Source of the DNA: a virus
Lineage: Duplodnaviria; Caudoviricetes
DNA: 37,424 nt
Reading direction: 5' to 3' (one strand)
Virus record (IMG/VR): IMGVR_UViG_3300017988_000011
Span: 1 to 37,424 of that record
Under the pieces are notes generated by a model. The model did no database searches and was not told where the DNA came from. It saw only the letters and a program-made list of their open reading frames with translations. Made by a program: the position numbers and the translations under genes. Shown in pieces: positions 1 through 37,424 of this stretch; the first letter of the stretch is position 1; each line of letters begins with the position of its first letter.

Positions 1-67
1 CGCCGTTTGGCAATAATCTCCATCCAAATTCATCGGCGATTAACTTATAAATCTCTTCTATTTTCAT
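1..67 (-). CDS. 5' part of a hypothetical protein running off the window edge (MKIEEIYKLIADEFGWRLLPNG...)
   Basis: ATG at 67 preceded by AAGGAG SD; frame open to position 1. Confidence 0.6.
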   Translation of the reverse strand, partial: MKIEEIYKLIADEFGWRLLPNG

Positions 68-169
68 AGCGGAAATCTCCTTAGAACCGAATTTTGAATA
101 CCCAAGCCACCATCGGCCACGCGACGAACGCCACCGCCAGTAACAGCACGAGCAGCAGCGCGAGTTGGA

Positions 170-877
170 TTATTCTCGACATGGTTCGACTAACTCGCAG
201 ACAATTTCTCGCTCCAATGACCCAACTTTGTCATAATTGAATTGGAGTTCTCCTCGCATTTCCACCAACCACAATCTCTCACCTTTGTATTTTGTTGGTT
301 CAATGGTCGCATGAAGAGCATGACGAGTACATATTTCCAGTGGCCCAGGTATCGTTTCCACTAAACCATTGTGAGCTAACGTTCCGCTTCCACCATTTGA
401 TGGCCTACCAAGGCTATCCGATTTCCAGAAAGCTAGGTACCCAAGGCAGCCAGAGATATTCGAAAAAAATTGCTTGAAAACAGCAATCCAATACCCATCC
501 CTATACCCGGACCCGTCCCCGGACCCATACCCATACCCATACCCAGACCCGGACCCGTCCCCGGACCCGGACCCATACCCATACCCATACCCGGACCCAT
601 CCCCAGACCCATCCCCGGACCCATACCCATACCCATACCCATACCCATCCCCGGACCCATCCCCAGACCCATCCCCAGACCCATCCCCATCCCCATACCC
701 GGACCCGGACCCATCCCCAGACCCATCCCCATCCCCATACCCGGACCCGGACCCATCCCCAGACCCATCCCCAGACCCATACCCATCCCCATACCCGGAC
801 CCGGACCCGGACCCGGACCCGGACCCATACCCATACCCATACCCATACCCGGACCCATCAATTTTTAGAATTTCCAC
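170..877 (-). CDS. Gly-rich (G-Y/S/D)n repeat protein with a C-terminal globular domain
   Basis: GTG start at 877 after GGGAGG SD, overlapping the upstream gene; ~120 aa of G-X repeats then a non-repetitive domain (EICTRHALHA...DKVGSLEREIV). Confidence 0.8.
   Translation of the reverse strand: MEILKIDGSGYGYGYGYGSGSGSGSGSGYGDGYGSGDGSGDGSGSGYGDGDGSGDGSGSGYGDGDGSGDGSGDGSGDGYGYGYGYGSGDGSGDGSGYGYGYGSGSGDGSGSGYGYGYGSGDGSGYRDGYWIAVFKQFFSNISGCLGYLAFWKSDSLGRPSNGGSGTLAHNGLVETIPGPLEICTRHALHATIEPTKYKGERLWLVEMRGELQFNYDKVGSLEREIVCELVEPCRE
493..856. repeat. (GGGNNN)n hexamer tandem repeat, about 60 units on the - strand
   Basis: + strand cccata/cccgga/cccaga/cccatc units in strict 6-nt register. Confidence 0.95.
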
Positions 878-1149
878 GGCGCTTCCTCCCACGCCTTAAT
901 TGCGGCTTCCTCAACTTCAACTACCGAAGTAACATCATGCAACAGGATATTTGCAGGAGGTCCGACTTTGCAGTTTTTGTTTGGTCCCATAGTAGCCAAC
1001 CCCATGAAACCGCGAAGGTCGGACGACCAATAAATGCAAAGTCTACCGCGCTTAAGTTGAATTGATTTCCCTGAAACATCAGAAGCGTACCCGAAAAAAA
1101 CGCCACGATGAACAGTGGTTACGACGACTGCTTTTTCAGTTTTTAGCAT
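865..1149 (-). CDS. DUF6948-like small phage protein
   Basis: VVVTTVHRGVFFG...RLCIYW...GFMGLA..GP pattern; AAGGAGA SD; this family commonly lies just upstream of Gly-repeat genes in phages. Confidence 0.7.
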   Translation of the reverse strand: MLKTEKAVVVTTVHRGVFFGYASDVSGKSIQLKRGRLCIYWSSDLRGFMGLATMGPNKNCKVGPPANILLHDVTSVVEVEEAAIKAWEEAPWKF

Positions 1150-1320
1150 ATTTCTCCTTTAATTTTATTCTCTTACACCGCCAGCAGCGCGAGTTGGACT
1201 AGGCGGGTCATTTGCCTTCTAGTTTTTCTATGGTCAGTTTGGCAAGCTCGCAGATTCCGTTCATTTCCTCTGTCGGAGCGATCCTCGTCCAACCATCACG
1301 CGACGAACGCCATAGAAATA

Positions 1321-1758
1321 CTAACGATTCACGTAATCTCCATTCGTTAAAATCCAATGGTCAACTTCCTGAGCAGAGCGGGCCAGTAAGTAGGTTTCCC
1401 CTCTCGACTCCGCATCCTTCTGAAATTCCACTTGCTCTTTGCTTTGCTTACCAGATGGAGACTTGCATTCAATCCAGAGAATTACGCGACCTTGGTGATA
1501 AAAAACTCCCTTCGGAGGGGGAAAATCATCCCAATTAAACATGCACAAAAAATCAGGAGTTCCAGCCTTATTTCCCTTAACCCTCCATTTACCCCGACCT
1601 CCGGCCCGTCCAAGGATGTCACCCGATTGCAAGCGGAAGAAGCGGATGCTCATTTTCTCAAGAAGCTCTATAATCTCCTTCTTAGGTCCAGCCTCTCGGG
1701 CCTCTTTCTCCGCTCTCCGCCTCTCCGCCCGCCACTTCACCAACTCTCGGTCGGTCAT
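1321..1758 (-). CDS. VRR-NUC family PD-(D/E)XK nuclease (resolvase-like)
   Basis: GTPDF...WIECKSPSGKQSKEQVEFQ...G..YLLARS motif; likely start MTDREL at 1758. Confidence 0.8.
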   Translation of the reverse strand: MTDRELVKWRAERRRAEKEAREAGPKKEIIELLEKMSIRFFRLQSGDILGRAGGRGKWRVKGNKAGTPDFLCMFNWDDFPPPKGVFYHQGRVILWIECKSPSGKQSKEQVEFQKDAESRGETYLLARSAQEVDHWILTNGDYVNR

Positions 1759-1765
1759 TGTGGGT

Positions 1766-1969
1766 TTACCCCTTCCGTAGAATGCCATTTATTTGCGCTA
1801 GGATGCCCTGTGGAGACGTCAAAGAGACACAGCCTATGCCATATACTCCCCGGCACAGAGAGGCGTCTTTATGGAACAAATAGCGGGGTAAAAGAGAACC
1901 TTTGTCCGAAACCCACTTACCCTGCCCGATTACCACTTTTCCACCGCATTTTGAGCATTGGCGGTTCAT
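1766..1969 (-). CDS. small putative Zn-binding protein
   Basis: CSKC...HKDASLC; start overlaps the stop of the upstream nuclease. Confidence 0.55.
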   Translation of the reverse strand: MNRQCSKCGGKVVIGQGKWVSDKGSLLPRYLFHKDASLCRGVYGIGCVSLTSPQGILAQINGILRKG

Positions 1970-2940
1970 TATTCCACCTTGGTGACTCCGACTCTCTCAA
2001 TATCAACCTTCCAGTAGGGTGCTTTTCCTTTTGGCTCGATTCGGTTGCCGCTGATGACAAATTCACCGCAAATAACCTGCTTCGAGCCTGAATCGAAAAC
2101 CCTTTTGGCCTTGGTTTTGATTTCCTCGTCCAACTCCTTGAAGCGATGGCTGGCAGCTTCGCAGGATTCTCGCTCCTTGAGAGCTTCCGCCATCTCGCCA
2201 TCGTCGCTAAAGGCAATGCCGGCGCCGGCGTCGATTTCGGGAAGGCAAGCCGCCTTCAGCGGACAGTCAAGGCAGATTTCGGGGTCGTTAAGGCGGTGAG
2301 AAACAAGCCATTCATTCCAGTCGTAACATCCTCCTTCGACGAATACCTTGACTCCAGACTTAACTTCCTCCGCCTTCTTAATCAGGCTCTCCGCGAACTC
2401 CAAGTCCAGCGTGAAGGCGATGATCTTGATTTCTCCCGTTGCTTTGTTTTTAAGAATAAGCCACCCTTCCGGCTGGCTTTCGAGAAGCATGTAAATCTGG
2501 AGTTGCGCGGCCCACTTGCGGTAGTAATACTTCTTGGAGTAGCGCACGTCATCAACGGTATTCAGCTTGACAAAGATGAACGGGGAGCAGGACTTGATTT
2601 CAATGAGGGTAGCCTTCTCCCCGTCCTTAGCCAGATATCCGTCGATGTGGCCCGAGAGGTCGTAATTTGACCAATATACGGTTCTCTGGCTCTGCTCGAT
2701 GCGATAACCCATCTGCTGAAGGTCAATCTTGACCGCCTGTTCTTGGAGGTTTCCCTCTGAGAAAATGCAGGACAGCTTGGCATCAGGGGCGCTTGCCGTT
2801 TCGCCGGCGACACGGGTCAAAGCGATGTAGGCCGTGCAAGGGTGTCCCAAATCGCTCGCCCTGGTTGTCGCCGCACGGCTGGAGTGATTGTGAGATTGTT
2901 TATGAGCGTAATATTCCACAGTGACTTGTTCAGGTGTCAA
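1969..2940 (-). CDS. Cas4/RecB-like PD-(D/E)XK exonuclease with a probable Fe-S cluster
   Basis: ASDLGHPC, GHIDG, IEIKS, QLQIY motifs and C-terminal CLDCPLKAAC. Confidence 0.85.
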   Translation of the reverse strand: MTPEQVTVEYYAHKQSHNHSSRAATTRASDLGHPCTAYIALTRVAGETASAPDAKLSCIFSEGNLQEQAVKIDLQQMGYRIEQSQRTVYWSNYDLSGHIDGYLAKDGEKATLIEIKSCSPFIFVKLNTVDDVRYSKKYYYRKWAAQLQIYMLLESQPEGWLILKNKATGEIKIIAFTLDLEFAESLIKKAEEVKSGVKVFVEGGCYDWNEWLVSHRLNDPEICLDCPLKAACLPEIDAGAGIAFSDDGEMAEALKERESCEAASHRFKELDEEIKTKAKRVFDSGSKQVICGEFVISGNRIEPKGKAPYWKVDIERVGVTKVE

Positions 2941-3701
2941 TGGCTGCCTCCTGCTTCCATGTCTTTGCAGATTTGCTCGTACTTGGATTTGGGGATTTCT
3001 TTCGAGTGCTCAATGCCGTGGTTCTTCATGAGGTAGTCTTTGATTTCGGCATCCTTCCAGCCAGCGCCTTTGGCGATGGCGAAGAACCGCTTGACTTGCG
3101 CCTCGGAGATTACACCATCGTTATAGGTGACTTTTCCGGTAGCTGTTCCGCTTGTCACCTTGCCACTCGTTGCGGCTTGAACTTCAGCCCATGTGAGCCC
3201 GCGCATTCCGATGATGCGGGTAACGGCGTTGACCAGCCAGTTGGAGTATGCCGCCTTGCGAACGTCAAGAAGGTCTAGGCGGTCTTGTTTGGCGAAGAAC
3301 GGATCGTTGGCGTTACGGCCTCCGATGATATCCATCTCAGTCCCAAGGACGCGGGATCCCACGCGGCCATTGACCTCGTATGCCGGCAGTCCCGTTGTGA
3401 GGTCCATTTCCAGCGTGATTTTTACATCCTTGGTGTAGATACCCCAAAGAGCCATCAGCTTTTCGGCGCCTGTCGACTGAAGGTAGGGCTTCCCTTGCAG
3501 GTCAACCCAATCGTTGACACTAGTTCGCTTCAAGCTGAGTTTGGTTACTGAATCAAAGAAGTCGAGGCGCTTACGGGCGATTTCCATCAGCTTTTCCGGC
3601 TCGATGTCGCCCTGCATTGATAAGACCTCTCCTGCCAGTGAAGAGCGTTGCAGATTTTCTGGTACTACCACGGCATCCACTGTTTTTTCCTCTGCCATCA
3701 A
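2937..3701 (-). CDS. putative ssDNA-annealing protein/recombinase
   Basis: Coupled directly upstream of the exonuclease; KPYLQSTGAEKL motif; C-terminal ISEAQVKRFFAI...SKEIPKSKYEQIC helical domain of the kind seen on phage ERF/Rad52-type proteins. Confidence 0.55.
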   Translation of the reverse strand: MMAEEKTVDAVVVPENLQRSSLAGEVLSMQGDIEPEKLMEIARKRLDFFDSVTKLSLKRTSVNDWVDLQGKPYLQSTGAEKLMALWGIYTKDVKITLEMDLTTGLPAYEVNGRVGSRVLGTEMDIIGGRNANDPFFAKQDRLDLLDVRKAAYSNWLVNAVTRIIGMRGLTWAEVQAATSGKVTSGTATGKVTYNDGVISEAQVKRFFAIAKGAGWKDAEIKDYLMKNHGIEHSKEIPKSKYEQICKDMEAGGSH

Positions 3702-3892
3702 TCCTCCTTTATTCTCGGGTCAATCTCGGTGATTTTGAAATCCGCCTTGGCGCTGGGTTGCAACAGGCTCTTGAAGGCGGTCCACTCAGAGTCAGAAAAA
3801 TATAATTCTCCCATTCCAAATATAAGAACCTGCCACTGGTCAATCGTGCGATGATGCTCTGCTCGTATTCTGAACGTCTTGTCAATCGCCAT
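3698..3892 (-). CDS. hypothetical protein
   Basis: AAGGAGG SD; packed in the operon. Confidence 0.65.
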   Translation of the reverse strand: MAIDKTFRIRAEHHRTIDQWQVLIFGMGELYFSDSEWTAFKSLLQPSAKADFKITEIDPRIKED

Positions 3893-3903
3893 CGCGGGCC
3901 TCC

Positions 3904-4656
3904 TTATGGTAGCAAATATCGTTTTATGATTTTTGTTTGAGCAGCCCTAGCAGCAGCCACACCAGCAGCCCAAGCAGCAGCCACAGTAGCAGCCCCAGCA
4001 GCACCCCCAGCAGCAGCCCCAGCAGAAGCCACAGCAGCAGCCACAGCAGCAGCCACAGTAGCAGCCCCAGCAGAAGCCCAAGCAGCAGCCTCAGCAGTAG
4101 CCTCAGCAGCAGCCTCAGCAGCAGCCCCAGCAGAAGCCACAGCAGCAGCCACAGCAGCAGCCACAGTAGCAGCCCCAGCAGAAGCCCAAGCAGCAGCCTC
4201 AGCAGTAGCCTCAGCAGCAGCCTCAGCAGCAGCCTCAGCAGTAGCCTCAGCAGCAGCCTCAGCAGCAGCCACAGCAGCAGCCACAGCAGCAGCCCAAGCA
4301 GCAGCCCCAATATTTCCAAGTGCAAATTGGCGTGTAGCTTCTATTGCCAATCGCGGCCTGTTGTCATCGGGGTATTTACCTTCATAGACGTTAACAACTG
4401 CCTCTGCGAAATCAGCAGCCATCAGGTGAGCAACCACGTCGCAGTTTTCAACGGTCGCACAGAGCGCCCACAGGCAATCTTCTGTACCGTTAATTTCCAA
4501 AATAGTGAGAAGGTTAATAGGTTTGTCATGGTCAAACTTTGTTCCACCCAATGCTTTGACAAGATGGGCGTATCGGCTACTGTACGCGCCAGCTTGTTTA
4601 AGTAAGTTAAGCGTCGTGGTGAGTCGTTGTGCATGGTCAGCAGGATTAATTTTCAT
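3904..4656 (-). CDS. Ala-rich (AAW/AAE/AAV) repeat protein with an Imm5-like N-terminal domain
   Basis: Start MKINP at 4656 (ATGA overlap); ADFAEAV...YPDDNRPRLAIEATRQFA then ~120 aa of Ala repeats. Confidence 0.75.
   Translation of the reverse strand: MKINPADHAQRLTTTLNLLKQAGAYSSRYAHLVKALGGTKFDHDKPINLLTILEINGTEDCLWALCATVENCDVVAHLMAADFAEAVVNVYEGKYPDDNRPRLAIEATRQFALGNIGAAAWAAAVAAAVAAAEAAAEATAEAAAEAAAEATAEAAAWASAGAATVAAAVAAAVASAGAAAEAAAEATAEAAAWASAGAATVAAAVAAAVASAGAAAGGAAGAATVAAAWAAGVAAARAAQTKIIKRYLLP
3940..4307. repeat. GCT-codon Ala repeat containing a 108-bp tandem duplication
   Basis: agcagaagccacagc at 4021 and 4129; 36-aa unit occurs twice. Confidence 0.9.
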
Positions 4657-4823
4657 ATTTCGCTTTCCTGTTCCGCCGAGTGCTTCTCGGCAATCATTCG
4701 CAATTCGTTGCACTCGCGCTTGTGGTCACGGGCCGCTTTGCGCTCCGCTAACCCAATAACCAGAATAACGACGATGACGAACAATCCAATCCCGATGAGG
4801 CCCAGCGTGTCGGGGTCCGTCAT
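4653..4823 (-). CDS. small single-pass membrane protein
   Basis: LGLIGIGLFVIVVILVIGL hydrophobic stretch; ATGA overlaps on both sides. Confidence 0.7.
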   Translation of the reverse strand: MTDPDTLGLIGIGLFVIVVILVIGLAERKAARDHKRECNELRMIAEKHSAEQESEI

Positions 4824-5068
4824 TCGTCCCTCTTCTTTTTCCAAATCAGAACATCGCTATTAACACGGCGCATGATGAAGAGGCTAGGGAATCTTTTGCA
4901 CAGAAAATTTGACCGTAGACTGTTTGCTGCCGATAGTGCCTCGGCTGCATCCGAAAATGATACATGAAGACAGTCGTCTATCTCCATTTTAGCGAGTTGG
5001 ACTTGCAACTCTTGATATTTGCTTTTGGGAGGCGGAAGAGGAACATTTTTTTCGATTGTAAATTTCAT
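4820..5068 (-). CDS. hypothetical phage protein, possibly DNA-binding
   Basis: IEKNVPLPPPKSKY N-terminus common among small phage proteins; GGAG SD. Confidence 0.65.
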   Translation of the reverse strand: MKFTIEKNVPLPPPKSKYQELQVQLAKMEIDDCLHVSFSDAAEALSAANSLRSNFLCKRFPSLFIMRRVNSDVLIWKKKRDE

Positions 5069-5250
5069 TTCTCCACCTTCATTTCCTCAATCTGCGCGAA
5101 CCTTTCCCCTAGCATACGGCGGATAATGAAGCCTACGCCGCGCTGCTCTTGGTCAGCGATGGATTTTAGCTTAGGGAAGTAGCCGTAAGTATCCTTGAAT
5201 CCGATGACTCGGATTTTTGCCTTCTTGGTTGCTTGTTTTGGGTTTCTCAT
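5065..5250 (-). CDS. putative ribbon-helix-helix transcriptional regulator
   Basis: Basic 61 aa, strand followed by KLKSIADQEQRGVGFIIRRML; first gene after the leftward promoter. Confidence 0.5.
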   Translation of the reverse strand: MRNPKQATKKAKIRVIGFKDTYGYFPKLKSIADQEQRGVGFIIRRMLGERFAQIEEMKVEK

Positions 5251-5256
5251 GCTGCG

Positions 5257-5284
5257 ATTTTACTAGGTTGTATCCGGTTGTCAA
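5257..5284 (-). promoter_or_regulatory. leftward sigma70-type promoter
   Basis: TTGACA-N16-TAAAAT, 6 nt upstream of the ATG at 5250. Confidence 0.65.
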
Positions 5285-5314
5285 GAGTTATTTTGTAAAA
5301 TCTTTCAAATTCTC

Positions 5315-5342
5315 TTGACACGCCATCCCAAAGGTGTATTCT
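5315..5342 (+). promoter_or_regulatory. rightward sigma70-type promoter
   Basis: TTGACA-N16-TATTCT at the strand-switch point. Confidence 0.6.
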
Positions 5343-5447
5343 GGGTCTGCGGAAGGCTCCCAGCCTGATGCCCGGTTTGGCCACCGGACAAGGAATCGAG
5401 GGGTGGTGCCTCTACCACCACCTCTCTGCTCTGTAGAGGAGAGAATT

Positions 5448-6188
5448 GTGAGTTCGAACCCACCTGCATTTCAGTTTTACGCCAAAGATTGGATTTCAAG
5501 CCACACAGTACGGGGAATGCGAAGGGAAGAACGTGGAGATTATATTGACCTTCTCGCGGCCTCATGGAATTCTGGCGAGCCCGGAACACTCCCTTTTCCG
5601 GTTGAGATGGCCGCTAGATGTGCCGGACTTGATACCAGACTTGTCCGACACTTCTTCCTCAAGTACCCCCACATCTGGGTCTTAGATGAGACTCAGCTAC
5701 CGCCTAAATACGTCAACAAGAAACTTCACGATAATTGGCTTAACTATAAGGAAATAAGTGAGAAGAGAAGAATTGCGGCTAATATTCGGCATAATGCAAA
5801 TGCATCACAAAAGGACATGCAAAACACCCACTCTGCATCTGCTCCTGCATCTGCACCTGCTTTTAGTACACACACCGCTGAAAATCCCCACGTTCGTAAA
5901 GTATTCCAGAAGCCAACATTAAAACAAATCTTCGATGAGATGGTCCATAGGGGGATACCTGAATCAGTTGCAACTCCTGAGTGCGAGGCTTTTCTTGACC
6001 ATCACGAAACCCGAGGCTGGAAATTGAAGGGTCAACCCATGGTGAGTTGGAAGGCGGCAGTCGGAACGTGGAAGCATAATCTTGGACTATTTTCAGGAGG
6101 AAATGGGAATGGACAAAAATCAAAATCGGAAATCAATCAAGATTCAACCGTCAGATCCCTCACAGGGTTTGTCTCTCGCCATAGCTAA
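5448..6188 (+). CDS. phage replication initiator (DUF1376/YdaU-like N-terminus)
   Basis: GTG at 5448 after GAGGAG; PAFQFYAKDW...ERGDYIDLL..SW; SASAPASA linker; C-terminal AFLDHHETRGW...WKAAVGTW. Confidence 0.75.
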   Translation: MSSNPPAFQFYAKDWISSHTVRGMRREERGDYIDLLAASWNSGEPGTLPFPVEMAARCAGLDTRLVRHFFLKYPHIWVLDETQLPPKYVNKKLHDNWLNYKEISEKRRIAANIRHNANASQKDMQNTHSASAPASAPAFSTHTAENPHVRKVFQKPTLKQIFDEMVHRGIPESVATPECEAFLDHHETRGWKLKGQPMVSWKAAVGTWKHNLGLFSGGNGNGQKSKSEINQDSTVRSLTGFVSRHS

Positions 6189-6708
6189 ATGGCTGGCTAT
6201 TTTCTCTGAGAACTTCCGCCATGCAATTACCGCACTTTTGCCAGAAATATGGCTGGAGGCTTTAAAAGATATGGAGCCATGCGTTTTTGAGAATGCTTGC
6301 GCTAGATATCTTCAAGTCGGCCATTTTTTTCCCTCAATAGCAGACATACGAGATGCTGTAAGGCTGCCTGATTTACCGATACATGACCTCGGAGAGGATT
6401 CCGTCGCGGAGGCGGCATGGCTTCACTGCCTTGCGTATGCTAACCGTTGGCATCCTGATTGTGACCCTCCAAGGGGATTAAGGCTCACCCAATCTGAGGC
6501 AAGGTCATTACAAGTTGCAGGTGGAATCTACATGCTTTGGACGCTTCAGGATGGAGGGGGAAAGGATTTAGCTTTTATGCGACGGTCTTTTTTTGAATCA
6601 TTCAAACGCCGGGATAAGGTAGCTGATGCTCTTACGGCATCACCACCGCAACGTCAGATTACCAGTGGATTTAAAAGCTTAAACTATATTGTTAAGGATT
6701 TTCAATGA
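6109..6708 (+). CDS. putative helicase loader/replication accessory protein
   Basis: Overlaps the initiator; IWLEAL...AC.RYL...FFPSIADIR...AEAAW pattern; start uncertain. Confidence 0.55.
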   Translation: MDKNQNRKSIKIQPSDPSQGLSLAIAKWLAIFSENFRHAITALLPEIWLEALKDMEPCVFENACARYLQVGHFFPSIADIRDAVRLPDLPIHDLGEDSVAEAAWLHCLAYANRWHPDCDPPRGLRLTQSEARSLQVAGGIYMLWTLQDGGGKDLAFMRRSFFESFKRRDKVADALTASPPQRQITSGFKSLNYIVKDFQ

Positions 6709-6920
6709 GCCATCTTCAGCCTATCTATGAAGTCGAGATTATGGCAACCTGCATAGTATCGAGAATCGTTCGGGTGATGGCGCCAGATGCGCTACAGGCA
6801 GAGGTTTTAGGGATTGACGAGGCGAAGGACTTCACGCAAGGCTGGAAAGTGATTGGAGTTTACGGAGAGCCGATAGCGGTTGAGACCATGAAAGAGAGGG
6901 AACATTGGATGCGGGCGTAA
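6705..6920 (+). CDS. hypothetical protein
   Basis: ATGA overlap with the upstream gene. Confidence 0.6.
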   Translation: MSHLQPIYEVEIMATCIVSRIVRVMAPDALQAEVLGIDEAKDFTQGWKVIGVYGEPIAVETMKEREHWMRA

Positions 6921-7050
6921 AATCGGGCCGTATGATTGCTGTTCGGTGGTGTGCGGGGATTGCGTTTCCTTACTTGCTTTACTGCCGTCCGAATCCATCG
7001 ATATGATTTGGACCGACCCTCCCTACGCCCATGGAAATCATAACGGCGAT
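6919..7050 (+). pseudogene. N-terminal remnant of a beta-class N6-A/N4-C DNA methyltransferase
   Basis: KIGPYDCCSVVCGDC...SIDMIWTDPPY; similarity ends near 7050 and no FxGxG motif follows. Confidence 0.75.
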
Positions 7051-7072
7051 GCCCCTTGGCCGCTGTGGGGCG

Positions 7073-7351
7073 TCAAAATCGAAAATAGGTATGCAGATAC
7101 CAGAAAGTCAGAAAACCCGCCACAGCCAGACCTAAGAAGAAACCAGACAGGCCACAAAAAAGCCAGCCGAGCAGTTTGTTTGAGCTGTCCTCAATCCTCT
7201 GCACCCGGCGTCCGAACTGATATGCGGCCAGGTGCTCAGCGTCGGCATGAAGTTGATTCTCGCGCTCCATTGCTTCTGCCTGAAGGCTCAATTCCTCACA
7301 GTAGTCGGAAAAACGTTTATTTTTCATCATTTTCGGTGTCAAGTTCATCAA
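7073..7351 (-). CDS. small membrane protein
   Basis: C-terminal hydrophobic helix LLGWLFCGLSGFFLGLAVAGFLTFW; true start may be MKNKRF. Confidence 0.55.
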   Translation of the reverse strand: MMNLTPKMMKNKRFSDYCEELSLQAEAMERENQLHADAEHLAAYQFGRRVQRIEDSSNKLLGWLFCGLSGFFLGLAVAGFLTFWYLHTYFRF

Positions 7352-7366
7352 GGGTTAATAGTTCGC

Positions 7367-7468
7367 TCATTTTGCCTCTTTTAATGGCGTGAAAATAGCG
7401 GCCCGTTCTTTGTCTTTTTCTGCCGCCCTTTCCGTTTCCAATCTTTCAATCAATTCCTCTTGAGACAC
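7367..7468 (-). CDS. 33-aa charged peptide (MSQEELIERLETERAAEKDKERAAIFTPLKEAK)
   Basis: GGAGG SD before GTG; corresponds to the tail of track ORF 7367..7765. Confidence 0.45.
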   Translation of the reverse strand: MSQEELIERLETERAAEKDKERAAIFTPLKEAK

Positions 7469-7529
7469 ACTTCCTCCATTAAAGCCATCTTCCGCTTTTC
7501 CCCTTCTTTGCTCTGTAGCAGCCAAACAG

Positions 7530-8270
7530 TAGTCGGTTAGGATTGCCTTGGGGAGAGCCTGGGGCTTAGGGTCGAATGCGGTTTTGAAGCGTTGCTGCTC
7601 TGACCTGGGCGGAGCCGTACAAGAGTAGTGTATCTCAGAAGCGATTCCCGGCAAACCATAGCGCATTGTCCTGCCACCGGATGCAAAGGGTATCGTCCCA
7701 TCGACAGTCTGGCTGCGGCCAGTCGTTGAATTGTCGGATTGATTGAGAAATGGCATGATTCCCACTCACTTGGGGATACAGGCAGAGTGAGTGAGCACCC
7801 TGCCTGCACCGGAAACTGTCCGCGCCACCGTTTGCAAGACGATGACTTCCCCCAAGATACACCTTCGCATCCCTTTTGACAACAGGAAATTTGAAGGCGT
7901 ACCAAGCTCATTATTTTCTCCCCGCCCTAAGATTATCTCTGACGCAAACCGATTCTGAGACAATATCGCCGCCCAGCATGATTCGGGCAATGGTTTTGTG
8001 GTGCCGATTGACTCTAGACGCCGCGTAGTACCACACGAGCGACTCTATCCCTGACTGAACTGCAAACCTTGCCGCACTAGGGTGTCTTGGCAACATCGGG
8101 TTTTGCTCGTAAGCTCCCCGGTGTTGCGCTTGGACGCTGGTTACGAGATCTACCGCGCTGCCCTGCCGCCCGCTTGCCAGATTTGCTGGGGAGCGGCAGG
8201 ACGCCGGGATTAGCGGCGGTGCATGGCGCTCACCTCGTTCGGTAGAATTTATAAATCGCCACGGCTTCCC
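7530..8270 (-). ncRNA. candidate large structured non-coding RNA (ends approximate)
   Basis: Nested helices 7605-7612/7969-7976, 7633-7640/7953-7960, 7679-7694/7856-7872, 7703-7710/7813-7820; mismatches read as G-U only on the - strand; no convincing ORF. Confidence 0.55.
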
Positions 8271-8386
8271 GACCAAGATAAAGCAAATCGCAATCGGATG
8301 GCTTGAACTCGATGCCAAAAACAAGGGAATTATATAGATGACTTCCTCGCAAAGTAACACGATGCCTCACGCTTTTTCGCCTCACT

Positions 8387-8536
8387 TTACGCGGTCGCTG
8401 GCGTCAGGTTCGCGAGCTTGCGGGCTTCCCGCTTTTCCCGACGTATCCTCCGTCGCTCTGCCTTTGTCTTTGGCTTCGGGCGGTATCGAAGAACCGCCCC
8501 TGCCATCCTGTCAAGCTCTTCCGGTGTCTCTTTCAT
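8387..8536 (-). CDS. 49-aa basic ORF coupled to the transposase (MKETPEELDRMAGAVLRYRPKPK...)
   Basis: ATGA overlap with the transposase stop; translated manually. Confidence 0.55.
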   Translation of the reverse strand: MKETPEELDRMAGAVLRYRPKPKTKAERRRIRREKREARKLANLTPATA

Positions 8537-9450
8537 GCCGTAAGCTCCTTATAGGTGAGTCTCTTGCCTGCGACCGCCTGCACAAAGCTGGTGAGTCGCT
8601 TCCAAGTGTGGCGCTCGACGTTGCCTTCATTCAGGCGGAAGGAAAATTCATCGACGTACCGGCCAAGGTGCTTCTCTGTGACGTGATGATACACGCCGTG
8701 CAATCCGCGCTTCAGGACCGCCCACACGCTCTCGATACCGTTTGTGTGAGCCATCCCCTTGACGTACTCGCCAGCGGAGTGATTCACGCTCTCCTGGCGG
8801 TAGAACAGCCCGTTCATGTCGTTGTAGGCCGGGTGCTCATCGTTCATCAGCGTCGAGCCAATCTCCACCCGAGCGTGGATGGCGCTCTGAATCTCAGCCA
8901 TGCTGGTATTCTCAATCGCCATCGCAAGGGTTTTCCCGCCACGCTCACGCATCCCCAAGACCGGGACTTTTCCGACCGCTCCACGCCCCATCTTGAGCTT
9001 GTCCTTTTCGTGCTTGTTCGACTCTTTCCCACCGATGAACGTTTCGTCAATCTCCACGATGCCGCTCAGTTTGATGTTCTCATCGTTGCAGGCTTCACGG
9101 AGACGGTGCAGGACGAACCATGCAGACTTCTGCGTGATGCCAATCTCTTTGGCGAGCTGCATCGAAGAGATACCCTTACGGGCTGTCACCATCAAATACA
9201 TAGCGTAAATCCACTTGTGAAGCGGAACGTGGGAGCGCTCGAAAATGGTGCGGGTCCGAACGGTGAATGTCAGCTTGCAGGCGTTACATCGGTAGTATGC
9301 GGACTTGCGTACCGTGATGCGCTCCCCGCTCTGGCAGTCGGGGCATTTAACCCCGTTGGGCCAGAGCAGCCCTTCCAGATAGAGCCGGGCTGCTTCCTCG
9401 TCGGGGAATCTCTCGAACAGCTTGAATGTGCTAATGGTCGAACGGCTCAT
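8533..9450 (-). CDS. IS1595-family DDE transposase
   Basis: Zn ribbon CPDC...CNAC, HTH GISSMQLAKEIG, GIVEIDETFIGG, TLMNDE, HTNGIESVW, RYVDEFSFR. Confidence 0.95.
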   Translation of the reverse strand: MSRSTISTFKLFERFPDEEAARLYLEGLLWPNGVKCPDCQSGERITVRKSAYYRCNACKLTFTVRTRTIFERSHVPLHKWIYAMYLMVTARKGISSMQLAKEIGITQKSAWFVLHRLREACNDENIKLSGIVEIDETFIGGKESNKHEKDKLKMGRGAVGKVPVLGMRERGGKTLAMAIENTSMAEIQSAIHARVEIGSTLMNDEHPAYNDMNGLFYRQESVNHSAGEYVKGMAHTNGIESVWAVLKRGLHGVYHHVTEKHLGRYVDEFSFRLNEGNVERHTWKRLTSFVQAVAGKRLTYKELTA

Positions 9451-9537
9451 TTTTCCTCCAGAGAGTTGCCGGGTTACCTACCGGCCCTCGGTACCACCCG
9501 AGAGGCCCCGCCTGCGCGGAGTGCGCTCGTGCGGAGA

Positions 9538-9897
9538 TCAGCCCTGTTCTACTGGGAGATATTCATGCAAGCGGCCAAGGCCGTCCGTTTGGCCGTTCGG
9601 TCGGAAATCATTGTTCGGGGTCGAATCCTGCTCAGCCTGCGCGATAGCGTCAGCTTCGCTTGTCGCCATGACCTCAATTACGTTAGCGCGGGTTTTGCCG
9701 CCGACCTCGTGATAAACGACATACGGCTTTTCGCTCGCGACTCGTTGAACGAGCGCGAAAAAATCCGCGTCCTCCATCTCGCTCGCGTCCTTTATTGTGT
9801 AGATTCCGAGATCCGCGAGCAATTCAGCCATGCGCTCAGCCTCGGCCATCGTCGCTGCGCTGCCCATCATCTCCATCAATTCGCTGATGTTTTTCAT
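9538..9897 (-). CDS. IS passenger, acidic hypothetical protein
   Basis: AGGAG SD before the ATG at 9897; lies within the IRs. Confidence 0.65.
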   Translation of the reverse strand: MKNISELMEMMGSAATMAEAERMAELLADLGIYTIKDASEMEDADFFALVQRVASEKPYVVYHEVGGKTRANVIEVMATSEADAIAQAEQDSTPNNDFRPNGQTDGLGRLHEYLPVEQG

Positions 9898-9959
9898 TTG
9901 AATCTCCTGCCGCTGGTAGCGGCTCTGGCGTCGGTCGCCACCCTCATTAACAGGACCAT

Positions 9960-9988
9960 TATACATAACTGCCTTGAGGAAGTCAAGT
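9960..9988 (-). promoter_or_regulatory. IS promoter overlapping an internal copy of the IR motif
   Basis: TTGACT-N17-TATAAT; the -35 lies inside TACTTGACTTCCTC, compared with terminal TACTTTACTTCCTC. Confidence 0.7.
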
Positions 9989-10086
9989 ACTTTATTAAGC
10001 CTGTTTTCAGCACTTTACAGAGAGGAAGTAAAGTATATAAGTCCCAAAAAATAAGCAGGACTTGACAAAGGTGTTATACTCCCATC

Positions 10087-10300
10087 GTTACGGTTGATGC
10101 AGTAAATCAACGCGGCTGCCCACAACGCATGAGTCGTCGCGCCCGTAGACAGATACTAGTAGGCTGGAGCTGGAGAGATAGCGAATCAGGAGCAACCGTG
10201 GCCCATAGGACTCCTACCCGTGCGAGGCTCCCAGGGCGATCCGCTACTAGTTAGGTTCGTACGACCTGCTATAAGAATAGACGGGTATAAGGGCCGTGTA
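10087..10300 (+). ncRNA. candidate structured RNA, ~200 nt
   Basis: Extended -10 TGTTATACT upstream; nested pairs GCCCGT/ACGGGT, ACTAGTAG/CTACTAGT, CTGGAGC/GCTCCCAG, AGGAG/CTCCT; no ORF of 60 aa or more. Confidence 0.4.
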
Positions 10301-10545
10301 TCTGCAAGCAAACTTCCATAAATCATACCTACTATAAACGGAATTACGTGTATGAATCCTAATAGAGTATTATATGAGAAGTAATAGTTAAGAGGAGAGA
10401 CACATTGTATCTGCTATAAGGGAATTGCGCTGAGTAAGGTCCGCCAAAGATGTGCGGAAGATTAAGGCTGCTGGGTTACATAATACTCCTTAGCGGACGT
10501 AAATAATCATTGACAACCTATAAGTATTGTGATATGTGTATGTTT

Positions 10546-11115
10546 ATGAGAAAAACATTATTAGAACGTCAAGAAAAGATGCGGGTTAGGATGTATCAAA
10601 GGAAAAGGGTAGGGTGGATTCCTGGTTCTAGCAAACTGTGGCCAGCCCAGCGCGAACAGATCGTTGACCTCGCCATTTCTGGTAGTTTCACCCAGGAGCA
10701 GATAGCAGGTATCTTTAAGGTTTCACAGCCTTTAGTGCATGAAGTGCTCAAACGAGAGGGCTTGACGCGGGAGAACAAGCCAGCCGAAACACGCGTATGT
10801 GCACAATGCGGTGAGCCTGTGAGGATTAACGGACATCGCCGGCGAGCTCGTAATTCATTCTGTTGTGAGGCTCATTACTTCCTGTTCTTGAACAATCCAG
10901 CCTACCAACGCAGTGTATGGGGAACTAAACTGGCTCGCAGGAAGGTAACTGAACACTTCCAGCTACAAGAAGGTAACATCGTTCACCACCAGGATGGTAA
11001 CGATAACAATAATGAATTGACTAACTTGTGGGTGTTCGCAACGAGTGGTGAGCATACAAGCTACCACCGGGGCGGAGGGGCGCAACCGATTTGGAGGGGA
11101 GGCCGGCAGGCATAG
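10546..11115 (+). CDS. HTH + Zn-finger + HNH endonuclease
   Basis: TQEQIAGIFKVSQPLV HTH; CAQC...FCC; IVHHQDGNDNNNELTNL...EHTSYH; the TTG at 10510 is more likely a -35 box, so start uncertain. Confidence 0.8.
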   Translation: MRKTLLERQEKMRVRMYQRKRVGWIPGSSKLWPAQREQIVDLAISGSFTQEQIAGIFKVSQPLVHEVLKREGLTRENKPAETRVCAQCGEPVRINGHRRRARNSFCCEAHYFLFLNNPAYQRSVWGTKLARRKVTEHFQLQEGNIVHHQDGNDNNNELTNLWVFATSGEHTSYHRGGGAQPIWRGGRQA

Positions 11116-11249
11116 CGAGTTTCCGGCAACGACACGATGTCCGTTGTCCGAGGCCTGGGGGGTGGGGGTGCCTATGCAATGGGCATTGACTGCCATTTTT
11201 TATTTTTCAATTTTTGAATTTTCGATTTTTTCCTGTCACAAAATCAACT

Positions 11250-11265
11250 TGACAAACATTTGTCA
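11250..11265. promoter_or_regulatory. palindromic operator TGACAAA-CA-TTTGTCA overlapping TTGACA
   Basis: Perfect 7-bp inverted repeat 20 nt upstream of the RHH gene. Confidence 0.5.
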
Positions 11266-11285
11266 CGTATGATACACGTTAAAAT

Positions 11286-11483
11286 ATGGCGAGTTTGAAT
11301 TTGAGGAATGTGGATGAGGGGTTGGTGAGGAGGCTGAAGATACAGGCGGCCATAGAGCGGGTGACGATGGGGGAGTTGGCGGAAAGGATACTGGACGAGG
11401 GGTGTGAGAGGTACGATGAAGTGGAGGACGCGCCTGGGGGCGGGTTGTCGGAGTGGATGAAGAAATCGGGGGAGGGAAAATGA
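11286..11483 (+). CDS. FitA/Arc-like ribbon-helix-helix DNA-binding protein
   Basis: MASLNLRNVDEGLVRRLKIQAA..RVTMGELAERIL pattern. Confidence 0.75.
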   Translation: MASLNLRNVDEGLVRRLKIQAAIERVTMGELAERILDEGCERYDEVEDAPGGGLSEWMKKSGEGK

Positions 11484-11641
11484 GTCTTGACCAATACGAC
11501 ATCATCGTATGCTGCGACGGTACAGCAGTTATTCACTGTCCTACCGTTGAGGTACGGTGGGAGCAATTACCCGAAGCGACCTACCGGGAGCAGTTGATTC
11601 CGTTTGCCGAGGTTCAGTGTGAGGAATACAACTATGAGTAA
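11480..11641 (+). CDS. hypothetical protein
   Basis: GGAGG SD; ATGA overlap. Confidence 0.55.
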   Translation: MSLDQYDIIVCCDGTAVIHCPTVEVRWEQLPEATYREQLIPFAEVQCEEYNYE

Positions 11642-11783
11642 AGGTCAATGCGTTCATTGCTGGCATTACCATGAGGCTCCGATGGGGGAGATTGTACCAT
11701 CAGATCATGTTTACCAGAAGTGCTGTAAGTGTCCTGAGAGCAGGGTCATTCATGTAGATGAGGCGAGGGAGGGGATGGAATGA
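11634..11783 (+). CDS. 49-aa Cys/His-rich protein (MSKGQCVHCWH...KCCKC)
   Basis: GAGGA SD; fills the gap with overlaps on both sides; translated manually. Confidence 0.6.
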   Translation: MSKGQCVHCWHYHEAPMGEIVPSDHVYQKCCKCPESRVIHVDEAREGME

Positions 11784-12214
11784 AGAGCGTAACGGTCAAG
11801 GTGGTGCTGCCGAGAAATTCTTACGATGACGCCTTGGACATTGCAAAGAGCAGGAAAGTGCAAATTCGCACACTCATCGCGGACGTTTTCGAGCATTGGC
11901 GCGCAACAACTGGATTGAGCCATCTAAGCGAAGATCTCGATAAGCACCCTCCGGAGACGTCGCCAGAACTTGAACCTGCCTCCCCCTCCGTTCCCGCGTC
12001 TGCGTCGAGCGGCATTTCCTTGCTGCCTCCACCATCTGTGCTATTTCCAGACCTTACTCCTGGCGTCGAGTACGTCGTCCAGCACTTTGTAAGCGACACC
12101 CATCTTGCCGAGCTACTGAACGGAGGAATGACGCCCGTTCACATCATCCAAAGCCGCTTCTGTGAGCCGAATCAGTATAAAGGCATCGTTATTTTCGCTA
12201 AGAGGAAGGTATGA
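11780..12214 (+). CDS. hypothetical protein, possible RHH-like N-terminus
   Basis: GGAGG SD; Pro/Ser linker. Confidence 0.65.
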   Translation: MKSVTVKVVLPRNSYDDALDIAKSRKVQIRTLIADVFEHWRATTGLSHLSEDLDKHPPETSPELEPASPSVPASASSGISLLPPPSVLFPDLTPGVEYVVQHFVSDTHLAELLNGGMTPVHIIQSRFCEPNQYKGIVIFAKRKV

Positions 12215-12339
12215 GTGAGACACCGCTGCAAACATCGTTACGGCTGCTTGCAATGTTGACGACGCCGGAGGTTCCGGTAAGCGACTTTTGTAAGGCCTGG
12301 GTCGAGGCGCGGGAGTTCCTGAAGGAGTATGATAGGCGG

Positions 12340-12368
12340 TTGACAAAGCCTCTTGAGGGGCATAGAGT
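12340..12368 (+). promoter_or_regulatory. sigma70-type promoter
   Basis: TTGACA-N17-TAGAGT, 6 nt before the ATG at 12375. Confidence 0.55.
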
Positions 12369-12374
12369 TTCCCC

Positions 12375-12605
12375 ATGAGCCGCAAAAAGAAGTTCAAAAT
12401 CTACAAGGATACGCTTCCCAAGCCCCCGCGCCCACCGGGAAGGCTCCCGATGCCTCAAGTCTTTGTCCCCGACCCGCGCTTGACGCCGGAATGCACGCAG
12501 ATGGCTTCCGACCAGACCCGGCGCGTGCCCTGCGTCGGTCATGGTGTGGTCATCAACAGCCCCGGAACGAGTATTTCCGTTCCTCCCGATAGGAGCAATC
12601 AATGA
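12375..12605 (+). CDS. hypothetical basic/Pro-rich protein
   Basis: Leaderless position after the promoter; stop overlaps the next ATG. Confidence 0.5.
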   Translation: MSRKKKFKIYKDTLPKPPRPPGRLPMPQVFVPDPRLTPECTQMASDQTRRVPCVGHGVVINSPGTSISVPPDRSNQ

Positions 12606-12964
12606 GAATCACTGAAGAAGTCAACCCCTCATCAAACCTTAAAGAAATTGTACCTCTCAATGGGGTTGAGATGCGGGCTTACCTGCTGCACGAAATCAAG
12701 CGTTACTTGGACGGTGAGCATGGTTTGTTTTCTGTTGGTAGGGCTTGGCCTAGCGCACGGGCGGCGGTGAGTATAACTATTGGGTGTCCGGGAATGGAGG
12801 ATGCCCATGACATTGAATTTGATGTGGCTGTGCCACCCGATCCCGAGGATGTCCGTTGTATGCTCACCGGGACGACGCCGAAGCCGAAAGACGCGGTTGA
12901 CGACGCGGAAATCAAACCCGAAGGGACTGCGCCCGTCAAGGTGCATAGGGGGTATGCGGGATAA
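12602..12964 (+). CDS. hypothetical protein
   Basis: AGGAG SD; packed in the operon. Confidence 0.7.
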   Translation: MRITEEVNPSSNLKEIVPLNGVEMRAYLLHEIKRYLDGEHGLFSVGRAWPSARAAVSITIGCPGMEDAHDIEFDVAVPPDPEDVRCMLTGTTPKPKDAVDDAEIKPEGTAPVKVHRGYAG

Positions 12965-13186
12965 ATGGGAGGATTCATTAACATCACATGCCCAGTCTGT
13001 TTGGAACAGCGAGTTGTTTGGTCGCCGTGGGCAAAGCCTAATCGGGATGAGCAGGGAAACCTTAGATATTGGTCGCTTTCCTTAAAGCACCTCATGTGTA
13101 CGAAATTTATTTTCCATCCTATACCTATATGTTCACCTGAGCCGACACAGTATCTAAATCCAGTCCTCAAATGGGTGATAATTTAA
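12965..13186 (+). CDS. hypothetical protein with CxxC
   Basis: Abuts neighbours on both sides. Confidence 0.5.
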   Translation: MGGFINITCPVCLEQRVVWSPWAKPNRDEQGNLRYWSLSLKHLMCTKFIFHPIPICSPEPTQYLNPVLKWVII

Positions 13187-13461
13187 TGCGCTTTCCCATC
13201 ACCATCGTTCGTCTGAAGCCGCTGATTCGCGCAATGGAGCGTAATGCGCGGGCCAATGAGCGCGTAGCCGACGCTCTTGACCGCATCTGCCCGCCCGTCA
13301 TCGAATCGAAGGAAGAGCCGCAAGATGAGGACTTTATCAAGATGACTCCCACCGAGGCGTCACGCGAAGACGTTCAGGCCCGCATCAGACAGGCGCTAGA
13401 GTCCGGCGAAGACCCAAACGAGTTGATTGATAATTATTTTCCAGAAGGGGATGGAGAATGA
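13186..13461 (+). CDS. hypothetical protein
   Basis: TAATG coupling at 13186. Confidence 0.6.
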   Translation: MRFPITIVRLKPLIRAMERNARANERVADALDRICPPVIESKEEPQDEDFIKMTPTEASREDVQARIRQALESGEDPNELIDNYFPEGDGE

Positions 13462-14141
13462 GGGGAATCCTTGTTGAGCAGCAAGCCCGAATGAAAGCCA
13501 AGAACGACAAGGTCGCTGCTCTTTCCTCCCAACAGAGGAAGGCGGAAGAAGCTGCCAAGGCCGAAGCTCGCCGGAAGATGAAAGACAATCTCCTTATCTC
13601 GCTTGCCCAGAAGTGTGCCAGCATTGGAAAACTCATCAAGTTGTTTCCCAAGGGTTTTGAGGAGGGCGTTTTCTTCATCATGCAGGCCGCTGACAAGGAT
13701 AAGAACGTCAAGAAGGTGGTGGAGGCTTGGCAGGACTTGGGATGCCCCACCAATGACGATTCCATCTTTGACCAACTGTGCCTTAAAAACAGGGTGAGGC
13801 AGGATTGGGTGGTCAAGGGGATCTGCGCGGCGGCGAAGGAGTACACGGGACTGATGGCCTTTGCTCTGGCGGATACTGCCATGCCTGCAATCGTTCAAAA
13901 ATCCATCAAAGTTGCAAAAACATCAAAGGGGATTGAAGACCGCAGGATGTTGATGCAGGCTACCAATGTTTTACCGACGAGGGCGGGAATTCAAATCACG
14001 AACATGAATTCTCAGCGTATAAGCGAAGAGAGGACGGATAATACTCAGGTCAACATTTCTCTGCCATCGTTCGAGCAAGACACGACTGCTAGTTGTGATG
14101 AAATGAGAAACCCTCAACCCCTGTTGGGGCAGGGGGAATAA
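13458..14141 (+). CDS. putative terminase small subunit
   Basis: Immediately upstream of the large subunit; helical, charged 227 aa; call rests on position only. Confidence 0.45.
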   Translation: MRGILVEQQARMKAKNDKVAALSSQQRKAEEAAKAEARRKMKDNLLISLAQKCASIGKLIKLFPKGFEEGVFFIMQAADKDKNVKKVVEAWQDLGCPTNDDSIFDQLCLKNRVRQDWVVKGICAAAKEYTGLMAFALADTAMPAIVQKSIKVAKTSKGIEDRRMLMQATNVLPTRAGIQITNMNSQRISEERTDNTQVNISLPSFEQDTTASCDEMRNPQPLLGQGE

Positions 14142-16334
14142 ATGTATTCTCGAAAAATCATCGAGAAGAATCTGGACCGCGAACGGTACAGAATACGCCA
14201 ACTTCTGCGGGACAAAACCTTTGAATTCGTCGAGCATTCCCCCTCCGATTGCCAGCATTCCCGAAAATACTTTCACCAGACAGATAGTTTAGGTAATGAA
14301 CCCAATGTCGAGCGGTACAAGAAAAACCAGCTTAACGCTGATGAAATCAAGTGGATTCTCAACGAGCGGGCATTGTGCCGCTATGACTATCTTTACTTCC
14401 TGACCCACTACTACCATATCGAAACCCACGACAACCGCCTTATTCTTCTTAACCCCAATCTTGCCCAGAGAGCGCAAATTCAATGCAAGGCCGAATTGGA
14501 AGAGAAGGGATTGGGAATCGAAATTCAGAATTTGAAGGCTCGGCAGGTGGGAGTTACGACTGAAAGTGAAGGCGATGTATGCCACCGCGTTACCTTCTAT
14601 TCCAACGTCAATGCTGTGGTAGCTTCATCCAATCCCGCAAAGTCTGGACTTATGGCGGGTAAGATGGAAACCGGATGGGACAACCTCCCGGTATTCCTTC
14701 TCCCCCAAAAAGGCCCGCCGTGGAACCGCCAATGCTTTGAGTTTCCCGAGCAAAATTCCGCCGTGTCGATTCAATCCGGCGCTCAGTTCAATGGCGTGGC
14801 ACGCGGCCAAACCCCAACCTGCGCCCACCTTTCAGAATTAAGTGAATGGAATTCACCCAAGGATGACGTGGACAACGCCATGCTCCACGCCATGCACTCG
14901 AATCCTGAATTGATGGTGATTCTGGAATCTACCGCTTTGATGATGAATGATTGGTGGCACATGACGTGGAAGCAGTCGGTGGCGGGAAAGAACCGTTTCA
15001 CTCCACGCTTTTACGGTTGGTATCTTGCCCCCGACTTCTGGCCTACCGAAACTTATATGAAGAAGTTTCCCATCCCTGGTGACTGGGTTCCTTCCGACCG
15101 TGTTAAAAATCATGCGGAAATGGCTCGCCAATACGTGCTGACCGATGAGGTGGTGCTAAAGATTGTCGGCTCCGGCTGGCAGATGTCCCGAGAACAGATG
15201 TGGTGGTATGACCGGGAGTACAGGGCTGCGCAAGAGCGCCATGCGGTGAATGATTTTCTGCGGGAAATGCCCGCCACACCGGATGAAGCATGGCAGGTTA
15301 CAGGATATTCCATATTTGACGCGGATATTATCCTTCAGCACTGGGAAGGATGCCGTCAACCTGCCGGCGTGTATGGATTCCGAGCCACCAGCGATACAAT
15401 TCCTCTGCGATTACAAGCCGATGAGAACGAGGTTGATCGGAGCAAGGCACCCATTGAAATCAGTTGCGAGTGGATACCGGGCCACAAGGTTGAAGGCCAA
15501 TTACTTCCACTGAAGTGGAAAGGGTATGGCACCGCCGATGAAACCGAAGGTCGGGAAAAATTATTCGTATGGGAATGGCCCCGAAGCGGGCAACAATACG
15601 GAGTTTCAATCGACACATCAGAGGGCATTGGGGCTAATCAGTCTGTGGTTGAAGGAATCCGAAAACAAACTCAGAAAGAATTTTCCGAGCAGATATTTGA
15701 GTATGCATCAACCTGGGCCAACCCGATTGACCTGATTAACATTGCCATGCTCCTTGGAAGCCTCTATTCCCCCCCCCGAAAAGACGGCGAACCGAATCAG
15801 GCAAAACTCATTGCCGAAGTCAAAAGCGAGTCCGACATCACGCAGTTTGAAATGAGGAAACATGGCTGGTACAATTTCCACCACTACATCTCTATCGACC
15901 GCGTTAAATTGGACCCCAATCAGCAACACCGTTTGGGTTGGTACACAACCCCTTGGTCGAGGAAGCGCATTCTGGCGTGGTTTATTTACAATCTCAAGAT
16001 GGGCACTTTTCTTATCAATTCGCCGTGGCTTCTTCAGGAATGCAAAACCCTTCATCGCGATATATACGAGCAGCAATTACGCGCCGAAACGGGAGCGATG
16101 GACGACCGCATCATGGCAAGCAGTTTCGGGTGGTACGCCCTCCACGAATTAGATGAGCGCACCGCTGAAATGCAAATCATGGAAATGCAGCAAGAGGTTA
16201 AGATGGGTGCGTACAAGCCGCAAATCTCCGAGCAACAGCGGCAGGACTTGGAAGATTACACGGGGATGGGATTAGATTTCGGGTCGCAATCAAATATCGT
16301 GATTCCGCAATCCGACCCGGTGTATGATTTCTAG
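14142..16334 (+). CDS. terL: terminase large subunit
   Basis: LKARQVGVTT Walker A, HLSEL Walker B-like, ILESTA coupling motif, nuclease GVSIDTSEG...MDDRIMA. Confidence 0.9.
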   Translation: MYSRKIIEKNLDRERYRIRQLLRDKTFEFVEHSPSDCQHSRKYFHQTDSLGNEPNVERYKKNQLNADEIKWILNERALCRYDYLYFLTHYYHIETHDNRLILLNPNLAQRAQIQCKAELEEKGLGIEIQNLKARQVGVTTESEGDVCHRVTFYSNVNAVVASSNPAKSGLMAGKMETGWDNLPVFLLPQKGPPWNRQCFEFPEQNSAVSIQSGAQFNGVARGQTPTCAHLSELSEWNSPKDDVDNAMLHAMHSNPELMVILESTALMMNDWWHMTWKQSVAGKNRFTPRFYGWYLAPDFWPTETYMKKFPIPGDWVPSDRVKNHAEMARQYVLTDEVVLKIVGSGWQMSREQMWWYDREYRAAQERHAVNDFLREMPATPDEAWQVTGYSIFDADIILQHWEGCRQPAGVYGFRATSDTIPLRLQADENEVDRSKAPIEISCEWIPGHKVEGQLLPLKWKGYGTADETEGREKLFVWEWPRSGQQYGVSIDTSEGIGANQSVVEGIRKQTQKEFSEQIFEYASTWANPIDLINIAMLLGSLYSPPRKDGEPNQAKLIAEVKSESDITQFEMRKHGWYNFHHYISIDRVKLDPNQQHRLGWYTTPWSRKRILAWFIYNLKMGTFLINSPWLLQECKTLHRDIYEQQLRAETGAMDDRIMASSFGWYALHELDERTAEMQIMEMQQEVKMGAYKPQISEQQRQDLEDYTGMGLDFGSQSNIVIPQSDPVYDF

Positions 16335-16409
16335 GGGGTGTAGCTCAGTCGTTAGAGCTTTCGATTCTTAATCGAAGGGCCGCGAGTTCAATCCTCGCCA
16401 CCCCCACCA
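16334..16409 (+). tRNA. tRNA-Lys(CUU), CCA encoded
   Basis: Acceptor GGGGGTG/CACCCCC-A-CCA, D arm GCTC/GAGC, anticodon arm TTCGA-TTCTTAA-TCGAA, T arm GCGAG-TTCAATC-CTCGC; 76 nt. Confidence 0.93.
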
Positions 16410-16420
16410 AGGAAATGCAA

Positions 16421-16945
16421 ATGGCAACCTGTTCCTCATGCGGCAAGCGAATCGAAATCGGCTGGTGGCCTTTCTGTGCTGACGGCCATGAGCCGACAAG
16501 TAGCCGCGATGCCGTAGGGATGATTCCCCCTGTGATTTTTCGCAACAAGAAGGGCGAAATCCTTTTTCCGGGCCGTGGTGACAAGAAGCCGCCCGCTGGC
16601 TACGAGCGCGTGGAATTGCGGACAATGGCGGAAATCCGAAGGTTCGAGAAGGAGTTTGGGAATGAGGAAAAGCGAAAGCACCAAGACAAGCAGCAGCTTG
16701 AGGAAATCAGGGAAGTCTATTATTCCCGAAGGCGCATTAGCAACCTTAGAACAACATTACAGAACCTCCCTCCTAACTTACGTCCTTACGCCGAAAGGGC
16801 CATTCAACGTGCAGACTCCCGCTCCATCTCGGTAGCCGCGAGGAAATACGATCCCAAGGTTTGTTTTGAAGCGTTCAGTTACGATGCCAGCAACCGCGAG
16901 CGTTGCGACGACCGCCGCGACATGCTTGAGAGGTGCCGACGATGA
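16421..16945 (+). CDS. hypothetical protein with an N-terminal Zn ribbon
   Basis: CSSC...WPFC...H; AAGGA SD. Confidence 0.7.
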   Translation: MATCSSCGKRIEIGWWPFCADGHEPTSSRDAVGMIPPVIFRNKKGEILFPGRGDKKPPAGYERVELRTMAEIRRFEKEFGNEEKRKHQDKQQLEEIREVYYSRRRISNLRTTLQNLPPNLRPYAERAIQRADSRSISVAARKYDPKVCFEAFSYDASNRERCDDRRDMLERCRR

Positions 16946-17172
16946 GCCTAACCCTTAACAACCCCGACCTCTCAAAGCTCTGGGTTCCCGACGAAAACGG
17001 ATTGCTCGACTTCTGTCATGTCCGCAGCCACGCCGCCCGCAACCGCTGGATTATCTACACCCAGCACTTTTACGATTTGAACGGAGTCTGTATCAACTGT
17101 GGTAAACTCCGCAAGGATGTCGAACCGAAGCAGGAAGCGAAGGCGCAGCGAGAAAATATTAAGGAACTCTGA
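16942..17172 (+). CDS. hypothetical protein (H..CINC)
   Basis: GAGG SD; coupled to both neighbours. Confidence 0.6.
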   Translation: MSLTLNNPDLSKLWVPDENGLLDFCHVRSHAARNRWIIYTQHFYDLNGVCINCGKLRKDVEPKQEAKAQRENIKEL

Positions 17173-19208
17173 TGCCCATACCCCCTGAACAATGGCTAAT
17201 CCCCAAGGTTGATGCCGACGAAGAAACCAAACTCGGCTGGCTCCGCAACACTCACCAAGAGGGGCTTGACTACCTCAAGTGCCAACGCGCCTTTCGCTCC
17301 ATCTCACGCGGCCTTGACGCCATTGCCGATGACCGAAGCGACCCGAGCGACCCAAGCCTGAGCCGTGTCCGTTACAACCTCGCCAAGCGTGGCATCAAGG
17401 AAATTGTAGCCACTCTCTCCAACATGCGTGTCATTCCCGATTACCGCACTCCCAGCCAGTACAAAGACCAAGAGGACATCCTGAATAAGCGGTACATCGG
17501 CTGGTGGTACAAGGAAAAAGTTGACCGCATTATCAAGCGGTGGCTGCAATGGGCAGGCGTCGGAGGCAAAGGCTATCTCTATATGGGCTATGAGCGGCCC
17601 TTCCTGACGCTTGGACGGCCTGAAATCATGGTAAGGGCCAAAGGTCCGACCTCTGTAGTCCCTTGGCAAATTGGAGAAGACCACGACATCCAGAAGGCTT
17701 ATGCTGTGGATATCGGGCATGAAGTTCCCTACTTCTGGGCCGCATCGCGCTTTCCCCTCAAAACCGAAATGCTGGCCGCGTGCTCCAAACCCTCCTCTAT
17801 TCTTAGGCGTGAATCAAGGGGAAGTTCTCAGGGCGTTATCTCTAACATGATGAAGATGTTTCTTGGCCGGGATAAAGAGAAGGAACCTAACACCTTTCCG
17901 GTTTGCCACATCTGGGAGAGGTATACGCTCGACACGAGCATGAATGAAACAGGTTCAATTATTCATATGGGTGATCCCGGAACTTCATGGGAATATTATG
18001 TATATCCTAAAGGTGGGCAGATTCCAAGCGGTGTCTTTCAGGAAGGCGTGGAATTGATGCGCCCGGTACGTGACGAAGACGCCATGCTCTATCCCACTCG
18101 ACGCTGTACGTGGTGGTGTGACCAAGGCATCCTCGAAGACGGACCCTCGCACTATGCTCATGGTATGGTTCCCATCGTTCCTTTGCAACTTGATGATTGG
18201 ATGAGCGAGTTTCTAGGCTACCCGTTGACGCATGATACCCTTCCTCTGCAAAAATCCGTGCGTGATGGCTTGCGGGTGGTTGATGATTCTCAGAATGTCC
18301 GGCTCCGGCCCCCCATGGCTTATGATGCTACCAAGACCTCGCGCAATTTTATGAAGTCGTTTGACCCCCGCATCCCTCTTCAGGCCATGGGATTCCGTGG
18401 TTTAGTCGGTGATATGAAGCAGTTAATCACCCCTATCCTGCCGTCCAGTTATTACGATGTTCCAGGTTGGCTTCTGCAATTCATCGAACAGAATGAAGGA
18501 CGCATTGACCGTATTTTAGGCGTCATGGACGTTCGTGCTCTCGCCAAAGCCAAGCAGACCCCCGCGGGCGATACCATGGAAAAGATGGCCGAACTTATGG
18601 GGCCAATCATCAACGAGTACAGCCGCAACATGGACACTGCCATGACGCAAGTAGGCGAGATGTTCAAGTATATGTGCCTGCAATTCGATTCCTATGAGCA
18701 ACGGCTTGAAATCCTCGGACCTGACGGTACGAGTTGGACGGATTACGATTACGATCCGGCGACCCTTGTGCCGAAGCCGGAAGAAACCAAGTCAGCACGG
18801 CTGATGACGCTCTTTGACCGGATTCGGGAGCATGGTGCGAGATTCACATACCAAGTCAAACCAGGTAGCCTCCACGAATTAACTTCACTTACGCGCAAAT
18901 TGATTCTGTTCCAATTCTACAAGATGGACTTCCCTATGGATCCGTGGACTGTGGGCGAGGCTTTTGATCTCAATATGGGACCGCCACCTCCAAATTGCAA
19001 TAACATCCTAGAGAAATGGGCGGCATGGAAAAAGGCGCAAGCCAAAATGGCAAAGATGATTCAAGAGGAATTTGGCATACCTCCTCAACAGGGAAGAGGG
19101 CCAAAAGGCGGAGCAGCCGGAAAGGGAGGGCGCTCGCCTAGCGGAAATGCCCCACCCCAAATAAAGAATCGACCTTCGGGTGACTCGACTATACAAGAGA
19201 GCCGTTAA
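17172..19208 (+). CDS. portal protein
   Basis: 678 aa between terL and the head genes; portal-like segments (YNLAKRGIKEIVATLS, HGMVPIV, IDRILGV). Confidence 0.75.
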   Translation: MPIPPEQWLIPKVDADEETKLGWLRNTHQEGLDYLKCQRAFRSISRGLDAIADDRSDPSDPSLSRVRYNLAKRGIKEIVATLSNMRVIPDYRTPSQYKDQEDILNKRYIGWWYKEKVDRIIKRWLQWAGVGGKGYLYMGYERPFLTLGRPEIMVRAKGPTSVVPWQIGEDHDIQKAYAVDIGHEVPYFWAASRFPLKTEMLAACSKPSSILRRESRGSSQGVISNMMKMFLGRDKEKEPNTFPVCHIWERYTLDTSMNETGSIIHMGDPGTSWEYYVYPKGGQIPSGVFQEGVELMRPVRDEDAMLYPTRRCTWWCDQGILEDGPSHYAHGMVPIVPLQLDDWMSEFLGYPLTHDTLPLQKSVRDGLRVVDDSQNVRLRPPMAYDATKTSRNFMKSFDPRIPLQAMGFRGLVGDMKQLITPILPSSYYDVPGWLLQFIEQNEGRIDRILGVMDVRALAKAKQTPAGDTMEKMAELMGPIINEYSRNMDTAMTQVGEMFKYMCLQFDSYEQRLEILGPDGTSWTDYDYDPATLVPKPEETKSARLMTLFDRIREHGARFTYQVKPGSLHELTSLTRKLILFQFYKMDFPMDPWTVGEAFDLNMGPPPPNCNNILEKWAAWKKAQAKMAKMIQEEFGIPPQQGRGPKGGAAGKGGRSPSGNAPPQIKNRPSGDSTIQESR

Positions 19209-19423
19209 TGACTCCCCAAGACGCCTATCGACAACGCAAGCGGCAAGAGCATGGATGTATTGATTGTGGAGAACCCTTTCAAGGGCCGGGAGCACGCTGT
19301 AACGATTGCCGCGAGAAGTCTAATCGGGAGCGCCAATTCAGCCGCGCTCTCGATATCGTTGCAACTTATGTAAACTGCGGAACAAAGCGCATTGAAATAG
19401 TTCTAACGAAACTAACTATGTAA
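19208..19423 (+). CDS. small Zn-finger protein
   Basis: CIDC...RCNDC; TAATG coupling. Confidence 0.65.
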   Translation: MTPQDAYRQRKRQEHGCIDCGEPFQGPGARCNDCREKSNRERQFSRALDIVATYVNCGTKRIEIVLTKLTM

Positions 19424-19496
19424 TCACACTCAAAGTGATTTCAAAGTGTTGACAACACACCTATAAGTCTCTCACACTCCCCTACGTGAGAGACTT
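19422..19496 (+). promoter_or_regulatory. candidate late promoter region with palindromes
   Basis: AATCAC/GTGATT inverted repeat, TCAAAGTG twice, TTGACA at 19449, perfect 11-bp hairpin 19465-19496. Confidence 0.45.
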
Positions 19497-19612
19497 CATC
19501 TCCACCGCTCGACAAATCGTTGAAATCTCAGAAACAGCAGACTTCCCTCTGCTTTGCACGGAAGTCTTCGCATCGGACTGGGAAGAACGGCATCGGGCAG
19601 AAAGGAGAACCT

Positions 19613-19669
19613 GTGGCAAAGAAAAAGGGTGGAAAGCGGCGTCACGGCAAGAAGTACGCCAAGAAGTAA
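19613..19669 (+). CDS. 18-aa Lys-rich peptide MAKKKGGKRRHGKKYAKK
   Basis: Strong AAAGGAG SD before GTG. Confidence 0.55.
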   Translation: MAKKKGGKRRHGKKYAKK

Positions 19670-19797
19670 CCCTCCTTTCCTGTCGAGAAGCGGATGACTT
19701 GCGTTAGCAGGTAGGGTCCGTTCCCCTGACAAGGGTCCAAGGAGACAGGGAGGGGGTGGCGACACTCCCTCTCTACTTTCTAGCCACAGCCTCCGAA

Positions 19798-19893
19798 ATG
19801 GCGTCACCTAAAAAATCGTCCAAAGGCACGACTTTTCGCACGCCGGTAAAGAACTGGCTGGCGAAATCTTCACCGGGAAAGCGGGAGAGTTGA
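19798..19893 (+). CDS. 31-aa basic peptide MASPKKSSKGTTFRTPVKNWLAKSSPGKRES
   Basis: Stop abuts the next ATG; weak SD. Confidence 0.4.
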   Translation: MASPKKSSKGTTFRTPVKNWLAKSSPGKRES

Positions 19894-19894
19894 T

Positions 19895-20191
19895 ATGGGC
19901 GCTATGGGCGCTCCGCCTCCTTCGCCATCGACTCCGCCTCCTGCCGCATCGGCTCCGCCCGATGACGGTCAGTTGTTTGGTGGACCGAAAGGTCCGTCCG
20001 CTGACATGCAGAAGCAACTCGATTCCGTCACCATGCGGTTTCGTGACTTGCAGGTGGAAATTAGTTCGATGGCAAAGTCTTACCCGACCGCCGCGCAGGA
20101 CTTCAATAACGCTAATGATGACCTGTCGAAAGCGATGATGAAGGTGACAAAACTATTGACCTCGCAGCAGCCGCAAACGGCTCCTGCCTAA
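19895..20191 (+). CDS. Pro-rich/helical hypothetical head-region protein
   Basis: GGGAG SD; lies between portal and scaffold. Confidence 0.65.
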   Translation: MGAMGAPPPSPSTPPPAASAPPDDGQLFGGPKGPSADMQKQLDSVTMRFRDLQVEISSMAKSYPTAAQDFNNANDDLSKAMMKVTKLLTSQQPQTAPA

Positions 20192-20265
20192 CCCACGTCT
20201 GGCCCCTCAAGGGATGGGAAGGCCCGCAAGGGCTGGCCCCCGGACCATAGGAAGGATGATGGAAC

Positions 20266-21183
20266 ATGCCGATTGATAAAGAAGTTCAGGAATGGGTTGA
20301 CGGTTTGAAGGCTCAGGGACTTACTGATGAGCAAATCAAACCGATGTTGACCGTGGTGGAAGGAAACCCGAACGCGGCGAACTACTTGAAAAGAAGCGTG
20401 ATGGCTCCTTCAGAGTTTAGCCGCCAGATGGATGCGCTGAAGGCTGAAAAGGACAAAGCACAAAAAGAATTCGAAAAAAGCAAGGCTTGGTTTGATTCGA
20501 CTACCGCTTGGAAAACAGAGAAAGAGGGCGATTACAATGCCCGACTGGAAAGAGCGGTAAAGGCGGAAACAGCGCTTAATGCCGTCAAGAGCAAAATCGA
20601 AATGTTGAAAACCCAAGGCTACCTCGACGACACAACCGCAGCAGGAATCTTTGAAGGTGCCCCATCTATTACCGCTACCGCCGCCCCGTCTACCGCCGCA
20701 AGCGCTCCTAAATTCGTTACTGATGATGAATTGACCAAGCGATTCAACACAGGGAGCGTCGGCGTAGCCAAATTCAACGCCAAGTTGTTCAAGTTGAATG
20801 AGCGTCATAACCGAATTTTTTCCAAGGCTGGATTCGACGGAACAGATTATTCCCCTCCCGAGTTCGATGCCGACAAAATCATTGATCACATCAACACCAA
20901 CGGCGGGACTCTCGAAGCGGCCTACAATGCTATCTACAAGGGCAGCGAGCGCCAGCAGAAGTTGACCGACGCCCAAACAGAGGCGGAAGTTGAGCGTCGT
21001 GCTGAGGACAAGTATCGGCAGCGTGTATCCGCTGACGTTCAAGCGGGACGCCCTGTATCGGTTACACCGCAGCCATCAAACATCCGAAAAATGGCTCCAG
21101 TGCCCGACAATACCAAGACTTTCGCGCAAAAGCGGTTTGATCGCGTAAGTCGGGCGGTGGCGCAGTTGGAAACGAACCAATGA
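20266..21183 (+). CDS. putative capsid scaffolding protein
   Basis: Coiled-coil, charged; upstream of the major capsid gene. Confidence 0.6.
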   Translation: MPIDKEVQEWVDGLKAQGLTDEQIKPMLTVVEGNPNAANYLKRSVMAPSEFSRQMDALKAEKDKAQKEFEKSKAWFDSTTAWKTEKEGDYNARLERAVKAETALNAVKSKIEMLKTQGYLDDTTAAGIFEGAPSITATAAPSTAASAPKFVTDDELTKRFNTGSVGVAKFNAKLFKLNERHNRIFSKAGFDGTDYSPPEFDADKIIDHINTNGGTLEAAYNAIYKGSERQQKLTDAQTEAEVERRAEDKYRQRVSADVQAGRPVSVTPQPSNIRKMAPVPDNTKTFAQKRFDRVSRAVAQLETNQ

Positions 21184-21734
21184 CAGATAACGAAAAACTT
21201 GCGTGGGCGGCTGGTTTCTTCGATGGAGAAGGGACTGTTGCCGTTACAAAGGCCAAAGCCCAAAAGAAGCGCAAGACTACATCTGGACTCTACTGGAACT
21301 ATGCGCTTCTCGTTACCGCCACACAGCGTTCTCCTGAACCACTGAAGATTCTTGTTGAAATGTTTGGCGGTAGCATGTTCGCGTTCAAAAAGTACGGAAC
21401 AACTTATCACAAATGGCAGGCTTATGCGGACAATGCAGTTCGAGCATTAACTGGAATGCTTCCATACCTGACGGTCAAAGCTCCTGTTGCAAGGGTGGGA
21501 TTGGAATTTCAAGAATCCAAGGAAAGGCATCTCGCAGCCTACTGGAAGTCAGGCCCCGGAAGGGGAGTCGGAAGAGTCGGAAGAACAGGGTACCCTGAAG
21601 AGGTGCTGGCCCAACGTGAGGCTTTCTACCTCCAGGCCCGAAATCTCAATCAGCGGTTCCGAACAGATAAGCGCCAACCGAAATGGGAGACTATTCCCCA
21701 AGTAGTAAACACGGAGAAACCAGCGCTTAATTAA
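21180..21734 (+). CDS. single-motif LAGLIDADG homing endonuclease
   Basis: LAWAAGFFDGEG motif; Q..PEPL..L...FGG; MLPYLTVK. Confidence 0.88.
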   Translation: MTDNEKLAWAAGFFDGEGTVAVTKAKAQKKRKTTSGLYWNYALLVTATQRSPEPLKILVEMFGGSMFAFKKYGTTYHKWQAYADNAVRALTGMLPYLTVKAPVARVGLEFQESKERHLAAYWKSGPGRGVGRVGRTGYPEEVLAQREAFYLQARNLNQRFRTDKRQPKWETIPQVVNTEKPALN

Positions 21735-21746
21735 GGAGATATTAAC

Positions 21747-22955
21747 GTGGCCGATCCTATCGTCGATGAACTTAACTCAAGTACTGTTAAGGAACTACAA
21801 AATGAGGTCGTTTTTGATAATTTCTTCCGCTCCTGTGCTGGCGGGGCATATCTCCGTGCTAACTGCAATTTCCCTTTTGATGGCGGAGCGTTCGATGCCT
21901 TTGCCTTTACCTATGCGCCGATGATTGGCTCGTGGTACGGGCGCGGCACTTCTGCCTTCAATACCACTAAGCCGCAAACGTTGAGCAACGGGCAGTTCGA
22001 TATTCGGACGCTCGAAGTCAACATCACCGAGTTGCTGGAAGACCTCTACATCAACAATCGGGGCCGAAACGCCAGAATCTCGCTGATTGACACGGACTCG
22101 CAGACGGCGGTGAACACACTCAACGCTATCTTCGAAGTGTCCCTCTTCCACCACGGGCAGAATATGTCTGGCGACAACCGCTCGCTCGCCATGAACGCGC
22201 TCTCCGAGGCCATCAACAACGGTATGGACCCATCATGGGACGGAAACGTTTTCACAAACTATGCTGGACAATCTCGCACTGGCGTCCTGCAAAGTCCTAA
22301 TGCTCTGAATGGCAACGTCTATTGGGCGGGTCCAAATGGCGGGGCGGCGGGTACAGGAGTCGCAGGTGCCACAGGAATGATTTCCTACGACATCTTGGAA
22401 GACCAGTACAACCGCTGCCTGCGTACCGGCGACCGCCAGGGGCTTGGCTTCCCCGACCTGATTCTCTCGAACATTCCGGCATGGGGATTCATGAAGAAGC
22501 GCATTCAGGCCGCGCAGCAATTCCATCAGGAGCTTGACCCTGTGTGGGGGGTGCATACCTTCCGGTTTGAGAACGCCATTGTGCTCCCCGACCCCTATTG
22601 CCCCTCGCTCATCGCAGGAGTCAATGACCCAGTACTCGGCAACTATCTGACTTCAAACCTCACGATGTCGAACTACACGAACCTGACGACCACCTCGAAC
22701 TTCCCGCAAAACAGTGGAACTTCGACGGGCGGCGGGACGGGTGTTGGAACCTGCACACCAGGCGAAGTCATTTTCATTCTGAACACGAAAACCATCATGT
22801 TCCGGCCTGTTTCGGATGGCCCGTTCGCGGGCGAATTCAAGCCGTTCATCATGTCGGCAGAAAACACCAAGGTCAGCGGCCAGTTCCTCTTAGGTTGCAC
22901 GGTAGAATGCGGGAGTCCATGGAACAACTGCCAAATCATGGGGATAGGAGCATAG
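21747..22955 (+). CDS. major capsid protein
   Basis: TAAGGAG SD; 402 aa; VFDNFF N-terminus, PDLILS, FRFENAIVLPDPYCP, IFILNT, as in HK97-fold podoviral capsids. Confidence 0.8.
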   Translation: MADPIVDELNSSTVKELQNEVVFDNFFRSCAGGAYLRANCNFPFDGGAFDAFAFTYAPMIGSWYGRGTSAFNTTKPQTLSNGQFDIRTLEVNITELLEDLYINNRGRNARISLIDTDSQTAVNTLNAIFEVSLFHHGQNMSGDNRSLAMNALSEAINNGMDPSWDGNVFTNYAGQSRTGVLQSPNALNGNVYWAGPNGGAAGTGVAGATGMISYDILEDQYNRCLRTGDRQGLGFPDLILSNIPAWGFMKKRIQAAQQFHQELDPVWGVHTFRFENAIVLPDPYCPSLIAGVNDPVLGNYLTSNLTMSNYTNLTTTSNFPQNSGTSTGGGTGVGTCTPGEVIFILNTKTIMFRPVSDGPFAGEFKPFIMSAENTKVSGQFLLGCTVECGSPWNNCQIMGIGA

Positions 22956-22956
22956 C

Positions 22957-23643
22957 ATGTCACTGAAACTTACCGACCTTCAGAATCGCATTGGGCAGTT
23001 GAACAACACCAATGACACGGTGGCGGGAGGGAATACTGCCGGGGGAACGGGATACTCGCTCTATAGTTCCCTGCTGGGCGTCGAATTGGAGTTGGACAAC
23101 GCGGCTGCCAAACAGCTTTCCTACATCACGACCGGGACGCTGTACGCGGGCCTTTACCGCTACATGCGGGTGTGTTCGACGACCACGGGCAGCATGGCGA
23201 TTGGCTCTCCCGTGTTTTACACCACGACTCAGGCGGGTGGAGGCGTGTTCCTGAACAACGATGGAAGCCAGTACACCGTCTGGGTGGATGCCTCCGCGAG
23301 TCTCGGTGACGGCATGTTCGCCGGTGTAGGGTTGCAGGCGATTACCTTACCTACGGCGAGCAGGACTGTATCAACCGCCGCGCTTTTGGCGGCTGCCACT
23401 ACGTTTACGTGGATTCAGTCGTCAGGGCTTTGCACGATTCTTTACAAGAACAGCCCCGCCGACACCACCGTGGGCGACCTCGTAACGCTGTCAACCGGAA
23501 CGCTGACCTTTGACTCCATTGCCGACGCATCGGCAATCGCTACGGCGACTTTGGCAAAGAACACGATGGGTGTAGCGATTCAGGCGGCGGCAAGCGCCGT
23601 AACCAAGGTGGCCTTGATTTGGCCGCGCAATGTCATTTACTGA
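22957..23643 (+). CDS. putative capsid decoration/cement protein
   Basis: Directly after the capsid gene; YRYMRV...FAGV...WIQSSG; Thr/Ala/Gly-rich. Confidence 0.55.
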   Translation: MSLKLTDLQNRIGQLNNTNDTVAGGNTAGGTGYSLYSSLLGVELELDNAAAKQLSYITTGTLYAGLYRYMRVCSTTTGSMAIGSPVFYTTTQAGGGVFLNNDGSQYTVWVDASASLGDGMFAGVGLQAITLPTASRTVSTAALLAAATTFTWIQSSGLCTILYKNSPADTTVGDLVTLSTGTLTFDSIADASAIATATLAKNTMGVAIQAAASAVTKVALIWPRNVIY

Positions 23644-23651
23644 GGTGAGTG

Positions 23652-23987
23652 ATGGCACAAGGCGTAATCACGGCATTAGCGAACAGCGAGCGCCCTACTG
23701 ATAATCGGTCAAGGTGCAAAACCTTTACTGTGACTTGGGCTGCGACAACTTATACCGCCACGACCATTTCACCCCAACTTCTCGGAATCGCAAACCTGAC
23801 CCAGATCGAGATTTGGGATACCGTCGATGTGAGCACGACTCTTTCTGGGTATTTGCCGAACTGGGACAACACGAATGGCGTCTTGCGCTTGTTCGTGTGC
23901 GGTGGTTCAGCGGCGGTAACTCAGGAATTCAGCGGAAGTTTAGGCGGAATTGTCGCGATTCGCATTCGCTTTACCTACTTCCCATGA
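23652..23987 (+). CDS. putative virion protein (paralog group A)
   Basis: GYLPNWD..NGVLRLF...E motif shared with 23994 and 27321. Confidence 0.55.
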   Translation: MAQGVITALANSERPTDNRSRCKTFTVTWAATTYTATTISPQLLGIANLTQIEIWDTVDVSTTLSGYLPNWDNTNGVLRLFVCGGSAAVTQEFSGSLGGIVAIRIRFTYFP

Positions 23988-23993
23988 GGATGA

Positions 23994-24362
23994 ATGGCCG
24001 AGAATCAAGCAGCGACGTGGAAATACGTGACCGCCAGCGAAACCGTCTTAGGACGCCTGAAACAGACGAGTTTCGATGTGACGTTGACGAACGGTTACCC
24101 GAACACGCCGGGTGTGAGTTGGGGCTATCCCGTCGCGGTGCAACAGAATCTGGGGATGGCGGTGGTTTTCAACCCTTCTTTGAAGGATAACACCGCGTCG
24201 TTCTCGGCGGCTCCGAGCGGATACACGTATGAGTACGATTTTGTGCATAACAGCATTCGCGTGATGGCGGGAGGTAATGCTCAAAATCCCATGATTGAGT
24301 GCTCGTCAGGAACCAATTTAAGTGGGGTTGTCGTTCGAGCGAATTTCCAAGGGAGTATCTAA
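23994..24362 (+). CDS. putative virion protein (paralog group A)
   Basis: SFDV...YP...GYPV...YEYD..HNSIRV...E...GTNLS.V..RA.F.G. Confidence 0.6.
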   Translation: MAENQAATWKYVTASETVLGRLKQTSFDVTLTNGYPNTPGVSWGYPVAVQQNLGMAVVFNPSLKDNTASFSAAPSGYTYEYDFVHNSIRVMAGGNAQNPMIECSSGTNLSGVVVRANFQGSI

Positions 24363-24363
24363 A

Positions 24364-24726
24364 ATGGCTGAATCTTACGTTCAAGTATTCCCGAATGCCA
24401 CGGGGCACAAAGTGGCGACCACGCAAGTCACCGATGCGCTCGGCAACAACGTGGACTTGCAGCGAGTAGTGTTGAATGACCCGCTTGTAGATACGCAACA
24501 AGCAACGGTAGGAGCGGCAAACGAACTTCATGTTGCGGTCTTTCAAGACCCGATGGGAATCAGTGAAGGGACACAGATCCGGAGGCTTTTGGAGAACATC
24601 CTCATTCAGTTAATGATGCAAAATGCCCAACTCAAGAGCCTTAAGGATTACTTCCATATGCAAACCTCGTCGCTCAACGTATCGCCTATGTCGCAGCAGG
24701 ATGAAACATCGAATTTTGCAATGTAA
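24364..24726 (+). CDS. putative virion protein
   Basis: GGGAG SD; start MAESYVQV. Confidence 0.6.
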   Translation: MAESYVQVFPNATGHKVATTQVTDALGNNVDLQRVVLNDPLVDTQQATVGAANELHVAVFQDPMGISEGTQIRRLLENILIQLMMQNAQLKSLKDYFHMQTSSLNVSPMSQQDETSNFAM

Positions 24727-24754
24727 GCAGACACAGTGAATAGGAGAGTGAGCC

Positions 24755-25357
24755 ATGATAGCGGAACTTAAAGTTGGTCCCCAGACCCTTAGCGATGGCG
24801 CGGTTTCTACCGCTCGCGCCACCAAGGATGCCACGGTAGCTACTCAGGACGGCCACGGTCGTTACCTTGAAACCGCCTATCGTGGTAACACCTTCTTTCT
24901 CTGCAATACCCAAGCGGTAGCATTTCAGGCCGGTGTCGCTACGACTTCCGTGACCGGGTTGGTGCTCTCGAATCCCTCGACAAACACCAAGAACTTCGCG
25001 CTGCTTCAGGTTGCCTACCAACAGGTAGCGACTACCGTGGGAGCGGTTACTCTCTCCTACTACACAGGAGCGATTGCAACGCAGACGACCGTGGTGACGG
25101 TGGGCAGCACTTTTGTTGGGAAGGGCGGTTCGAGCAGCGCAACAGGAAGTGCCAGTTGCGTATTCGCTAACGCCGGCATTCCCATCATGCCCATCTACTC
25201 CAATGTCAACTCATCGGTGACAAGTCAACTGGGAGTGCCCATCATCATCGACTTGGGAGGTTCCATCGTCCTGTCTCCCGGATCGGCCATCTCGGTAGCG
25301 GCGACGGCAGGCACTTCGGGAATCTCGGCGTTCTTCTGGGAAGAATTGCCGTTGTAA
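24755..25357 (+). CDS. Thr/Ser-rich virion protein (paralog B1)
   Basis: AGGAG SD; colinear with 25399..26001. Confidence 0.7.
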   Translation: MIAELKVGPQTLSDGAVSTARATKDATVATQDGHGRYLETAYRGNTFFLCNTQAVAFQAGVATTSVTGLVLSNPSTNTKNFALLQVAYQQVATTVGAVTLSYYTGAIATQTTVVTVGSTFVGKGGSSSATGSASCVFANAGIPIMPIYSNVNSSVTSQLGVPIIIDLGGSIVLSPGSAISVAATAGTSGISAFFWEELPL

Positions 25358-25398
25358 CAAATTTTGAGCTAGTACACACAGAAACAGGAGAGTAACCC

Positions 25399-26001
25399 AT
25401 GATTGCTGAACTCAAGGTTGGTCCGCAAACATTGTCCGATGGTGCCGTGTCAACTGGACGCGCATCGAAAGACGGCCCTGTTGTCACTCAGGACGCGCAT
25501 GGTCGGTATCTGGAAGCCGCATATCGCGGCAACACCTTTGCCCTCTGCAACACTCAGGCAACGGCGTTTGCCGCGGGAATTGCCACTGCTGTTGCTACCG
25601 GGTTGATTCTGTCCAATCCATCAACGAGCAGCAAGAACCTTTCCCTTCTTCAATTCGCCTATTCGCAGGTGGGAACCACCGTAGCACAAGTCGCCTTGGC
25701 CGTGTACTCGGTTGCCGTTACTACCAACACTACTTCGGCAAGCCCGGTCAGTACCTTCATCAATAAAGGTGGAACTACCGTGGCAACCGGAAGCGTCAAC
25801 GGAGCATGGGCGGCGGCAGGAACGCCGATTCTCCCCGTCTACTCGAATGTGAACTCTTCACTCACCTCTTCGAGCGCGGTCCCGGTTATTTTGGACTTGG
25901 GCGGGTCGATTGTGCTGGCTCCCAATTCCGCGATTGCAGTAGTGGCGACGGCGGCGACAACGGGCATCAGTTCCTTTTTGTGGGAAGAAACCCCAGTCTA
26001 A
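25399..26001 (+). CDS. Thr/Ser-rich virion protein (paralog B2)
   Basis: First 19 aa identical to B1; same length (200 aa). Confidence 0.7.
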   Translation: MIAELKVGPQTLSDGAVSTGRASKDGPVVTQDAHGRYLEAAYRGNTFALCNTQATAFAAGIATAVATGLILSNPSTSSKNLSLLQFAYSQVGTTVAQVALAVYSVAVTTNTTSASPVSTFINKGGTTVATGSVNGAWAAAGTPILPVYSNVNSSLTSSSAVPVILDLGGSIVLAPNSAIAVVATAATTGISSFLWEETPV

Positions 26002-26010
26002 GGGGGTTAG

Positions 26011-26550
26011 ATGCCGAATCGCGCTGTTGATATATCTAAAGCCTTACCCATCGAAGGCTGGATGACGGAGAAGGAACTGTTTTGGCTTGGCGAGCAAGCG
26101 CAGACGCACAAGCGCATCGTCGAATTTGGTTCCTTCTGCGGGCGCAGCACTAGAGCCTTGTGCGACAATGCCGCCGGATGGGTCATGGCGGTTGATGACT
26201 GGCGAGGGGCGCGAGAAGATAAACTCCATGACCCCAAACTTGTTTTGGCCCGCTTCAAACACAACCTTCACGGCGTCCCTTGTGAACTCCGCATTGTAAC
26301 CGGCGACCACACAAACAACAAAATAATTGACTACGTTTCCAGCCAAAATCCTGATATGGTATTTCTGGATGGAAGCCATGAACTTCGTGACGTGGCCTCG
26401 CAACTTATGTATTGGAAGATTCACATGAATCCCGGTTCTTTGTTGTGCGGACACGATGGCGATTTTCCCGGCGTAACCTACTCAGTCATCAACATTTTAG
26501 GGAGCCTTGTATTGGCCCCGGAAACGGCGATCTGGTATGCAACAGTTTGA
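26011..26550 (+). CDS. class I SAM-dependent methyltransferase (Methyltransf_24-like)
   Basis: IVEFGSFCGRST, AVDDW, DMVFLDGSH, PGSLLCGHD. Confidence 0.88.
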   Translation: MPNRAVDISKALPIEGWMTEKELFWLGEQAQTHKRIVEFGSFCGRSTRALCDNAAGWVMAVDDWRGAREDKLHDPKLVLARFKHNLHGVPCELRIVTGDHTNNKIIDYVSSQNPDMVFLDGSHELRDVASQLMYWKIHMNPGSLLCGHDGDFPGVTYSVINILGSLVLAPETAIWYATV

Positions 26551-27328
26551 TGCGAATGCGAAGCCTCCGCTTTCCAAGGTTTCTTTAGTCGTAGGCATTC
26601 CGATGGTGGGACGGCCTGTAACACCAGAATGGGCGCTGTCTTATGCCGCCCTCAACTACCCTTTCAATATGAACATCGTCCATTGCCCGGTGAAGGGAAT
26701 GGAAGTGGGGGAGGCTCGAAATCTGATAGCCGAGCAAGCCATCAAAATGAAGGCTCCTTGGCTGTTTTTCATGGATGACGATGTTGCCCCTCCCTATCAC
26801 GCTGTCCGCTCGCTCATGTACAACATGCAGAACTGGACACAGCATGAAAAGGTCATGGTCGTAGCGGGAATCTACACGTCCAAGATGCCGCCTTGCGAGC
26901 CGTTTGTATTTATGGAGGCTGGCGGGGGAACATACTGGCATTGGAAGCGCGGGCAGGTTTTCGAGTGCGGCCTGATTGGAACGGGCTGTATGCTCATCAG
27001 GACCGAAGTGTTCAATTACATCGAAAAGCCCTGGTTCAAGACGGTCGATGAGGTTGACGATGGCAGCAGCCGACTGGCCCGCACGCAAATCACCGATGAT
27101 ATGTACTTCTGCCAGAAAGTGACGCAGGCGGGATTCAAGATTCTGGCCGATGGCGATGTGCTGCCCGTGCATTGGGACATCAAGCCGCTGCTTGACGATG
27201 AGGGTCGCATTTATAATTGGGAGTCTGTTCCGTGGTTGATGCCCGAAAACAGTTATCCCATGCGGGAGTATGACCCCGTAGTGGAAGTCATCAAGCCGGA
27301 AGTGAAAGAGGAAGTGCCGAGTGCTTAG
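26537..27328 (+). CDS. GT2-like (GT-A fold) glycosyltransferase
   Basis: VVGIP, ARNLIA, LFFMDDD (DxD), GTGCMLIRTEVF, DDMYFC, GFKILAD...VH. Confidence 0.88.
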   Translation: MQQFDANAKPPLSKVSLVVGIPMVGRPVTPEWALSYAALNYPFNMNIVHCPVKGMEVGEARNLIAEQAIKMKAPWLFFMDDDVAPPYHAVRSLMYNMQNWTQHEKVMVVAGIYTSKMPPCEPFVFMEAGGGTYWHWKRGQVFECGLIGTGCMLIRTEVFNYIEKPWFKTVDEVDDGSSRLARTQITDDMYFCQKVTQAGFKILADGDVLPVHWDIKPLLDDEGRIYNWESVPWLMPENSYPMREYDPVVEVIKPEVKEEVPSA

Positions 27329-27788
27329 TCTGATGTTCTTTCAACAGCCGCCAAACGGAATTCAGCAGCCGGCAAGCTACTTGCCGGGAGTCGGCGGGAG
27401 TACGCAGATTCCTCCGATTCCGCTTTCTCCGAATGGGTACATCGACAACCTCTACCCGATTTTCCAGATGGTGCGGGGTAGTGATACGGCTTGGGTGCGG
27501 GGAAGGACAATCAGCTTTGACATCGTGTTTGCGGAGAATTACCCGCCAACAGGCTTCCCGGTTTCGATGCGGACGCTCGGATTCACCTACGTTGACCATG
27601 TTTCGTTCAAGGATAATTCGGTGGGCACACTTGGCGCTCCGAGCGGCCATTGGTTTGAGTGGGACGGGTATCACAAGAGCATCAGGATTTTCAATTGTGG
27701 CGCAAGTGGCCAAGCGGGAACAGAGATACCAGTAGGTGCGAACGCTTCTGCCGTGACGTGCCGCGCTACTTTCTACGGAGGCATGTAA
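27321..27788 (+). CDS. putative virion protein (paralog group A)
   Basis: SFDI...YP..GFPV...FEWD..HKSIRI...E...GANASAV..RA.F.G. Confidence 0.6.
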   Translation: MLSLMFFQQPPNGIQQPASYLPGVGGSTQIPPIPLSPNGYIDNLYPIFQMVRGSDTAWVRGRTISFDIVFAENYPPTGFPVSMRTLGFTYVDHVSFKDNSVGTLGAPSGHWFEWDGYHKSIRIFNCGASGQAGTEIPVGANASAVTCRATFYGGM

Positions 27789-27792
27789 GGGT

Positions 27793-28779
27793 GTGGCCAC
27801 GACATTCCAGATGTTATATTCTCGCATCGCTGGGGATGTTCCGAGAATTCCCCTTAATCGGGCTCAACAGGCCGTCCAAGATGCGTGGAGTAGTGTTTGC
27901 AGCACGCGGCTCTGGTCATTTAATATCGTCGAAACCCGCTTCTTTGTCCCCAATCTAGTCTCTGCTGGAACCGTCTCGGTAACTTATGGAAGTCAGACAA
28001 TCACTTTTAATGCTGCCGCAATAGCGGCCCTCAATGCAATTCCAGCCATTACGCCGATAACCTCCCAACAGTTTCGAATGACGGGTGGAGATATTTACAA
28101 TATTCTAACCTATAACTCCTCTACCGGCGTGGCGACGATTGACAATCCCTTTGGGGGAGCAACAAACAGTTCCTCTGGATACCAAGTTTACGAATGTTAC
28201 TACGCAGTCCAGCCACCAACAAACAGCGTCTTTTTGAATTTTGAATCAATTCTTGACCCTGTAAACGGCTATACTTTTAAGCAGTTAGGACTAACTAAGG
28301 CGGATATTGACAAGATAGACCCTTACAGGTCTAGCTTTGACAACCCAATCTACGCCGCGTCATACCAACTCAATGGGAATGGCCAAATGTTGTATGAGTT
28401 TTGGCCTCACCCATCATCTATTCAGATATTTCAATGCTTGTACAGAACAAATGGGGGGAATCTCATTCAGGATAGCGACCCGCTTCCGGCAGTTATCAGC
28501 CGTGATTTAGTCGAGAGCAGGGCAATGGTCAACGCCCTCAACTGGATGGAATTGAACACAGAGATTGTTCCTGGCGCAGCGCGGATAAACTTCGGACAGA
28601 TGAAGAAAGACATGATGGCTCTGTACGAAGATGAAATGACAAAACTGTGGAAGGATGAGGACGAGCGGTGCTTATCGTTGTTCGTGAAATATGACCCGCT
28701 TAGCCGAGTACCTGGAATACTTACCGGAAGCTGGCTGGCTAGCCACGATGGAGCCGGAATCATTTTTCCTAATCTGTAA
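27793..28779 (+). CDS. putative head-tail adaptor
   Basis: MATTFQMLYSRI...AVQDAW...WSF; FWPHP; position. Confidence 0.55.
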   Translation: MATTFQMLYSRIAGDVPRIPLNRAQQAVQDAWSSVCSTRLWSFNIVETRFFVPNLVSAGTVSVTYGSQTITFNAAAIAALNAIPAITPITSQQFRMTGGDIYNILTYNSSTGVATIDNPFGGATNSSSGYQVYECYYAVQPPTNSVFLNFESILDPVNGYTFKQLGLTKADIDKIDPYRSSFDNPIYAASYQLNGNGQMLYEFWPHPSSIQIFQCLYRTNGGNLIQDSDPLPAVISRDLVESRAMVNALNWMELNTEIVPGAARINFGQMKKDMMALYEDEMTKLWKDEDERCLSLFVKYDPLSRVPGILTGSWLASHDGAGIIFPNL

Positions 28780-28790
28780 ATGGAGGTTTT

Positions 28791-29012
28791 ATGGCAAAAG
28801 CAAAGACTAAGACGGGAACGGGGCAACTTCGCAGCCCTGCAACGGGTACGGGAGCCATCGGAGGCAGCGTTCACAAGCCCATGAAGGGCACGACAGCGCT
28901 TCTCTCGATGGACTGGAAGCGGCCCATGACGGAAATCAGCGGGATGGGGATGCTCAAGGAACTTTCTCCGAAGCGCACCGCCATCATCACCGACAAACTG
29001 AAGGCGCACTAA
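28791..29012 (+). CDS. small basic protein
   Basis: GGAGG SD. Confidence 0.65.
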   Translation: MAKAKTKTGTGQLRSPATGTGAIGGSVHKPMKGTTALLSMDWKRPMTEISGMGMLKELSPKRTAIITDKLKAH

Positions 29013-29022
29013 GGAGGGCATC

Positions 29023-29352
29023 ATGCCTATCGCAGTTGTTCAAGTTCCGACCGATGGGAGCGGATTGCTGCTTAATTTGATGCGGGGAACAGCAGGGTCC
29101 AGCAACAATCCTGTTCCCAGCCAATCTCCATCGGTTCGCATGTTCTACGCCAAAGCGATGCCGAGCAATGAAGGGGTAATATCCGCTTGCCCTCCAATTC
29201 CCAACATTACGGTAGCATCGGGAATCCCTTTTGGGGCGGGAGATCAGATTCTTAGCAATTCCGATGTAGTGAACAACATCTCGCTGATCGACAAGGTTTT
29301 GATTGCCGACCGGCCAAACCAATTCGTTGGCCTTTATTGGGAGAACGCTTGA
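29023..29352 (+). CDS. putative virion protein
   Basis: AAGGAGG SD. Confidence 0.6.
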   Translation: MPIAVVQVPTDGSGLLLNLMRGTAGSSNNPVPSQSPSVRMFYAKAMPSNEGVISACPPIPNITVASGIPFGAGDQILSNSDVVNNISLIDKVLIADRPNQFVGLYWENA

Positions 29353-30743
29353 GCCGTACGTATTCATGGCTGACGTACTCTTCCGCTCGGACACAACTTG
29401 CCCAGAGCCTCGGGGATTCCTCGTCTGTTTTCTTCCTCAACACGGGAACCTACAATGAAATCGGCCTGTGCGTCAAGGAAGCTCTGCGGACGTGGCAATG
29501 CCTGACGGGATATTGGAGGGGAAGAGACTCTTTTACGGCCAGCGCGGGAAACACGTTTTATGATCTAAGTTCTGTGCTGAACAATGGTCTGAGAAGTTAC
29601 AACGTGTACGATACCGACTTGTGCGCGTCCATGCAGTACCGATTGTCAGAAAACCTCGGCTCAGAGGCTCCGGGCGATACTTGGATAGGTACATCCATGT
29701 TTTCTCTGGAACAGCTTACAGATGCCCTCCAGACGCGCCGCGATTCCTTCCTGGAGCAGACGGGGATAATTCTAGGAACTTCCACGCTCACGGTAAGCCC
29801 TCCGGCGCCCTCTTACGGATTTGCCGATGACACGGTAATCGACGTAAGGCGGATGGCATGGATTGACCCGGTGACGGGAAAAAAGTCCTACCTTCACCGG
29901 CAAGACGAATGGCAGATGAACGCTTACAATCCCGGTTGGAACGCTGGATTTGGGGGAGCGCCAAGCAGCTATTCGCTGGCATCAACTCCCGTGCTTAACT
30001 TTGCCCTTTCCCCGACGCCGGGGGTAGGGTCAAGCGTGGAACTCATTACGACGAACTCCGGGGCGACACTGAATCCCGCCGCTGGCGTGCTGATAGGAGT
30101 CCCTGACGATTGGGCATGGGTGGTGGAATTCGGAGCGCTGGCCGACTTGCTCTCCGAGGATGGGCCGTCGCCCGACGTGCAACTGAGCGAGTATTGCGAG
30201 GCCCGCTGGCAGCAGGGAATCGCTTTGGCGCGGCTTGCGCCTTGCGTGGTAGCGGCCAAGATTAATGGCGCGGACGTGATGCCGACACCCCTTTGGGACA
30301 TGGATATGTACAATCCGGGCTGGGAAAACTCAACTTCTGGAACCAATCAACTGGCCTTCGCGGGGCAGAACCTTGTAGCGATTTCCCCGCCACCTTCGGC
30401 AAGCAGCACACCCTCGATTCTCGTTGACGTCGTGCAAAATGCTCCGATGCCCGCAAGCGATGGAGCCTACATACAAATTGGAAGGGAGGAATGGTCAGCA
30501 ATTCTTGATTATAGTCAGCACCTTGCAAGCCTAAAACTCAGCGCGGACGAGTTCAAAGGAACCCTTGGACTTTACAAGAATTTCATGCAGCAGGCGGCGC
30601 TTTACAATGACCGCTTGGCGGCCTATGCGCCGATGTTCAAGCCAATGGCTTTGCAGATGCACACGGAATGCGAGAAGATTCAACGGCGGCTGTCAGACTC
30701 GATGGTGGAGGTAGGCAGTGGCACGACAAAAGGCGGGGAGTAA
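29349..30743 (+). CDS. putative adaptor/tail structural protein
   Basis: TTG start after GGGAG; TYSSARTQLAQSLGD, PSSY...LSPTP, IGVPDDW, adaptor-like. Confidence 0.55.
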   Translation: MSRTYSWLTYSSARTQLAQSLGDSSSVFFLNTGTYNEIGLCVKEALRTWQCLTGYWRGRDSFTASAGNTFYDLSSVLNNGLRSYNVYDTDLCASMQYRLSENLGSEAPGDTWIGTSMFSLEQLTDALQTRRDSFLEQTGIILGTSTLTVSPPAPSYGFADDTVIDVRRMAWIDPVTGKKSYLHRQDEWQMNAYNPGWNAGFGGAPSSYSLASTPVLNFALSPTPGVGSSVELITTNSGATLNPAAGVLIGVPDDWAWVVEFGALADLLSEDGPSPDVQLSEYCEARWQQGIALARLAPCVVAAKINGADVMPTPLWDMDMYNPGWENSTSGTNQLAFAGQNLVAISPPPSASSTPSILVDVVQNAPMPASDGAYIQIGREEWSAILDYSQHLASLKLSADEFKGTLGLYKNFMQQAALYNDRLAAYAPMFKPMALQMHTECEKIQRRLSDSMVEVGSGTTKGGE

Positions 30744-30909
30744 GTCGAGGAAATCGCCAGTCAGTAAAAAGGTTCACAAGTTGGTTCACGAAGAAGGAAT
30801 GGACCCTAAACAGGCCGTTGCTACCGCGTTAAATATGAAGCGTCACCACCGCCTGACGAAATCCGGTGGTTACATCCGAAGCAAGCGCAAGAGCGCATCC
30901 AAGAGGTGA
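30718..30909 (+). CDS. Lys/Arg-rich small protein
   Basis: GGAGG SD; PKQAVATAL motif common in small basic phage proteins. Confidence 0.65.
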   Translation: MARQKAGSKSRKSPVSKKVHKLVHEEGMDPKQAVATALNMKRHHRLTKSGGYIRSKRKSASKR

Positions 30910-30911
30910 AC

Positions 30912-30998
30912 ATGAGTCATTTCCGACCGAACAAGGCAAGCGGCAAGAAGAAGCCGAAGAAGTCAATGAGCAAGATTGCGATGGAAGCAAAGAGGTGA
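30912..30998 (+). CDS. 28-aa Lys-rich peptide MSHFRPNKASGKKKPKKSMSKIAMEAKR
   Basis: GAGGTG SD; exactly fills the gap between two genes. Confidence 0.55.
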   Translation: MSHFRPNKASGKKKPKKSMSKIAMEAKR

Positions 30999-31001
30999 GG
31001 C

Positions 31002-33998
31002 TTGGCGGCGACAACTCTCTCCGGGTATCCCTTGCTCCAGAATTGCAGGGTCTATGTGCCCTCACGGGTACAGTCTCGCCCCGGCCTGACCTCCCTCGTC
31101 GGCGTCGGTACTTCCGCAATCGTCCACTCCATCAAGCGCCTCAATGACCAAACCGCCTCAGACTACACCCGCATCGTAGGGGCAGGAACCAAACTCTACT
31201 TCGGCAAAGGCTCACTCGCGCAGATCGACACCGGCTACAGCGGCAACCCGCTTTCGATGGTGGCGTTCGAGCCTGCCGTATCACCGTCGCCTTGGATTTA
31301 CATCATGGACGGCACCAAGGGCGGGCGGAAGGTCAACGTCGCGGGAACGGTGTACGCGCAGGGGATTGCACCACCACTAGCGGCTCCGACCGTTGTAAAT
31401 GGTCCTCCGAGCTTCCAAATCATCGACCTATTTAGCGGTTCTCCCCCCGGTAAATGGGTGGTGAGTGGAACGGCATCAACGATTGTTAATGGCCCGGTGC
31501 TGTCAACAACCATCCTCAAAATAAGCTATGACACGGGGAATTTTGGGTGGGCCTCGGTCGTTCCCACTGGAACCACGTATGCGGTTACGCCGGGAGCAGG
31601 GTCTTTTATGACCGTGGGAACGGGGGCCACTCAGGAAACCGTCATAATCACCTCCGCTCAGGCTGCCCTTTCTCCGACTACGATTGGTTCAATCACTTAC
31701 GATTCGGGTTCTACGGGACTTTGCACAATCTATCCCGCAGCCGCATTTGCCGTGGTACCGGGGCAAGAGGTAATCATAAATTCGGGAGAGGGCGTATTTG
31801 TAATCTCCATAGGCACAGACACGGTAGGAAATTTCTACTTCCGAACCTCGACGGCGTTGAATCACAGTCCCGGTGAATCATTGGCCAGCCCTAACTACAC
31901 CTTGCGCTGCTACCTCGATTACACTCATTCCGTGGGAGAGGCAATCGCGGCTGGACTGTTCGCATGGGATGTGGCGGTAGGGACCGGGTTGCTCTCCGAA
32001 CTCGTTTCCTTTGATTTGGCCGTTATCGAAGGACGGCCTCAACAGAGTACGGATGTTGTTTCATTCTGGATAAATTCTAATGGTCCCACCCTTGTATCGA
32101 ATCTACGCATTGAGTTTGACGTAGATGCCTCCATCAACGATTTCAGCACCAACTATTACTATGCGGACGTGGATATATCGGGGTTTTCAATCGGCATCTG
32201 GACGCTAGTATCTGTTCCCATTTCCGGGTTTACCCGAGTTGGGGCAGGGGCAGGCACTTGGGCGAATGTGGCGGCAGTGGGGATCGCTCTGACCGTATCC
32301 AGCAGCAGCGTTTATACTCTCATCACAGGTCTGTCCATCAATGGTCAATACGGCCCGAACAGTACGGTGGCGGGAGCCTCGGGCTACACCTACGTTCAAA
32401 GGTATCGCTCCGCTGCGCTTGGAGTAAAATCAAATCCCGGCCCTGCTATCCGTCCCGCGATTAGCGTTGACAATCAAAGTCTCGTAGTCATAGGAACGGT
32501 TAGCCCTGACCCACAGGTTGATACGGTTGACTTCTTCCGCTTGGGAGGAACATCCACAGCATTTCTTTATATTGCCTCTGCTCCGAATTCAGGAACACCC
32601 CAAATTCTCGATGTCTTTGGCGACCTCGACATTGCCAGCGCGGAGCAACTTGAAACCGACCTCTACCAACCCTTCCCAGTTCCCGGCCTGCCTGTTTCGG
32701 GCGTGTGCAACGTCAGCGGTTATGCCGTGACGTGGGTATCGGGGAGCAAATTCAACACGTCTTGGCCCCTTGGTACGGGCATCCTCATCAACGGGATTGC
32801 CAACACGCTTTACAGCCAACCGACCGTGAACACCGCTTGCGTTTTGCAGGATGCGATGGGCGTGCTTAATAACGTGTCTTTCAGCGTGCCGAATCCTATC
32901 CTCATGGCGCAACCCATGACGGTGATGTTTGGCATCTACGGCGAGGGCAACGCGGGCCTGACGCTGTTCGGAGTCGGAAACTCTCTCAACGCGGGAACGC
33001 TGTTCTGGACAAACGGCAACGATGCGGACTCGGCAGATGTTGCCAATTCCTTACAGATTACCTCGCCCTCGGAAGCCTTGATGAACGGCGGGGTGTACGC
33101 CGACCAGCCGTTTGTGTTCTCCATCAAGCGCCTATTCAGGCTTGTGCCAAACTTCGCTACGGATGCGAATGGTAATCCGCTAGGGGGGTATCTCGCTTAT
33201 GACGAGGGGAGCGGGTACGGCTTGGCCGCGCCTTGGGCTTTGTGCGTAGGGCCGCGAATCTACTACTACGCAGGAGACTCCATCCGTGAAAGCACCCTTG
33301 GGGGAGTCTCGGAGTCAATCACCGACCCTGACCTTGCGCTACTGTTTCCTCATGGTGAATCGGCGGGGGTAGCAGTTCAAATTGGCGGCGTGACTATCTA
33401 TCCCCCTGACCCCACACAGACGGCGCGGCTGCGGCTATCATTCCACAACTCGCACTTGTTCTTTGACTACATTGATACTCAGTCGAATGCCACAACGCTG
33501 TGCTGGAATCCTATTACGAGAAGTTGGGGGCTTGACACTTCCTCAATGGGACTCGTTTGTCATTATTTAGACGAAGCGCAGGGGTCAACGCTGTTACTCG
33601 CGGGCGGGGCAGATGGGAATGTGTACGAGTATAGCAACGCGGCTGCGCTGGATGAGCCGTTCGTATTAAAGATGCCGACCCGTGGAGATGGATGGACATT
33701 CCTCCAAAGCCGTGAAATCTACTTCGCATTAGCAATGGCGACAACGGGGAGTATAATCATAAACGTCGATGGGGTAGATTACAGCACGTCAATCCCAGCG
33801 ACGGCGGGGGGCGCATACGCCCGCGCTTATTACAATTTGCCATCGCTCAAAGGCCAAGCGTGGTCGTGGGGTGTGACGAGTTCGGGAGCGACTGAGATTT
33901 ATACGAAGGATACTATGGCAATGGTGAAGGAATGGGCTGCGAAAGAATACAAGCCTGATGAAATTTTCAGGGATTTGAATCGACAGGTGAAGCCGTAA
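31002..33998 (+). CDS. putative tail nozzle (P22 gp10/T7 gp12-like) with inserted beta domains
   Basis: 998 aa, beta-rich; N-terminal LQNC...VQSRPG; lies between adaptors and GNAT/ejection genes. Confidence 0.55.
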   Translation: MAATTLSGYPLLQNCRVYVPSRVQSRPGLTSLVGVGTSAIVHSIKRLNDQTASDYTRIVGAGTKLYFGKGSLAQIDTGYSGNPLSMVAFEPAVSPSPWIYIMDGTKGGRKVNVAGTVYAQGIAPPLAAPTVVNGPPSFQIIDLFSGSPPGKWVVSGTASTIVNGPVLSTTILKISYDTGNFGWASVVPTGTTYAVTPGAGSFMTVGTGATQETVIITSAQAALSPTTIGSITYDSGSTGLCTIYPAAAFAVVPGQEVIINSGEGVFVISIGTDTVGNFYFRTSTALNHSPGESLASPNYTLRCYLDYTHSVGEAIAAGLFAWDVAVGTGLLSELVSFDLAVIEGRPQQSTDVVSFWINSNGPTLVSNLRIEFDVDASINDFSTNYYYADVDISGFSIGIWTLVSVPISGFTRVGAGAGTWANVAAVGIALTVSSSSVYTLITGLSINGQYGPNSTVAGASGYTYVQRYRSAALGVKSNPGPAIRPAISVDNQSLVVIGTVSPDPQVDTVDFFRLGGTSTAFLYIASAPNSGTPQILDVFGDLDIASAEQLETDLYQPFPVPGLPVSGVCNVSGYAVTWVSGSKFNTSWPLGTGILINGIANTLYSQPTVNTACVLQDAMGVLNNVSFSVPNPILMAQPMTVMFGIYGEGNAGLTLFGVGNSLNAGTLFWTNGNDADSADVANSLQITSPSEALMNGGVYADQPFVFSIKRLFRLVPNFATDANGNPLGGYLAYDEGSGYGLAAPWALCVGPRIYYYAGDSIRESTLGGVSESITDPDLALLFPHGESAGVAVQIGGVTIYPPDPTQTARLRLSFHNSHLFFDYIDTQSNATTLCWNPITRSWGLDTSSMGLVCHYLDEAQGSTLLLAGGADGNVYEYSNAAALDEPFVLKMPTRGDGWTFLQSREIYFALAMATTGSIIINVDGVDYSTSIPATAGGAYARAYYNLPSLKGQAWSWGVTSSGATEIYTKDTMAMVKEWAAKEYKPDEIFRDLNRQVKP

Positions 33999-34298
33999 AT
34001 GGCGACAACAACCCAAAACTCGCAATGGAATCCAAACTTGTACGGCCTTGCCCACAAGCGGGTAGCTGACGCCATATCGTACATCGGAAACGCCTTTTTC
34101 TCTCAGAAGGCGCAAGTGAATGCGGCAACCCAGAACTTTAATCCGCAGGCGGGAACGCACGTAGGCAACGGCGCAGCGGGAAACGTCCAAGCCCCTGCCA
34201 TTGGAACGGGAACAGGCCCATCGAACCCCCACAACATTGTGGGATTCAAGAAAGTTGTGAGCGAGGGGGTGACGTACTACACGCCACTTTTCAAATGA
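33999..34298 (+). CDS. putative small tail protein
   Basis: Abuts the nozzle gene; ends TYYTPLF. Confidence 0.55.
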   Translation: MATTTQNSQWNPNLYGLAHKRVADAISYIGNAFFSQKAQVNAATQNFNPQAGTHVGNGAAGNVQAPAIGTGTGPSNPHNIVGFKKVVSEGVTYYTPLFK

Positions 34299-34307
34299 GG
34301 AGCGTCA

Positions 34308-34682
34308 ATGCCGGAAGTAACAAATGGTATAGAAAGATTACATTTCAAGGTATTACGGGGTGAACAGGCTAAAACTATAGACCCAGAGGGTGTGCTGTGG
34401 CCTCCCGATAGCCTTGTAACCTTCGCGGAGCGAGGCAATAAAATCGTGGGTAGATGTGCCCTCATTGAGCTACCTCACATTGAGGGAACGTGGGTAGCAA
34501 AGGAAGAACAGAAGTCCACAATCGCTTTTCGCATGGTGAATGGAGCGGAAAAGACCCTGAAGCACTTGGGCGCGAAGCACGTCATTGCCTTTGTCGAGGC
34601 GAATAACGCCGAAGTGCAAGGGTATGTTGAAAGGATGGGTTATAAGAAGCAACGGCTAGAAGTTTGGGTCAAGGAGTTGTAA
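34308..34682 (+). CDS. GNAT-fold acetyltransferase-like protein
   Basis: KIVG...HIEGTWV.KE.Q...N.....YVERMGY; usual position before podoviral ejection genes. Confidence 0.65.
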   Translation: MPEVTNGIERLHFKVLRGEQAKTIDPEGVLWPPDSLVTFAERGNKIVGRCALIELPHIEGTWVAKEEQKSTIAFRMVNGAEKTLKHLGAKHVIAFVEANNAEVQGYVERMGYKKQRLEVWVKEL

Positions 34683-34683
34683 T

Positions 34684-35367
34684 ATGCCCTTAGCAGCGGC
34701 TTTACCCTTTATCATCGGAGCGGGAATATCAGCCGGAGGAGCTGTCATTGGTGGTGAATTGGCGGGTAGACAATCGAGCCAAGAAAAAGGTTTACTTTCA
34801 CAGGAACAGATAAATGCTCAACAAGCCGGTGGAATAGCCTCTACTCTTGCACCAGAAGGCGAGAAGAACCTTGATACCGCGCAAAACTTCTGGCAATCGG
34901 TAATGAGTGGTGGTCAAGCAGAGACTACCGCGCTTGCGCCATCCATCAACAACATCACAAGTCAGTACGGGGCGGCAGAGAAGTCGGCCTTGCAGTTTGC
35001 ACCACGCGGCGGAGGGCAGCAAGAGACTCTATCGCAGTTGCCTCTTCAAAAGGCTAACGCAATTACCAATCTTCAGACGAACCTTGCAGCTCAAGCGCCT
35101 AATGAATTAGCGCAAATTGGGGAGGTAGAAACCCAGCAAGCAATCAGTGCATTAAGTGGAAGCACGGCATCGTCGGCGTCGGCTCTCAACTTCTTGCAAC
35201 AGCAAAGTGATCAATCCATCCAAGTAGGGAATAGTATCGGCACGGGACTTGGTAGCTTACTGTACTACTATCTCAACTCTCAGAACGCACAAAAGGGAAC
35301 AAACAATGCAGGGGTAATAACGAATCTATTCTCTGACTCAACTGATGCTTTGGCAGCGGGAGCGTAA
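34684..35367 (+). CDS. putative DNA ejection/pilot protein
   Basis: Hydrophobic Gly/Ala N-terminus with a Gln/Ala/Ser-rich body. Confidence 0.6.
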   Translation: MPLAAALPFIIGAGISAGGAVIGGELAGRQSSQEKGLLSQEQINAQQAGGIASTLAPEGEKNLDTAQNFWQSVMSGGQAETTALAPSINNITSQYGAAEKSALQFAPRGGGQQETLSQLPLQKANAITNLQTNLAAQAPNELAQIGEVETQQAISALSGSTASSASALNFLQQQSDQSIQVGNSIGTGLGSLLYYYLNSQNAQKGTNNAGVITNLFSDSTDALAAGA

Positions 35368-35368
35368 T

Positions 35369-36853
35369 ATGGGAGGATCAGGCTTAGGAGCTATTTTCGG
35401 AGGTCTTTTGCAAGGCTATGCGGAGCCTGCCCTAAAGAAACAAGCAACCGAACAAATGGAAGCGTTCCAGATGAAGCAGGCGAGAATACGTAACGCCATG
35501 CAAATCTTGAATACCCCTGGACTGAGTGACCAAGCCTATCAGCAGGCTGAACAGGACTATTCTGAGGCTTTGTCAGCGGGTAAAGGGAAAAAGAAAGACA
35601 GTATGGGTTTGATTCCTACCCTTCGGGTTTTGGGTAAGATACTGCCTAAGGGTGGCCCCGAGGTGGGGGACAAAACAGGCTCTCTTCCTCCTACACCAAA
35701 GGCACAAGGTATGGGTTCGCCCCCAGGCCCACCACAGGCCGTAGGTGGGCAACCACAGGGCATGGGTCAAATTCCCGGCCCTCATGGTATCACGGGGCCA
35801 TTGCCAGCTCCGTTTGCGGGAAGCCAAGGTAAGCAGCAGGCGCAAATCCAAGAAGCCTCGCAGAGCGTCGAATCCGCCATCAAGGGGCTTCCACCCGATT
35901 TGCAGAATGAGGCTCGCAGTGTATTCAAGGCGCAAGCAGCAGTGGGGAAGCCGGAACAGGGCATACAGGACGCCTTTCAGGTGGTGCAGAAGTACCGCGC
36001 ATTGACCGATGAGGAAAAGGTTATCAAGGACAAGAACGACGCGGCAATCCAAGCGCAGAAGCAGCAATTCGAGGAATCTTCGCGTGAGGCTGATTCACTT
36101 GGTTTGCAAGGGGCAGACCGCGCCAATTACATTGCGGGGCGGGAATTGATTAAGACGGCAACCGGGGGCAAGCCTAGCGAGGAAGATAAGGCGATTTCCG
36201 ATTATCTCGCGGCTCATGGACTCAAGGAAACACCGGGGAACAGAAACAGCGCGAGGATTGCCCTCAAAGCGGCGGAAAGGGCTCCCGAGAAACCTTCAGC
36301 GGAAGATAAGGCGGTGTCAGACCACCTCGCGGCGGCTGGCTTGCCCGATACGCCCGCGAACCGCGACAAGGCGCGGGTAGAGCTTGCCCAAGGCAAGAGC
36401 GCAGCGCGGGCGGAAGGGACGCAACAGGCGAAGGAGACTCAAGGGCTTAAGGACATAGTATCGGCGGCTGACGAAGCCAAGGACTTGCAAAAGGCGGGTG
36501 ACGCCGGAAACTCTGAGGCTGACGTTGCGCTGACACTCGCCTACTTCAAGGTAATGAAGGGAACGGCAGGTGCGGGAATCCGTTTCACCACCGCCGAACA
36601 GAACATGATTACAGGCGCAAGGAGCCTGTCAGAAGCCTTGGAAGTCAAGGGCAATAAGGTTTTCGCCAATGGTCAACCGCTCTCGAAGCAACAGCGCCAG
36701 CGCATTGTTGACACGATGCAGATTGCGGCAAAGGCGGCACAACGGCAGGGTCAGGGCGGAATGAGCAACCCTCCCGGCATGAACGATGCGAAACCCATCA
36801 AGACCGCCGATGACTTGATGAATAAGTACAATATTTCTCCGACAGGTCCGTAA
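35369..36853 (+). CDS. putative internal virion/ejection protein
   Basis: GLGAIFGGLLQGY N-terminus; Gln/Ala helical; 40-aa-period internal repeat. Confidence 0.6.
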   Translation: MGGSGLGAIFGGLLQGYAEPALKKQATEQMEAFQMKQARIRNAMQILNTPGLSDQAYQQAEQDYSEALSAGKGKKKDSMGLIPTLRVLGKILPKGGPEVGDKTGSLPPTPKAQGMGSPPGPPQAVGGQPQGMGQIPGPHGITGPLPAPFAGSQGKQQAQIQEASQSVESAIKGLPPDLQNEARSVFKAQAAVGKPEQGIQDAFQVVQKYRALTDEEKVIKDKNDAAIQAQKQQFEESSREADSLGLQGADRANYIAGRELIKTATGGKPSEEDKAISDYLAAHGLKETPGNRNSARIALKAAERAPEKPSAEDKAVSDHLAAAGLPDTPANRDKARVELAQGKSAARAEGTQQAKETQGLKDIVSAADEAKDLQKAGDAGNSEADVALTLAYFKVMKGTAGAGIRFTTAEQNMITGARSLSEALEVKGNKVFANGQPLSKQQRQRIVDTMQIAAKAAQRQGQGGMSNPPGMNDAKPIKTADDLMNKYNISPTGP

Positions 36854-37424
36854 TGGCCGACAACGACGCACAAATCGCAGCGGCAATTCAAGACCCCGCG
36901 TTCGTCAACCTCCCGATGCAAGAGAAGCGGAAGTTCATGCTCAGGGTGTCGCCGGAATTCCGCGCCTTGCCGATTCCTGAGCAATCGAAGTTCATTGTGA
37001 ATCTGTCATCTCCGAAAACCTTGAAGCAACCGGAAGATATGGGAGTCATCAAGGGGGCCGCGTCGGAAATAGCGAGTTTTGCTGGCGAACCACCGAAAAC
37101 GATTGGCGAATCCGTGAAGCAAGGCTTTGTGGCAGGGATAGACCCTACGGGCATTGTCCGCGCCGGGGCATCTCAACTTCCCTTGATAGGGCGTTCGCTC
37201 AAAGAAGAATATGAGGCTATTCGTCACCCCCTGACTCCCCAACCCCTGCAAGGACTCCACACTGCAGAGGCAATGGTTCCCATCGCTGGCCAGATGGCGG
37301 CGAACCTCGAAGATAAACCATTGGGTGAGGCTACAGGGCGCGGCATTGTAGACATCGGGGCCATCGCCAGCAGTGAGTTTGGGAGATTCTTCAAGGCAAG
37401 CGGTGTACCGCCAGAGGAAATGAC
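36853..37424 (+). CDS. 5' part of a putative large ejection protein (MADNDAQIAAAIQDPAF...), truncated by the window edge
   Basis: TAATG coupling; no stop found when reading the frame; absent from the ORF track, consistent with no stop inside the window. Confidence 0.65.
   Translation, partial: MADNDAQIAAAIQDPAFVNLPMQEKRKFMLRVSPEFRALPIPEQSKFIVNLSSPKTLKQPEDMGVIKGAASEIASFAGEPPKTIGESVKQGFVAGIDPTGIVRAGASQLPLIGRSLKEEYEAIRHPLTPQPLQGLHTAEAMVPIAGQMAANLEDKPLGEATGRGIVDIGAIASSEFGRFFKASGVPPEEM

What the first reader, a model, noticed from the sequence alone, without database searches (positions are those of the whole stretch)
7530..8270. Candidate undescribed large (~740 nt) structured phage ncRNA on the minus strand
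Seen: a long block without credible genes in an otherwise tightly packed genome, holding at least five concentric long-range helices. These are 7605-7612/7969-7976 (8 bp), 7633-7640/7953-7960 (8 bp), 7670-7678/7878-7886, 7679-7694/7856-7872 (16 bp with one bulge) and 7703-7710/7813-7820. There are also local hairpins (minus strand GTCATCGT/ACGGTGGC, CTCACTCACT/AGTGAGTGGG), crossing pairings (CTTAGGG 7565/CCCTAAG 7925; CTTGGGG/CCCCAAG), and a separate 5' domain (GTCCTGCCGCTC/GGGCGGCAGGGC near 8160-8202; CTCGTAA/TTACGAG). The imperfect positions are G-U pairs on the - strand but A-C on the + strand, which points to selection on an RNA. GGUUUGC occurs three times (7651, 7944, 8062). Known: GOLLD and ROOL are phage-associated ncRNAs of similar size. 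Inference: this is a large ncRNA transcribed with the small ORFs at 7073-7468. I recognise no RNase P, tmRNA or intron hallmarks.
Basis: partly seen in the sequence, partly recalled or inferred. Interest (0 to 1): 0.82.

Follow-up and report, generated by a model that had tools for sequence, protein, structure and literature searches.

The report
Phage RNA carrying host CRISPR repeat
A peat-soil phage has a predicted folded RNA gene, shared in shape with two copies in a related phage, whose middle is an exact copy of the CRISPR repeat of Cas9 systems in its likely host group, so it likely works as a decoy against that immunity.

Summary
The named helices are present, but the 740-nt block folds only weakly better than shuffles (z -1.85) and is not one unit. 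The part 7848 to ~7480 (minus strand, after a promoter-like site) has two homologs in a related phage. All three keep four hairpins and a 6-bp kissing loop with different sequences, plus 3' motifs, one resembling tracrRNA stem-loop 2. The homologs lack the repeat; here it stands in place of 145 nt. No Rfam match. The outer long-range helices use DNA upstream of the promoter; the two tested lack an upstream partner in the homologs. Best reading: a new phage structured-RNA family, this copy likely a tracrRNA/Cas9 decoy (0.45); main rival: recombination scar in an RNA with another job (0.35). Expression and function are untested. This scan noted lone II-C repeats in other phages before, not this RNA.

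The parts
7854..7882 (-). Promoter-like site TTGTCA-17-TATCTT; predicted start near 7847
   Evidence: 9 of 12 consensus; 2 such sites found in 6900-8700 against 1.1 expected, so weak alone; both homologs have TTGACA-17-hexamer at the same distance from hairpin H1
7824..7846 (-). Hairpin H1 (8 bp)
   Evidence: 8 of 8 pairs kept in all three copies; pair probability 0.94
7810..7822 (-). Hairpin H2 (4 bp)
   Evidence: 4 of 4 pairs kept in all three copies
7775..7810 (-). Hairpin H3 (14-15 bp); loop 7795-7790 CTCACT
   Evidence: 11 of 11 compared pairs kept in all three copies; probability 0.98
7759..7774 (-). Hairpin H4 (4 bp) followed by AA; loop 7770-7765 AGTGAG pairs with the H3 loop (kissing loop)
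   Evidence: 6 of 6 loop pairs in all three copies, 5 of 6 with changes on both sides; descriptor hits only these three sites
7663..7669 (-). ACAATGC, shared by all three copies; left edge of the replaced segment
7627..7662 (-). Solitary exact copy of an Acidobacteriota type II-C CRISPR repeat, in crRNA sense; stands in place of 145 nt of homolog L263
7562..7616 (-). tracrRNA stem-loop-2-like motif GGCTCCGC...CGACCCTAAGCC with a 34-nt loop insert
   Evidence: best tracr-3' alignment of 3736 windows here (33 against 32); present at exactly the three family sites
7519..7534 (-). Invariant 16-nt motif GACTACTGTTTGGCTG
7481..7498 (-). Weak terminal hairpin ending GGCTTT; likely 3' end
   Evidence: -4.7 kcal/mol here, -10.7 in L266; not called as a terminator
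7367..7468 (-). 33-aa ORF behind GGAGG; nucleotide similarity to L263 runs into its start
7073..7327 (-). 84-aa ORF with a hydrophobic C-terminal stretch, no homolog
7883..8270 (-). Upstream non-coding part, not shared with the homologs; holds hairpin 8202-8160 and an anti-repeat-like stretch 7964-7927
8325..10045 (-). IS1595-family element bounding the block (24-nt terminal inverted repeats, transposase 8533-9450)

Best explanation
The block holds a predicted structured phage RNA of about 370 nt (7848 to about 7480, minus strand) whose middle is an exact copy of a type II-C CRISPR repeat of its likely Acidobacteriota host, and this RNA likely acts as a decoy that pairs with the host tracrRNA and ties up Cas9. 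Steps: (1) shown: exact repeat, crRNA orientation, no cas genes in the 51 kb seen, family architecture shared with two repeat-free homologs; (2) inferred: transcription from the promoter-like site at 7882-7854; (3) inferred: the repeat replaced 145 nt of the ancestral middle by recombination with a host array; (4) predicted: host tracrRNA out-competes the RNA's own folding and pairs with the repeat, RNase III trims it, and Cas9 is loaded with a guide that has no target; (5) speculative: the family's tracrRNA stem-loop-2-like motif adds Cas9 contact.
For: Repeat identical in 8 of the 36 loci other than this phage (some share a genome); 7 of 11 large ORFs tested are Cas9; cas9-cas1-cas2 without csn2/cas4 in the 2 loci checked; arrays with this repeat occur in runs that also hold this phage. 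Sixteen host tracrRNAs fix the orientation. Cofolding with 4 of the 16 tracrRNAs pairs 18-31 of 36 repeat bases, binding -14 to -22 kcal/mol against -4 to -12 for 10 shuffled tracrRNAs; repeat:tracrRNA duplexes are -39.5 to -50.7 against -38.1 for the best cis partner. Shuffling the repeat alone makes the fold more stable in 24 of 25 trials, so the repeat is not locked up. The repeat has no mutation. The best tracr-3' match in each of two phage genomes lies in a family copy (38 against 35 of 4918 windows). Solitary repeats and sgRNA mimics inhibit CRISPR immunity in tested cases (PMC10651486; 10.64898/2026.06.01.729453; 10.64898/2026.06.03.729762).
Against: One occurrence only; both homologs lack the repeat, so it is not needed for the family's job, and an unmutated repeat may just be recent. 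No intact tracrRNA or sgRNA scaffold; the repeat/anti-repeat-like duplex guessed in the homologs fails (122 and 24 of 300 shuffles as good; ensemble probability 0.0). L263's tracr-3' score is background (24), and L263 was found with a pattern built from that motif. No acr-like gene was recognised next door. The bin that holds this phage has no Cas9 over the cut-off, and the tracrRNA pattern is in 1 of 401 phylum genomes sampled, so the real host's Cas9 is not shown. No host spacer matches the phage (243 and 290 spacers). The vscaRNA tested in 10.64898/2026.06.01.729453 repressed only after its guide was lengthened.
Confidence: 0.45

Rival explanations
1. The repeat is a recombination scar with no anti-CRISPR role: the phage recombined with a host array whose neighbouring spacers came from this locus (or via the short GCTATG match), losing 145 nt; the RNA family has an unrelated job, most likely an operon-head leader acting on transcription elongation (put-like, recalled) or a stand-alone ornate RNA.
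For: Clean edges: homology to L263 stops at ACAATGC and resumes at the first base after the repeat, with the next 31 nt identical. L263's replaced segment begins with the repeat's first six bases read from two bases earlier. In G773 the two copies head divergent transcription units behind TTGACA promoters. Two other phages carry lone copies of this repeat with none of these features (L039, L042). Spacer-mediated phage-array recombination is recalled (Varble et al. 2019), not found.
Against: Does not explain why the family's 3' motif matches stem-loop 2 of the tracrRNA of the very system whose repeat was gained. No array with the two flanks as spacers was found. A scar would still be transcribed in crRNA sense and is predicted to bind tracrRNA.
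Confidence: 0.35
2. The whole family, with or without the repeat, is a large Cas9 sponge: the 3' domain mimics the tracrRNA tail and the 5' kissing-loop domain stabilises or multimerises it; the repeat is a later add-on.
For: Stem-loop-2-like motif at all three sites and nowhere else in the two genomes; L266 matches a host tracrRNA at 26 of 31 aligned columns with near-native loop length.
Against: tracrRNA model scores no family copy significantly; no repeat:anti-repeat stem in the homologs; only two base pairs of the outer stem are kept (read from the sequences); G773's host is unknown.
Confidence: 0.12
3. The RNA is a programmed guide (vscaRNA-like) that steers host Cas9 to silence cas9, or the repeat serves as an internal promoter for the small ORFs.
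For: II-C repeats encode promoters (PMC13187072, PMC12080349, passages read); this repeat holds TTGCCG-16-TACACT (read from the sequence). vscaRNAs exist (10.64898/2026.06.01.729453).
Against: The 24-30 nt before the repeat match no cas9/tracr promoter beyond chance in 16 regions from 15 loci (median background fraction 0.79 and 0.45) and end in a motif native to the phage family.
Confidence: 0.05
4. One reading: one 740-nt GOLLD/ROOL-like RNA held by concentric long-range helices.
For: Helices present; 7600-7980 folds at z -3.44; read-through from upstream could make such a transcript.
Against: No homology upstream of 7848; the two outer partners tested are absent upstream of the homologs' promoters; 8030-8250 folds no better than shuffles; one run holds a variant that leaves the sequence at 8154.
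Confidence: 0.03

Closest known systems
Solitary repeat units / RNA anti-CRISPRs (Racr; PMC10651486, passages read)
   Same: One host-type repeat, intergenic, behind a promoter-like site, no cas genes, small ORFs downstream.
   Different: Here the repeat sits inside a 370-nt structured RNA that exists without it in relatives; the type II-C decoy would need tracrRNA. The passages read describe the type I-F case and list candidates for all types but VI.
vsgRNA and vscaRNA (10.64898/2026.06.01.729453, parts 1-4 of 9 read) and rAcrIIA1 (10.64898/2026.06.03.729762, part 1 of 5 read)
   Same: Phage RNA with Cas9 repeat-like and tracrRNA-tail-like parts.
   Different: Those are 90-111 nt complete scaffolds, often with a guide to the cas9 promoter and beside acr genes. 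This has a full 36-nt repeat, no intact anti-repeat/nexus, no promoter-targeting guide, and a 5' kissing-loop domain.
GOLLD and ROOL (PMC12286853, passages read)
   Same: Phage RNA of unknown function with kissing loops; GOLLD's 3' region is the more conserved part.
   Different: No Rfam match, smaller (370-490 nt), not beside tRNA genes (the one tRNA is 8.5 kb away).
ecrRNA-silencing hairpins of II-C arrays (PMC12080349, part 1 of 6 and passages read)
   Same: Upstream sequence can pair with the 25-30 nt before a first repeat; 4 of 27 host loci show strong inverted copies.
   Different: The sequence before the repeat here is phage-native, not a captured array end.
HK022 put antitermination RNAs (recalled, no call)
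   Same: Two related structured RNAs at the heads of divergent phage transcription units (G773).
   Different: put is about 70 nt; these are 480-490 nt with long invariant 3' motifs.

Membership tests
SRU/Racr | Single repeat matching a host-type CRISPR array, no other repeat within 100 bp | tested here: met
   36/36; one copy in 51 kb; other look-alikes not above background
SRU/Racr | No cas genes on the element | tested here: met
   genome incomplete (59% for the window)
SRU/Racr | Intergenic, behind a promoter, in crRNA sense | tested here: met
   promoter is a consensus match only; the repeat also lies in frame in an ORF without homologs
SRU/Racr | Neighbouring acr/aca genes | tested here: inconclusive
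   small ORFs have no significant match; no Acr library on hand
SRU/Racr | Expressed and inhibits immunity | not testable with these tools
   RNA-run contigs cannot show it
vsgRNA / rAcrIIA1 | Guide-repeat-anti-repeat-nexus-tail in one compact fold | tested here: not met
vsgRNA / vscaRNA | Guide matching the cas9 promoter beside a PAM | tested here: not met
   true host unknown
GOLLD / ROOL | Match to the Rfam models | tested here: not met
GOLLD / ROOL | Homo-oligomeric cage through loop-loop contacts | not testable with these tools
   one conserved kissing loop; cis or trans unknown
tmRNA, RNase P, group I/II introns, HEARO | Match to Rfam or ARAGORN models | tested here: not met
Captured array end (leader or ecrRNA hairpin) | Flanks derive from the host array ends | tested here: not met
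   leader score 24 against background 25.7; both flanks phage-native
put-like antiterminator | Suppresses downstream terminators in cis | not testable with these tools
   position only

The most novel reading that the evidence does not exclude
A family of 370-490-nt phage RNAs with a kissing-loop head and a tracrRNA-like tail serves as a Cas9 sponge, and one member has swapped its middle for the host's real CRISPR repeat so that it also captures tracrRNA: a large modular RNA anti-CRISPR caught in the act of acquiring a new part.
Probability: 0.18. Interest if true: 0.87.

Novelty: new variant of a known kind. Interest (0 to 1): 0.64.

Why it matters
The RNA family itself appears undescribed (no Rfam match; literature searches found nothing like it) and has covariation support, so it is a ready target for probing and cryo-EM. 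The pair 'with repeat / without repeat' is a natural experiment on how lone CRISPR repeats enter phages and whether they work against type II-C Cas9. If the tracrRNA-like tail binds Cas9, it gives a large-RNA job that is directly testable, which GOLLD and ROOL still lack.

Tried and rejected
Homolog searches that found nothing: INPHARED blastn, plasmids (114), viral scans with two proteins (18, 19) and with patterns (27, 44, 63: only lone repeats L039, L042 and chance hits; 73: three unrelated phages), metagenome scan (48: this record and one ordinary array), 401 order genomes (61), 401 class genomes (123: two 31-33-nt hits, not repeat-flanked), 381 family genomes (134: one 26-nt hit that failed the H4 descriptor), 80 terminase-relative loci (86-88). 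Scrambled-CRISPR-locus reading: a composite score of four host look-alikes was far above background (11.2; 0 of 236 windows; controls), but the features were picked after looking, and the homologs explain it away in part: the promoter term is the RNA's own promoter, the tracr-3' term is a family motif, the 'full anti-repeat' 7863-7822 overlaps the -10 box, is not significant by identity and has no counterpart in the homologs. Guide against cas9 promoter or mRNA: no support (43, 80, 95). The L266 duplex and guide rows used the wrong anchor and are void; redone. Expression: two RNA runs hold contigs at 7463-7613, 8008-8261 and 8064-8976, but also over the IS and other genes at depth 2-10, none over 7711-7911: no evidence either way. 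Chimera at the repeat: unitigs break there in run X2, but depth is 59 and 67 on the two sides against 5.3 for the array contig, a second assembly agrees and L263 has both flanks in the same order. Coding: ORF 7537..7911 has no homolog (74); conservation continues past its stop (120). RNAalifold on two 3' domains gave 0 of 32 pairs with double changes (124), so the 3' fold is unresolved. Group I intron and SRP resemblances were recalled by eye and not supported by Rfam. Supplements not seen: SRU tables of PMC10651486 and Tables S2/S6 of the vsgRNA preprint may list this repeat or phage.

Full report
Setting. The window is a 37,424-nt virus record, 59% complete, with terminase, portal and capsid genes. 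A 51,290-nt contig in a Terracidiphilus bin carries the same phage with one mismatch in 36,643 nt. The block lies between a DNA methyltransferase gene that matches only over its first 30-40 residues and an IS1595 element at 8325-10045.

Observation. The listed helices and motifs are present. The whole block folds weakly (z -1.85 minus, -0.68 plus); the signal is in the 3' half on the minus strand (z -3.44 and -3.55) and absent from 8030-8250. Rfam and ARAGORN find nothing in it.

A CRISPR repeat. Contigs from all four runs laid loop from 7662 back to 7627 with 28-30 unrelated letters between. A genome scan gave 37 loci, 36 titled Acidobacteriota or lower and one Patescibacteria; apart from this phage, 8 of 36 carry the repeat letter for letter. 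Spacers are mostly 30 nt (179 of 243). Seven of 11 large ORFs tested are Cas9 and two loci checked are cas9-cas1-cas2, i.e. type II-C by gene content. Sixteen tracrRNAs in 15 loci lie on the repeat's strand behind a clear promoter, so the phage's minus strand is the crRNA sense. The flank is not the leader. The 51-kb contig has no second repeat and no recognised cas gene.

An interim reading that was revised. Four stretches near the repeat resemble host tracrRNA, its promoter or an anti-repeat, and together they score far above 236 control windows. No intact tracrRNA was found, and none of the direct or inverted repeat look-alikes is significant by identity. The homologs then changed the picture.

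Homologs. A pattern for the tracrRNA-like 3' motif gave 2 viral loci; L263 aligns with 7626-7457 at 81% over 176 nt, starting at the first base after the repeat; L262 did not align. The same phage, G773 (49,253 nt, collinear protein similarity with this phage), has a second, divergent copy, L266. Each copy begins about 35 nt behind a -35 hexamer; here that is the site. Each has hairpins H1-H4: 27 of 27 stem pairs compared are kept in all three, and the H3 and H4 loops pair 6 of 6 in each with three different sequences, 5 of 6 positions changing on both sides. Stem registers were set by hand and identity is low, so double changes in H1-H3 are less telling than the loop-loop match. A descriptor for this head, written from these three copies, hits only them in both genomes and in 2.04 Mb of other stored loci (L265 overlaps L266). 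The heads fold at z -4.45, -1.81 and -2.76. All three share ACAATGC in the middle, CGACCCTAAGCCC, an invariant 16-mer and a final GGCTTT hairpin. Neither homolog has the repeat; it stands in place of 145 nt of L263. Nothing upstream of 7848 is shared. n is three copies in two phages.

How it may work. Shown: repeat identity, orientation, family architecture, replacement edges. Predicted: host tracrRNA invades the RNA, and the repeat is not stabilised by its context. Inferred from known type II biology: RNase III trimming and Cas9 loading of a guide with no target, which would draw down tracrRNA and Cas9 as Racrs and vsgRNAs do (PMC10651486, passages; 10.64898/2026.06.01.729453, parts 1-4 of 9; 10.64898/2026.06.03.729762, part 1 of 5). 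The stem-loop-2-like motif is the unexplained link: it is the top tracr-3' match in both genomes, yet L263 scores at background and no sgRNA-like stem forms in the homologs. The scar reading is nearly as good, because the repeat occurs once and the clean edges fit recombination with an array; no such array was found. The host's own Cas9 is not shown.

Comparison and novelty. By sequence criteria the repeat is a solitary repeat unit; it is not a vsgRNA, GOLLD or ROOL by the tests above. Lone viral repeats are catalogued (PMC10651486; viral mini-arrays in 10.1101/2023.03.03.530964, passages read), and this scan's notes list other II-C cases; a look-up by sequence found none like this. Searches found no report of this RNA family or of a repeat inside such an RNA; subscription journals and the supplements named above were not seen. 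PMC13187072 and PMC8047081 were read as passages only.

Verdict. A real, apparently undescribed structured RNA, smaller than reported, carrying a host Cas9 repeat; likely decoy 0.45, scar 0.35; interest 0.64.

Noticed in passing
window 8325-10045: IS1595-family element with a 142-aa passenger ORF; the 8-nt flanks match at only 6 of 8, so adjacent DNA may have been rearranged.
   Followed up: partly
window 9100-9370: The 5' part of the transposase gene folds far better than shuffles on both strands (z -5.8 and -5.4, 15 shuffles), the strongest of 70 windows.
   Followed up: no
window 6946-7070: DNA methyltransferase gene matches only over its first 30-40 residues and then meets the minus-strand small ORFs.
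   Followed up: partly
window 10064-10500: Strong promoter-like TTGACA-17-TATACT followed by about 400 nt without a gene before an HNH gene; folding not above shuffles; not a member of the RNA family.
   Followed up: partly
window 8154 (run X4): One contig matches 8154-8382 exactly and then continues into an unlike sequence that reads as a ribosome-binding site and start codon; source not found.
   Followed up: partly
window 16334-16409: tRNA-Lys(CTT) abutting the terminase stop.
   Followed up: no
L039 3001-3036, L042 3001-3036: Two other phages carry a lone near-exact copy of the same repeat without the RNA family.
   Followed up: partly
L005, L010, L020, L030: Long inverted copies of the repeat or of the 30 nt before it sit upstream of the first repeat in 4 of 27 host loci.
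   Followed up: partly
L004 4815-5333: Two tracrRNA genes in tandem, each with a cas9 start behind it.
   Followed up: no
L021 8001-8253: Array with repeat spacing of 71-74 nt instead of 66.
   Followed up: no
L263 2346-2490 and L266: The segment missing here shares GCCATCAC and GGCACAAGGCGCA between the two homologs.
   Followed up: partly
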